The translations under genes were made by a program, and so were the position numbers. Below, piece by piece: positions 1 through 41,773 of a DNA stretch of 41,773 nt. How positions within the stretch are numbered: the stretch's first letter is position 1; the number at the start of each line of letters is the position of its first letter. The notes under the pieces are model-generated. The model was not told the origin of the DNA and made no database searches. It saw only the letters and a program-made list of their open reading frames with translations. Origin of the DNA: Candidatus Nomurabacteria bacterium. GTDB lineage: Bacteria > Patescibacteriota > Minisyncoccia > Phycocordibacterales > UBA9973. The stretch is taken from positions 1 to 41,773 of the forward strand of contig CALRHG010000003.1 of the NCBI GenBank assembly GCA_943359365.1, written 5' to 3'.

Positions 1-65
1 GCAAACCTCTTTTCTTAGTATTAAATGAACCGCAATTCGGACACTTTTTGTGTTTTTTTAGTCAT
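1..65 (-). other. 5' end of a possible zinc-ribbon (transposase-like) gene running off the window; ATG and CxxC are in different frames
   Basis: ATG at 65 gives MTKKTQKVSELRFI*; after an A7 run the +1 frame reads KKHKKCPNCGSFNTKKRGL, open to the window edge. Confidence 0.35.
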
Positions 66-235
66 GGTAGCTAAAATTTAGCACTTCTAGCTATATACAG
101 CAATGATGAAATGGTCAAAACAGGCCGTTGTTTTTGTACCTTATGCCAATTATTGTTAGAATTATCGGCGCACTGAAACCTTTTCGATTATTTTTCATGT
201 TATAACTATACAACTTAAGCAACTATATGTACAGC

Positions 236-2380
236 TTACTTCGCAATCTGGGCAGCTTCGTCGAATTTAACAGAGAGGAGTTTGGAGGCGCCGTTACTGC
301 CTATGGTTACTCCGTAGAGCACGCCGGCGCGGGACATGGTCTCGCGGTTGTGGGTGACGACGACGAGCTGGGAATGCTTGGAAAGTTTTTCCAGCATGTC
401 GCCGTATTTGCGTGAATTTGATTCGTCGAGCGCAGCGTCTGTCTCGTCGAGCACCAGAAACGGCGGCGGGTTGACTTGAGACATGGCAAACAGGAGCGCG
501 ATAGATGTGAGCGAGCGCTCGCCGCCGGAGAGCGCATGCAATTCTTTGACTTTTTTATGCGGAAGTGAGACATTTATTTCTATACCCTGCTCAAAAGCAA
601 TTTCCTTCGTCTCGCCATAGCCTTCGGCGGAGGCGGATTCGTCGAGTCCTTCCAACTCTTCATCTCTTCTTCGCTTCTTACTTTCAACCACGATACTCAA
701 AGTTCCAGTTCCCCCGCCAAACATCAGCGCGAAAAATTCCTGGAATTCTTTATTTATTTTTTTCACGCCTTCCTTAAACTCTATGTCTATTTTTTCTTTC
801 AAGTCCGCGATGAGTTTCTGTAAAGCTTCCATGCTCTTGGCTAGGTCTTCCATTTCTTTCATGAGAAATGCGTCCCGCTCTGAAACTTCTTTGAATTCTT
901 TCATTACCTCTGCACCATTACCCATGCCCGCGTCTTCCAATTTTATCTTCAAGCGCTCAATTTTTCTTTTTTGTTCTTCCGGATTATTTTCTGTATTCCC
1001 TTCCATTTGGTAGTTCTTGTAAGACAATATCTCTTGCCCGATTAGCGCCACGCCTTCTTTGATTTCATTATGGAACGCTTCTTCTCTACTTTTCAAATTA
1101 TTTTCCTTTATACGCACCATCTCCAAAGCAGAAGAAAGCTCCTGCTGCTTGACCTTATGGCTGAATTTCTCTCGCTCCAAGTCGCGCAGGGCTTCCATCT
1201 GCGTATTTATTGCCTTTTTTAGCTCTTCTATCTGATTCGCCAAATCTTTTTCCTTGTTTTGAAAGTCCGCTACTTGCGCCAAAATGCCCGCTTGTGAATT
1301 TTTCAATTCCAGCAATTCTTGCTCGTTATGCTTCTGACTCTCGATCTGTTCTTGGCTCGTATCCCCAAGTTCTTTTCCGCAAGTCGGGCATCTGCCGGAA
1401 ATTTTGACCCTGTTTTGTTTCGCTTCGATCATCCCCTCAATTCGGCCTAGTTTTCGCTCTAGATCCCCTTTCGTGCCACGAATTTCGTTTAACTGCTGTT
1501 CAACTGCTTTCAGCTCTTCAATTTTTTTGTTTCCTTTGCCTGAATTAGCATCTTCAGTGTCAGAAATTTTCGCGGTTACGCTTTTTAACTCTTCAGAAAT
1601 TTTGTGTTTTTCTTTAGATAAATTCTTTTTTTCATTCTCTAAATAGATACTTTCCTTTTTTAAGTACTCTCGGTAAAGTGTCGCCAATTCCATTTGCATT
1701 TCTTTAGCTTTTTCAAATTTCTCTACCTGTTTCTTGAGAAAATTAAGATGTGGCGCATTTTCTCGGCGGAGCATCGTCACCTCTTTCATATTTTCCTCCG
1801 TACGCTCCAGCTTCCTCGTGCTGTCTTTTATTTTGTACTGATAAATTTTTAATCCCAGCGCGTCTTCCACCATTTCCTTTCTGTCTTTTGGATTGGCATT
1901 CAAAATCCTGTCCGCCTCGCCCTGCGAAATAATATGGTGCCCCGAGGAGCCGATATTGACCGATGCCAGAAGATTATGAATATCTCGGAGTCTAACATCC
2001 GTATTATTTAAACTATATTTATTTAATCCGTCCGAAAAAACTTCGCGGGAAATGCTGATTGCGTCATAATTTAAATTTATATTTTCGCCTCCGTCGTTTT
2101 CCAGCTTGAAAATTTTGTCGGCATTATTGAAATGAATCGTGACGCTCGCGCGCGAGCCCTTGGGTAAATTCTTTGATCCTTTAAAAATCATGTCTGAACC
2201 GGATTTTCCACGCATAGATTTCATCGACTGCTCGCCCAAGACGTACCGAAAAGCTTCTACCACATTGGATTTGCCGGAGCCGTTCGGGCCCACCACGCAA
2301 ACGATGGGGCTCTCAAACTCCAAAACAGTCTTTTGAGCAAAAGACTTAAAGCCGTTTAATTCCAATGTTTTCAGCCGCAT
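236..2380 (-). CDS. smc: Short SMC-family chromosome segregation ATPase (714 aa) with central CPTC motif
   Basis: N-terminal GFKSF and GPNGSGKSN Walker A; C-terminal LSGGE signature and LDETDAALD Walker B/D-loop; coiled coils between. Confidence 0.9.
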   Translation of the reverse strand: MRLKTLELNGFKSFAQKTVLEFESPIVCVVGPNGSGKSNVVEAFRYVLGEQSMKSMRGKSGSDMIFKGSKNLPKGSRASVTIHFNNADKIFKLENDGGENINLNYDAISISREVFSDGLNKYSLNNTDVRLRDIHNLLASVNIGSSGHHIISQGEADRILNANPKDRKEMVEDALGLKIYQYKIKDSTRKLERTEENMKEVTMLRRENAPHLNFLKKQVEKFEKAKEMQMELATLYREYLKKESIYLENEKKNLSKEKHKISEELKSVTAKISDTEDANSGKGNKKIEELKAVEQQLNEIRGTKGDLERKLGRIEGMIEAKQNRVKISGRCPTCGKELGDTSQEQIESQKHNEQELLELKNSQAGILAQVADFQNKEKDLANQIEELKKAINTQMEALRDLEREKFSHKVKQQELSSALEMVRIKENNLKSREEAFHNEIKEGVALIGQEILSYKNYQMEGNTENNPEEQKRKIERLKIKLEDAGMGNGAEVMKEFKEVSERDAFLMKEMEDLAKSMEALQKLIADLKEKIDIEFKEGVKKINKEFQEFFALMFGGGTGTLSIVVESKKRRRDEELEGLDESASAEGYGETKEIAFEQGIEINVSLPHKKVKELHALSGGERSLTSIALLFAMSQVNPPPFLVLDETDAALDESNSRKYGDMLEKLSKHSQLVVVTHNRETMSRAGVLYGVTIGSNGASKLLSVKFDEAAQIAK

Positions 2381-2421
2381 ACCGAACTATTATAGCAGTA
2401 AATTAAAAGCAAAAATAGTGA

Positions 2422-3117
2422 CTAGTCCAGCCAATTTTTGGCTTTGAGGGCGGCTAGGGCGGCGGATTGTTCGGCTTCTTGCTTGGACTGTCCTTTGCCT
2501 TCGGCTATCAGGCTCGGCCCGAAATAAATACCAACAGTAAAATTTTTGTCGTGGTCGGGACCGGATTCTTTCAGAACTTTGTAGGCGGGCGTAAAGTTGA
2601 CGAACTCCTGCGCTTTTTCCTGCACTAAAGATTTAGCGTCGCGCCATAATTTTTTGGAAACTATTTCTTCCGTTTTTGGAAGCAAATTTTTGTGTATAAA
2701 TTTTTCCGCCGCTTCTATGCCTTGATCAAGAAAAAGTGCGCCGACGTATGCTTCGTATGTATTCGCTAAAATATACTGCCTAGCCTTGCCGTTGTCTTTT
2801 GCCTCGCCTTTGGATAAAAGCAGGTAATCATTCATGCCAATCTTGGTCGCAACTTCGGAAATAATCACTGCATTCACGAGAGCTGAGCGCAACGCAGTTA
2901 ATTCCCCTTCCGTATAAGTCGGATATTTTTTATATAAAAAGTCGGTGACGATAAGCTCCAGCACCGCGTCGCCCAAGAATTCTAGACGTTCGTTGTGCGA
3001 CAATTTAGTCGTGGGATTTTCATTTATATAGGAACGATGAATAAAAGCCTGCTCTAAAAGGCTTTTATCTTTAAAGATTATTTTTGTTTTTTTCTCGAAG
3101 TTTGAAAAATTTATCAT
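2422..3117 (-). CDS. rnc: Ribonuclease III
   Basis: HNERLEFLGDAVL signature; C-terminal dsRBD (GPDHDK, GKGQSKQEAEQSAA). Confidence 0.97.
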   Translation of the reverse strand: MINFSNFEKKTKIIFKDKSLLEQAFIHRSYINENPTTKLSHNERLEFLGDAVLELIVTDFLYKKYPTYTEGELTALRSALVNAVIISEVATKIGMNDYLLLSKGEAKDNGKARQYILANTYEAYVGALFLDQGIEAAEKFIHKNLLPKTEEIVSKKLWRDAKSLVQEKAQEFVNFTPAYKVLKESGPDHDKNFTVGIYFGPSLIAEGKGQSKQEAEQSAALAALKAKNWLD

Positions 3118-3126
3118 ATATTTACT

Positions 3127-4074
3127 TTATAACTTTTTACTACTAGTTATTTCTACAGCTTTGGCAATCAGCGGAATAATGTCGTTATAAATTCGGAGCT
3201 CTGGAACCTCTGCCATCTCAAACCATCGCGCCCCGTCGAGCCCGCCGGACTTTTCGAGCTCTAGCTCTTTATACTCGCTATGGGCTAAAAAGTAAATCAC
3301 TTTCTTTAAACTCTTGTCCTTTTCCGGATGCGTCGCGACATATTCATTTGTTCCGAGTTGCTCTTCTATCTTTACATCAAGTCCGATTTCTTTTTTGAGC
3401 GCCTTCACTGTGCCTTCTTTGAGATCGCCTCCCGCTTCAATCTTTCCTTTTGAAAGGGTCCAATAACCAAAAACATCGTGCACGAAAGCAAATAGAATAT
3501 TGTTATCTTTTTTTGCATAAACTAGCGCCCCGCCCAGATTTTCCACCGGCAATTTTGAAATATCCACCGGCTCCTTGGGTTCTTTTGGATTGATAGAATT
3601 TTTCTTTTTTTCTGTTGTTTTTTGGTGTTCTTTATCCGGCTCACCAATCTCTTTATATACCGCCCCCAGCACACCGTTCACGAACTTGCCGGAATTTTCC
3701 CCGCCGAAGGTTTTCGCGAGCTCAATCGCTTCATTTATCGCCACTTTCGGAGGGACTTGCGAACGGTCGCCGAAAAGGAGCTCAGTGAGCCCGATGCGTA
3801 AAATATTTCTGTCTACGATGGAAATCTTATCTATCGGCCAGTCAGGTGCCGCTTTTTCTATAATTTTATCAATCGTAGAGTGTTTCTTCAAAACATCACC
3901 CAAAAGTTTCAGCACAAAATTATCGTCCTCGAGTCCGGGGGCGAATTCTTTTAAATTTCTGTCGAGAACTTTTTTAAGATTTTCATCTATTGTCGTGCTC
4001 TTTTTAGTAGGTGAGAAATCCCACTCAAAAAGCGTCTGGAGCACTATTGATCTTGAAAGGTGCCTGTTAGCCAT
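3127..4074 (-). CDS. nusB: Transcription antitermination factor NusB fused to a degenerate Nudix-like domain
   Basis: MANRHLSR, DRNILRIG, KVAINEAIELAKTFGG, FVNGVLG; C-terminal WTLSKGKIE...KKEIGL. Start moved from 4095 to the ATG at 4074. Confidence 0.88.
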   Translation of the reverse strand: MANRHLSRSIVLQTLFEWDFSPTKKSTTIDENLKKVLDRNLKEFAPGLEDDNFVLKLLGDVLKKHSTIDKIIEKAAPDWPIDKISIVDRNILRIGLTELLFGDRSQVPPKVAINEAIELAKTFGGENSGKFVNGVLGAVYKEIGEPDKEHQKTTEKKKNSINPKEPKEPVDISKLPVENLGGALVYAKKDNNILFAFVHDVFGYWTLSKGKIEAGGDLKEGTVKALKKEIGLDVKIEEQLGTNEYVATHPEKDKSLKKVIYFLAHSEYKELELEKSGGLDGARWFEMAEVPELRIYNDIIPLIAKAVEITSSKKL

Positions 4075-4096
4075 AAAACTAATATAAAATTGCAAA

Positions 4097-4327
4097 TTAC
4101 TTCTTCTCTTCCGCTTTCTTTGCCTTTGCTTTCTTTTGTTTCTTTTCGGTCTTTTTGACTAGGTCAAGGACTTTATTGCCTCGGTAAAAACCGCAGGCGG
4201 AGCAGACTGTGTGGCGTCTTTTCAGGGCTTTGCAATTTTCGCACTTTGAAAAACTCGTACTCGCCAAAGCGTGGTGAGAACGGCGGTTTCCTGTATGCGA
4301 TCTTGTGCTTCTCATTCGTACTACCAT
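4097..4327 (-). CDS. rpmF: 50S ribosomal protein L32
   Basis: RRSHHAL, CENC...RRHTVCSACGFYRG zinc ribbon. Confidence 0.93.
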   Translation of the reverse strand: MVVRMRSTRSHTGNRRSHHALASTSFSKCENCKALKRRHTVCSACGFYRGNKVLDLVKKTEKKQKKAKAKKAEEKK

Positions 4328-4400
4328 AGTGTTTTTATACTAGCATATTAAAGCCGAAAAGCAATTTTTAAATAAAAAATAGTATGTTATGATACAAAAC

Positions 4401-6149
4401 ATGGAAAAAGCGGATAAATTGAGCAATATTAGGCATACATTAGCGCACCTATTAGCAGCTTCAGTTCGCGAGCTTTATCCGGGTGCGCAGAATGCCATAG
4501 GCCCCGCAGTAGACGACGGCTTTTATCAAGATTTTGGTTTGCCTAGCCCTATCTCCCTAGAAAATCTGCCAAAAATAGAAAAGAAGATGCGGGAACTTTT
4601 GAAGACATGGAAAGAATTTGAGAAAAAAGATGTTACTCCAGAAGAAGCGAAAAAAGAATTTGCGTGGAATCCTTACAAAGTTGAACTAATCGAAGAATTC
4701 GCCAAAGAAGGCAAAAATCTGACATTCTACACATCGGGCGGTTTCGTCGACCTTTGCAAAGGCGGACATTTAGAAAAACCAAACAAAGAACTGCCTGCTG
4801 ATGCTTTCAAGCTCGACCGTGTAGCCGGAGCCTACTGGCGCGGAGATGAGAAAAACAAAATGCTCACTCGCATTTACGGACTGGCATTTGAAACAAAGGA
4901 AGAGCTAGAAAAACATATTAATCAGCGTGAAGAAGCAAAAAAAAGAGACCACAGAAAAATTGGGCGTGAATTGGACTTGTTTGTTTTTTCAGAACTAGTC
5001 GGCGTAGGCATGCCGCTTTTTACGCCGAAAGGAAATGTTGTGAGAGAGCAAATAATCGGTTTTTCCCGTGAATTAAATAATGAACTTGGTTTCGGCGAAG
5101 TGCATACTCCAAACATAAACAAGGGAGAATTATTTAAAATTTCGGGACATTATGAAAAATACAAAGAAGATATGCTCTCCGTCAGTTCTCAATATGTATC
5201 TGATGAAATGTTTTTGAAGCCAATGAACTGTCCTCAGCACACTCAAATTTTCGCTTCACAGCCGAGAAGTTACCGAGATTTGCCGATTCGATATTCAGAT
5301 TTTGCCGTACTATATAGAGACGAAAGGCCTGGAGAAATGTCGGGCTTGACAAGGCTTCGTTCTTTTTCGCAAGACGACGGACATACATTTTGCCGCGAGG
5401 ATCAGATAAAAGAAGAAATAAGCAGCATATTGTCTGCCGTACAGAAAGCGCTTAAAACATACAAAATCGATTATTGGATGCGTTTGTCTCTACGCGACCC
5501 GAATAAAAAAGAAAAATATCTGGGAGATGACAGCGTTTGGGAAAAATCTCAGGCAATCATGAGAGAATTGCTCAAAGAAAAAAATATTAAAAACAAAGAA
5601 GCAGAAGGTGAAGCTGCATTTTACGGGCCGAAAATAGATATTATGGCTGTGGACGCCATCGGCCGCGAATGGCAGATATCGACAGTTCAACTCGACTTCA
5701 ATCAGCCTTCACGCTTCAAATTGGAATACACTGCCGATGATGGAACAAAAAAAACTCCCGTCATGATACACCGCGCGCTTATCGGCTCTCCAGACAGGTT
5801 TCTAGGAATCTTGATAGAGCACTACGCTGGAGCTTTCCCTCTCTGGCTCGCTCCGGTGCAGGTGAAAATTATTCCTGTGCGCGAAAACCACAACGAATAC
5901 GCGAAAGGAATTTTTGAATTCCTGAAAGAAAATAATGTTCGGGCAGAATTTGATGACAAAGACGGAAACCTTGGCGGAAAAGTCCGTGATGCGAAAAATA
6001 ATAAAATCCCCTACTGGATAGTCATCGGCGACAAAGAAATAGAAGTCAAAAAAGTTACCCTAGAATCCCGCGACTCCGGCAACCTCGGGCAAATTTCGAA
6101 AGAAGATTTGATTGCAAAACTTTTAGAAGAAATAAAAAACAAGAAATAA
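4401..6149 (+). CDS. thrS: Threonyl-tRNA synthetase, apparently without the N-terminal TGS domain
   Basis: RHTLAHLLA, DLCKGGH, AGAYWRGD, RDHRKIG, LKPMNCP, AFYGPKID. Start at 4401 preferred (TG-n-TATGAT 7 nt upstream); ORF track starts 4389. Confidence 0.96.
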   Translation: MEKADKLSNIRHTLAHLLAASVRELYPGAQNAIGPAVDDGFYQDFGLPSPISLENLPKIEKKMRELLKTWKEFEKKDVTPEEAKKEFAWNPYKVELIEEFAKEGKNLTFYTSGGFVDLCKGGHLEKPNKELPADAFKLDRVAGAYWRGDEKNKMLTRIYGLAFETKEELEKHINQREEAKKRDHRKIGRELDLFVFSELVGVGMPLFTPKGNVVREQIIGFSRELNNELGFGEVHTPNINKGELFKISGHYEKYKEDMLSVSSQYVSDEMFLKPMNCPQHTQIFASQPRSYRDLPIRYSDFAVLYRDERPGEMSGLTRLRSFSQDDGHTFCREDQIKEEISSILSAVQKALKTYKIDYWMRLSLRDPNKKEKYLGDDSVWEKSQAIMRELLKEKNIKNKEAEGEAAFYGPKIDIMAVDAIGREWQISTVQLDFNQPSRFKLEYTADDGTKKTPVMIHRALIGSPDRFLGILIEHYAGAFPLWLAPVQVKIIPVRENHNEYAKGIFEFLKENNVRAEFDDKDGNLGGKVRDAKNNKIPYWIVIGDKEIEVKKVTLESRDSGNLGQISKEDLIAKLLEEIKNKK

Positions 6150-6662
6150 TTATAGTAAATGGGGATGAAATTCTTTTACAACAAAGTGAAAAGCTTCTCC
6201 AAAATCTTTTGGGTGGTCTTTTAATTCTTTTTTGAGTTCGTCTACTGTAAAGTATCTGCAACTTTCTACTTCGTGATTCAATACTGGCTTTTCGTCGGAA
6301 AATACTTTATACATTATAAAATAATGATTCTCTTTCCTGCCGATAACTTCTCTGTTGTAAATTACTTTGCCCATAAATTCGTATTTGAAATCTTTCAGCC
6401 CAAGTTCTTCCAAGGTTTCTCTCTTTAAGGCATCAATATCATCTTCCCCGGCCGAAACATGCCCGCCCATAGGAGAAACATATTGCCCGGCATCTTGCCT
6501 GTCCGGCGCTTGTTTTACCAACAACCAGCGGTTTTTGCTATCAACAACTTGAGCTATTACGCACTTATGAAGCAAGCCTTCTGTGTGTGCATCTTTCTTT
6601 AAAGCAACTTTTATAAAATTACAATTTTCATCAACTATATCTACTTTTTCATCTATAGACAT
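6150..6662 (-). CDS. Nudix hydrolase (IPP-isomerase-like subfamily)
   Basis: GGHVSAGEDDIDALKRETLEELG Nudix box; AH.EGLLH N-terminal motif. Confidence 0.85.
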   Translation of the reverse strand: MSIDEKVDIVDENCNFIKVALKKDAHTEGLLHKCVIAQVVDSKNRWLLVKQAPDRQDAGQYVSPMGGHVSAGEDDIDALKRETLEELGLKDFKYEFMGKVIYNREVIGRKENHYFIMYKVFSDEKPVLNHEVESCRYFTVDELKKELKDHPKDFGEAFHFVVKEFHPHLL

Positions 6663-6679
6663 ATTGGATTTAATGCTTC

Positions 6680-8785
<2,106 letters not shown>

Positions 8786-8834
8786 TTACATTGGCTAGCG
8801 CAAAAACTCTCAAATATCCTTATTTTTGGCAACT

Positions 8835-8876
8835 AAAAAAGCCAGCGCAGTCCTTCCGGAGCAACGCTGGTCTTTT
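8835..8876 (-). terminator. Rho-independent terminator upstream of gyrB
   Basis: Minus strand CCAGCG-TTGC-TCC GGAA GGA-CTG-CGCTGG followed by C-TTTTTT; a small hairpin CGAGCA/TGCTCG (8882-8900) precedes it. Confidence 0.75.
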
Positions 8877-8908
8877 CGATTCGAGCAGATAAGGTGCTCG
8901 CTCCTTCA

Positions 8909-9013
8909 TTAGAGCCCGTCTCGAGCATCCGTAAATGCGGAACTCTGGGAATGAGCTTTGTTGAACTTAGCGATGCGCTTGCGCGCATTTTGTAAGAACT
9001 TATTTGATTTCAT
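8909..9013 (-). CDS. Possible 34-aa basic small protein MKSNKFLQNARKRIAKFNKAHSQSSAFTDARDGL
   Basis: ATG overlaps the end of the upstream ORF, ends TAA TGA just before the terminator; below the ORF-track cutoff. Confidence 0.35.
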   Translation of the reverse strand: MKSNKFLQNARKRIAKFNKAHSQSSAFTDARDGL

Positions 9014-9323
9014 GATTTTCTTGCTCGATTTCCGCTGGCATCGACTCCTCTAGGCACTTCATAACACCCACATAAGCTTCATGGGTAATAAGGCATTGCC
9101 TAAATGCTTCCTCTAAAGCTTCGTTGACATTCGTCATGTTCTGCCCATCGAAGTCTTCTGACCCTTTGAATCTGACCTCTTTCTGATCCGCTAAAGAAAC
9201 ATGGACTCGGCCACTAGAGTACGAAATTTGAATCGTGGCTATGTGAAGTTCCTTTTTTGTAAGCAGCTCAATAATTTCCGGTTTTAACACACATTCCTCC
9301 ATTATTAGATTTTCAACGACCAT
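9000..9323 (-). CDS. Hypothetical acidic protein (107 aa)
   Basis: ORF track 9000-9329; SD-like GAGGTG 5 nt before ATG at 9323; flanked by a structured leader and a terminator. No family recognised. Confidence 0.65.
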   Translation of the reverse strand: MVVENLIMEECVLKPEIIELLTKKELHIATIQISYSSGRVHVSLADQKEVRFKGSEDFDGQNMTNVNEALEEAFRQCLITHEAYVGVMKCLEESMPAEIEQENHEIK

Positions 9324-9407
9324 ATCCACACCTCGAACAATTCGAGGCTGGTGGATATGTTTCTAGTGTTTCTTGGAGACTACAAACGCATTCAGCAACC
9401 TCAAATT
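9321..9407 (-). promoter_or_regulatory. Translational switch: RBS-sequestering hairpin (9321-9359) and competing anti-sequestrator (9384-9407 with 9339-9362)
   Basis: CATATCCAC/GTGGATATG plus CCTCGAA/TTCGAGG stem covers SD and AUG; the upstream 24-mer can pair with the 5' arm at 21 of 24 positions including G-U. Confidence 0.75.
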
Positions 9408-9464
9408 ATTTTGGGTAAGGAGGAGGCCAAGGAGGTTATTAAATTTTAAGTTTATATTTTTCAT
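9363..9464 (-). CDS. Leu-rich leader peptide 2, MKNINLKFNNLLGLLLTQNNLRLLNAFVVSKKH
   Basis: Manual translation: 9 of 33 residues Leu, core CTC CTT GGC CTC CTC CTT; stops next to the RBS hairpin. Confidence 0.6.
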   Translation of the reverse strand: MKNINLKFNNLLGLLLTQNNLRLLNAFVVSKKH

Positions 9465-9477
9465 GTTGTTTTTAAGT

Positions 9478-9516
9478 AAAAAGAAGAAAACCAGCCCTTG
9501 GAAGGCTGGTTTTCTT
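9478..9516 (-). terminator. Attenuator-type intrinsic terminator
   Basis: 13-bp perfect stem AAGAAAACCAGCC/GGCTGGTTTTCTT followed by CTTTTT; 5' arm also complementary to 9541-9562. Confidence 0.85.
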
Positions 9517-9564
9517 TGTAAGTGTTTGTTTTAAGTGTTTTTACAGCGAAATATCAGCCTTCAA

Positions 9565-9621
9565 TTATTTGAGGCTGAGGAGGAGGGCTCCAGTATTAAT
9601 TTGCTGTGTTTTTTGCTTCAC
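9565..9621 (-). CDS. Leu-rich leader peptide 1, MKQKTQQINTGALLLSLK (GTG start, apparently leaderless)
   Basis: CTC CTC CTC AGC CTC AAA TAA overlaps segment 1 of a 1:2/2:3/3:4 structure; GTG is 6 nt after the -10. Confidence 0.62.
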   Translation of the reverse strand: MKQKTQQINTGALLLSLK

Positions 9622-9627
9622 GATTAG

Positions 9628-9672
9628 ATAATAGCATTTACCGAAAAATTGTAAATACATAAATGTGGAAAA
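9628..9672 (-). promoter_or_regulatory. Sigma70-type promoter with upstream DnaA-box-like site
   Basis: TTTACA (9655-9650), 16 bp spacer ending TGC, TATTAT (9633-9628); TTTTCCACA at 9672-9664. Confidence 0.6.
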
Positions 9673-9738
9673 CCATTCCTATCTAATTTTCTAGCATATG
9701 CGGAAATCTTAGATAAGCATTATTTATAGAAATAAAAT

Positions 9739-11520
9739 CTACCTCACCTGCCAACTTTTGGCTTTAATCTTTTCCGCAATTTTTTCCATAATTTTATTTA
9801 TTTCTTCGTCGGTCAGAGTTCTTTCGTACGACTGAAAAACTAATCTGAAAGCATAAGAAACTTTTCCGTCTTTCTTGAACTCATCAAAAAGCTCCGGACC
9901 TTTTATCACCATGTCACCCATGTTTTCTTTAATTATTTTTAGCACTTCAGTGCTTTTTACATTTTCTGGGACAAACACGGCAATATCTCGCGCGATGAAT
10001 GGGAAGAGGGACCACATCTTGAATTTAGCTTCTAGGTTCGAGCTTCTAGGTTCTAAGGGAAAATCTTTTGGCATATCCTTACAAAATTCTTCCAATTTTA
10101 TTTCTTTTATTTCTTTTTTATCTCCATAAGCAACATGCATTTCTTCCCCGCCTTTTTTAAATATAGTCCCAATCTCAAAAACTTTCACCTTGTCGATTCC
10201 TAAAAACGGAGCATTAAGTTGGTTTAATTTTATGCTTTCTTTTAGCCCGTCAGCCAGATTTGTTCTCAGAAATTTCTTATCCGAGGCGCTATTTTGCACT
10301 TCTACTTCACCCTTGTTAGCAAAAGCGTAGGTCATCACCTCCGAGTATCCTTCAGAAAGCAATTTATTTCTCGCCCAAGTTATTTTCGCGTAAGTCTCAT
10401 TTACCTTCGGCTTGAAATTTATTTTAGGAATATTTCCCTTCACTTTGTCATACCCGAGGATCCTGACCACTTCTTCCGCCATATCTTGTTCGGTAGCCAA
10501 ATCTAGGCGCATCGGCGGGACAATAATATCGAAAACTCCTTTTTTTAATACGTATTTAAATAAGTATCTTTTTAAAATATCTTCTATCTCTTTGTCGGAG
10601 ACTTTTAGTCCTAAAATATTTGAAATTCTATCCGTGGAAAAATAAAACTTACTCTCCTTTTGTTTATCTGGATATACATCTACGATATCTTCAAACTGAG
10701 CCTCGGGACACATTTCTAAAATGAGCGCAGAGAGTTCGCGCATTGCATACGGAATTAATTCCGGAGATAAATCATTCTCAAATCTTTTTCGTCCTTCGGT
10801 AAACATATTGAGGGTCTGCCCCATTTTCCTGACGGATACTGGATTAAAATTATCAATCTGTAAAATTATGTTCTTTGTATTATTATCCAATTCAGCCAAG
10901 GTTCCTCCCTTTACGCCGGTACCTATCGCATTCCCTTCCGCATCGTAAATAGCGACCATGCCTTTTTGCAACTCTTTTTGAGCTCCGCCCAGAAAAGAAA
11001 TTTTCTCGCCATCTGAAGTGTTTATATCAAGCTTGAGTCCTTTGACTTTGTCCATGTCAAAAACATGGCTTGGCTGGCCGCAATCAAACATAACTATATT
11101 GGTAGCATCCACGATGTTATTTATGCTCCTTTGTCCGATTGATTCTAAATGTTGAACTACCCAGTCCGGAGACGGACCAACTTTTATATTCCGAACAATC
11201 CTGGCAGCATCTCTGCGGCATTTCTCCGTGTTAATTTCAACTTTTAATTTTGTCGGCCCTGATTCCGAAATTTTGTATTTCGGAGTAGGATCTACATATT
11301 TTATATTGAGCAACGAAGAAATTTCGCGAGCCATGCCTTGATGGCTGAGCAGATCATGCGCGCGGTTCGGCAATATTTTTACGTCAAGAATAAAATCGCC
11401 GTCCGGCAATTTTTCAACGGTCTCCACTTCCGCCAAGTGATATGTCAAAATATCAGCTATCTCTTCCGCCTTTGGCGCATCGGGCACATACCATTTAAGC
11501 CAATTGTAAGAAATTTTCAT
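9739..11520 (-). CDS. pheT: Phenylalanyl-tRNA synthetase beta subunit, short form (593 aa)
   Basis: MKISYNWL, PNRAHDLLSH, INNIVDATN, RLDL...DMAEEVVRILGY, C-terminal FDX-ACB (RDIAV...ERTLTDEEIN). Confidence 0.93.
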   Translation of the reverse strand: MKISYNWLKWYVPDAPKAEEIADILTYHLAEVETVEKLPDGDFILDVKILPNRAHDLLSHQGMAREISSLLNIKYVDPTPKYKISESGPTKLKVEINTEKCRRDAARIVRNIKVGPSPDWVVQHLESIGQRSINNIVDATNIVMFDCGQPSHVFDMDKVKGLKLDINTSDGEKISFLGGAQKELQKGMVAIYDAEGNAIGTGVKGGTLAELDNNTKNIILQIDNFNPVSVRKMGQTLNMFTEGRKRFENDLSPELIPYAMRELSALILEMCPEAQFEDIVDVYPDKQKESKFYFSTDRISNILGLKVSDKEIEDILKRYLFKYVLKKGVFDIIVPPMRLDLATEQDMAEEVVRILGYDKVKGNIPKINFKPKVNETYAKITWARNKLLSEGYSEVMTYAFANKGEVEVQNSASDKKFLRTNLADGLKESIKLNQLNAPFLGIDKVKVFEIGTIFKKGGEEMHVAYGDKKEIKEIKLEEFCKDMPKDFPLEPRSSNLEAKFKMWSLFPFIARDIAVFVPENVKSTEVLKIIKENMGDMVIKGPELFDEFKKDGKVSYAFRLVFQSYERTLTDEEINKIMEKIAEKIKAKSWQVR

Positions 11521-11528
11521 ACAGAATT

Positions 11529-12251
11529 TTAATTTGAAACCTGGTTAAGCCGCAAATCGCCCTGATAAAAAAGCCGGACGTCGGGAATGCCCCACTTGAC
11601 CATAGCAATACGATCCAGTCCGCCGCCGAAACAAAAACCTTGCACTTTTACGGGGTCTAAACCCATACCGCGAATAACTTCCGGATTAGTCATTCCCCCG
11701 CCCATCATCTCCAGCCACTTACCTTTGAATTTAGCGAATACTTCTATTGATGGCTCGGTAAAAGGAAAAAAGCTCGGGCGAAACTCGATTTCTATGTCGT
11801 CTCCGAGCATTTTTTTATAGAAATTAGTAAGTATGCCTTTCATGTTGGCGAGGTTTACTCCGTCCTCTATCGTACCCAGCATAGAACCGTCTATCTGAAA
11901 AAATTGCATTTCATGGGTAGCGTCAGTCGCTTCGTTGCGGAAAACTTTACCGACAGAAATAAAAGCCGAAGGCATTCTGCCCGCCTTGGCTGCTTGTTCT
12001 GTCGCCCAAGCTGTCACGCCGGTTGTGTGTGTTCTTAAAACTTTCCCCCGCTCCTCCTTAATCCAAAAAGTGTCTTGCATGTCTCTGGCTGGGTGATCTT
12101 TCGGCATATTTAATATGTCGAAGTTGTACCATTCGGACTCCAGCTCCGGTCCGAGCGCAATTTCAAAACCCATATCGGCAAAAGCTTTATAAGCCTCGTT
12201 TGCCAAGATAGAAAGCGGATGTTCGGTAGCTTGTTTTTTCTCTTTTTCCAT
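11529..12251 (-). CDS. pheS: Phenylalanyl-tRNA synthetase alpha subunit, catalytic core only (240 aa)
   Basis: HPARDMQDTF, LRTHTT, FRNEATDATH, FRPSFFPFTEPS, GLDRIAM. Confidence 0.95.
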   Translation of the reverse strand: MEKEKKQATEHPLSILANEAYKAFADMGFEIALGPELESEWYNFDILNMPKDHPARDMQDTFWIKEERGKVLRTHTTGVTAWATEQAAKAGRMPSAFISVGKVFRNEATDATHEMQFFQIDGSMLGTIEDGVNLANMKGILTNFYKKMLGDDIEIEFRPSFFPFTEPSIEVFAKFKGKWLEMMGGGMTNPEVIRGMGLDPVKVQGFCFGGGLDRIAMVKWGIPDVRLFYQGDLRLNQVSN

Positions 12252-12256
12252 GTTTT

Positions 12257-13195
12257 TTATTGTACCAAATCCGCTTCGACTGGGCTAATCTTGCGTCCGT
12301 GGCGAGAAAACACACATCCGTTTGGACAAAAAGCTTTGCCTTCATTCTTTTGCAGACATTCAACGCAGGCGATAAAGTGCCTGTGACAAACTGGGTTTGC
12401 GCAATTTACATAATTTTCCGATTGCTCTTTGCAGGCATCACACATGCCGACTATTTTGTGTTTTGCATCATCGGTATAAAAGCCCATAGTCACTCGCCCG
12501 TCAAAAACATAAAGCTTGCCTTTGAAATCCTCATTAGGATATTTTTCCATGTAACTCACTATGCCTCCGTCAAGCTGATACACATCTGTAAACCCTTGTG
12601 TAACCAAAAATCCGGAAGCTTTTTCGCAGCGCACCCCGCCGGTGCAAACCGTTAGCACCGTTTTATTTTTCAAATGCTTGATCTGTTCCACCACTTTCGG
12701 CAAATCGCGAAAATTTTCAATCGGCGGCAAGATGGAATTCTCAAAATGCCCTACTTTGTGCTCGTAAGCATTTCGCATGTCGACAATATAAAATTCTCGT
12801 TTATTTTTTATCCATTCATGAAGTTCTTCCGGCTTTAAATGTATCCCCGTAATCTCGTTCGGATTTATGTCGCAAGTGCCTAAATGTAAAGAAACTATTT
12901 CTTTGCGGACTTTCACTGAAAGTTTCGGAAAAGCATCGCCTGTGCCAGCGCTTAATTTAAAATGAATATTTTGAAATCTTCCATCTTTCTTGTTCTTCTG
13001 GAGCTCTTTAATATATTCTTGTATATTTTCTTTTGTGCCTTCATAAGTAGCATTTATGCCTTCAGTGGCAATTATACACCTGCCTCTCAAACCCAGCTTT
13101 TCGCAAGTTTCTCGCTCTCTCTTAGCCACCGCCTCCGGATCAGCAATATGAACATATTTATAGAAAAGAATAACCCTATATTCCATAGAGTTCAT
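12257..13195 (-). CDS. trhO: Rhodanese-domain protein, TrhO/UPF0176 family (tRNA U34 hydroxylase-like)
   Basis: LFYKY, LRGR.IIATEGINAT, DMRNAYE, CTGGVRCEKAS, LDGGIVSY, GKLYVFDGR, Cys-rich C-terminus. Confidence 0.85.
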   Translation of the reverse strand: MNSMEYRVILFYKYVHIADPEAVAKRERETCEKLGLRGRCIIATEGINATYEGTKENIQEYIKELQKNKKDGRFQNIHFKLSAGTGDAFPKLSVKVRKEIVSLHLGTCDINPNEITGIHLKPEELHEWIKNKREFYIVDMRNAYEHKVGHFENSILPPIENFRDLPKVVEQIKHLKNKTVLTVCTGGVRCEKASGFLVTQGFTDVYQLDGGIVSYMEKYPNEDFKGKLYVFDGRVTMGFYTDDAKHKIVGMCDACKEQSENYVNCANPVCHRHFIACVECLQKNEGKAFCPNGCVFSRHGRKISPVEADLVQ

Positions 13196-16050
13196 CTTAT
13201 ATATATTTTAGACATTTCGCAATACTCACACTCAGTATTTTTGCCGTACGAATTGTAATGGCAAACGCGCGCTACCCATTCGCCGGACTTTACTAATTTG
13301 TCGTAATCTTCTATGTCCTTAATCAGAAGTTCGATTTCTTCGGGAGTCACGGCATGCCTATATATACTCTCTTTCGGATTTTTAGCTTCCAGAAATTCCA
13401 GCCTGCTTTCGGCAACTTTTACATTGTTCCATTTGGGCGTGCCTTGCAGTAGGTAGGTATACATTGCGAGCTGACGAGCCAAGCCGGAAAGCCGGCCTTC
13501 TTCGTCTCTTTTATTTACCTCGCTTTTTTTCTTCGGACTGCCGGTCTTGAAATCTGTGACCCTAACTTCTTTTCCACTCAATTTTTCTATAAGGTCAATC
13601 CGACCGTAAATTTTCAAGTGCGGAAAGCGCTTGTCGGCAAAAGATACCGGTTGTTCATTTTCACGATTCGTTAATATATCGGAGAGACGGCTTTTTGCCC
13701 AAGCAGAAACTATCCGAGCCACTTCTTTGTCTTCCGGCAATACCTCTTTATTTTGTTTTAAAATCTGATCAATGGCTTTATGCACTTTGTCCCCGAAAAT
13801 CAGACTCTCGCTCGGCGCTTCCGGAATCTGCAATAGACTGCGGAAATACCATTTCCAAGAACATTCGTAAAAATTATTCAGGAGCGACATGGATACATTT
13901 CTTGTTGTATATTTTGCTCTTGCCAACTTTGTCACTTCTGACAAATCATTATTTTTTGCGACAGCTTTTTCAGAAATTTCAGCCTTTTTCTTTTCAAAAA
14001 CTTCAGCAGGCAGCTCCGAGATTATTTTCGCCAATTCCAACTCCGTGCCTTTATGCGACGCGGTCGAATACGAAAGAGTGCAAAATCTTTTGGCTCGGGT
14101 TATGGCTACGTAAAGTTTTCTTTTAATAGCATCTATATCCCGCTCTTCCACCCGCTCCGCAATATTCTCCGGTAGTGCAAAGCCGAACTTTTTGCCGCCG
14201 CCAAGAGACTTTTCATCCATGTGAGCTATCCAAACGAAATCAAACTCAAGCCCCTTTGAACCGTGCAAAGTCAACACCTTTATGCCATCTTTGGGCTTTG
14301 CCACGATCGGTATAAATTCGTTAAAAGAAGCCAGTTTTTCGAGATACACAGTAAATTCATCGAGTGTGAGACTCGGATTTTTTTCTAGCTCTTTATCCAA
14401 AAGTCCGATAATAGTGTCTAAAATTTCTTGTCCAGAAACAAGAGTATAGGCAAGTTTGTTTCCTTCTTCTAGAAAAAGCTCTGCGCCGATAGTTTGGAGT
14501 AATGTTTTTATATCCTCTTTTTCAAAATCTTTTTTCCATTTTGCAAGTTTCGCCGCCCACTTGTCTACCCCAGCCGCATCAGGCAAAAGTTTGGCCGGTC
14601 TGTTTAGAAATTTGTCCAAAGAAAAATCCCGCATGTATTCGCCCGCAATAAACTTGGACGCTTCCATTGGTTCAGTTCCTGAAGTTTCGTCGAAGAAAGA
14701 TAAAGCCAAAGAAACAGAATCACCGTTACTAATTATTTTTAAAACTCGCAAATATGCATACGCCTCGTCTTGATCAAAAAGACTCAAGGATTCAACTACA
14801 CCAGTCGAAAGCCCCGCTTTATGCAGTATACCGATAGCGCGGCGTACTTGTGCATTTTTGGGCAGTAATATGGCGCACTCATTTGCCTTCACGTTTTTTT
14901 CAATTTTCTCTTTAATATCGAGAGCAGCCGCGATGATTTCCTCTTCAGGATTATTTGCTTCAACCAGTTTTATCGAGTGGAACTCTTTGCTGTTGCTCTC
15001 TAGCTTTTGATCTGACATTACGCTCTGGAGAATCTGGTGCGAAGCGTCTAAAATAATTTGAGTAGAGCGATAATTATCCACGAGAGTGATGAGCTTCGCG
15101 CCTTTAAATGTCTTTTGAAAATTTTTAAAATATTCGATGCTCGCCCCGCTAAATCCGTAAATAAGCTGACGGTCGTCCCCCACCACGAAAATATCCGGCT
15201 TCTCGAGCGAAGACCAGACTTTGGTTAAAAATTCATTCTGCACCCGCGAAGAATCCTGGTGTTCGTCCACCAAGACATACAGATACCGTTCGCGGATTTG
15301 CGCTAGCGTTTCTTCTGAAGTTTCTATTAGCTTAACCAGCGCCTCGAGCACATCGTCATAATCGAGAAGATTTTTTTCTTTTTTAGATTTTTCATAAAGC
15401 TCGATAAATTTTACTACCTCTTGGCTGCGCTCCAGACTTTCAATTTCTTTTTGAGTTTCTTTTTTCATTTCGCCCTTCGAAACGCCCTTGGTAGAAATAC
15501 TAGCTTCGTCCCGCTCTAAAAATCTTATTTCTTTTTCCACTGCAGAGCCAAAATCTTTAGCTGTAATTCTCTCCCGTTTTAAAAGAGAAATGAGGGATTT
15601 CAAGTCTTCGAAATATCGCATGCTGTCGCTCCTCGGCCGCAGATACTGCCAGTCATTGCTATTTAAAATTTCATCAAACAATATCGCTCGGTCTAAAGAC
15701 TCCAAAAGTTTCGGAGCTTTTTTTAATCCGAGGTGCTTATAATTTTCTTCGATTACTTTCATGCCAAAACTATGAAAAGTAAAAACATTCACAGAATTTC
15801 CGGCCTCGCCGATATATCGCACGAGGCGTTCTTTCATGGCGCCCGCCGCCGCGTTGGTAAAAGTGAGGCACAAAATACCGTCCGGCTTGATGTCGGTTTT
15901 CTTAAGTATGTTCCCAATCCGCAACGCCAAAATCTGCGTCTTGCCCGTGCCCGGCCCCGCAACGACCATCACCGGCCCGTCAATAGAATCCACCGCGTCC
16001 TTTTGGGCTTTATTCAGCTTTTTGTATTCTTGATCAAAAACAGAACTCAT
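13192..16050 (-). CDS. UvrD/REP helicase fused to a C-terminal PD-(D/E)XK nuclease
   Basis: AGPGTGKT, LTFTNAAA, VDEHQD, VGDDRQLIY, NYRST, TLHGSKGLEF, YVAITRAK; then GRIDLIE...DFKTG, QLAMY, CEYC. Confidence 0.9.
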   Translation of the reverse strand: MSSVFDQEYKKLNKAQKDAVDSIDGPVMVVAGPGTGKTQILALRIGNILKKTDIKPDGILCLTFTNAAAGAMKERLVRYIGEAGNSVNVFTFHSFGMKVIEENYKHLGLKKAPKLLESLDRAILFDEILNSNDWQYLRPRSDSMRYFEDLKSLISLLKRERITAKDFGSAVEKEIRFLERDEASISTKGVSKGEMKKETQKEIESLERSQEVVKFIELYEKSKKEKNLLDYDDVLEALVKLIETSEETLAQIRERYLYVLVDEHQDSSRVQNEFLTKVWSSLEKPDIFVVGDDRQLIYGFSGASIEYFKNFQKTFKGAKLITLVDNYRSTQIILDASHQILQSVMSDQKLESNSKEFHSIKLVEANNPEEEIIAAALDIKEKIEKNVKANECAILLPKNAQVRRAIGILHKAGLSTGVVESLSLFDQDEAYAYLRVLKIISNGDSVSLALSFFDETSGTEPMEASKFIAGEYMRDFSLDKFLNRPAKLLPDAAGVDKWAAKLAKWKKDFEKEDIKTLLQTIGAELFLEEGNKLAYTLVSGQEILDTIIGLLDKELEKNPSLTLDEFTVYLEKLASFNEFIPIVAKPKDGIKVLTLHGSKGLEFDFVWIAHMDEKSLGGGKKFGFALPENIAERVEERDIDAIKRKLYVAITRAKRFCTLSYSTASHKGTELELAKIISELPAEVFEKKKAEISEKAVAKNNDLSEVTKLARAKYTTRNVSMSLLNNFYECSWKWYFRSLLQIPEAPSESLIFGDKVHKAIDQILKQNKEVLPEDKEVARIVSAWAKSRLSDILTNRENEQPVSFADKRFPHLKIYGRIDLIEKLSGKEVRVTDFKTGSPKKKSEVNKRDEEGRLSGLARQLAMYTYLLQGTPKWNNVKVAESRLEFLEAKNPKESIYRHAVTPEEIELLIKDIEDYDKLVKSGEWVARVCHYNSYGKNTECEYCEMSKIYIR

Positions 16051-16817
16051 TTTTCTATTCTACTCCATTTGCCAATTTTTGTCCTTTTGATAGAAAGCGC
16101 CAGAGCCGGAACCCCTATTTTTTCTCCGAGCGAGTCTGCTATCGCCCTCACATATGTCCCACTGCCGCATTTTATATGGAAATCCGCTACAAAAAATCCT
16201 CTGTTCAACCCTGAGTGTTGAACACTGAGATTCTTGCGCCAAATTTTTAGAATTTCTTTTTGGCGGAAATCTCCTTTGACTTTGGCGATTCTGCGCTCGA
16301 TATTTTCTAAAAGTTTTTTTCTGCTTATCTTTTCTATTCCAAAAAATTTTAAACTTTTCACATTTACTTCATGCTCTGGGTTTTTCACTTTCTTCCCCGC
16401 CCGAGCATAACTAAAAAGCGGCTTGCCGTCGACAGTTTTCGAAGAATACATAGGGTAGCTTTGCATAAATTTACCCGTAAAAAATTTCAGGTTCTTTTTT
16501 ATTTTTTGCTCCAGCTCTGACATTCCGACATTCTCAAGAATGTAGGAATGTTGTACTTTGCCTAAAATATCGTACGTGTCTGTGGAAAAACCGAACAGTA
16601 TGCTGAATTTGTATTCTTTGGAAAGTTTTAAATATTTTTCTTTTTCGTGAACCGCATCGCCAGCGAGCACCAACAAGAGCCCAGAGGCTAAGGGGTCAAG
16701 CCTACCCGCATATGTCATCTTCGCATCTTTATACTCTTTATTCTTTTTGCGAAAACTCTCCAGCGCCTCGAGCGGAGTCTCCCCTTCTTTTTTGTTTAGC
16801 AGTAAGATTTTTTTCAC
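16047..16817 (-). CDS. truB: tRNA pseudouridine synthase B-like
   Basis: YAGRLDPLASGLL, KEY, GFSTDTYD, PMYSS, CGSGTYVRAI. Likely start GTG at 16817 overlapping the upstream TAG. Confidence 0.88.
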   Translation of the reverse strand: MKKILLLNKKEGETPLEALESFRKKNKEYKDAKMTYAGRLDPLASGLLLVLAGDAVHEKEKYLKLSKEYKFSILFGFSTDTYDILGKVQHSYILENVGMSELEQKIKKNLKFFTGKFMQSYPMYSSKTVDGKPLFSYARAGKKVKNPEHEVNVKSLKFFGIEKISRKKLLENIERRIAKVKGDFRQKEILKIWRKNLSVQHSGLNRGFFVADFHIKCGSGTYVRAIADSLGEKIGVPALALSIKRTKIGKWSRIEK

Positions 16818-17260
16818 TAAGATTTTTGAAGCGGATGCAAATGCGCTGCGATAGCTACAGCTGTAGCAATAATGACAAGATTTTTTATAATGTACTGCCC
16901 TTCTAAAGTGGGCACTAGAAAACCACTCCATGTAACTTCCGGCAAAAGAAACAGCGGCATAAATGTAGTAATCATGTGTAAAAAAAGCAGAGGAATCACA
17001 ACACGCACTAGATTCGGAAAAATAAAAAGTATTCCGATCAAGCATTCAAACAAACCGAAAAGAATGATAAAGGTATCGAAAGACATAAAGCCGATAGTTT
17101 GCTCAAAAAGACTTTGCACTAGAGAATTCGCGGGAGATAAACCGATAACTTTCAAAATTCCAAACCAAAAGAAGATAACAAAAAGCCCAAATCGCGCGAC
17201 CGGCATCGAAATCCGCCTGAAAAAATGTATAAGTTTGATGTCTATGTTTCTGATTTGCAT
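16817..17260 (-). CDS. DoxX-like integral membrane protein
   Basis: Several hydrophobic helices, FFWFGILK and PTLEGQYIIKNLV motifs; ATG at 17260 with TG-n-TACAAT 6 nt upstream. Confidence 0.72.
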   Translation of the reverse strand: MQIRNIDIKLIHFFRRISMPVARFGLFVIFFWFGILKVIGLSPANSLVQSLFEQTIGFMSFDTFIILFGLFECLIGILFIFPNLVRVVIPLLFLHMITTFMPLFLLPEVTWSGFLVPTLEGQYIIKNLVIIATAVAIAAHLHPLQKS

Positions 17261-17283
17261 AATCACATTGTAACAAAAAAGGC

Positions 17284-17371
17284 TGGCGGAGGGTAGGAGA
17301 TTCGAACTCCTGGTGAATTGCTCCACACACGCTTTCCAAGCGTGCGCACTAGACCGCTATGCGAACCCTCC
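17284..17371 (-). tRNA. tRNA-Ser(GGA)
   Basis: Acceptor GGAGGGT/ACCCTCC-G-CCA, anticodon arm CACGC-TTGGAAA-GCGTG, long variable arm, GTTCGAA T-loop. Confidence 0.95.
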
Positions 17372-17387
17372 CAAAAAAACATCTATA

Positions 17388-19873
<2,486 letters not shown>

Positions 19874-19877
19874 ATGA

Positions 19878-20417
19878 TTACTCTACCCAATTAAATAAAT
19901 TTTCGGAAAAAGTTATGTTGTAACTGCCGGAACCCTGAGTCCATTCAACTTTGGAAAAAATTCTTACTTCATTCAAATTTGACTCAGTCGTTGTCATCCA
20001 AACCTGACGGATAAAACCGGAATCATCCCCGCTATTAGTGCTATAGCTCCCGTCACTTATAGAAAGTCTGCAGTTATTGGAGCCACCGCACACGAAAACA
20101 TCATGGGGGAAAACCGTATCAAAACCGCATCCATTGGTTGCGTTACATGGATTCATGACAACTTTAAAACGATCCCAGCCTTCCTGGCTGGTGTCGTCAT
20201 AATAAAGCACATACGTGTCGCGTATGTTTCGGACGTATTCAATACCTTCTTGCGCCAAATATGAGGCTATGATTTTCTGTCTGGCATAAATGGTACTGGA
20301 AATACCTTCAGTAAGAACTGCGAACAGTCCTAAAATTGATACGGTAAAAATCGAGACGGCGACAAGCGTCTCTATGAGAGTAAAACCTCCATTTTTTTGT
20401 TTAAAATATTTGCTCAT
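19878..20417 (-). CDS. PilV-like minor pilin
   Basis: G|FTLIETLVAV; ASYLAQEGIEYVRNIRD. Confidence 0.8.
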   Translation of the reverse strand: MSKYFKQKNGGFTLIETLVAVSIFTVSILGLFAVLTEGISSTIYARQKIIASYLAQEGIEYVRNIRDTYVLYYDDTSQEGWDRFKVVMNPCNATNGCGFDTVFPHDVFVCGGSNNCRLSISDGSYSTNSGDDSGFIRQVWMTTTESNLNEVRIFSKVEWTQGSGSYNITFSENLFNWVE

Positions 20418-21064
20418 ATATCTAGGACCCTTTGTGACACCGAAGTCTGCAGGGAAAATGGCGTTTCGACATTTTTATAAAATATCGTTCCGACTAATCG
20501 AATGGTCACAAAAGGCTGCTGCTCGTTCCCGCCCGGAGGCTCGGCGCCCAAAACGGAAAATCCGGAAACAGAACTGAGATCCACTTCCTCCGGATTCAAT
20601 TGCGTCCAAATTAGCCCTCCATCAGTAGACTTGCTTATGTCATAAGTATCGCCTCCATCGGCAGTTTCAATTTTATATGCCCATTGGTCAGTCCCGTTCG
20701 GATCGGCATTTGGACTCGGAGAGGCAGGCGTGAATCCATAAGCTTCCTCAAAAACTATGGCTCTGCCGGAGTCGCAACTCCTCGAAGTATTTAGATCAGA
20801 GTCCTGAGCCTCCGACTGGTTCCAATCGCTGTAGCATCTGTAATTAGTTCCCGTTCGCAAGTTTCTGCCTATGTCTTCCATAACGAAACTCAAATTATCC
20901 ATGATGGAGCGCATGTCTCGGGATTTTTCATGAACCAAGTTAGCGTTTAAAAGCGCGCCCATACCTGTCATAATAATAACCAGAAAAAGAGAAACAGCGA
21001 TCATCGTCTCTATTATGGTGTAGCCAGTATTTTTATTTTTTTTAATTCGTAATTCGTAATTCAT
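20414..21064 (-). CDS. PilW-like minor pilin
   Basis: G|YTIIETMIAV prepilin motif; position in the minor pilin run. Confidence 0.78.
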   Translation of the reverse strand: MNYELRIKKNKNTGYTIIETMIAVSLFLVIIMTGMGALLNANLVHEKSRDMRSIMDNLSFVMEDIGRNLRTGTNYRCYSDWNQSEAQDSDLNTSRSCDSGRAIVFEEAYGFTPASPSPNADPNGTDQWAYKIETADGGDTYDISKSTDGGLIWTQLNPEEVDLSSVSGFSVLGAEPPGGNEQQPFVTIRLVGTIFYKNVETPFSLQTSVSQRVLDI

Positions 21065-21070
21065 AATTTT

Positions 21071-21646
21071 TTAATTAACCTGTATTCTGCCCGAAGGAGA
21101 AACTATTATTCTCGCAGTTGCAGGATTTGTTCCCGGAGAAGAAATCGTAATTTCTACATCGCTAACGCACGTCATTAAAGCTCGGGAATCCGGGCGGCGA
21201 AAAACAATACTTAAGGTCTGAATTGGATCTACTCCGCATTTCAAGCCTGATATGAAATTGTTTTTTGTAATAGTGGGCTGGTCTAAAATCAAATCAGAGT
21301 CATCATAAAAATCACTATCATCAAGATTCGCAAAATAAGTAAAATGTTTATCATCAACGCCGGGAGTAGTAATATTAAAATAAACTCCATAAGACGGTCT
21401 AGACGCAAAGGCTTGCGTGGTGAGTTTCCCCGACAATGCTGATTTCTGCGCTTCGACAATTTTCAAGGCAATATCGCTCCCTAGATTTTTTATATCGACT
21501 TTTGCCTGGAATTCCCCATAATTAAACATGGCGACAGCAGACAGCGCGGCAAAAATAGAAAGAACGACGATGAGTTCTACGTAAGTCATCCCCGCCTGAC
21601 GGCGGGCAAGCCCCTGATTTATTTTTGCTTTAAATAATTTTTTCAT
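21071..21646 (-). CDS. FimT/GspH-like minor pilin
   Basis: G|MTYVELIVVL; C-terminal IIVSPSGRI. Confidence 0.75.
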   Translation of the reverse strand: MKKLFKAKINQGLARRQAGMTYVELIVVLSIFAALSAVAMFNYGEFQAKVDIKNLGSDIALKIVEAQKSALSGKLTTQAFASRPSYGVYFNITTPGVDDKHFTYFANLDDSDFYDDSDLILDQPTITKNNFISGLKCGVDPIQTLSIVFRRPDSRALMTCVSDVEITISSPGTNPATARIIVSPSGRIQVN

Positions 21647-21649
21647 AAA

Positions 21650-22435
21650 CTAAAAGCTGGATGGAAAAATATTCAGCTCGCAAATAAATGCCAAAAACGC
21701 GCCCAAAACCAGAAACGGCGCGAAGGGAATTTCGCTTTTCATTCCTAATTTTCCCTTCTTCCTGATTTTAGACAACATGATCAAAAATATCCCGACTATT
21801 GCTCCGGACCAAAAAGCGAGCACCAAGCCGGAGAACGCAAAAGGCAGGCCGAGCAGCCAGCCCAAGCCGAGAGCGAGCTTGGCGTCCCCGAGGCCCATCC
21901 ACCTGCCTCCGGACACGAGCCAGAACAAAGCAAAGGGCAAGGCGATGAATATACCCGATAAAAAATTAAATATGTCGGGAGTATGAAAGAAAAATAAACC
22001 GATAAACGCGAGAGCGCCAAAAATAAAAACCAGCGTATCCGGAATTATTTTATGCTTTAAATCATAAACTGCGATAACTAAAAGGATGGAAAACATGACA
22101 GCATAATAATCATACGCAATAAAAAATCCGTATGTATCAATAAAAAATAAGTCTTGGAATTTTAGAAACAATGCCGCAAAAACTAGACCGGAGATAAATT
22201 CAACTATAGGATACTGGATAGAGATTTTTGTTTTACAAGTTCTGCATCTACCTTTTAATGTCAGAAAACTAAAAAGCGGAATAAGCTCGTACCATTGCAG
22301 CTGATTTTGGCAGGACATGCACGCGCTCCTGCCCCCAAAAGATTTATTCGTATTGAGCCGGTAAATTACAACATTCAAGAAACTGCCAATAATGGCGCCA
22401 AATAGAAAAAAGATAATTGTAAGCAGTAATACCAC
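21650..22435 (-). CDS. pilD: Prepilin peptidase (A24)
   Basis: GSFLNVVIYR, RSACMSC, GRCRTC, YDLKH, MGLGDAKL, IPFAPFL. Confidence 0.93.
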   Translation of the reverse strand: MVLLLTIIFFLFGAIIGSFLNVVIYRLNTNKSFGGRSACMSCQNQLQWYELIPLFSFLTLKGRCRTCKTKISIQYPIVEFISGLVFAALFLKFQDLFFIDTYGFFIAYDYYAVMFSILLVIAVYDLKHKIIPDTLVFIFGALAFIGLFFFHTPDIFNFLSGIFIALPFALFWLVSGGRWMGLGDAKLALGLGWLLGLPFAFSGLVLAFWSGAIVGIFLIMLSKIRKKGKLGMKSEIPFAPFLVLGAFLAFICELNIFPSSF

Positions 22436-22476
22436 AACCTAATTGTATCATAACCCTCAAAAAATCCGAACGATGA

Positions 22477-22989
22477 TTATGGACAAGAGAAGGCAAGGTT
22501 CCCAAGAGAGATTGATTCTTTTGCCGCTCCGGTAGAGTCTACACACCAGCCAGAGCTAGGAGTCGTCGGAGATTTTAAAGATGTGATAGCCGCCCAGGCT
22601 GTTGCATTCGCATGACAAACTGAATAGAAATTAGAAGTGCCTGAAGCATTATAAACCCATGCATTGTTTTGAGTAAAACCGTAACCGGCGCCAGCGACAA
22701 CAGCAGGATTGAGTCTCTGAGCAGCGTTCATTATAATATCCAGAACCCCGCCACCAACAGTATCAGTAGCACACATACCCTGATAAGTATTTGTTGGTAC
22801 CTGATCCTCGTAAAACAAAGCGGCTTGAGGACGCATATTGCCCATCGCAGCCTTGATAGCCGCATCGATAGCTTTGTCTCTGGCTGTGCTAAGGGACGCC
22901 AAGACGACAGAAGCCAAGATACCGATGATAGCAATCACCACTAAAAGTTCGATAAGAGTGAAACCTTTCTTTGAATTAATTTTCTTCAT
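22477..22989 (-). CDS. Type IV pilin
   Basis: G|FTLIELLVVIAIIGILASVV; C-terminal WCVDSTG. Confidence 0.9.
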   Translation of the reverse strand: MKKINSKKGFTLIELLVVIAIIGILASVVLASLSTARDKAIDAAIKAAMGNMRPQAALFYEDQVPTNTYQGMCATDTVGGGVLDIIMNAAQRLNPAVVAGAGYGFTQNNAWVYNASGTSNFYSVCHANATAWAAITSLKSPTTPSSGWCVDSTGAAKESISLGNLAFSCP

Positions 22990-23016
22990 GAATCCTTATT
23001 TATTTTTATACCCTAA

Positions 23017-23538
23017 CTAGCTAGCTGCACAAACACCGCTTGCAACTTTTGCGTCAAGAGTAGCCTGTACTTGATCTGCAACCGCAACTTCTCTTGCTGC
23101 ACCAGTACTATCGACACACCATGCCTTCAAAGGAGTTTTGAGGTGAACAGCGACTGCCCAGGCAGTACCGGCGACAAGACCGTTACAGCTTGTCAATCCG
23201 CCACTTGCGGTCTTAGCAGCAGCAACTTGGGCAACAATAGCTGCAAGCGTAAATATATTTGTCGATGCAGCCGCCGTAGGACAAGCGCCGGAAACAGCTG
23301 CAGGAAGAGAGGCGGTGCATGTACCGCCTGCGGCGTAACATCCTCCTTGAGTATCGTATTGCAATTCAGCATTTACCCTCACTCCCGCTAAGTTTGCTTT
23401 CACGGCGGCATCAGCACCTTTGGAACGCGCAGTGTTAAGCGAAGCAAGCACGACAGAAGCCAAGATACCGATGATAGCAACCACAACCAAGAGTTCGATT
23501 AATGTAAAACCCGACTTAAACTTTTTGCTGAAATTCAT
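23017..23538 (-). CDS. Type IV pilin
   Basis: G|FTLIELLVVVAIIGILASVV; WCVDSTG. Confidence 0.9.
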   Translation of the reverse strand: MNFSKKFKSGFTLIELLVVVAIIGILASVVLASLNTARSKGADAAVKANLAGVRVNAELQYDTQGGCYAAGGTCTASLPAAVSGACPTAAASTNIFTLAAIVAQVAAAKTASGGLTSCNGLVAGTAWAVAVHLKTPLKAWCVDSTGAAREVAVADQVQATLDAKVASGVCAAS

Positions 23539-23596
23539 CTTTTATAAGAATTTATTATATTAATAATTAAGACTTGATTCTCGTATCTGTGGGACA

Positions 23597-23965
23597 TTAA
23601 CAGCCAGTTCCAGAGAACGCAATCGAAGAGTCAGTAACAGTGGCGCTAGTGCAGCTTCCTCCTTTTCCGGCAGTAGGAGTGATGGTAGCAGTACCTCCTC
23701 CTGAACCGTCACAAGTATTGTTGGCAACAGTACCAAAAGTAGAACCTATAAGACCTGTTATAGCAGTAGATGCAGCTTTACCATCACAAAAAAGGGTTAT
23801 ACTCGTGCGCACTTGAGTCATCTCAGCTTTAAAGGCGGCAGTCTGCCCCTTTGTTCTAGCAGTGTTAAGTGAAGCAAGCACGACAGAAGCCAAGATACCA
23901 ATGATAGCCACCACCACCAAGAGTTCGATAAGCGTAAAACCTTTTTTGAAATTAATTTTTTTCAT
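23597..23965 (-). CDS. Type IV pilin (candidate major pilin, promoter-proximal)
   Basis: G|FTLIELLVVVAIIGILASVV; four Cys; own extended -10 at 24014-24022 and an AU-rich leader. Confidence 0.9.
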   Translation of the reverse strand: MKKINFKKGFTLIELLVVVAIIGILASVVLASLNTARTKGQTAAFKAEMTQVRTSITLFCDGKAASTAITGLIGSTFGTVANNTCDGSGGGTATITPTAGKGGSCTSATVTDSSIAFSGTGC

Positions 23966-24013
23966 AATTTGTACTTTACTTTATAATTTTTCCGACTAAA
24001 TTTTAATGCTTGA

Positions 24014-24048
24014 ATTATATCATAGTACAGGCAAGAGAGTTATCCACA
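24014..24048 (-). promoter_or_regulatory. Pilin promoter (TG-A-TATAAT) with consensus DnaA box TTATCCACA at 24040-24048
   Basis: Direct motif matches in the pilC-pilin spacer. Confidence 0.6.
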
Positions 24049-24057
24049 GGGTAGGGT

Positions 24058-25266
24058 TTAGCTTATCCCTCCCGCCAGATTGTAAATAGGCATCAGCACC
24101 GACACCAGCAGTATCCCCACTCCCAGACCCAGAACCACGATCATGACCGGCTCGATCAATCCGACCAGGGTATCAATCGCATCATCCACTTCACGCCGAT
24201 AGAAATCGGTTAAAGTTTTCAAAATAGTGCCTATGGAGCCAGTTTCCTCGCCCACTAAAACCATTTGTACCAAAATCCCCGGGATTTCGACTTTGTGTTT
24301 GGAAAAGGCGACAGAGAGCGCCAGGCCGGACTTTACTCCGTCAGCCACGGACATCAAAACTTCTTTGTACACGCGGCTGCCGACCACATCAGCCGTAATA
24401 TCTATCGCTCGAACGATCGGCACGCCGGAAGAAAGCATGGTATTTAAGTTGTCGGTGATTCTGGAAAGATAGAGTTTTTTGTAAAGGTTCCCGATAGCCG
24501 GCAGAGAGAGCTTCATGGAATCAAGATATATCTTCCCTCTTTCCGTGGAAGCCAGACGCCAGAGCCAGATACCGAGAAGAACCATAAAAATCACCATGAT
24601 GAAGCCATAGTTAACAAAAATATTGGAAATGGTGATAACGACTGTAGTATAGAAAGGCACATCCTGCCCGGAGTCGAGAATAATACTGGAGAGTTTTGGA
24701 ATAACCACGACAAACATCAAACTCATCACCACAATAAAAGTTATGACCACGAACACCGGGTAGATAAGCGCATTCCTGGTTTTAGACGTGAGAGAATACT
24801 GCCGATCCAGATATTCGGCCAGATAGAGAAATGTCTGGTTGAGTTTTCCGGTTTCCTCGCCCACCTTGACCATGTTTATATAAAAACTGGAAAATATATC
24901 CGGGTGCTTGGCAAGCGCGCCGGAAATAGAAAGTCCCGCCTGCAAGTCGTCTCCGATAGCGGTCAGCTTCTTGCCCAAAAGTGGATTTTCGGTATTACCC
25001 GCGAGTATAGTAAAGGCTTTGAGCGCGGAGATTTGCGATTCAAACAACGTCGCTATCTGGCGCGAAAGAATGACGATATCTTTATTTTTAACCTTTTCAA
25101 AAAAAGAAACCTCGAAACTAGACTTTTTTTCTGTTTCGTCTTTGATGGAAATAATCACCAACCCGCGCCTCTGCAGACCGCTGATGGCTATGTCGCGGTT
25201 GGGCGCATCAATCTCGCCCTCTTTGTTGACTCCTTCATCATCTATGGCTTTGTATTTGAATAGCAT
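24058..25266 (-). CDS. pilC: Type IV pilus platform protein PilC (T2SSF family)
   Basis: SRQIATL, GEETGKL, ALIYP, second GEETG, LIEP, PIY. Confidence 0.92.
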   Translation of the reverse strand: MLFKYKAIDDEGVNKEGEIDAPNRDIAISGLQRRGLVIISIKDETEKKSSFEVSFFEKVKNKDIVILSRQIATLFESQISALKAFTILAGNTENPLLGKKLTAIGDDLQAGLSISGALAKHPDIFSSFYINMVKVGEETGKLNQTFLYLAEYLDRQYSLTSKTRNALIYPVFVVITFIVVMSLMFVVVIPKLSSIILDSGQDVPFYTTVVITISNIFVNYGFIMVIFMVLLGIWLWRLASTERGKIYLDSMKLSLPAIGNLYKKLYLSRITDNLNTMLSSGVPIVRAIDITADVVGSRVYKEVLMSVADGVKSGLALSVAFSKHKVEIPGILVQMVLVGEETGSIGTILKTLTDFYRREVDDAIDTLVGLIEPVMIVVLGLGVGILLVSVLMPIYNLAGGIS

Positions 25267-25270
25267 ATGA

Positions 25271-26329
25271 TTACATCATGCGTTCGAGACCCTTAGGGTT
25301 TAAAGAATACTGATGGGCATTTTCTATGGAAATCTCTCCCGCGCGGACGAGCTCCATCAGCGAGTGGTTCAAATCTATCATGCCGGACTCCATACCCGTT
25401 TCTATGACGACATCTATTTCATGGGTGCGCTTCTCGCGGATCAAATTTGATACTGCGTTATTGTTGAGCAGAAGCTCATACGCGGGCACCAGCCCGCCGG
25501 TAATCCTCGGGATCAGCCTCTGAGAGAAAATTCCCAGAAGCGAAGCCGCCAGCTGGGTGCGGATCTGATCCTGCTGGTTTCCGGGAAAAGAGTCGATAAT
25601 TCTGTCTATAGTCTGAGAGGCATTGTTCGTATGTAAGGTAGAAAGCACCAAATGCCCCGTCTCAGCGGCAGTCACCGCGGTGGCAATCGTCTCGGGATTA
25701 CGCATTTCCCCGATCATGATGACATTCACATCTTCGCGAAAGACGGATTTGAGCGCGATGTGAAAATCCTTCGTATCAATGCCGACTTCGCGCTGGTTGA
25801 TCATAGATTTATTGGGAACATATACGTGTTCGATCGGATCTTCGATAGTTACGATGTTAGCGGCCTGTTCGTTGTTGATGAGATCAACCATGGCGGAGAG
25901 AGTGGTAGACTTTCCCTGCCCCACAGGACCCACCACCAAAAAAAATCCCTGCTTCTTGCGAGACAAATCAGCCAGAATAGCCGGCAGATGCAGCTCCGGA
26001 AGAGTTTTAACTTTTGGCACCAACCGAAAAACTATGCAGATCAGCCCTTTTTGAAAAAAAGCGTTTCCGCGCAATCTCGCCTCCCCGCGAAAATCATAAG
26101 AAAAGTCTGCCTCCTGATTTTCCAAAAATGCATCGATTTTCGCTTTTGCTAATATTTGTCCCAAAATTCCAAGCATGTCTTCTTGGGTAAAAACCGGATG
26201 CTTCACTAGGAATATCAGCTCGCCGGCGACACGAATAGCCGGCACGCGGCTGGTACCCATATGTAAATCCGATCCGCCCTCGCGGATGACAGTCAAAATA
26301 AGTTCTTCAAGTTTGGCTTTGTAATCCAT
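25271..26329 (-). CDS. pilT: PilT/PilU retraction ATPase
   Basis: SDLH, GPVGQGKSTT, TIEDPIE, QREVG.DT, GEMR, AAETGHLV.STLHT, AVSNLIRE. Confidence 0.92.
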   Translation of the reverse strand: MDYKAKLEELILTVIREGGSDLHMGTSRVPAIRVAGELIFLVKHPVFTQEDMLGILGQILAKAKIDAFLENQEADFSYDFRGEARLRGNAFFQKGLICIVFRLVPKVKTLPELHLPAILADLSRKKQGFFLVVGPVGQGKSTTLSAMVDLINNEQAANIVTIEDPIEHVYVPNKSMINQREVGIDTKDFHIALKSVFREDVNVIMIGEMRNPETIATAVTAAETGHLVLSTLHTNNASQTIDRIIDSFPGNQQDQIRTQLAASLLGIFSQRLIPRITGGLVPAYELLLNNNAVSNLIREKRTHEIDVVIETGMESGMIDLNHSLMELVRAGEISIENAHQYSLNPKGLERMM

Positions 26330-26734
26330 TTATTTCATTGGAACTGGGTTTTTCTTGCCTAAAATTTCCACCACCTGATTGATAACTTCCACCGGGGTAG
26401 AATTCGCCTTTACGATATAGCCCGCCACTCCGAGCTGGTTGCCTTGATCAATGTCAGACTGCTGGCTTTTGTTGGATAAAACTATTTTCAGGCAATTCGG
26501 GCACAATTTTTCCGTATTTATTTTTGCCAGCATTTCAAAACCGTCCATTTCCGGCATGATTATATCCATGAGCATGACCTCGGGAGCGAGTCCGCCTTTT
26601 AGTTTTTCTATCGCCTCGGCTCCGCCGCCCGCCGTATGAACTTCGAAATTATTCTGGCTGAATTTGAGCGCATACATATCCAAAAGAAAACTGTCGTCGT
26701 CGACTATTAAAATTTTTCTCTTTTCGCCTTCCAT
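26330..26734 (-). CDS. Single-domain response regulator (receiver only)
   Basis: ILIVDDD, LMDIIMPEMDG, LSN, YIVK; no output domain. Confidence 0.9.
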   Translation of the reverse strand: MEGEKRKILIVDDDSFLLDMYALKFSQNNFEVHTAGGGAEAIEKLKGGLAPEVMLMDIIMPEMDGFEMLAKINTEKLCPNCLKIVLSNKSQQSDIDQGNQLGVAGYIVKANSTPVEVINQVVEILGKKNPVPMK

Positions 26735-26769
26735 AAATTTCTGGTTACCTTACTAACAACTGCTGATTA

Positions 26770-26812
26770 ATTATACTACATAATAACTTTTAATTGAATA
26801 GGCTGTGTATAA
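26770..26812 (-). promoter_or_regulatory. Promoter of the receiver-pilT-pilC unit with upstream DnaA box
   Basis: TATAAT at 26775-26770; TTATACACA at 26812-26804. Confidence 0.55.
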
Positions 26813-26832
26813 CTTTGCTATTTTATCAGTTT

Positions 26833-27375
26833 TCAATAATTCTTGTAGTAATCCGATATTCGGTAAAACACAGAACCATTGAGGTCCGTTGTCCAGGTAA
26901 TCTTGCCGCAGTCCAAGTTTTCATCTCCGTCAAAAATTTTGCTTAAAGCGCGACCGATTGTATCCGGAACGCCTCGAGCATGAATATTTACCCCGCGATA
27001 GACAGTTCCTCCGTCCCCGCAAACAACTTGGTCAAGATCGTTATCAAACCCATAGACAGTTCCCCCGGGAGGTTTGGGGGCGGAAGGCAGAAATTTTCCC
27101 AGACGAGCGGGGTTCGTCACCAGCATGTCAATGTCGGGGTTACCGCCTACCCCGAAGTCCGTTTCGGGCCACCATTCGGAGATGTTTTCCTCATCCGCGA
27201 GTAGCAGAAAAGCCTTTTCCATCTCCTTAAAGTCAGCGGCAATTTTTGCAGTTTTGACTTTTTCCCGGGCGCTGTTCAAAGAAGCCATTACCACAGAAGC
27301 CAAAAGGCTGATGATAGCGACGACGACTAGAAGTTCTATGAGAGTGAATCCTCGCCTTGATTTATGATCAAACAT
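26833..27375 (-). CDS. Type IV pilin / GspG-like pseudopilin
   Basis: G|FTLIELLVVVAIISLLASVV; TATAAT 6 nt before ATG. Confidence 0.87.
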   Translation of the reverse strand: MFDHKSRRGFTLIELLVVVAIISLLASVVMASLNSAREKVKTAKIAADFKEMEKAFLLLADEENISEWWPETDFGVGGNPDIDMLVTNPARLGKFLPSAPKPPGGTVYGFDNDLDQVVCGDGGTVYRGVNIHARGVPDTIGRALSKIFDGDENLDCGKITWTTDLNGSVFYRISDYYKNY

Positions 27376-27407
27376 AAAGTAATTATACTATATCGTAGAC
27401 TTACAAA

Positions 27408-27424
27408 CAGAGCCTTAGACTCTG
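27408..27424 (+). repeat. REP-like palindrome copy 1, CAGAGCCTTAGACTCTG (overlaps transposase stop)
   Basis: Identical to 27895-27911; reverse complement of 28114-28130. Confidence 0.85.
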
Positions 27425-28089
27425 TCTGGAAGGATATCTTCTTCCGTAAGAGAAGTTTTTCCTCTTTCTTCTCTGATAATTGAAATAATTTCATCACAGT
27501 GTTTTTTAAAATTCTTACTACCGCCAAAAATTTCTAAGATTCTTCCCCCTTCTTCTTTTGACACAACTTTAAAATTATTATTCTCATATTCACAGTCACT
27601 GGCGAAAATAAGATGCATTTTATTTTTTGGAATATCATGAACACCATAATTTTTATTCGCATACCCAAGAATTTTGTTAAAATAACCTTCATTATTTAAA
27701 TGATGCGATTTGAAAGGCCCTTGAAAAAGCGACCCTGAACGCTCATTTTTTACATTAAAGTAATAAGTGTACCCGCCTTGCAGTTTTTGCATAAATTTAG
27801 CTATCCCACCATCCACTAATTGTTTCAACAAGAAATGAAAATGATTTGGGTTTAAGCAAAGAGCAACAATAGCGACCAATGGATCTTTGGAAAACAGAGC
27901 CTTAGACTCTGATTTTAGTTGAGAATTTCTAAAATCTCTTATGCTTCCTACTCCCTCCATTTGGTTAAAATCGCTGATACTTTCAATAAAACGATCTACG
28001 TCTTTTTTATCGTTAAAAATATCCCGCTTATCTACTCCGCGATTGTAGATATGATAATATTCCCCTGTTATAATTGGCTGTTTTCTCAT
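27415..28089 (-). mobile_element. Y1 (IS200-like / REP-associated) HUH tyrosine transposase
   Basis: YYHIYNRGVDKRDIF, CLNPNHFHFLLKQ (HUH), YT.YFN...RSGSLFQGPFKS. Confidence 0.88.
27895..27911 (+). repeat. REP-like palindrome copy 2, in frame inside the transposase
   Basis: CAGAGCCTTAGACTCTG, read as SESKAL. Confidence 0.85.
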
Positions 28090-28113
28090 ACGATAAGTAT
28101 AACATATTCCGAA

Positions 28114-28130
28114 CAGAGTCTAAGGCTCTG
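28114..28130 (-). repeat. REP-like palindrome copy 3 (inverted), upstream of the transposase
   Basis: CAGAGTCTAAGGCTCTG on the + strand. Confidence 0.85.
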
Positions 28131-28136
28131 TAAATT

Positions 28137-29876
28137 TTACTCATTCTCGTTGCTGAAATTGTAGACTTCGGCCCAGGGGATAGCGCCTTGCAAAGATTTG
28201 AGCATCGCGTCTTCGCGCATCATCAGCATTCCCTTCTTGCGGGCTACCTTATAAATATCGCCGTTAGTCGGGCTTTTCAAGATCACATTCTGCATTTCTT
28301 TGTCTATTTTAAACATTTCAAAAATAGCGACACGGCCGCGGGTGCCGGAAGGACAATCGCTCGAAGGAACCGTCTCGTACATTTCTCCCTTGACTCCGAT
28401 TTCTTTTTTAAATTCTTCGGGCAAATCTTTGGTCTGCTCTTCGATCTGCATTTTTATGCTCTCGTCCATCGGAACAAGTTTTTTGGAAGAAGAGCAAGTC
28501 ATTCGAGCCAGACGCTGAGCGATAGACAAAATAAGCGTCGGCGCGATCAAATACGGATCAACTCCCATGTCTACCAGTCGGGGTACGGCGCCGATGGCAT
28601 TGTTTGTGTGAAGCGTCGAGAGGACGAGGTGCCCGGTCAAAGCCGCCTGAATAGCCAGCTGGGCTGTTTCCTTGTCGCGGATTTCTCCGACCATGATTAT
28701 ATCCGGGTCTTGGCGGAGAATGGAACGCAGTCCGGAAGCGAAAGTGTAGCCGATTTCCGGCATCATCTGCGACTGGTTTATGTCCGGCATGTGGTATTCC
28801 ACCGGATCTTCCAGCGATATGATGTTGCTTTTTTCTTTATCGAGCTCATTCATCATCGAATATAAAGTGGTGGATTTTCCGGATCCGGTCGGGCCGGTAA
28901 TCAAAATAAGCCCGTAAGGCTTCTTCAGGGCTTCCCGCACGAGGCCGAGATTGATCTCAGAAAGTCCGAGCTGATCCAAAGGCTTGACTCCTTTTTCAGA
29001 ATCAAGTATTCGCATCACGACTTTCTCCCCGTAATACGCCGGCATGGTAGAGACGCGAAAATCAATTTTGCGCCCGTCAATATTTGCGCTGAAACTTCCG
29101 TCCTGCGGTTTTCTTTTTTCATCGAGCCTGAGCTTGGCTAAAATTTTTATGCGCGCCACTATTCCGCTGTAAATATTCGGCGGCAAAACTATGGTGGTAT
29201 GGAGCGTCCCGTCCACGCGAAAGCGCACTTTTACTTTTTCTCCGCCAAATTCGATATGGATGTCTGAAGCGTTGCCTTCGATGGCATTGCGCAGTATTAC
29301 GGCGACTATTTTTATGACCGGCGCGTCTTCGACTATTTTTCCTTCCTCGCCTGATTTTATATTTTTAATCTCCTTGGTTAAATTTTCCTCATTCAGAGTT
29401 TTTACCTCGTCTTCTTTAATTTCAGAGAGTGCTTCTTCCACCTGAGTTCCAAGACCCTTGTAAGCCTGCATGACCCTATCGTAATCACTTTTAGAAATCA
29501 GATATATTTTGAAAGGAATCCCGAGCTTGGCGGAAATAAATTGGAGCGCGTCCATGGTCTCGACATTTTCGCCGTCCGTGACGCCCACTTCGAGCACGTT
29601 ATCCGCAAGTTTGATCGGAGCAAAACGATAATGCGCGGCGGAGTCTTCGGAAATATATTTCAGGGCATCAAAAGAAGGCTCCTCCATGGAAAGCTTTTTG
29701 ACCGGCATTTGCAGATACTCCCCCTTAGCTTTGAGGATTTTATCCTCTGCCACTCCGGACTCGATCAGAGCCTCATCTAAATTCCCATTGTATTTTTCTT
29801 GCGCGCGGTTTTTGATCTCGCCTACTTGGCTCCTCTCGATTGCTCCTTCTTTAATTAACTCTTCTAAAAAACTCAT
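28137..29876 (-). CDS. pilB: Type IV pilus assembly ATPase PilB (GspE family)
   Basis: ASDIHIE, RFRVDG, PQDG, GPTGSGKSTT, LEDPVEY, LRQDPDIIMVGEIRD, TGHLVLSTLHTN. Confidence 0.93.
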   Translation of the reverse strand: MSFLEELIKEGAIERSQVGEIKNRAQEKYNGNLDEALIESGVAEDKILKAKGEYLQMPVKKLSMEEPSFDALKYISEDSAAHYRFAPIKLADNVLEVGVTDGENVETMDALQFISAKLGIPFKIYLISKSDYDRVMQAYKGLGTQVEEALSEIKEDEVKTLNEENLTKEIKNIKSGEEGKIVEDAPVIKIVAVILRNAIEGNASDIHIEFGGEKVKVRFRVDGTLHTTIVLPPNIYSGIVARIKILAKLRLDEKRKPQDGSFSANIDGRKIDFRVSTMPAYYGEKVVMRILDSEKGVKPLDQLGLSEINLGLVREALKKPYGLILITGPTGSGKSTTLYSMMNELDKEKSNIISLEDPVEYHMPDINQSQMMPEIGYTFASGLRSILRQDPDIIMVGEIRDKETAQLAIQAALTGHLVLSTLHTNNAIGAVPRLVDMGVDPYLIAPTLILSIAQRLARMTCSSSKKLVPMDESIKMQIEEQTKDLPEEFKKEIGVKGEMYETVPSSDCPSGTRGRVAIFEMFKIDKEMQNVILKSPTNGDIYKVARKKGMLMMREDAMLKSLQGAIPWAEVYNFSNENE

Positions 29877-29883
29877 AGTTGAA

Positions 29884-30291
29884 TTAAGGGGTTAAGGGCG
29901 CTCCCGCAGGTCCGCCTGGAGTCAAGGGAAGAGTAGATTCTTCCGATAGGACAATATCGTTTCCAAGCGGAGCAAACGGATTCGGCCTGCCTTCGGTGCC
30001 GTCCGGAGTAAGAGTAATGCTGTGAGAGCCGTCAAGACTCGCAAAAGCAGGTTCAGAAAAAATAGCGTCGTCTAATCTGATATTTTTGACAGACAATAGC
30101 AAAGTCAAAAATTCTTGGGCAACCGCAGAATTATTTTTGGGAGTTGCGGCTGCCGCCCCTGGCACGCCAGGAACTGTCGGAGAAGAAACCAAAGGAGCGG
30201 TAGCGGCAGGCTTTTTTATCACGAAAAAATAAACCAAAACAAGCACTACTCCGATTGCGACGAATATTAATATGTTTCTTAATTTTGGCAT
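29884..30291 (-). CDS. Membrane-anchored pilus-associated hypothetical protein (PilP position)
   Basis: N-terminal TM helix, Pro/Ala linker, GRPNPFAP motif; between pilO-like and pilB. Confidence 0.65.
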   Translation of the reverse strand: MPKLRNILIFVAIGVVLVLVYFFVIKKPAATAPLVSSPTVPGVPGAAAATPKNNSAVAQEFLTLLLSVKNIRLDDAIFSEPAFASLDGSHSITLTPDGTEGRPNPFAPLGNDIVLSEESTLPLTPGGPAGAPLTP

Positions 30292-30292
30292 T

Positions 30293-30958
30293 TTAATTTT
30301 TTAACCAGTAAGTTTTAATTTTAAAATTATATTCATACGACTGCTGCGCATTCGCGCCGGGGCTTCCTGTATTTCCGGTACCGGTACTTGAAGAAAATTG
30401 AATCGAAGCCACGTCGACGATTCGGAGGTTGCTTTCCAAATCCTTGGTGAAATTAAGAAAGTTACTGTAAGTGGCTGTCGTAGAAAACTCCAAATCCCAT
30501 ATTCCGTAGTCTTTGCGCGGACCTTGCGCGGAAGCAGCCGGAGGCGTACCCGCCGGAACCGGAGCGGCATTGGCAGGTTTGGAGGTCGCAGTACCCGTAG
30601 CCGTCGCCGCTCCGCTTGCCGTGCTGTACTTCACATTTTTGAGCGCCATGCCGTAAGGCAATGCTATCTGCTCTATTTCCAGAATCAAGCGTATGTTGTC
30701 AATATTTTCCGGCAGAAGTTTACTGATCTTTTCCAAGTTGGCCGGATCAATAGCATTTTGCTTGACAGTTAATTTATCTCTTTCGACTTCCAAAGATTTG
30801 GAGTTATCCAGAGCTTTATTATAAGACGCCAATTTCTCCTGCAGTGCGACAATCCCGGGAGACGCGAGATCCGGGGAATCATAAATAGGTTTGCCGAACA
30901 TGAAAAAAACGGCAGCGCTGATTCCTATTAAAATAACCGGCATCAAAAATCTCATCAT
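30293..30958 (-). CDS. pilO: PilO-like protein
   Basis: TM helix, coiled coil, LLPE, Y.NF..F..DLESNLRIVDV; start ATG 30958 preferred over 31012. Confidence 0.7.
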   Translation of the reverse strand: MMRFLMPVILIGISAAVFFMFGKPIYDSPDLASPGIVALQEKLASYNKALDNSKSLEVERDKLTVKQNAIDPANLEKISKLLPENIDNIRLILEIEQIALPYGMALKNVKYSTASGAATATGTATSKPANAAPVPAGTPPAASAQGPRKDYGIWDLEFSTTATYSNFLNFTKDLESNLRIVDVASIQFSSSTGTGNTGSPGANAQQSYEYNFKIKTYWLKN

Positions 30959-30962
30959 AAAA

Positions 30963-31568
30963 TTAACTTTCTGTCGCAAGTATCTTCTTATAATTAACAA
31001 AACTCGGATCAACCGTGAATTCTAAATCGAAAAGAACATTGCCCTTGTCATCAAGCGTCAGGTTGGAAAAAACAGGATCGATCAAATTTTTATTTAGAGC
31101 AAAAAGGTCGGACTGAAGAGCCACTGAACGGTAACCGACAGCCGTGCCGCTCATTTTTATAGTTACACTTGTGTTTTTTGCATCTTTGTCAGTTCCGAGA
31201 GTGTAGTCAAATTTGGTGTAGCGGACAGTTTTCATCGTAATCTCGGAAAGCGCCTGAAAAACAGGAGTTACGGCCACATGTTTATCTAAAATTTCAGTCG
31301 ACGCTTTCAATCGCTTGTCGAGAAGCTGCAGCTCTGTTAGTTTAGAAGGCTCAAAGCTATTTTTGGCTAGATTCAGACTATTCTCTTTTTCTAAAATACT
31401 TTTTTTTATGCTCTCCCGATACAAAAAAAGTCCGCCGGTTCCTAGAAGCACAGCCAGCAAAAGAATGAAAGAAATAACAGTAAAAATACTAATGGAGCGG
31501 ACCGGAGTCACGCGTTCTTCCACCATTGGTTTTTTGGGTATAAACGATGTTTGAAAATTCGGCTCCAC
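30963..31568 (-). CDS. PilN-like protein
   Basis: FQTSFIPKK N-terminus, TM helix, coiled coil, SGTA motif; synteny with pilM and pilO. Confidence 0.65.
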   Translation of the reverse strand: MEPNFQTSFIPKKPMVEERVTPVRSISIFTVISFILLLAVLLGTGGLFLYRESIKKSILEKENSLNLAKNSFEPSKLTELQLLDKRLKASTEILDKHVAVTPVFQALSEITMKTVRYTKFDYTLGTDKDAKNTSVTIKMSGTAVGYRSVALQSDLFALNKNLIDPVFSNLTLDDKGNVLFDLEFTVDPSFVNYKKILATES

Positions 31569-31576
31569 TATACACT

Positions 31577-31620
31577 ATTATATTACAGAAACAAAGTTTC
31601 GCGAAACAAAATGTGTATAA
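31577..31620 (-). promoter_or_regulatory. Promoter of pilN-like unit with 12-bp palindrome and DnaA box
   Basis: TATAAT 31582-31577; GTTTCGCGAAAC 31596-31607; TTATACACA 31620-31612. Confidence 0.55.
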
Positions 31621-31636
31621 CTCAGTCTTTTGAAGG

Positions 31637-32773
31637 CTATTGAAGCTTCCTGAGAGCTAAACCGAGCGCGACGGCGAATTCGGAGCCCATCGTTTCCAGC
31701 ACTTTGGACAGAAACTCCGGTGCGTTGACCTTGGAAAATGGCAGCCCTACCTCTATTTCTACCCGAAAATTGCTTGCTGAGGCTTCTTTGAGTCCCTTCA
31801 AGAGCGACCCGCCGCCGGAAAATATTATTTTGCTGATGGTTCTGTTGTATTTTTTTTCATATCCCAAGAGAACGTTGTTGGTCTCGGAAAGAATGTAGTC
31901 CACGTGAATCTTAATGATGTCGGATAAACTTTTCTCCGCCGGATTTCCGAAAAGGCCGAATTCCTTTTTCATTTTTTCCGCTTCACTAAAAGGTATGCTT
32001 AAAGATTTAGAAATAGAGTCGGAAATATCGGCTCCTCCACGGTCCACCGTGTGGTAGCTTTTCACCATGCCGAATTCAATGATGGAGAGTTTGGTGCGCG
32101 ACGCACCAAAGTCGATTAGCAGGACCGGAGAAAGCTCGTGCTCGAAATTCGCTCTGATCGAAGAAAATATTTCAATCTCAAAAAAAGACGCATTCATCTG
32201 ACTCTCGCGCACGATGGAACGATATTTGGAAGTCGCGTCATTTTGAGTGGCCACGACGAGCACATTAGTTTTGTCTACTGGCTTTTGCGGAACTGCCGCT
32301 ACCGCATTATTTTCGGTGATGCTCATTTCTTCGAAAGAAGCTTCTTTTTTCGGCAGAATAAAATAATCAAGAGAGACTTCGGTAATGGGCACCGGAATAT
32401 ATTTGCGGGCTTCAGTGGAGACGATTTCCGCCATTTGTTTTCCCTCCACGTGGATTGGAAGCTCAATCGTAAAAATCAGGCTTGACTGCACGGGAATAGA
32501 GAAACCCGCCGAAGTGCTGATCACTCCGGATTGTTTCAAAACCTCTTTGAGAGCTTCGGCCAATTTTTCCACCGGCAGATTGGTGACGCGACCCACGTCA
32601 AGACTCCCGTAAGGGCCGAGAGCTATCGCTCCGTATGTTTCGAGAATTGCTCGGCCTCCTTTTCTTTTTATCTCCACAACCTTGATCGCGGAAGAGCCGA
32701 TATCAATGCCGACAGCGCTACTGTCAGCGCCGCCTCCGAAGCCTGAGAAGATTTTTTTCAATGGATTATCCAT
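31637..32773 (-). CDS. pilM: Type IV pilus assembly protein PilM
   Basis: VGIDIGSSAIKVVE, EARKYIP, LIDFGASRT, SGGGSLLKGL, AVALGLALR. Start ATG 32773. Confidence 0.92.
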   Translation of the reverse strand: MDNPLKKIFSGFGGGADSSAVGIDIGSSAIKVVEIKRKGGRAILETYGAIALGPYGSLDVGRVTNLPVEKLAEALKEVLKQSGVISTSAGFSIPVQSSLIFTIELPIHVEGKQMAEIVSTEARKYIPVPITEVSLDYFILPKKEASFEEMSITENNAVAAVPQKPVDKTNVLVVATQNDATSKYRSIVRESQMNASFFEIEIFSSIRANFEHELSPVLLIDFGASRTKLSIIEFGMVKSYHTVDRGGADISDSISKSLSIPFSEAEKMKKEFGLFGNPAEKSLSDIIKIHVDYILSETNNVLLGYEKKYNRTISKIIFSGGGSLLKGLKEASASNFRVEIEVGLPFSKVNAPEFLSKVLETMGSEFAVALGLALRKLQ

Positions 32774-32795
32774 TTGTGCTAGGATTATATCATAT

Positions 32796-33461
32796 ATGGC
32801 GTTTTTAAACACTCTACTGGATATAATCTTTCCTGCGCGCTGCATATCCTGCGGAAAAAATGGCAAGGATTTTTGTATCGAATGCATCTCTGACGCGCCC
32901 GCCGCAGAACGCGAGACGGCCAAATGGATTTTTCCCCTGTATGATTATCGCCACCCGCCGATTAAAAAGGCTCTGTGGCTGCTCAAATACAAAGGCAAGA
33001 AAAGATTGGCAAAAGCTTTTGCGGAAATTTTGTATGAAAAAATTATGGAAGAACTCTCCGAACTTTCGGTGATGGAAAATTTCAGGGATGCTATTTTAAT
33101 ACCCATTCCCCTCTCAAATAAAAGATACCGCGAGCGAGGATACAATCAGGCGGAATTGATTTGCAGAGAGTTGGTTAAAATAAATCATCTACGCTATGGC
33201 GTAGATATGCAATTAGAAAAAAATATTTTAATCAAACCAAGAGAAACAGAGCATCAGGCGCGAATCAGGGACCGCAAAGAGCGCCTAAAAAATATTGTCG
33301 GATCTTTTGCGATAAAAAATGAAAGTGAAAATAAAATAAAAAACAAAAATATAATTTTGATAGATGATATTACCACCACAGGAGCGACCCTAGCCGAAGC
33401 CAGAAAAATTTTAAAGCAAGCAGGTGCGAGAAAAATAATAGCCTTCACCGTGGCGCATTAA
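32796..33461 (+). CDS. comF: ComF family competence phosphoribosyltransferase-like protein
   Basis: FPARCISC...C..C, LKY, PIPL...RGYNQA, LIDDITTTGAT. Start ATG 32796. Confidence 0.9.
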   Translation: MAFLNTLLDIIFPARCISCGKNGKDFCIECISDAPAAERETAKWIFPLYDYRHPPIKKALWLLKYKGKKRLAKAFAEILYEKIMEELSELSVMENFRDAILIPIPLSNKRYRERGYNQAELICRELVKINHLRYGVDMQLEKNILIKPRETEHQARIRDRKERLKNIVGSFAIKNESENKIKNKNIILIDDITTTGATLAEARKILKQAGARKIIAFTVAH

Positions 33462-33486
33462 GATATGATAGTATTAGTTAGCAACT

Positions 33487-34062
33487 ATGATGGAGCTTTT
33501 GATTACATATAAATATCTTATCGTCGTCCCGCTGGCTATTATCGAAGGTCCGATCATTTCCGTGATCTCCGGCTTTTTGACGACGCTCGGGGTTTTTAAT
33601 CTGCCGCTGGTATTTTTGGTGCTGGTCTTGGGCGACATTGTCGGGGACGCCATACAGTACAGCCTCGGATATTGCGGAAAAAGATTCTGCGGAAAAAAAG
33701 TTCTGAATTATTTCAAAGTAAACGATGAGAATTTAGAGAAAGCAAAAATATATTTCAGCAAAAATCATACAAAAGCGATCATTGCTTCCAAGCTGATGTA
33801 CGGCGTCGGATTTTTCGGACTGGTGGCAGCCGGCATGCTGCGCGTCCCTTACCCCAGGTATTTCAAAACTTGCGCGATCATTTCCGTCATCCAGTCGACG
33901 GTGATGGTCACTGCCGGAATATTCTTCGGGCAGGCATATGTGGTCATCGGAAAATATTTTGATTATTATGCGGCAATCACGAGCGTAGTAGCTCTCTTCA
34001 TAGTATTTTTCATTTTATTCAGAAAATATAAAAATAAGGTTGCTAAAAAAATAGAATTATAA
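33487..34062 (+). CDS. DedA family membrane protein
   Basis: EGP, GDIVGD..QYSLG, AAGMLRVPY; hydrophobic pattern. Confidence 0.82.
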   Translation: MMELLITYKYLIVVPLAIIEGPIISVISGFLTTLGVFNLPLVFLVLVLGDIVGDAIQYSLGYCGKRFCGKKVLNYFKVNDENLEKAKIYFSKNHTKAIIASKLMYGVGFFGLVAAGMLRVPYPRYFKTCAIISVIQSTVMVTAGIFFGQAYVVIGKYFDYYAAITSVVALFIVFFILFRKYKNKVAKKIEL

Positions 34063-35237
34063 TGCAAGCGCCGCAGAAGAAACTGAATATCGCGATGGTG
34101 TGCGACCCTATCGGCAACAACAAATCCGGCGTGGTAGTTTCTACCATGCGTTTTTCAAAATTATTAAAAGAACGCGGGCATCATGTTATTTTTATCGGCG
34201 CAAAATCAAAAGAGCACAGAGATCACAGCTATCATGACGGCGTAAAGGCTTACCGCTACCGCAGCCTGCCGGTGCCAAGGTCAGGAGGCTGGAATCTGGC
34301 TTTTCCTACAGTTAAGGAACTAAAGAAAGTTTTTCAGGAAGAAAATATAGAGGTGGTTCACATAATCCTACCGATGTCGGGCGCTATCGCGGCGATCAAG
34401 GCGGCCAAAGCTCTCGGAATAAAAATTGTGGCGCATTCTCATTCCCAGCCGGAAAATTTATTCATGGATATGCCAAAGTTAATTCAGCCTTTGCTCGGCA
34501 GACTCTGGAACAAATACCTGACTTGGATTTACGGCAAGTCAGATATATTGATTTACCCCACAGAGATGGCGCACAGTTTACTTGAAAAATTAAATAATAA
34601 AAATCACCCGTCGGCGGTAATAAGCAACGGAATAAATTTAAAAGAATTTAGACCTATGCCGATTGGTAACTTCTGCGAAAGATTTAATATACCCGAAAAT
34701 ACAGTAAAATTATTATTCGTCGGCCGGCTCTTTCCGGAAAAATCAATTGACACACTAATCAAAGCGATACCTTTCATTGTTAAAAAACATCCGGACACGC
34801 ATGTGATGATAGTCGGCGGCGGACATCAAAGAGCCAAACTGGAGAACCTTGTGCAGAGCCTCAACATCGGCAGATACGTAACTTTTCTAGGGTTGGTGGG
34901 TGAGGAAGATAAAATATTGGCATACAACGCGAGCGACATATTCGTCCTGCCTTCCTTGGCTGAGCTCGAAGGTATGGTGGTCCTCGAAGCCATGGCTTGC
35001 GGCAAGCCGATCATCATCGCTGACGCGCCCATGAGCGCGTCGCGATATTTTGTAGACGGCAACGGATTCTTGTTTAAAACTAAAGATCATGAGGATTTGG
35101 CGCATCAAGCTTTGAAACTAATTACGGACGCAGAGCTGCGCAAAAAGCTGGGCGAGGCTAGCCTCGAGAAAAGTAAAAATTATGATATAGAGCGCAGTGT
35201 AGATTTATTAGAGAAAGTTTACCGGAACGAAAAATGA
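34062..35237 (+). CDS. GT4 glycosyltransferase (DAG alpha-glucosyltransferase-like)
   Basis: SGVVVS, ISNGI, FVGRLFPEK, FVLPSLAELEGMVVLEAMACGKP. Confidence 0.88.
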   Translation: MQAPQKKLNIAMVCDPIGNNKSGVVVSTMRFSKLLKERGHHVIFIGAKSKEHRDHSYHDGVKAYRYRSLPVPRSGGWNLAFPTVKELKKVFQEENIEVVHIILPMSGAIAAIKAAKALGIKIVAHSHSQPENLFMDMPKLIQPLLGRLWNKYLTWIYGKSDILIYPTEMAHSLLEKLNNKNHPSAVISNGINLKEFRPMPIGNFCERFNIPENTVKLLFVGRLFPEKSIDTLIKAIPFIVKKHPDTHVMIVGGGHQRAKLENLVQSLNIGRYVTFLGLVGEEDKILAYNASDIFVLPSLAELEGMVVLEAMACGKPIIIADAPMSASRYFVDGNGFLFKTKDHEDLAHQALKLITDAELRKKLGEASLEKSKNYDIERSVDLLEKVYRNEK

Positions 35238-36049
35238 AAGAATTTTATTTAAAAAATGAAATATATTACAGGACGAATGAATTTGAGCCGGAGAGGCCGA
35301 CTTTGGTCTTCGTCCACGGGCTTTCCGGCTCATCTTCCGCCTGGCTGCCCTACGAAAAAATATTCGAAAATAAATATAATCTGGTGACTTTCGACATTCG
35401 CGGGCACGGAAGGTCGAAAAAATTTCCAAACTATCCTGATTATGAAATCAAAAATTTTGCGGAGGATTTGCACGAACTAGTTTCTCATCTAAATATATCT
35501 AAATTTGTCATGATCAGCCATTCATTTGCGAGCCTGATCGCGGCAGAATATATAAAACAACATCCGGAAAACGTTTCGGCGGCTGTTTTTCTTTCGCCGA
35601 TTTTTGACTTAGAAAAAAGCTTCCTATCTAAAATTTCTCGGCTCATACTCGCGCTTTCTAAAATTTTCAGCTGGGTGCCTTTTAAGTCCAAGGTAGGGCA
35701 TCACGTCAACTACGCTAAATTCCCGAATTCCACCGACTGGAGCCCGAGGAGATGCTACGCGGATATTTCCAACACTACCCTGCGGACTTACTCTTATTGT
35801 TTAAGACAATCGGTCCAAAAAGAGCAGGAGCATTTTTTAGAAAAAATAAAAGTGCCGACTCTGATCGTGCACGGAGTGAAAGACACGATGTCGCCCGTAA
35901 AAAATTCTGTCGCTATTTCTAAAAAAATAAAAAATTCCGAGCTGGTGCTCATTGCCAAAGCCGATCACATCGTAGTGCTGAATAATATAGAGGAAGTATC
36001 GGCGATAATCGAATCTTTCGTATCCAAAAACAAACATATTTTGTTTTAA
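35234..36049 (+). CDS. Alpha/beta hydrolase
   Basis: FVHGLSG, DIRGHGRS, SHSFA nucleophile elbow, HGVKD, ADH. Confidence 0.87.
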   Translation: MKEFYLKNEIYYRTNEFEPERPTLVFVHGLSGSSSAWLPYEKIFENKYNLVTFDIRGHGRSKKFPNYPDYEIKNFAEDLHELVSHLNISKFVMISHSFASLIAAEYIKQHPENVSAAVFLSPIFDLEKSFLSKISRLILALSKIFSWVPFKSKVGHHVNYAKFPNSTDWSPRRCYADISNTTLRTYSYCLRQSVQKEQEHFLEKIKVPTLIVHGVKDTMSPVKNSVAISKKIKNSELVLIAKADHIVVLNNIEEVSAIIESFVSKNKHILF

Positions 36050-36075
36050 AATAAATAATCTGCTAGAATCATATT

Positions 36076-36714
36076 ATGAAGTCTTATAAAATACATTTTT
36101 CTGACCGAGTTTTCGTCCTTTCTTTCCTCTCCGGCGCCCTACTGCTTGCGATTAGCATGGTCGCGCAATTTTATTCAAGCATTTATGCCACAAACGTATC
36201 GAGCGGCCACGTGACCGACATCGTCCTTTCCAACACCAAAGCGTATGACTTGGACGGCACTTTTATTTGGGGCACGGTGATCCTTTTTTTTGTAGCGCTC
36301 CTCGTAGGCATGAGCAGGCCAAATTATCTGCCCTTCATGATGAAAAGTATAGCGATCTTTACGATAATCAGATCGATTTTTGTCAGCCTTACGCACATCG
36401 GGCCGTTTATAGACCGGATAGAAATCCGTTCGGTTATTTTTGCAGATCGTTTTTGGGAAACTATCTTCGTCGGCAATGACCTTTTCTTTTCGGGACACAC
36501 GGGGATACCTTTCCTCTTGGCGCTCATCTTTTGGCATAACAAACCTCTGCGCTTCCTATTCCTCGGCTTTTCCGTTATGTTCGCAATCGTCGTTTTGCTC
36601 GGGCATCTGCACTATTCCATAGACGTTTTGGCGGCCTACTTCATTACTTACACGATTTTTATCATGTGTAAATATTTATTCGAAAAAGACTGGCAGTTGT
36701 TTTTGAAAAAATAA
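36076..36714 (+). CDS. PAP2-superfamily membrane enzyme, sphingomyelin-synthase-like (PAP2_C)
   Basis: DLFFSGHT and HYSIDVLAAY motifs; about six TM helices. Confidence 0.8.
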   Translation: MKSYKIHFSDRVFVLSFLSGALLLAISMVAQFYSSIYATNVSSGHVTDIVLSNTKAYDLDGTFIWGTVILFFVALLVGMSRPNYLPFMMKSIAIFTIIRSIFVSLTHIGPFIDRIEIRSVIFADRFWETIFVGNDLFFSGHTGIPFLLALIFWHNKPLRFLFLGFSVMFAIVVLLGHLHYSIDVLAAYFITYTIFIMCKYLFEKDWQLFLKK

Positions 36715-36743
36715 AAAAGAAAACTCTTTCTTGGCATACTTTT

Positions 36744-37970
36744 TTAGTTCCACATATCCCAAATCATGCCGGCGATGTTTTTTGGCTTGCCTTCGAGCGC
36801 GTAGTAATGCAGGTCGATAAAAGGCAGCGTGTTGCATTCGATAATCCCCCATTTTTGCGAGGATGCATCTTTGGTCGGGTCCGGAATAATTGCATCAAAG
36901 CCCACCACCGACAAGCCCGTCACTTTTGCGGCTTTTTCAAAAATTGGGATAAAACTCGGATGGAGACTGCCGATCATTTCTATGGTTTTTCCCCCGAATA
37001 ATCTGCCTATGCGATGCGAGAGAGGTAAATTTATTCCGGCGGGCAAAATATCAGAAATTGCAAATCCGGCCCGGCCCAGATGGTCATGCAATTCTTTGGA
37101 AATACGCACAGGTTCAACCCTGTTTTGCCTTTTTTTGTCTAAATCTTCTATTAATTCTTTGATAGTTTTCTTGCCGTCGCCCGCGAGTGTGGGAGCAATC
37201 CCCCGGTAAAATCCCGCGAGAGTACCAGCAACCAAAGTCGCCCGGCAGACACTGCCGGAGAGATGTTCTTCTACGACCAGATACGGACATATTTGCGCTG
37301 TAATATCAATGCCATCTTTGAAATGCTGTAAGCTGTGGATATTTGTGATGGTATGCCTGCCGCGAGAGCCTACCCGCGGTTTGACGATTACCGGTTTTGT
37401 AAATTTATAAAATACCTTCTCCGCATTTTTAGAACTAAAAAAAGACAAAGGAGAGAGTTCGGAATATGCCGGAATAGGAATATTCTGCTTCCCGAATTCT
37501 TTTTTGAGCATGATTTTATCATCCCAATTTTTGCTCATGTCTATAGATTCCGGCCTTATGGGAATGCTTTCAAAATAAAAATATTTTTCTTTATGTTTAT
37601 CTTGATTTTTTATCTTGAGCATCGCCCGATATTGGTCGAGCGGCTTACCCAAGAATATTACCTGCTCCATAATTATCCCCCTCCTCTTTGCTTCTTCCCA
37701 GATGATTCTCGAGCGAAAAGTGGCTGACCTCTCCACATCTCCGGAGAATTTCGCAAGGCGCAAAAATACTAATGTTCTAAATAAAAATTCGGGAACCAGA
37801 TCAACGAAATCTTTTACAAAAAAGGGCACATATTTTATAAGTTTTTTAACGTGATTATCGAGAGTAATAAAGATCATGTTCTCGAAAAAAGAAAAAGCGT
37901 GGTTCACGGGAGCATCTCCACAATAAGAACACGAGCTTTTTTTAACATGTGGTTCGTTTACTTGCATCAT
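36744..37970 (-). CDS. ATP-grasp protein related to the cyanophycin synthetase / GshAB ATP-grasp domain
   Basis: EEAKRRGI, DDK, PVIVKP..GSRGR, GDGKKTIKELI, GFDAII, IIECNTLP; N-terminal CSYC. Confidence 0.75.
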   Translation of the reverse strand: MMQVNEPHVKKSSCSYCGDAPVNHAFSFFENMIFITLDNHVKKLIKYVPFFVKDFVDLVPEFLFRTLVFLRLAKFSGDVERSATFRSRIIWEEAKRRGIIMEQVIFLGKPLDQYRAMLKIKNQDKHKEKYFYFESIPIRPESIDMSKNWDDKIMLKKEFGKQNIPIPAYSELSPLSFFSSKNAEKVFYKFTKPVIVKPRVGSRGRHTITNIHSLQHFKDGIDITAQICPYLVVEEHLSGSVCRATLVAGTLAGFYRGIAPTLAGDGKKTIKELIEDLDKKRQNRVEPVRISKELHDHLGRAGFAISDILPAGINLPLSHRIGRLFGGKTIEMIGSLHPSFIPIFEKAAKVTGLSVVGFDAIIPDPTKDASSQKWGIIECNTLPFIDLHYYALEGKPKNIAGMIWDMWN

Positions 37971-37977
37971 AATTCAG

Positions 37978-38012
37978 AAAAAGACAGCCGAGATTACTAG
38001 GCTGTCTCTTTT
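37978..38012 (-). terminator. Intrinsic terminator just upstream of the ATP-grasp gene
   Basis: AGACAGCC-TAGTAATCTC-GGCTGTCT followed by TTTT. Confidence 0.72.
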
Positions 38013-38144
38013 ATATCTTTCGAAATACTTTTTGTAAATAAGTCACTTTTAGTGGTCTCCTTTAATCATAAAAATTATTGAGTTTTAAATTGATAATAAC
38101 CGACCAATCTATTGTATCACACTTTTTAATCTAACAAGTCCTTG

Positions 38145-38960
38145 TTATTTGCTCTGGTTTATGACCTCTTTTATCTGGTCTATTATTTCATTAGGGGTAA
38201 CTGTAGCTTTCACCAAGAAACGCTCCGCTCCGAGGCTCTTACCTTTTTCAATATCTGCCGCTTGCCCCAGATTGGAGAGGAGAATGACCGGTATGTGCTT
38301 GATTTTCGGGTCGCTCTTAATGCGCCTCAGGATTTCAAAGCCGTCCATGCCGGAGAGAATAATATCAAGCATCACAATATCCGGCATCTCTCGATCAATA
38401 ATTTTCAAAGCGTCCTCGCCTTCGCTCGCGTGGAAAAAAACACATTTAGTTGAAGCAAATTTTCGGGCGATGATGTCGTTGAGAAATTGATCATCTTCCA
38501 CCCAGACTATTTTCTTACCTTCTAGGCTGGCCCCGCTTTCTTTTTGATTAATCGCTCCTTCTAAAGATTTTACGGAAGCGGAAGATTCTTCGCCCTTTGT
38601 AATCTGCGCCCGCACTTTTACCAAAACTTCCTCCGGATCAAACTGAGCTTTGACCAAGTAGTCTTTGACCCCGAGAGCGAGCGCCCGATTGATCTCGACC
38701 GGCTGGCCGGAATTGGAAACAATAATGACCGGAATTTTCGCCAAGACCGGATCTTTCTGCTGAGCTTCCAGTATCTCGTAGCCGTTCATGCCGGGTAGAA
38801 TAATATCGAGCAGTATCAAATCCGGCCCGAAAGATTTCATCTTGGCAAAACCTTCCGATCCGTCCCGCACTAGCACAGCTTCAAAGCCTTCATTCTTGAG
38901 CTTCTGCAAAAGCACATCACCCAGGAACACGTCGTCTTCAATTATTAAAATTTTCTTCAT
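38145..38960 (-). CDS. Tandem double-receiver response regulator, no output domain
   Basis: IIEDD...LLDIILPGMNG...LVK and WVEDD...MLDIILSGMDG...LVK. Confidence 0.9.
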   Translation of the reverse strand: MKKILIIEDDVFLGDVLLQKLKNEGFEAVLVRDGSEGFAKMKSFGPDLILLDIILPGMNGYEILEAQQKDPVLAKIPVIIVSNSGQPVEINRALALGVKDYLVKAQFDPEEVLVKVRAQITKGEESSASVKSLEGAINQKESGASLEGKKIVWVEDDQFLNDIIARKFASTKCVFFHASEGEDALKIIDREMPDIVMLDIILSGMDGFEILRRIKSDPKIKHIPVILLSNLGQAADIEKGKSLGAERFLVKATVTPNEIIDQIKEVINQSK

Positions 38961-38971
38961 GTTTTTTTAAA

Positions 38972-39823
38972 CTAACCAACATTACTTTGTAATGGCACAG
39001 TAAAGTAAAAAGTCGTCCCCTTGCCCTCCTCTGTTTCAAACCAAATCTTTCCGCCATTTTTTTCGACAACAGTTTTCGCGATGTATAAGCCAAGACCTGA
39101 ACCGTCCGTTTCTTTTTTGAGAGCATTGCGCGCTCGGAAAAATTTGCTGAAAACTTCTCCCTTCTGATCTTCGGGAATACCGATGCCGCTGTCAGCAATG
39201 GAAACTAGCAGATATTCGCCGTCTTGTTTTACATCAATGTATATCTTCCCTCCGTCTATTGTATATTTAATAGCATTTTCCAGCAAGTTCTGCAGAACTG
39301 CGCGCATCGTTTCCGGATCGACATACGCCTGCGGCAAGTTTTCAAACTTATTTTTGTAAATAATCGAGATGTTGCGCTTGGAAGCCGTCGGCGCAATTTC
39401 AAAAAGCACATTGTGCATCAAGTCTATAATATCAAGATGCTTGAATCCGTAGTGCACTCGGCCGGACTGGATGCGGTCGGCGACCAGCATGTCATTCACC
39501 AAGGTGATCATGCGGGCGTTGCTCTCATAAATTTTCATCAAAAAAGTTTTTTGCTCGTTGTTGAGCTCGCCCATGTCGCCGCTTAAAAGCATGGAGAGCG
39601 TCCACTTCACGCCGGAGAGCGGAGTACGCAGCTGGTGCGCTACTACAGAAATAAAGTCGGACTTGACGCTGTCGAGCTCCTGCAGTTTTTCGTTGGCGCG
39701 GGTCAGCTCCAAATCTCGGCGCACGAGCATCCTCGCGCTTTTTTCCTGATCGACCAAGAGACTCTTCAGCTCCGCGGTTCGCTCTCTGATTTTTTGCTCT
39801 AATTCGCTTTCGTTCTCGCTCAT
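38972..39823 (-). CDS. Cytoplasmic histidine kinase (HisKA + HATPase)
   Basis: AHQLRTPL, NLLENAIKY, DSGIGI, GSGLGL; N-terminal coiled coil, no TM segment. Confidence 0.93.
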   Translation of the reverse strand: MSENESELEQKIRERTAELKSLLVDQEKSARMLVRRDLELTRANEKLQELDSVKSDFISVVAHQLRTPLSGVKWTLSMLLSGDMGELNNEQKTFLMKIYESNARMITLVNDMLVADRIQSGRVHYGFKHLDIIDLMHNVLFEIAPTASKRNISIIYKNKFENLPQAYVDPETMRAVLQNLLENAIKYTIDGGKIYIDVKQDGEYLLVSIADSGIGIPEDQKGEVFSKFFRARNALKKETDGSGLGLYIAKTVVEKNGGKIWFETEEGKGTTFYFTVPLQSNVG

Positions 39824-39828
39824 AGTAA

Positions 39829-41040
39829 TTATTCCCCGATGATGACAATAACCACCGTTTCATTATGAAAAGCCGAATTGCATTTTTCAATATTGCGAAC
39901 TTCCCCGCCAAGAGGCGCCTGTTCGCCGTAAGTATAAAAACCGATGAGCGGAACTTTGTTGCCGATGACTTGCTGAATCGCGCTGATTTCGTCGCCGGAT
40001 TTATTTCCGAAAAGTTTGTTGCGGGCGATGCAATTGAAAATGACCACTGCTTTCGGACTCCCGCCGTCGAGCTGCTTCATCGCATCTTCTGCCGCAATCT
40101 TCGCCACTTTCACCGCCTCTTCGCGACTGCCTACCATCAGACGAATTTCAGAACCTTCTGGAATTTCCGCCGCGCAAGTAATCGAACCCTCTTTGTTGAC
40201 CGTAATCGGGTCGCGGATGAGGAGCTCGTCGCTGCCTTCCACTTTCATGCCGAGCGGATAAGTGACCGCAAGCTTTGCCAGCGTCTCGGTGCGGAGCACT
40301 TTCGCTTCCTCCTCGCCGAAATAATCTTCGTAAATTTTTATCGCCGGAGCGCCATTGATCTCATGCACGACTGCGCCTTCGGACTTGGTGACCTTCATCG
40401 GTTCGCCGACAGGAATCCAGCCATGTTTCACCCCGATACCGATTTTGAAATTGCCGGCCATGCCAAGGCCTACTATCGCGCCAGAATACACTTTATCATT
40501 CATGTACTGATATGTTTTTTTGAAAAGAAAATCATCGCCCGAAGCCCCGCCCACCACCGGAAAATGCGCGCCCAGAGAATCCAACACTCCGAGAACGGTG
40601 TCGGCTCCGTTGCCCGCAAGCACATCCGGTATCATCATAAAAGCTTTAAGGCCATCTTTCGCCTGTTCTTTTACTTTATCGGCCGCGACTTTTCCGGCCG
40701 CACGCGGACCCGCCGCGATATTTTCTCCGACACCAACGAAATATTTTATATCCGGAGACTTAATAGCCATAATGGTGACAGACCGATGCAATTTAATAGG
40801 TCCCGTCGTATTGATCTCTCCGGAAGTCGATGAGCCGATGAGGATCGCACTTTTGTTCACTGATCGAATCCCGTCAAGCATCTTCTGCTGGTCGAATTTA
40901 ATTGAAGCAAAAACAATCAGAAGATCCGGACTCCTGTCGCCTAATTGTTCCAGCGCATCTTCGCACGCATTCACTCCGACCGCATAAGAATCATCCCCAT
41001 AAGCCGTACCCACACTCGCTTTTATTCCTTGTTCACTCAT
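39829..41040 (-). CDS. FIST-domain signal transduction protein
   Basis: GSSTSGEI, VGGASGD, HGW.P.G, EINGAPA, FNCIAR, GFYTYGE, HNET. Confidence 0.88.
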   Translation of the reverse strand: MSEQGIKASVGTAYGDDSYAVGVNACEDALEQLGDRSPDLLIVFASIKFDQQKMLDGIRSVNKSAILIGSSTSGEINTTGPIKLHRSVTIMAIKSPDIKYFVGVGENIAAGPRAAGKVAADKVKEQAKDGLKAFMMIPDVLAGNGADTVLGVLDSLGAHFPVVGGASGDDFLFKKTYQYMNDKVYSGAIVGLGMAGNFKIGIGVKHGWIPVGEPMKVTKSEGAVVHEINGAPAIKIYEDYFGEEEAKVLRTETLAKLAVTYPLGMKVEGSDELLIRDPITVNKEGSITCAAEIPEGSEIRLMVGSREEAVKVAKIAAEDAMKQLDGGSPKAVVIFNCIARNKLFGNKSGDEISAIQQVIGNKVPLIGFYTYGEQAPLGGEVRNIEKCNSAFHNETVVIVIIGE

Positions 41041-41126
41041 AAAAATAAATAGTTAATTTGTAACTGCTTAATTATACAACTATCGGCAAATACTAACAAC
41101 ACTCACCCATATACGTATATAAATAC

Positions 41127-41456
41127 TTATATATTTCCCCCATACATTTCCTTTTTTATTTTTTGCAACTCGGCGATTGTTTTTGGATCGGTAATTTTTA
41201 GAAAGCGGGCGAATTTTTTGCCTTCTTTGGCGACATCTTCCATGAACATTCCGATGGGCCGAATATCGAAAAGTTTTCCGGCCTTGTAGACCGAGGATTC
41301 ATATAGAGGGCGATACACTACGAAATATTTTCCCTCTTCTTCCGTATGATGCCCGACGCCGACGACTTCGTAGGCGTAGTTATTTACCGGCCCTTTTGGA
41401 TCATGCTTGTAATGATAATAGAAGCCTTTTTCGGGAATTTTGTTTGGAGCTTTCAT
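41127..41456 (-). CDS. DUF1653 family protein
   Basis: YYHYK, YEVVGVGHHTE, VVYRPLY, RP..MF, RF. Confidence 0.8.
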   Translation of the reverse strand: MKAPNKIPEKGFYYHYKHDPKGPVNNYAYEVVGVGHHTEEEGKYFVVYRPLYESSVYKAGKLFDIRPIGMFMEDVAKEGKKFARFLKITDPKTIAELQKIKKEMYGGNI

Positions 41457-41498
41457 AAATTAAATTATATCACTAAGCAGGTTCAAACTTTGTCCAAC

Positions 41499-41590
41499 TG
41501 GCGGAGCCGGGCGGATTCGAACCGCCGAGGGGTTTTGAAGCCCCTGCCTCTTTAGCAAAGAGGTACGTTAGACCGCTCTGACACGGCTCC
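41499..41590 (-). tRNA. tRNA-Ser(GCT)
   Basis: Acceptor GGAGCCG/CGGCTCC-G-CCA; anticodon arm CCTCT-TTGCTAA-AGAGG; long variable arm. Confidence 0.95.
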
Positions 41591-41680
41591 ATATGTAATC
41601 AATTACGTAATTAATTACTTAATTACTCTAGCATACTCGCACCTTTTTTCCATTTTTTGTGTTAAACTCCCAATGTATTT

Positions 41681-41770
41681 GGACAGATGGGTGAGTGGTT
41701 TAAACCAGCGGTTTACTAAACCGCCGTTCCCTTAAAAGAACCGTGGGTTCGAATCCCACTCTGTCCGCCA
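41681..41770 (+). tRNA. tRNA-Ser(ACT)
   Basis: Acceptor GGACAGA/TCTGTCC-G-CCA; anticodon arm GCGGT-TTACTAA-ACCGC; long variable arm; GTTCGAA T-loop. Confidence 0.9.
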
Positions 41771-41773
41771 AAA

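Follow-up and report, generated by a model that had tools for sequence, protein, structure and literature searches.

A predicted leaderless leucine-codon attenuator and its genus-wide leader family in Candidatus Nomurabacteria-type Patescibacteria

Organisms of the Candidate Phyla Radiation are thought to be minimally regulated and to rely on others for their amino acids. A patescibacterial genome of 664 kb (G000) raises the question of what a leader with a run of leucine codons would be doing in such a cell. On the minus strand of the window, i.e., the whole stretch of 41,773 nucleotides that was analysed, a self-contained cassette lies between pheT and gyrB and carries two short leader ORFs, each with leucine codons, ahead of small orphan ORFs. 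The answer favored here, with a probability of about 60%, is that the first 146 nt of the cassette (module 1, 9621-9476) constitute a ribosome-mediated transcription attenuator that is switched by stalling on the Leu run and belongs to a family spread across the genus. Comparative sequence evidence makes the predicted attenuator function of this first tier well supported.

An earlier reading of the DNA letters (the sequence-only reading) had listed the features of the cassette, and all of them were located on the minus strand except for the length of the first terminator stem, which had been given as 13 bp (Table 1). They are more than chance occurrences, since a scan of positions 8500-10000 returned 7 promoter-like and 4 terminator-like sites compared with 3.1 and 1.3, respectively, in shuffled sequences. 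The fold of the entire module 1 has z = -6.7. The -10 box of its promoter ends 6 nt before GTG 9621, and the Leu run, four Leu in five codons, overlaps segment 1b, which covers the final Leu/Ser codons of the leader. Two deviations from the family consensus are a 1-nt deletion in the window core and a leader that stops 5 nt ahead of that core; orthologues of leader 1 run on as LLLSLKSRRLIFAL before their stop. The gyrB promoter (8797-8769) comes shortly after the closing terminator.

Table 1. Predicted features of the cassette, in order of transcription
Feature	Position	Strand	Description
Promoter P1	9628..9655	(-)	TTTACA -35, 16-nt spacer, TG-extended TATTAT -10
Leader ORF 1	9565..9621	(-)	GTG 9621 to UAA 9567-9565; MKQKTQQINTGALLLSLK, stop
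Segment 1a, ACAGCAAAUU	9598..9607	(-)	5′ strand of helix P1; partner, 3′ half of core
Leu run of leader 1	9585-9571	(-)	CUC CUC CUC AGC CUC
Segment 1b, UCAGCCUCAA	9569..9578	(-)	5′ strand of hairpin P2; partner, GAAGGCUG of core
Conserved core (segment 2), GAAGGCUGAUAUUU-CGCUGUAA	9541..9562	(-)	Alternative partners, segments 1a/1b or segment 3
Segment 3, UUACAAAGAAAACCAGCCUUC	9501..9521	(-)	Core complement (antiterminator) and 5′ arm of terminator
Intrinsic terminator, tier 1	9476..9516	(-)	Stem 9516-9484, 15 bp, 3-nt loop; U tract 9483-9476; -21.5 kcal/mol, z = -6.7
Leader ORF 2	9363..9464	(-)	MKNINLKFNNLLGLLLTQNNLRLLNAFVVSKKH, stop; 33 aa; Leu codons 9434-9417; core-like segment 2′ 9405-9380
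Hairpin with CA bulge	9321..9359	(-)	17 bp, -24.0 kcal/mol, z = -6.4
Post-terminator motif, GGUCGUUGAAAA	9310..9321	(-)	Recurs in family downstream windows
SD GGAGGA and orphan ORF	9000..9300	(-)	SD 9300-9295; 96 aa from GTG 9290
Basic 34-aa ORF	8909..9013	(-)	Ends DARDGL, stop; overlaps end of preceding ORF
Closing terminator	8835..8876	(-)	-21.8 kcal/mol, z = -2.9

A leader family across the genus

Module 1 is, as judged by sequence comparison, a member of an attenuator family found across a genus of ultra-small Candidatus Nomurabacteria-type Patescibacteria. The genome G000 holds three copies, module 1 included and one of them, on contig C1, of the Phe type, all of them intergenic and each with a promoter. 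Of the 201 genomes of the genus, 72 contain the 25-nt family core with up to three mismatches allowed (G076 and G147, both unpublished, are counted), whereas none of the 297 genomes from the order's other genera does; the reversed core used as control has no match in the genus. The anatomy was counted over 99 instances from 66 published genomes, among which conservation of the core itself is by construction because they were gathered through the core. A search of Rfam at the gathering threshold returned tRNAs only and no leader family: Phe_leader (RF01859) reached 17 bits where 55 are required, the Leu leader gave no match even in the E-value search, and neither did T-box or other riboswitch models. 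The repeat beside a reverse-transcriptase gene on contig C7 was considered as a diversity-generating or retron repeat and rejected, the copies differing by indels and by changes that are not A-specific and all three being intergenic, next to promoters.

The family layout consists of an extended -10 box, 6 nt and then GTG or ATG, with leaders that mostly start with GUG and are 20-32 codons long. A -10 box followed by a start codon 5-8 nt on occurs in 84 of the 99 instances. The frame stays open from the start to a stop in or beside the core in 81 of these 84 leaders, 63 ending at UAA, 11 at UGA and 7 just ahead of the core, which itself offers a stop codon in each of the three frames. Farther downstream, a sequence resembling the post-terminator motif is found in 34/99 instances versus 1/99 upstream control windows.

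Spacing between the -10 box and the start is exactly 6 nt in 75 of the 81 open leaders. The same signature stands out genome-wide: of 602 long ORFs, 118 carry TAnnnT exactly 6 nt ahead of their first start codon, and other spacings each account for 14-48. A -10 box exactly 6 nt ahead of GTG or ATG implies a leaderless mRNA, and leader ORF 1 is thus probably leaderless with a GUG start. In silico, the leader ORF can be translated from the predicted transcript start in the window and in the family, a short ORF (sORF) beginning at the transcription start as in the mycobacterial Cys type. We know of no demonstration in this phylum of efficient leaderless GUG initiation or of transcription-translation coupling.

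The conserved frame could also mean that the peptide is what matters, a functional hydrophobic product (type I toxin-like or membrane, ending RRLIFAL) for which the hairpins merely provide the terminator. This explanation is scarcely credible. The consensus MNKNIQAN-hydrophobic-RRLIFAL does recur in 63 of 84 instances, but 18 of the 81 open leaders, that of the window among them, have other endings (LEG and a stop, or a stop before the core) without RRLIFAL, which indicates that the core is conserved at the RNA level. The hydrophobic stretch is just 5-8 residues long, and the core complements segment 3 at 19 of 23 positions. RRLIFAL as a conserved arrest or functional peptide was discarded, as those 18 leaders end in other frames.

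Alternative pairings and codon runs

Mutually exclusive 1:2, 2:3 and 3:4 pairings are conserved in the family, and an intrinsic terminator with a U tract precedes the regulated genes. Between the core and segment 3, 23 pairs can form, with 80.3% of cells paired compared with 30-44% when the partner is slid. Helix P1 has 77% of cells paired (81 sequences) and hairpin P2 83.5% versus 10-50% with the partner slid, a percentage that for P2 was reached by 76 of 500 shuffles. The terminator has 89% of its cells paired, and at 7 of its 10 pairs both partners have changed. It is the sole element with strong covariation; P1, P2 and the antiterminator covary weakly, as their segments hardly differ between members. 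The family median energies are -18.0 kcal/mol for the 5′ domain, -13.6 for the antiterminator and -15.4 for the terminator.

The expectation that a ribosome footprint would redirect folding held only up to segment 3. When the window sequence was folded to that point, a ribosome on the Leu codons gave the antiterminator (-17.5 kcal/mol), a ribosome on the stop codon gave none (-4.5), and in the free RNA the antiterminator (-21.5) and the 1:2 fold (-21.0) were iso-energetic. In minimum-energy folds of the full-length window copy, however, the terminator wins whichever region is masked. Given this outcome and the near-equality of the two folds without a ribosome, the switch would have to be kinetic.

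In the mechanism that we infer, transcription would begin at the G of GUG 9621 and yield a leaderless leader mRNA. In the absence of a stalled ribosome, the core would be held by segments 1a and 1b, or a ribosome at the stop codon would cover it, and segment 3 would be left to pair with segment 4, ending transcription at about position 9478. Scarcity of charged tRNA-Leu would stall the ribosome on CUC CUC CUC AGC CUC, where it would cover 1a and 1b; the core could then form the antiterminator with segment 3 and RNA polymerase would continue into module 2 and the orphan ORFs. The tandem codons of the window and of the family are positioned such that a ribosome on them would mask segment 1. For example, where a leader has at least three identical residues in a row, the run begins 22-28 nt ahead of the core in 33 of 36 cases. 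Among public sequencing runs, no RNA run containing the region was listed.

The terminated RNA of about 145 nt might instead be the product, a trans-acting sRNA whose CCUCCUCCUC tract binds Shine-Dalgarno sequences like rnTrpL does. Attenuator-derived sRNAs are known, of which rnTrpL is an example (PMC6614838, in the part available). Such a role is compatible with attenuation and is very improbable, although module 1 carries a promoter of its own along with a strong terminator, its CU-rich tract is complementary to GGAGG, and in the free fold of module 2 the SD at 9300-9296 is paired to CCUCC from the Leu codons. The tracts of paralogues read UUUCUUUUUC, AUGAUGAUG and others, so the anti-SD potential is not conserved; the CU tract was dropped as a conserved anti-SD element for this reason. 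In addition, the Leu runs include CUG, UUG and CUA, and the reading frame is conserved in the family.

Returning to the attenuator, the codon runs bear on what it would sense. Runs of at least three identical residues occur in 36 of 81 leaders, whereas shuffled peptides average 9.8 and never exceed 20, i.e., the runs are about 3.7 times commoner than in shuffled peptides. Phenylalanine accounts for 24 of them, Leu for 7, Ser for 3, and Met and Tyr for one each. Six different Leu codons are used in the Leu runs of related leaders, and leader 2 differs from its counterpart in another species, G135, only by synonymous changes in the Leu codons, which together suggest that the residue rather than the RNA sequence is under selection. 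Sensing of leucine by the window copy is plausible. The narrower proposal that the device is specific for CUY codons or tRNA-Leu(GAG) is not supported, given the six codons in related Leu runs, even though the window uses CUC and CUU and a tRNA-Leu(GAG) gene was found.

Phe- or Phe/Tyr-rich leaders with a terminator precede PDT/aromatic operons in G062, G058, G048, G125, G013 and G050, which are six of the ten published genomes with PDT; the members in G048, G125, G013 and G050 are divergent. The Phe-type members in relatives are thus followed by cognate genes. In G062, the order is pheS-pheT-[leader]-asd-ORF-[FFF leader]-CM-PDT-gyrB, in the same interval as the window cassette. Attenuation by module 1, as the sequence-only reading had proposed, is supported by the complete anatomy, by the conserved family and by these Phe/aromatic biosynthesis genes behind the copies of relatives.

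A less specific alternative is a general translation-coupled attenuator that senses overall ribosome speed or availability, responding to any starvation or to ribosome-targeting compounds and not to leucine in particular. The 45 of 81 leaders without a run of at least three residues still keep a hydrophobic stretch of NUN codons, mixed stretches such as FFIIGILF, AFLLISL and VAVIKTSF exist, and no single amino acid can be linked to the regulated ORFs, which are orphans. The excess of homo-amino-acid runs, the Phe or Phe/Tyr runs before Phe/aromatic genes in 6/10 genomes and the retention of Leu identity through synonymous changes all argue against it, making this alternative unlikely.

The second module and the downstream genes

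Sequence comparison indicates that modules 1 and 2 are true paralogues, in agreement with the proposal of one module used twice: leader 2 is a diverged tandem copy that is retained in G135, a species that keeps both modules and the same leader 2 peptide core. Module 2 is not detected by nhmmer with the family profile; the evidence for its kinship is a pairwise alignment to G135 together with the similarity of the peptides. The copy is degenerate. No Shine-Dalgarno sequence precedes leader 2, whose -10 box is poor (CTTAAA or TACTTA); the counterpart in G135 has TATAAA 6 nt ahead of the ATG. The hairpin at 9359-9321 has segment 3′ as its 5′ arm and the family post-terminator motif GAGGUGUGGAUAUG as its 3′ arm, with about 36 nt more between the two arms in G135.

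For tier 2 the models compared were erm/cat-type translational attenuation, in which a leader ORF with an initiation signal of its own precedes a hairpin that sequesters the SD, and the mycobacterial Cys type, in which a stalled ribosome opens a structure covering the RBS of the next gene. The hairpin at 9359-9321 had been described as hiding both the SD and the AUG. It does include the in-frame AUG 9323 in its 3′ arm, but the SD at 9300-9295 and GTG 9290, probably the real ribosome-binding site and start, lie outside it, and the folds of module 2 mutually disagree. The idea of a two-tier AND gate is so far unsupported, given a leader 2 with no SD and a poor -10 box and a hairpin that probably misses the real SD and start.

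The main ORF ends at position 9000 and would be 109 aa from GTG 9329, 107 aa from AUG 9323 or 96 aa from GTG 9290. The frame reported earlier as a 107-aa ORF is present and its start is uncertain, since the relative in G013 aligns from GTG 9290, behind the GGAGGA. That relative is the one weak match, beyond the ORF of G000 itself, in 41 genomes (G000 and 40 relatives), and a search of 5.8 billion proteins with the 96-aa ORF retrieved only itself. Its predicted fold is alpha-beta3-alpha (pLDDT 82.7); matches in the PDB are weak (phage Acb4 with E = 2.8e-3, then dsRBD folds), so no function is read from the fold. The genes downstream of the window copy have no Pfam match. Behind the window copy there are thus orphan ORFs in place of cognate biosynthetic genes, with no tie to leucine.

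Across the genus, intact leaders are as a rule followed by orphan-ORF cassettes. Pfam assigned no family to 76 of 85 ORFs downstream of family members, and the few matches are biosynthetic or probable neighboring genes. ORFs like the 34-aa one adjoin family members in G050 and G112. The lineage had been described as generally lacking amino-acid biosynthesis, which holds for leucine, as no genes for its synthesis turned up in the genus and the leuB family is represented in 1 of 201 genomes by a fragment; prephenate dehydratase, however, is kept in 11 of 201.

The resemblance to the G062 interval, which has asd and CM-PDT behind two leaders, raises the possibility that the window copy is a decaying relic of a lost pheT-gyrB biosynthetic cassette, its leaders regulating nothing useful and its ORFs spurious or young. 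Signs of decay are the premature stop and 1-nt core deletion of the window leader, a module 2 that is about 36 nt shorter than in G135 and has a poor -10 box, and a main ORF with a single weak relative. Decay is nevertheless improbable, because the window copy retains an intact promoter, open leader frame, P2, antiterminator and very strong terminator, because G135 shares the two-module layout and the Leu residues of leader 2, and because orphan-ORF cassettes regularly lie behind intact leaders in the genus.

A broader, tentative proposal is that of a "ribulon" in an auxotrophic lineage of ultra-small cells. One leaderless scaffold would have been recoded to be rich in Phe, Leu, Met, Tyr or Ile and placed, often in tandem, before fast-evolving genes for orphan small proteins. 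The external supply of amino acids would be read by ribosome stalling, switching on small effectors and not biosynthesis.

Comparison with known attenuators

Classical attenuators of E. coli (pheL-pheA, leuL-leuABCD and trpL) consist of a leader ORF with tandem codons, alternative 1:2, 2:3 and 3:4 hairpins and a terminator. Module 1 resembles them in its short ORF, its codons for the same residue, its exclusive 1:2/2:3/3:4 hairpins and its terminator. It differs in that the leader mRNA is predicted to be leaderless, mostly with a GUG start in the family, that one conserved core of 23 nt is the scaffold for leaders with different runs, and that the window Leu copy fronts orphan ORFs in a genus where no Leu synthesis genes were found. 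The Phe leaders of relatives precede chorismate mutase and prephenate dehydratase, as in pheL-pheA (PMC3082878, in the part available).

No publication about leader-peptide attenuation in the Candidate Phyla Radiation came up in a literature search. The family would represent the ribosome-as-sensor device in leaderless form within these bacteria, a device that appears to have persisted after biosynthetic genes were lost and that now has orphan small ORFs behind it. It offers a concrete, testable way into the question of how nutrient supply might be sensed in such cells, and a compact natural attenuator module suited to in vitro study.

Leader-peptide attenuators outside the Proteobacteria have also been predicted by comparative genomics for the ilvB, leu and trp leaders of Actinobacteria and Corynebacterium (PMC1262725, PMC11857589 and PMC10272879, in the parts available). 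Those precede cognate biosynthetic operons, in contrast to the window copy, and the sequences of the present family are different. The Salmonella mgtCBR leader, as described in the available part of PMC3641672, has two short ORFs in series that form tandem attenuators. The cassette likewise has two serial leader ORFs, each expected to influence stem-loop formation, but the two ORFs of mgtCBR are unrelated whereas module 2 is a degenerate duplicate of module 1. The term ribulon comes from the polycysteine leaderless sORF attenuators of mycobacteria (Canestrari et al., bioRxiv 10.1101/834739). To the extent covered by the available part of that report, the two systems share a sensory sORF that starts at a 5′ AUG or GUG, a stretch of codons specifying a single residue, a design common to multiple loci and a regulon-like control by pausing. 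The present family belongs to another phylum, has other sequences and mostly orphan targets, and its first tier, unlike the mycobacterial Cys attenuators, ends in an intrinsic terminator.

Features and copies of a probable attenuator cassette

The window is contig C3 of G000, a Candidatus Nomurabacteria assembly of 664 kb in 46 contigs that is 90.6% complete. The cassette lies in the 980-nt interval from pheT to gyrB, and the features that the sequence-only reading had listed there (promoter, leaders, terminators, hairpin and ORFs) were all found, on the minus strand. Module 1 comprises promoter P1, leader 1, a conserved core and a terminator; module 2 consists of leader 2 and a 17-bp hairpin. 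Rfam recognizes tRNAs in the window and no other family. One of these, a tRNA-Ser, carries the unusual anticodon ACT according to ARAGORN (Rfam tRNA score 58 bits). A second candidate extended -10 box lies about 65 nt upstream of promoter P1, directly after the pheT stop, and the same TGCTAGAAT box is found ahead of the aminoacyl-tRNA synthetase (aaRS) gene on contig C1 and the murB gene on contig C7.

Features of the pheT-gyrB interval and other sites in the window
Feature	Position	Strand	Details
pheT	9739-11520	minus	Pfam B3_4, B5 and FDX-ACB domains
Second candidate extended -10 box	9687-9698	minus	TGCTAGAAA
Promoter P1	9655-9628	minus	TTTACA-16-TATTAT, TG-extended
Leader 1	GTG 9621 to UAA 9567-9565	minus	
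Module 1 terminator	9516-9484	minus	15-bp stem and U tract, -21.5 kcal/mol, z = -6.7
Leader 2	9464-9363	minus	
17-bp hairpin	9359-9321	minus	-24.0 kcal/mol, z = -6.4
GGGUGUGGA- and UGUUCGUUGACAA-like motifs	9337-9310		
Main ORF	end at 9000	minus	
34-aa ORF	9013-8909	minus	
Closing terminator	8876-8835	minus	
gyrB promoter	8797-8769		
gyrB	6680-8758	minus	
tRNA-Ser	41681-41770	plus	anticodon ACT

A DNA search of G000 yields two further copies of module 1. The copy on contig C1 is flanked by genes for a glutamine amidotransferase and a class IIb aaRS, and that on contig C7 lies right after a reverse-transcriptase-like gene, ahead of a small ORF and a murB-like ORF (murB-like by sequence, without a Pfam scan). 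All three share a -10 box followed after exactly 6 nt by GTG, the near-invariant core GAAGGCUGAUAUUUGCGCUGUAAAA, an A/C-rich linker and a strong terminator. The reverse-transcriptase-like ORF, assigned by eye from its N-terminal sequence, encodes 335 aa (stretch L005, 1650-2657, equal to C7 9042-10049, minus strand); it ends 8 nt before the attenuator start codon, and the attenuator -10 box overlaps its stop codon.

With as many as 3 mismatches allowed, 72 of the 201 genomes sampled from the genus carry the core and none matches the reversed control pattern. In 297 genomes representing 189 further genera of the order, the core was found in none. In 185,579 species genomes, an exact search with a degenerate 20-mer gave 77 stretches, all but a few of them from Patescibacteria-type MAGs; about 5 belonged to other taxa, in which chance alone should yield roughly 9 matches by our own estimate. 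Among relatives, the element is carried by public MAGs that bear the labels Candidatus Nomurabacteria, Paceibacterota or Patescibacteria. Two unpublished genomes among the 72 (G076 and G147) were excluded from all analyses after the core count, and the family set comprises 99 distinct instances from 66 published genomes, with the core-positive G201, G048, G111 and G173 outside it. Tandem modules 380-600 nt apart are present in at least 8 other genomes, which makes the serial arrangement a family trait.

Leader ORF and alternative pairings of the core

A -10 box (at least 4 of 6 matches) with ATG or GTG 5-8 nt further on is found in 84 of the 99 instances, and the frame is open from this start into the core in 81 of them, the other three being spurious picks. 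The 81 leaders start with GTG (59) or ATG (22), 75 have a -10-to-start spacing of 6 nt and 61 a TG extension. Among the 81, translation would end at the core-terminal UAA in 63 (peptides ..RRLIFAL), at UGA inside the core in 11 (..LEG) and, in the remaining class of 7, at UAG or UAA just upstream of the core. The consensus ..UAGAAGGCUGAUAUUUGCGCUGUAA holds a stop codon in all three frames, so that a leader in any frame terminates in or beside the core. Since 18 of the 81 peptides are devoid of RRLIFAL, the core is conserved at the RNA level. Throughout G000, TAnnnT lies exactly 6 nt ahead of the first in-frame start in 118 of 602 long ORFs, compared with 14-48 at other spacings, and Shine-Dalgarno (SD) 4-mers are scarce; the gyrB promoter is an example from the window. 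This peak, together with the rarity of SD 4-mers, makes leaderless mRNAs look like a general and seemingly common feature of G000. The family leader is a real ORF and probably leaderless.

Pairings were tested in a MAFFT alignment of the window and 80 family members, with no fitting to structure. The 23-nt core (segment 2) is complementary to UUACAACUCAAACACCAGCCUUC, which spans the linker end and the terminator 5′ arm (segment 3), and 19 of 23 positions pair. Across the alignment 80.3% of core:UUACAACUCAAACACCAGCCUUC cells are paired versus 30-44% with the partner slid, and 26 cells are changed on both sides versus 15.5 in shuffles. The terminator is 89% paired, with both-side changes at 7 of 10 pairs. 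The core also pairs with two upstream segments, 1a (helix P1, 77% paired) and 1b (helix P2, 83.5% versus 10-50% slid), and helix P2 has no significant covariation in the 81-sequence alignment. For this 5′ domain the RNAfold median is -18.0 kcal/mol; upstream segments pair with a median of 18 of the 23 core bases, and in 78 of 81 sequences the domain is more stable than its upstream-shuffled version; the medians for the antiterminator (the 2:3 pairing) and the terminator are -13.6 and -15.4 kcal/mol. These pairings are the 1:2 / 2:3 / 3:4 arrangement of classical attenuators. Because the amino-acid run lies between segments 1a and 1b, a ribosome stalled there would cover both.

The window copy was folded with and without a ribosome footprint, as the sequence-only reading had proposed. 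Up to segment 3, a footprint over the Leu codons gives the antiterminator (-17.5 kcal/mol), and one over the stop codon prevents it from forming (-4.5); when the full length is folded, the 15-bp terminator wins every time. In the absence of a ribosome, the antiterminator (-21.5) and the 1:2 fold (-21.0) are equally stable. A switch, if there is one, must thus work kinetically, like those of textbook attenuators. The window copy departs from the family in two ways: its UAA comes 5 nt ahead of the core, and 1 nt is deleted within the core. A ribosome at this early stop codon would still cover GAAGGCUG. With a probability of about 0.8, module 1 is a functional type of ribosome-mediated transcription attenuator.

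Residue runs and the genes behind them

Runs of at least three identical residues occur in 36 of 81 leaders (Phe 24, Leu 7, Ser 3, Met 1, Tyr 1); 1000 residue shuffles of the peptides gave 9.8 on average and at most 20. In 33 of the 36 the run starts 22-28 nt upstream of the core, immediately before or overlapping segment 1b; the 45 leaders devoid of such runs have a hydrophobic stretch only.

Prephenate dehydratase (PDT) is encoded in 11 of the 201 genomes, including the unpublished G076, and G000 lacks it. A Phe- or Phe/Tyr-rich leader and a terminator lie upstream of PDT or the aromatic operon in 6 of the 10 published PDT genomes: G062, G058 and, with divergent cores, G048 (..TFFFTGFFF..), G125 (..YFFFFSFW..), G013 (..INFFYFYPLY, then stop) and G050 (..WLNNYFFGFF..). 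The pheT-gyrB interval of G062 reads pheS-pheT-(leader ..VVKKVTTKTSF..)-asd-ORF-(leader ..NVFFFSPQF..)-chorismate mutase-prephenate dehydratase-gyrB, and G058 has an FFF leader ahead of a class IV aminotransferase and a PDH/PDT fusion. The strongest reason to think that amino-acid supply is sensed via ribosome stalling is this association of Phe runs with Phe genes. Of the remaining PDT genomes, G129 and G090 hold fragments. G114 and G172 share another leader-like region upstream of their PDT genes (stretches L193, 6280-6577, and L194, 6230-6525). It contains CCCUGGAGUAAGGAAU..GAGCUC..GAGCUCGUUCUUUU and short F/Y-rich ORFs and, although conserved between the two, is not part of the family. In G013 (stretch L197, 5400-5560) a short ORF, MMIFNKFRIININKSMKFWRGAEASAFALFC and stop, is followed by a hairpin and a 512-aa ORF; the gene upstream resembles TrpR/YerC-type regulators in its C-terminal sequence, by eye. 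The short ORF is possibly a further leader, of another type.

Leader 1 of the window is of the Leu type, as are leaders in G013, G112, G167, G145 and G135. Leu runs use CTC (13), CTG (4), TTG (4), CTA (3), TTA (1) and CTT (1). The LLGLLL of window leader 2 (CTC CTT GGC CTC CTC CTT) is also present in G135 as CTG CTG GGC CTT CTC CTA. This variety of codons and the synonymous changes in G135 indicate that the residue is kept, neither a pyrimidine tract nor one tRNA species, and they leave the proposed specificity for tRNA-Leu(GAG) unsupported. That tRNA is encoded in G000, where CUC makes up 18% of Leu codons and is not rare. No matching run/gene link was found for Leu: every Leu-run leader seen precedes unknown ORFs, and a leuB-family gene was found in a single one of the 201 genomes, as a fragment where a contig ends. 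By analogy, sensing of leucine by the window copy is plausible, at even to slightly better than even odds.

The family terminator is almost always followed by a small, poorly conserved ORF and another terminator, and then by a housekeeping gene that has a promoter of its own (gyrB, class IIb aaRS, prs and others). Pfam has no match for 76 of 85 such downstream ORFs. A recurrent cargo, and the most frequent one of Phe-type leaders, is an 18-member family of small Cys-containing proteins of 70-115 aa with the pattern ..EWF..LTVPPRxTxLPCGC..F..RR..GxWVH..C and no Pfam match. Its loci (stretches L016, L017, L020, L034, L041, L051, L052 and others) lie between Phe-run leaders and the class IIb aaRS gene. 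The 96-aa ORF of the window matches only itself among 5.8 billion proteins and has no Pfam match; its predicted fold is alpha-beta3-alpha (pLDDT 82.7), with only weak PDB matches. The 34-aa basic ORF, which ends in ..DARDGL, has counterparts in G050 and G112, always beside a family member; further positions are L015 (about 1019-1260) and L021.

The second module and known systems

The suggestion that one module was used twice is borne out. Module 2 is a diverged copy, with the peptide MKNINLKFNNLLGLLLTQNNLRLLNAF.. versus the family pattern MNKNIQAN-run-..RRLIFAL, a core-like segment and a segment 3′ (CACCAGCCUCGAA), and the tandem pair is kept in G135. There TATAAA lies 6 nt before the second ATG, where the window has CTTAAA, and segment 3′ has its own partner, with the motif GGGGUGUGGGUAUG on a second hairpin. 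The window has lost about 36 nt relative to G135, so that segment 3′ pairs directly with GAGGUGUGGAUAUG. GGGUGUGGA, a 9-nt version of the hairpin motif, follows the terminator with up to 2 mismatches in 35 of 99 instances (upstream control windows 11 of 99), and a UGUUCGUUGACAA-like motif does so in 34 of 99 (control windows 1 of 99). Both stand in different reading frames among the copies and are thus conserved at the RNA or DNA level; they sit between the family terminator and the downstream SD, as in stretch L004 (1585-1625).

The hairpin had been read as hiding the SD and AUG. An AUG in frame with the ORF does lie inside it, but the sole relative of the main protein has its start where GTG 9290 lies in the window, downstream of GGAGGA at 9300-9295. 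Module 2 folds are ambiguous: in the free state CCUCC of the Leu codons pairs with the SD, and masking of the Leu codons yields the 17-bp hairpin. Tier 2 may add translational control; a two-tier AND gate is unsupported.

Full-text searches, mostly of openly accessible articles, turned up no paper on attenuation or leader peptides in Patescibacteria, the Candidate Phyla Radiation or Nomurabacteria. Classical attenuators include pheL, leuL and trpL. The present family is a variant of this known attenuator type, probably leaderless, that is built on one conserved scaffold and restricted to one genus. It mostly fronts orphan small ORFs, and its host is without the matching biosynthetic pathways. 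The closest described system is the mycobacterial attenuator with a leaderless polycysteine sORF (10.1101/834739).

Follow-up and report, generated by a model that had tools for sequence, protein, structure and literature searches.

Bacteria of the Candidate Phyla Radiation have tiny genomes with few recognisable regulators and depend on partners for amino acids, and how they sense the supply of these amino acids is largely unknown. An intergenic region of 450 nt between pheT and a small ORF in an uncultured Candidatus Nomurabacteria bacterium raises this question at a single locus: what is controlled by two short leucine-rich leaders that lie one behind the other in front of an orphan gene, and which signal do they read? 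The window, that is, the whole stretch of 41,773 nt that was analysed, is contig C3 of a 664-kb genome in 46 contigs. The reading favoured here, which we hold to be reasonably probable, is that the second leader belongs to a leader-peptide, amino-acid-sensing attenuator that forms the second of two serial ribosome-mediated stages. The features of the locus are collected in Table 1.

Table 1. Features of the pheT-gyrB interval and its flanks, in window coordinates; tier 1 and tier 2 denote the first and second stage.
Feature	Position	Strand	Description
pheS	12251-11529	minus	
pheT	11520-9739	minus	
Tier-1 promoter-like site	-35 9655-9650; -10 9633-9628	minus	TTTACA-N16-TATTAT
Leader 1	GTG 9621 to stop 9565	minus	short, with Leu run
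Tier-1 segments 1 and 2	9577-9569; 9564-9555	minus	hairpin 9577-9555 overlaps Leu run of leader 1
Terminator T1 (intrinsic)	9484-9516	minus	15-bp stem and U run; -20.8 kcal/mol; output of tier 1
Leader 2 ORF	9363-9464	minus	33 codons and stop TAG at 9365-9363
Leader 2 codon run	9417-9434	minus	codons 11-16, Leu Leu Gly Leu Leu Leu; all Leu codons CUY
Anti-sequestrator	9384-9407	minus	leader 2 codons 20-27; covariation and synonymous-recoding test
Shared strand	9339-9362	minus	partner of anti-sequestrator; from 9359 down also 5' arm of H2
Hairpin H2 (sequestrator)	9321-9359	minus	folded energy -22.9 kcal/mol
SD-like GAGGUG and AUG	9334-9329; 9323-9321	minus	inside 3' strand of H2; AUG in frame with downstream ORF
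Downstream gene	9000-9300	minus	GGAGG 9300-9296, GTG start 9290-9288; 96-aa orphan protein ending at 9000
gyrB	8758-6680	minus	3' of the small ORF

Leader 2 has no SD sequence, and its ATG stands 19 nt after T1. Its codon run is followed, after 10 nt, by the anti-sequestrator, which is able to form 21 of 24 possible base pairs with the shared strand, including three G-U, in a duplex of -18.8 kcal/mol. The competing hairpin, H2, consists of an outer stem of 9 bp (9359-9351 with 9329-9321), an internal loop, and an inner stem of 7-8 bp (9347-9341 with 9337-9331) closed by a 3-nt loop at 9340-9338. These are the features that a preliminary description of the same DNA had pointed out, and each of them is borne out: the pairing of 9407-9384 with 9362-9339, the burial of GAGGUG and AUG 9323 within H2, and a Leu-rich CUY run in a position that fits a stall just before the anti-sequestrator. 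The leader-target complementarity is far beyond chance. The best duplex between leader and target reaches -19.7 kcal/mol, compared with -8.1 ± 2.2 kcal/mol for 2000 dinucleotide shuffles, none of which is as low, and 8 of 1116 other 99-nt pieces of the window pair as strongly. The surrounding 201-nt region has a folding z-score of -3.66 and contains the long-range helix in its minimum-energy fold. A search of Rfam at the gathering threshold gives no match in the leader region; below the threshold there are only weak, hairpin-like matches, the best of the Rfam leader families being Phe_leader, with 17 of the 55 bits required, and it falls on T1.

The anti-sequestrator and the hairpin recur among relatives. 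A DNA search of 212 genomes of the genus recovers both in 12 other genomes, while the 'matches' in a further 59 are short A/T-rich pieces only. The covariance model R1, built from alignment A1 of nine members, matches 19 of 151 genomes of the genus and none of 149 genomes of other genera of the order, both tallies including one unpublished genome (G113) that is excluded from all alignments and other counts. Among 60 pheT-linked loci the model finds a single match. The element is a family confined to one genus.

Both helices are conserved across alignment A3, which comprises 17 members and leaves out G206, G139 and G152a (duplicated inner hairpin), G113 and the forms fused to T1. In the long helix, 83.1% of the cells are paired, against 35-48% for slid partners, nine pairs have changed on both sides, and none of 500 shuffles reaches these pairing and change values; because the members share ancestry, these counts exaggerate their independence. 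The corresponding values for H2 are 80.9% against 35-52%, with five pairs changed on both sides, and one inner pair is A-U in six members and G-C in six. One position is consistent in all three strands: its base in the shared strand is G or A, the partner in H2 goes from C to U accordingly, and the partner in the anti-sequestrator, a U, pairs with either. The conserved G-U pairs of the long helix indicate that the minus strand of the window is the RNA strand. Thus two mutually exclusive helices, both conserved and both covarying, share the strand 9362-9339, and the alternative pairing proposed in the preliminary description stands on comparative evidence. The inner hairpin of H2 is duplicated in G139 (L018), G206 (L017) and G152 (L019), so that the outer stem surrounds a pair of similar stem-loops; compensatory changes are seen in the second of these in G152.

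The stage that precedes leader 2 is of a familiar type. In the trp, leu, his, thr and pheA attenuators, a short leader with a run of cognate codons is translated, and the position of the ribosome decides the fold. The region 9655-9484 looks like a complete classical terminator attenuator of this kind and fits the trp/leu/his pattern fully, including a terminator with a U tract: besides its hairpin with segment 1, segment 2 has an alternative partner in the 5' arm of T1 (9509-9500; perfect, 8 bp, -14.5 kcal/mol). Tier 1 is conserved in G034, G206, G139 and G013. Two more attenuator-like loci are present in the same genome (L166 and L167; G000:C1 at about 44880-45140 on the plus strand and G000:C7 at about 8790-9040 on the minus strand), each consisting of a short leader and T1. 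A 54-aa ORF and aspS follow one of these leaders, which has a Phe-rich run; behind the other are a 40-aa ORF and a gene resembling murB. At both loci, the 5' arm of T1 also partners an SD-like 3' arm resembling that of H2, with no second leader between, and the same fused form is found in G013.

Leader 2 resembles the trp/leu/his-type systems in its ORF, its codon run and the exclusive helices that share a strand. This likeness suggests a second round of classical transcription attenuation, in which H2 would be the terminator, 9407-9384 the antiterminator and premature termination the output. Consistent with it, tier 1 in the same loci works through a canonical terminator, its leaders resemble the tier-2 leaders at the N-terminus, and three of the six relatives that lack a leader ORF (G010, G103 and G123) have 6-7 U in the 8 nt after the stem. 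Unlike those systems, however, tier 2 has an output helix with no U tract that holds an SD-like motif and a start codon instead. The tail after the full H2 stem is A-rich, with at most three U in eight positions in 14 of the 17 members, among them each of the 11 tested that bear the ORF; in the window, H2 scores -2.4 for its tail and T1 -3.5, and T1 is flagged as terminator-like whereas H2 is not. With no U tract and no flag, H2 is rejected as a canonical terminator, and control by premature termination at this stage is unlikely. Further differences from the trp/leu/his type are that tier 2 has no segment holding the anti-sequestrator in a resting state, that its stop codon abuts the output hairpin, that the cargo in the window is an orphan protein and that no Rfam leader family is recognised. 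A role of H2 as promoter of the downstream gene was considered and dropped, as no consistent -35/-10 motif is seen by eye. A translational output is favoured over termination.

What a translational output would act on depends on where the downstream protein begins. The preliminary description had H2 masking the ribosome-binding site and start of the downstream ORF, with AUG 9323 as that start. The masking recurs: of 13 ORF-bearing relatives, 10 have an AUG, UUG or GUG at a distance of 5-7 nt behind the SD-like motif, and the other three (G034, G210 and G221) lack such a start codon. The assignment of AUG 9323 as the conserved start of the protein is not supported. The only homologue of the 96-aa protein (in G013; E 3e-8) has its start aligned with GTG 9290, and G034, which is 82% similar to the window over 430 nt ending at 9296, beyond which the genes differ, has an SD and an ATG at the place aligned with GTG 9290. 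The conserved start is therefore GTG 9290 with its own GGAGG, which stands 20 nt beyond H2, and H2 cannot by itself shut off the gene. In searches, the 96/109-aa ORF belongs to no Pfam or NCBIfam family and the 96-aa protein matches itself only among 5.8 billion proteins; the protein has no known link to leucine.

The start codon within H2 opens a mini-ORF whose relation to the main start varies. The mini-ORF overlaps the main start in G152a, G196, G081 and G206, and it stops 12-13 nt before it in G139 and G011. In a count by stop position, five members have a mini-ORF whose stop either overlaps the main start or is at most 13 nt away. In G127 and G080 the mini-ORF continues out of frame; in the window, it joins the main ORF in frame. 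In relatives, a mini-ORF that ends at or near the main start would, when translated, raise expression of the gene behind it. A pairing of a CUCC motif before the leader stop with the main SD was also considered and, by eye, is inconsistent across members.

Whether the switch answers to a ribosome depends on whether leader 2 is a reading frame at all. Each of the 14 published ORF-bearing members has one open frame from ATG to stop, 28-41 codons long; in the two remaining frames, 99 of 870 codon positions are stops (11.4%). The length differences among the leaders are in frame, and the Leu runs of the window, G034, G206 and G139 keep their amino acids through synonymous changes. The shared strand contains an invariant core, and most of its columns are invariant in the alignment; the distance from the leader stop to this core is exactly 10 nt in 12 of the 14 members, the remaining two having 9 and 14 nt. 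When each of 12 leaders is compared with 1000 synonymous recodings of itself, the natural codons of 11 surpass at least 97.4% of the recodings in their pairing with the shared strand; the twelfth, G152b, stands at 11%, its row being read one base out of frame. In those 11 members, the anti-sequestrator is under selection at the RNA level beyond its peptide, and the conservation of the C-terminal leader peptide is largely attributable to this constraint. Leader 2 is thus kept as an open frame, and its translation is predicted. The leader peptides have no match among the Pfam and NCBIfam families. T1 lies directly upstream of the leader 2 ATG in 9 of 13 loci. A leaderless promoter is unsupported, as only 5 of 13 loci have TANNNT in the 25 nt before the ATG and no clear promoter is seen.

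Six relatives (G172, G183, G084, G010, G103 and G123) have the tier-1 leader and T1 and no ORF between T1 and the anti-sequestrator. Both helices are kept in them with many compensatory changes, and of the two helices the long one is by far the more stable in these relatives (-17 to -27 versus -11 to -16 kcal/mol). Such loci speak for an RNA element in which the ORF is secondary and the helices answer a protein, a ligand or a double-strand RNase acting on a helix of 22-24 bp, and TrpR-like genes lie near three loci. This explanation does not account for the ORF that, with its fixed stop, all 14 other members keep open, nor for codon runs that agree between the two tiers (below); moreover, the element has no conserved unpaired pocket and no Rfam family. 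We consider it quite unlikely, and the ORF-less relatives are either decayed second stages or responders to another input.

The codon run itself differs from locus to locus. Leader 2 carries LLGLLL in the window, G034 and G206, SLLLNLL in G139, YYY in G152a, KTTTK in G152b, SYYTT in G196, TCTCTTT in G127, and YYWHFF-like runs in G011, G080, G081, G028 and G210. Ten loci carry tier 1 upstream, with a promoter-like site, a short leader, a hairpin overlapping the run, a segment that pairs in two ways, and T1. In all ten the tier-1 run matches the tier-2 run, as in LLLSL with LLGLLL, NYYY with NNYYY, VTTKT with KTTTK, and aromatic with aromatic. When one Leu locus is kept, leaving seven of the ten loci, the observed pairing is the best of 5040 permutations, in a test for which the run segments were chosen by eye and the loci are mutually related. 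Runs that differ by locus and match the tier-1 run argue for aminoacyl-tRNA supply, not antibiotics, as the input; judged from these sequences, the signal is likely amino-acid or aminoacyl-tRNA supply.

The cargo sometimes fits the codon run. Behind a Tyr run lies a gene distantly related to prephenate dehydrogenase; asd, chorismate mutase and prephenate dehydratase genes follow a Thr run, and the aromatic runs stand before uncharacterised proteins of about 400 aa that adjoin M19 or M20 peptidases. PDB sequence searches with cargo proteins of 425 and 437 aa give no usable match. In three loci, a protein of roughly 400 aa with ATP-grasp-like features follows the element, a feature match that serves as a lead only.

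These observations bear on two further explanations. The element could be a gene for a small functional peptide, such as a bacteriocin, a RiPP precursor or a membrane peptide, followed by a stabilising hairpin; N- and C-terminal stretches conserved around a variable middle would suit such a gene, as would the ATP-grasp-like proteins. The genes that follow the element are unrelated between loci, the C-terminal conservation is explained at the RNA level, and the variable middle matches the run of a different upstream leader, all of which makes a functional peptide very improbable. In the ermC/cat type of translational attenuation, a leader ORF is followed by a segment that pairs with the 5' arm of a hairpin, and the hairpin buries the SD and start. 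Drug induction of this type, or sensing of the loss of a tRNA modification, which the preliminary description had offered as alternative inducers, is likewise highly improbable: the layout of leader, anti-sequestrator and sequestrator resembles ermC, and any stall in codons 11-16 would act alike, but none of the 20 loci examined is followed by a resistance gene, and amino-acid-specific runs that vary by locus and match between tiers are unexpected of a drug-arrest peptide. Unlike in the ermC/cat type, the main start lies outside the hairpin.

The genes behind the switch vary in identity. In the pheT-gyrB interval (loci L003/L067, L069 and L072 in relatives) the cargo differs per genome, and similarity to the closest relative ends right behind the switch (9296). 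Orphan small proteins are examples of this cargo; that of G139 is an AbiEii/DUF6922 toxin-antitoxin pair, and that of G152 includes the asd, chorismate mutase and prephenate dehydratase genes. With the switch as its 5' edge, a variable island adjoins aminoacyl-tRNA synthetase genes (pheT; elsewhere trpS-aspS). In the window, an overlapping ORF of 34 codons (8909-9013, minus strand) is found at the end of the 96-aa ORF, and the C-terminal stretch of this smaller ORF corresponds to the end of a 78-aa ORF in G034 (L003 2189-2425), and a terminator-like hairpin follows at about 8830-8875. The gyrB product of the window has 692 aa and no intein splicing domain, and that of G034 (L067 3082-6456) has 1124 aa with such a domain between DNA_gyraseB and Toprim. 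ARAGORN calls three tRNA-Ser genes in the window (17284-17371, 41499-41590 and 41681-41770), one of them with the unusual anticodon ACT, compared with two tRNAs from Rfam at the gathering threshold. Directly after pheT lies a 38-nt stretch (9680-9717, minus strand) that recurs with 87-95% identity at three other sites in its own genome (C4, C15 and C1) and with up to 100% identity in several relatives. A short TTTTCCACA-like motif stands just downstream of it, and such a motif is also found upstream of tier-1 promoters in most loci compared. It may serve as a common promoter element or as the target of a regulator.

The direction in which the switch turns is a proposal within the preferred reading. 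The two states are near-isoenergetic in the window (-23.4 versus -24.0 kcal/mol, computed as two halves), and their energies lie within 7 kcal/mol of each other in 11 ORF-bearing members. As bare helices, the anti-sequestrator state has -18.4 kcal/mol and H2 -24.0 kcal/mol, so that the former is 5.6 kcal/mol less stable alone; the refolding barriers are about 10 and 16 kcal/mol. In the ribosome-free molecule the anti-sequestrator helix prevails only through additional pairing of the pyrimidine-rich Leu run with the released 3' arm of H2 and with GGAGG (9435-9431 with 9300-9296). When a ribosome footprint is placed on the run, the equilibrium model favours H2 (P 0.85-1.0), not the anti-sequestrator helix. 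The claim that a ribosome stalled at codons 11-16 frees the ribosome-binding site is thus unsupported in its direction by equilibrium folding. Since equilibrium models point the opposite way, the direction rests on a kinetic argument, namely that the anti-sequestrator would be made first and pair before the 3' arm of H2 exists.

Under this kinetic argument, the leader-peptide attenuator would act as follows. Transcripts that escape the terminator attenuator of the first stage would carry leader 2, in which the 3' half of the leader (9407-9384) and the 3' arm of H2 would compete for 9362-9339. With charged Leu-tRNA plentiful, ribosomes would traverse codons 20-27 to the stop and occupy the anti-sequestrator, and H2 would form and bury GAGGUG and AUG 9323. 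A ribosome stalled in the Leu run would leave the anti-sequestrator free to pair with the shared strand once this is made, exposing the SD-like motif and AUG in what would be the 'on' state. Translation from the AUG 9323 site would then enter the downstream ORF, in frame in the window. In Leu-type loci, an untranslated message could additionally clamp both ribosome-binding sites through the Leu run. Which state is 'on', stalling as the selector and the translational output are all three points that we infer.

The nearest known working analogue is the mycobacterial polycysteine short-ORF attenuator. In the available part of that report, leaderless polycysteine short ORFs are described as cysteine-responsive attenuators that control a ribosome-binding site, the stalled ribosome itself blocking the sequestering structure (10.1101/834739). 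As in that system, supply would be sensed here by stalling in the codon run of a short ORF, which would alter a structure that sequesters a ribosome-binding site, and several loci per genome carry such ORFs. Unlike the system as described there, a separate anti-sequestrator is proposed here, the runs differ by locus and a terminator stage precedes. The actinobacterial LEU element upstream of leuA, as far as its available description goes, comprises a Leu-codon leader able to pair with the SD of the gene behind it, forms a pseudoknot and was thought by its authors to be protein-bound (PMC1262725). The pairing of the Leu run with GGAGG in the ribosome-free fold of the window is similar; in contrast to what is described for that element, it is limited to Leu-type loci, and conserved pairing of the codon run with the main SD is rejected as a family feature. 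Tandem attenuators are described in the accessible portion of the work on the Salmonella mgtCBR leader, in which two short ORFs, each tied to alternative stem-loops, serve transcription control (PMC3641672). Two short ORFs with alternative stem-loops likewise share one leader here, but one amino-acid run is common to both stages and a translational output is probable for the second; in these respects the arrangement departs from mgtCBR as portrayed there.

Leader-peptide attenuation as such is known. What is new is the host group, the single cassette with exchangeable runs, its stacking behind a terminator stage with the same run, and the proposed output through a mini-ORF. A literature search found, among the matches listed, no paper that joins attenuation with the Candidate Phyla Radiation. 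For the genus as a whole, we tentatively suggest, with somewhat less than even confidence, that Patescibacteria of about 0.7 Mb use a modular, protein-free form of sensing: one cassette of leader frame, anti-sequestrator and sequestrator, whose runs are interchangeable among Leu, Tyr, Thr, Phe and aromatic types, placed behind a terminator attenuator with the same run, may impose a two-step, amino-acid-specific gate on orphan and accessory genes in variable islands near aminoacyl-tRNA synthetase genes, the second step working through the coupled mini-ORF and not through the gene's own ribosome-binding site.

If this is true, individual aminoacyl-tRNA pools would be read directly by the ribosome in bacteria of the Candidate Phyla Radiation. 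The identity of the run, taken together with the cargo, would provide a criterion by which regulated accessory genes could be recognised in genomes of uncultured organisms, and the succession of a terminator and a mask over the ribosome-binding site would offer a compact two-stage design for study or reuse.

Follow-up and report, generated by a model that had tools for sequence, protein, structure and literature searches.

A candidate leucine-sensing transcription attenuator with a putative leaderless leader peptide, and its paralogous family, in Candidatus Nomurabacteria

Described attenuators and leaderless leader peptides

In classical transcription attenuators, the alternative helices of the leader RNA are numbered 1:2, 2:3, and 3:4. 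Passages of a theoretical treatment (PMC1183508) and of a pheL survey (PMC3082878) describe such attenuators in Proteobacteria (trp, leu, phe, his, thr, and ilv). We analyzed a 41,773-nt stretch of a Candidatus Nomurabacteria genome (the window; GCA_943359365.1, contig CALRHG010000003.1) with an element of similar layout, comprising a short leader ORF with cognate codons in or just 5′ of segment 1, mutually exclusive 1:2, 2:3, and 3:4 helices with 3:4 as an intrinsic terminator, and a stop codon placed so that a terminating ribosome could cover segment 2. Unlike the proteobacterial attenuators, the window ORF begins at the predicted +1 and does not have a Shine-Dalgarno-led start, one homologous scaffold appears to serve many amino acids, and many copies precede non-biosynthetic genes, the window copy preceding an orphan. 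The element is also unlike the leader families of Rfam, to which it has no sequence or model similarity.

Leaderless leader peptides are already known in Deinococcus and Actinobacteria. The trpE, leuA, ilvB, and aroF leader peptides of Corynebacterium glutamicum are leaderless. Passages of two studies (PMC3890552; PMC11857589) propose attenuation for these leaders, which resemble the family described here in being small peptides before amino acid biosynthesis genes, one of them aromatic, but are actinobacterial and, according to the PMC3890552 passages, not mutually homologous. In Deinococcus deserti, passages of PMC4007540 describe transcripts whose 5′ AUG or GUG opens a short ORF enriched in a single residue, as is predicted for the window ORF; they concern another phylum, with start sites mapped by RNA-seq whereas the window start site is predicted, and do not describe a shared RNA scaffold such as that of the present family. 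Mycobacterial polycysteine leaderless sensory ORFs, in which stalling on the codon run remodels the downstream RNA (passages of bioRxiv 10.1101/834739), share with the present family the use of one amino acid signal at several loci; unlike these ORFs as described there, our unit A ends in a canonical terminator.

The CPR/Patescibacteria are mostly uncultured and their gene regulation is little known; our literature search found no report of leaderless leader peptides in CPR bacteria. The family described below would show CPR bacteria monitoring the supply of single amino acids via ribosome stalling, leaderless translation being used for this purpose, and a single RNA scaffold being re-aimed across amino acids by a few codon changes.

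Parts and folds of the leucine unit

We consider it likely that positions 9655-9476 of the minus strand form a ribosome-mediated transcription attenuator responsive to the supply of leucyl-tRNA. Its predicted parts (unit A) are as follows.

9650..9655, minus strand: −35 box TTTACA, with a 16-nt spacer (promoter scan)
9628..9636, minus strand: extended −10 box TGcTATTAT, hexamer TATTAT at 9633-9628 (promoter scan)
9565..9621, minus strand: putative leader peptide ORF A, VKQKTQQINTGALLLSLK followed by a stop; GTG, 18 codons, TAA, with the GTG at the predicted +1
9571..9585, minus strand: candidate regulatory codons CTC CTC CTC AGC CTC (Leu Leu Leu Ser Leu), read from the sequence
9569..9578, minus strand: segment 1, TCAGCCTCAA, 5′ arm of helix 1:2 (fold; its pairs covary in the family)
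9541..9562, minus strand: segment 2, GAAGGCTGATATTTCGCTGTAA, partner of segment 1 or segment 3 (fold, alignment)
9501..9521, minus strand: segment 3, TTACAAAGAAAACCAGCCTTC, antiterminator 3′ arm, overlapping the terminator 5′ arm (fold)
9476..9516, minus strand: predicted intrinsic terminator, with a 15-bp stem-loop at 9516-9484 and then a T run (fold)

In the promoter scan, TTTACA-16-TATTAT (9655-9628, minus strand) showed 10/12 matches plus the TG extension. The preliminary description of this locus had placed the GTG 6 nt from the −10 box, and the minus-strand coordinates agree, the GTG at 9621 lying 6 nt past the hexamer. No Shine-Dalgarno sequence was seen upstream of GTG 9621 on inspection of the minus-strand sequence. 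We infer that transcription starts at or beside this GTG and that ORF A is translated without a 5′ leader.

The pairings reported in the preliminary description proved exact, as did their coordinates: TCAGCCT (9578-9572) in segment 1 is the reverse complement of AGGCTGA (9560-9554) in segment 2, and GAAGGCTG (9562-9555) is that of CAGCCTTC (9508-9501) in segment 3, with TTTC/GAAA and TGTAA/TTACA adding pairs to helix 2:3 between small internal loops. Segment 3, which had been said to hold the terminator 5′ arm, overlaps at 9521-9501 the 15-bp stem 9516-9484; the terminator reads AAGAAAACCAGCCTTCCAAGGGCTGGTTTTCTT (9516-9484, 15 pairs), then CTTTTTACTT. In transcript numbering, the Leu codons occupy nt 37-51, segment 1 nt 44-50, the stop codon nt 55-57, and the core of segment 2 nt 60-67. 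A ribosome footprint reaches ~12-15 nt. The unit combines a short ORF that repeats codons for a single amino acid (Leu at four of five consecutive positions), mutually exclusive helices 1:2, 2:3, and 3:4, the last an intrinsic terminator with a U run, codons in or beside segment 1, and a stop codon whose closeness to segment 2 would let a terminating ribosome mask it. Only the last regulatory codons are held in helix 1:2, the first two CTC codons sitting 5′ of the helix in the fold. Against the attenuator reading, CUC is not a rare codon here, making up 19% of Leu codons.

The preliminary description had called for a comparison of the free energies of the three structures; folded separately, helix 1:2 gave −12.0, helix 2:3 −16.9, and helix 3:4 −19.9 kcal/mol. 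The minimum free energy of 9625-9470 was −43.5 kcal/mol vs. −22.7 ± 3.1 in 200 dinucleotide shuffles (z −6.7), none of which matched the real sequence. When the nascent RNA was folded as far as the end of segment 3, folds 2:3 and 1:2 had almost equal energies (−21.5 and −21.0, respectively). With segment 1 masked at equilibrium, the terminator survived in the window, and 33 of 39 copies kept it intact. A thermodynamic switch, in which masking would melt the terminator, was therefore rejected, and the switch would have to be kinetic.

Under the proposed mechanism, a ribosome that translates ORF A and reaches the TAA would cover segment 2, so that the 3:4 terminator would form and a leader RNA of ~140 nt would be released. 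If no ribosome were loaded, helix 1:2 and then helix 3:4 would form, again leading to termination. A ribosome stalled on the CUC run would instead cover segment 1 and leave segment 2 free, and helix 2:3 would then form ahead of the synthesis of segment 4, allowing RNA polymerase to read through. The readthrough RNA would reach a second leucine unit (unit B, 9464-9321) and then an orphan ORF (to 9000) with its own terminator. Stalling, translation-dependent readthrough, the kinetic choice of folds, and a role for the unit B hairpin are all predictions of this model.

The paralogous family

The window copy is one member of a paralogous family, a predicted RNA cassette that stands before many genes with its codon run swapped. 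The same genome carries two paralogs of the element. A covariance model (R1) built from three copies, all in the window's genome, matched 29 of 60 genomes of the genus at 1-7 copies each (28/59 when the unpublished genome G060 is left out). Among other genomes of the order, where the family is weaker than in the genus, 11 of 150 had matches to a further model, R3. The family is absent from Rfam 15; a gathering-score scan of the whole window yielded two tRNAs only, and a search of 9200-9800 at E up to 10 returned sub-threshold noise, with no T-box or other leader match (Phe_leader, RF01859, reached 17 bits vs. a gathering score of 55). With such a model, the family could be annotated in hundreds of metagenome-assembled genomes.

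Conservation within the family is highest in segment 2, and both folds covary. In an alignment of 40 copies, 94.9% of the cells of the antiterminator fold were paired vs. 35-51% in slid controls, and compensatory changes were found in 8 of 18 pairs, with 23 cells changed on both sides; apart from the 5-bp TGTAA:TTACA helix, this fold lies outside the search model. The terminated fold was 89.9% paired in the same number of copies, with compensatory changes in 17 of 26 pairs (54 cells); 7 of the 9 pairs of helix 5, in the terminator, had compensatory changes, and helices 1-3, which comprise the 1:2 pairs, also covary. Shuffles gave 2.8 ± 1.1 pairs and 7.8 ± 1.8 cells for the antiterminator and 7.1 pairs and 14.4 cells for the terminated fold, and the observed values were reached in 0 of 500 shuffles in either case, although the copies are related by descent and these statistics overstate their independence. 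The attenuator interpretation offered in the preliminary description is thus supported at the sequence level, at which all elements of the 1:2/2:3/3:4 model are present, as well as by the family evidence.

Among 46 hits taken into the coding analysis, 39 were analyzable. Frame 0 from the 5′ RTG was stop-free up to segment 2 in all 39, whereas frame +2 contained stops in 33; the element varies most in the region bearing the ORF, yet the frame there is kept open. The start codon is GTG in 31 copies and ATG in 8, the −10 hexamer ends 6 nt 5′ of it in 29 of 39, and 22 of 39 carry the TGn extension. A −35 box, TTTACA or TTGCAT, occurs at the same place in related copies. The leaders differ in length, but each is closed by one of three stops, since the conserved segment 2 provides a stop in each frame: 24 ORFs end at the TAA in TGTAA, 10 at TGA, and 5 before segment 2. 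The peptide is not conserved along its length in the manner of a type I toxin or small hydrophobic peptide, having a hypervariable middle and three C-terminal classes.

At the Leu position, other copies carry runs of Phe, Ile/Val, Thr, Cys, Met, or His, and the run matches the predicted downstream biosynthetic gene in many sister loci while failing to do so in many others. Phe runs precede a chorismate mutase and prephenate dehydratase (L044), a prephenate dehydratase (L034), DAHP synthases (L037, L153, and L164), and aminotransferases (L017 and L031). HisG follows an HHH run, homocysteine S-methyltransferase follows Met runs, aspartate-semialdehyde dehydrogenase (asd) follows the runs TTTKLT and VVKKVTTKT, and a prephenate-dehydrogenase-like protein, scoring below curated cut-offs, follows a YYY run. 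Mismatches, which count against the attenuator reading, include Phe-run leaders before non-discriminating AspRS (8 loci) and PRPP synthetase (2 loci) and a copy before MurB. Because the runs pair with segment 2, which is purine-rich, part of their bias towards Leu and Phe is forced. Two tandem A units with different runs, Phe and Ile, occur at L028. In the four loci with both A and B units, the two agree on the amino acid in every case (Leu/Leu in the window and in G034, Thr in G046, and Thr/Cys in G038).

The small ORFs behind different copies are not one family, with few pairs or groups matching at E below 1e-3. Proteins of 371-437 aa are encoded downstream of aromatic and Thr/Cys leaders. 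The idea of a RiPP/graspetide system formed by unit B peptides and these proteins was not supported, as no ATP-grasp or other match was obtained in Pfam, NCBIfam, or PDB sequences. Elsewhere, one copy of the element comes after a reverse-transcriptase gene.

The second leucine unit, the orphan ORF, and alternative readings

Downstream of the unit A terminator, the window contains the following predicted features.

9363..9464, minus strand: leader ORF of unit B, MKNINLKFNNLLGLLLTQNNLRLLNAFVVSKKH followed by a stop; a diverged unit with its Leu run at 9434-9417
9321..9405, minus strand: alternative helices of unit B, segment 2′ (9405-9380) pairing with 9368-9341, or hairpin 9359-9321
9000..9302, minus strand: orphan small ORF of about 96-109 aa, with possible starts at ATG 9302, GTG 9290, or GTG 9329
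8835..8872, minus strand: terminator-like hairpin with T run (CTTTTTT), −21.8 kcal/mol, between the orphan ORF and gyrB
8769..8797, minus strand: promoter-like site of gyrB, TAGCCA-17-TATAAT with TG; the gyrB ATG (8758) follows after 10 nt

Hairpin 9359-9321 of unit B (−24.3 kcal/mol) is not followed by a T run, and within it lie a Shine-Dalgarno-like GAGGTG and an ATG (9323). By analogy, unit B may therefore be nearer to the mechanism of the mycobacterial polycysteine ORFs, as far as the passages cited above describe it. The unit B region also has a long hairpin at 9409-9337, and there is no clear promoter 6 nt upstream of the unit B ATG. Among 101 genomes of the genus, model R2 located B-type units in 10, with runs of Leu, Thr, Tyr, Thr/Cys, or Tyr-Trp-His-Phe. 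The tandem Leu units are kept in both the window and G034, and their unit B Leu codons differ synonymously (CTC CTT GGC vs. CTG CTC GGT).

The gene placed under both Leu units is the orphan ORF of ~100 aa, whose lack of a visible link to leucine counts against the attenuator reading. It had no match in Pfam or NCBIfam; a word-based homolog search returned only the window's own 100-aa database protein, and an exhaustive profile search found 7 matches, all unnamed, among 1.84 billion representatives. In the ESM Atlas, the best scores were 0.79-0.81, all to unnamed viral clusters and below the level of a lead. The ORF is 32% identical to a small ORF that follows an ALLLSL leader in L018. Neither an Iso_dh (LeuB-type) match nor a PDT homolog was found in the window's genome, which is 90.6% complete; two predicted Leu sensors in series nevertheless precede the orphan ORF. 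We also considered gyrB as the regulated gene and rejected it for the window, since the terminator-like hairpin and the separate promoter intervene and an R1 match stands upstream in only 6 of 72 gyrB loci of related genomes.

Taken together, the copies may point to a duplicating modular cassette, constant in its promoter, 5′ start, segments 2 and 3, and terminator but with a swappable run, that Nomurabacteria-like CPR bacteria have re-aimed at a dozen amino acids. Its targets would include biosynthetic genes and genes of unknown function, and the orphan ~100-aa protein would be a starvation-response effector of a host-dependent cell. We put this joint reading forward tentatively, as possible but rather doubtful. 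If it is true, the cassette could assign amino acid-linked roles to unknown CPR proteins, including those of 371-437 aa. The family as such would let the codon run label the downstream gene with an amino acid and so provide testable functional hints for orphan proteins.

Other readings of the window copy were weighed against a leucine attenuator. It might be an intact relic whose leucine-related target was lost from the reduced genome and which now terminates or leaks before the orphan ORF to no regulatory purpose, as the missing Iso_dh and PDT homologs, the scarcity of relatives of the downstream ORF (7 among 1.84 billion), and the few related gyrB loci with an upstream R1 match (6/72) would allow. 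This appears unlikely to us because all parts are intact, including the open frame and the finely balanced helices, the tandem units are retained here and in G034 with synonymous Leu-codon differences in unit B, and L018 has a conserved counterpart of the small ORF after its own Leu-run leader. A binding protein, tRNA, or small ligand could also set the switch in a riboswitch-, T-box-, or TRAP-like manner, the ORF being incidental, and nucleotide-level conservation is indeed seen in the first third of the RNA (GTGAAtAAAAAtAtACAaGCAAAT). We find this extremely improbable given that the frame is open in 39/39 copies with an RTG at the 5′ end, that the variable region differs by amino acid run and has no conserved core resembling a ligand pocket, and that no Rfam family reaches its gathering score, only noise appearing at E up to 10.

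The ~140-nt terminated transcript might, rather than serving as a cis regulator, act chiefly as a small RNA in trans or encode a functional small hydrophobic peptide, a very unlikely reading in our estimation. The unit is self-contained from promoter to terminator, and passages on Sinorhizobium (PMC6614838; PMC7298713) describe attenuator-derived RNAs and leader peptides that act in trans. Its CCUCCUCCUC tract resembles an anti-Shine-Dalgarno sequence, but this pyrimidine tract is not conserved in sequence, being U-rich or mixed in other copies. Because the C-termini fall into different frame classes (24, 10, and 5 copies), no peptide sequence is conserved. A simple small RNA or small-protein gene would not need the antiterminator fold, which covaries. 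The runs also match downstream genes.

The origin of the paralogs was also considered. Derivation from a DGR template and variable repeat was rejected on inspection by eye, as changes from one copy to the next show no adenine specificity and indels are among them. As to a mobile element, TCCAC occurs upstream of 16 of 39 copies and GTGGA downstream of 13 of 39; TTTTCCACA has only two occurrences in the window, a count equalled in 12 of 100 shuffles.

Architecture of the candidate leucine-run attenuator

The candidate attenuator (unit A), on the minus strand, occupies part of the 409 nt that separate pheT from a small orphan ORF and begins 83 nt past the pheT stop. The genome (G000) totals 664 kb in 46 contigs and is 90.6% complete; its contig C3 is the window.

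Features of the window locus
11529-12251, minus: pheS, 240 aa, short form
9739-11520, minus: pheT, 593 aa, short form (Pfam B3_4, B5, FDX-ACB)
about 9655-9476, minus: unit A
9464-9321, minus: unit B, a second, diverged Leu-run unit
9000-9329, minus: small orphan ORF
6680-8758, minus: gyrB, downstream of the small ORF
downstream of the small ORF, as is gyrB: NUDIX gene

On checking the minus strand, all sequence statements of the preliminary description proved correct. Segment 1, TCAGCCT (9578-9572), and AGGCTGA (9560-9554) are exactly complementary, and in helix 2:3 GAAGGCTG (9562-9555) exactly complements CAGCCTTC (9508-9501), the helix being lengthened by TTTC/GAAA and TGTAA/TTACA. The terminator has a stem-loop of 15 bp (9516-9484), with CTTTTTACTT behind it. 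A promoter scan returned TTTACA-16-TATTAT with a TG extension (9655-9628, 10 of 12 matches), and GTG 9621 sits 6 nt past the -10 box. The leader ORF, VKQKTQQINTGALLLSLK, closes with a TAA at 9567-9565, 2 nt 5' of segment 2.

Positions of the parts of unit A (nt 1 = G of GTG)
nt 37-51: Leu codons
nt 44-50: segment 1
nt 55-57: stop codon
nt 60-67: segment 2 core
nt 101-121: segment 3
nt 106-138: terminator stem

Folded separately, helices 1:2, 2:3, and 3:4 had free energies of -12.0, -16.9, and -19.9 kcal/mol, and the whole region folded at -43.5 kcal/mol compared with -22.7 +/- 3.1 kcal/mol in shuffles (z -6.7; none of 200 shuffles was as stable). For nascent RNA reaching the end of segment 3, folding gave nearly equal values for the 2:3 form (-21.5) and the 1:2 form (-21.0), as would be expected of a switch.

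With a ribosome footprint that extends some 12-15 nt 3' of the P-site codon, the leader coordinates predict that a ribosome pausing at the CUC codons would mask segment 1 but keep segment 2 accessible, and that one reaching the stop codon would mask segment 2. In equilibrium folding with segment 1 masked, the terminator still won in the window and stayed intact in 33 of 39 family copies, so that under the proposed mechanism the decision must fall during transcription. Judged from its sequence, the layout of codons, stop, and segments is that of a classical attenuator, and the proposed mechanism is the same as the leader-peptide attenuation of amino-acid operons described in PMC1183508.

CUC is not a rare codon: across 36 long window ORFs it accounts for 19% of Leu codons. 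Some of the Leu/Phe/Ser bias near AGC is imposed by the need to pair with segment 2, which is purine-rich, but the first two CUC codons lie 5' of helix 1:2. In the nearest relative of the window copy (L049, genome G034), the N-terminal half differs, with indels (VNKYTKQIKSSRAFSMLLSLK), and the frame, stop, and helices are the same.

A 38-nt intergenic repeat lies right behind the pheT stop (9680-9717, minus) and recurs at C4:8253-8290, C15:14902-14951, and C1:35252-35288 of the same genome; the four copies are 87-95% identical and carry an inverted repeat, TTATCTAA ... TTAGATA, flanking TTTCCGCATATGCTAGAA. TTTTCCACA occurs at 9664-9672 (minus), about 10 nt 5' of the -35 box, and again at 16581-16589 (minus). 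ARAGORN found three tRNA-Ser genes in the window, at 41499-41590 (minus), 17284-17371 (minus), and 41681-41770 (plus), the last with the unusual anticodon ACT; Rfam at gathering score returned only two tRNAs there, missing that at 41499-41590.

Family copies, leader frame, and covariation

DNA searches detected two paralogs of unit A in the same genome, on contigs C1 and C7. The three copies have in common the -10 box, the 6-nt spacing, GTGAA..., segment 1, GAAGGCTGATATTTGCGCTGTAAAA, ACTTACAA, and the terminator, the GAAGGCTGATATTTGCGCTGTAAAA stretch being nearly invariant. At E <=0.1, a covariance model built from them (R1) had hits in 38 of the 101 related genomes; inside the genus the count was 29 of 60 (28 of 59 without the unpublished G060), with one to seven copies per genome. 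In the fetched loci, R1 gave 47 matches at E <=0.001 and 40 at E <=2e-6; the latter 40 copies constitute alignment A4, from which model R3 was rebuilt. Among 150 further genomes sampled from throughout the order, R3 matched 11, with weaker scores. Rfam 15 returned no family resembling the element for the window at gathering score or for the attenuator region at a loose E value.

Of 46 hits examined, 39 were anchored; skipped were six weak hits (L036-L041) and L021:858, which has its ATG further upstream. The frame opened by the 5' RTG was stop-free up to segment 2 in 39/39 copies, frame +1 contained a stop in 39/39 (mostly the TGA within GTGAA), and frame +2 in 33/39. Start and segment 2 lie 48 to 70 nt apart, so the frame has survived many indels. 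Each reading frame meets a stop in the conserved TTAGAAGGCTGA...GCTGTAA. The stop used is the TAA of TGTAA in 24 copies and the TGA of GGCTGA in 10, and the ORFs of the other 5, the window copy among them, close just 5' of segment 2. Because the stops cluster in or at segment 2, the translation end point is conserved and the peptide C-terminus is not, a pattern that fits a leader peptide and speaks against a functional small protein. These sequence comparisons indicate that the leader ORF is real.

The start codon is GTG in 31 of these copies and ATG in 8, and the best -10 hexamer ends 6 nt 5' of it in 29/39, with a TGn extension in 22/39. The predicted transcription start thereby falls on the first base of the start codon; on the sole basis of this promoter geometry, a leaderless start of the leader ORF is likely. 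A promoter-like -10 box of gyrB (8758-8797, minus) ends 10 nt 5' of the ATG, which predicts an mRNA leader of a few nt; starts with no leader or almost none may be frequent in this genome.

Both alternative folds covary across the family. The antiterminator structure was written from the L008 copy and lies outside the search model except for the 5-bp TGTAA:TTACA helix. On A4, 94.9% of its cells were paired, with two-sided changes at 8 of 18 pairs (23 cells) versus 2.8 +/- 1.1 pairs (7.8 +/- 1.8 cells) in 500 shuffles, none of which reached the observed values; the copies are related, so the shuffle counts for this fold and for the terminated one are not probabilities. When the partner was slid by 1-3 columns, pairing fell to 35-51%. 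For the terminated fold (1:2 plus 3:4), 89.9% of cells were paired and two-sided changes occurred at 17 of 26 pairs (54 cells) versus 7.1 and 14.4 in shuffles, figures that lean to this structure because A4 was fitted to it. In copy L029, helix 2:3 contains four compensated positions, with matching changes in segment 1.

Other features lie around the copies. On C7, a 335-aa reverse transcriptase (Pfam RVT_1; L006:1650-2657, minus) ends at the start of the copy's promoter; its motifs would fit the enzyme of a diversity-generating retroelement. On C1, the Phe-run copy, which is followed by a small basic ORF and by a non-discriminating AspRS, has just 5' of it genes for a chorismate-binding enzyme and for a glutamine amidotransferase of class I (L002:30-1318, plus), a pair of the anthranilate or aminodeoxychorismate synthase type. 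TCCAC occurs upstream in 16/39 copies and its complement GTGGA 3' of the terminator in 13/39, often as GGGTGTGGA; the motif may serve as an operator, mark the end of a repeat, or have arisen by chance. Many copies (e.g., L008, L015, L044, L047, and L051) carry a conserved motif, GTTCGTTGA(A/C)AA or GTTCTTTGAAAA, 20-60 nt past the terminator, with a window counterpart at 9316-9304 (minus), and several have an interrupted U tract (TTCTCGTTT) able to pair with a downstream CGAGAA.

Codon runs and downstream genes

The codon runs differ among copies and, with downstream genes identified by Pfam and NCBIfam, often fit the next gene.

Codon runs, loci, and the genes that follow
VFFFS (L044): chorismate mutase, then prephenate dehydratase
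FFFTGFFF (L034): prephenate dehydratase
FNFFFFSFY (L037): DAHP synthase
HFNFFLW (L153): DAHP synthase
WSFFYFFFT (L164): DAHP synthase
YFFFS (L017): class IV aminotransferase
SFFFFSF (L031): small ORF, then class I/II aminotransferase
HHH (L159): HisG
MKMSM (L161): unknown ORF, then homocysteine S-methyltransferase
VVKKVTTKT (unit A) and TTTKLT (unit B) (L044, L141): aspartate-semialdehyde dehydrogenase
YYY (L149): protein with best NCBIfam matches all prephenate dehydrogenase (E to 2e-11, below curated cut-offs)

Other loci speak against a simple rule linking run and gene. Phe-run leaders precede a non-discriminating AspRS at eight loci (L008, L015, L016, L019, L022, L025, L027, and L046; for the last, NF003483 gives 445 bits where its cut-off is 353), in most cases separated from it by a small basic ORF, and PRPP synthetase at two (L047 and L028). 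The C7 copy is followed by a 39-aa ORF and by MurB, an Ile-run copy (L163) by an unknown ORF and an EF-Tu-type GTPase, and a Met-run copy (L154) by an unknown ORF and TsaD; L028 has two tandem A units with different runs, Phe and Ile. The attenuator interpretation of the preliminary description is supported by the parts present in the window, the family covariation, the open frame, and the varied runs, and we hold with good confidence that the window copy is a leucine-responsive, ribosome-mediated attenuator.

Unit B and the regulated small ORF

The ORF of unit B, MKNINLKFNNLLGLLLTQNNLRLLNAFVVSKKH, starts at ATG 9464, right behind the T run of unit A. Pairing of 9405-9380 with 9368-9341 competes with a hairpin at 9359-9321 (-24.3 kcal/mol, z -5.7). 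A covariance model of this type (R2) matched 10 of 101 genomes of the genus, G000 and G060 counted. The peptides are conserved in their N-terminal (...KFN) and C-terminal (LRLLNAF) parts, and the run between them varies: LLGLLL (window and G034, with synonymous differences between their Leu codons), TTTKLT, YYY, TCTCTTT, YYWHFF (twice), YYWHHY, and YPWHLF. At the loci with both units, the amino acids agree in 4/4 cases: the window and G034 (Leu), G046 (Thr), and G038 (Thr/Cys). No T run follows the unit B hairpin, and the copies have no consistent -10 box 6 nt 5' of the ATG. Translational masking by the hairpin is possible, because it encloses GAGGTG and ATG 9323, in frame with the small ORF.

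The small ORF encodes 96-109 aa depending on the start chosen (100 aa in the database call). It had no match in Pfam or NCBIfam, no informative neighbour in Atlas, and 7 relatives among 1.84 billion representatives; with the small ORF that comes after the ALLLSL leader of L018, it shares 32% identity. Behind the small ORF of the window stands a terminator-like hairpin (8872-8835, minus) with a T run, and gyrB has its own promoter-like site (8797-8769, minus), so gyrB is probably not the target. No Iso_dh (LeuB-type) or prephenate dehydratase match was found in this 90.6%-complete genome, and controls matched in 14 of 14 named genomes. The predicted physiological target of the window attenuator is the orphan small protein.

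Earlier studies describe 14 predicted leaderless leader peptides before aminoacyl-tRNA synthetase and amino-acid biosynthesis genes in Deinococcus deserti (PMC4007540), leader peptides for trpE, leuA, ilvB, and aroF in Corynebacterium glutamicum (PMC3890552), and mycobacterial polycysteine short ORFs that act through unmasking of a ribosome-binding site (10.1101/834739). A full-text literature search on attenuation in Patescibacteria, CPR, or Parcubacteria, covering sources outside subscription journals, found no description in CPR bacteria. New here are the lineage and the use of one homologous scaffold, detectable by a single model, for many amino acids, as well as the tandem A and B arrangement and the use before orphan genes.

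Proteins of 371-437 aa (L144:1669-2946, L145:211-1491, L142:314-1495, and also in L146, L147, L148, and L151) had no Pfam, NCBIfam, or PDB-sequence match. They immediately follow leaders with aromatic (YYWHFF and similar) or Thr/Cys (TCTCTTT) runs and may be amino-acid-linked enzymes or transporters. Those of L142, L144, and L145 are mutually homologous (31-68% identity), and those of L147 and L148 form a second pair.
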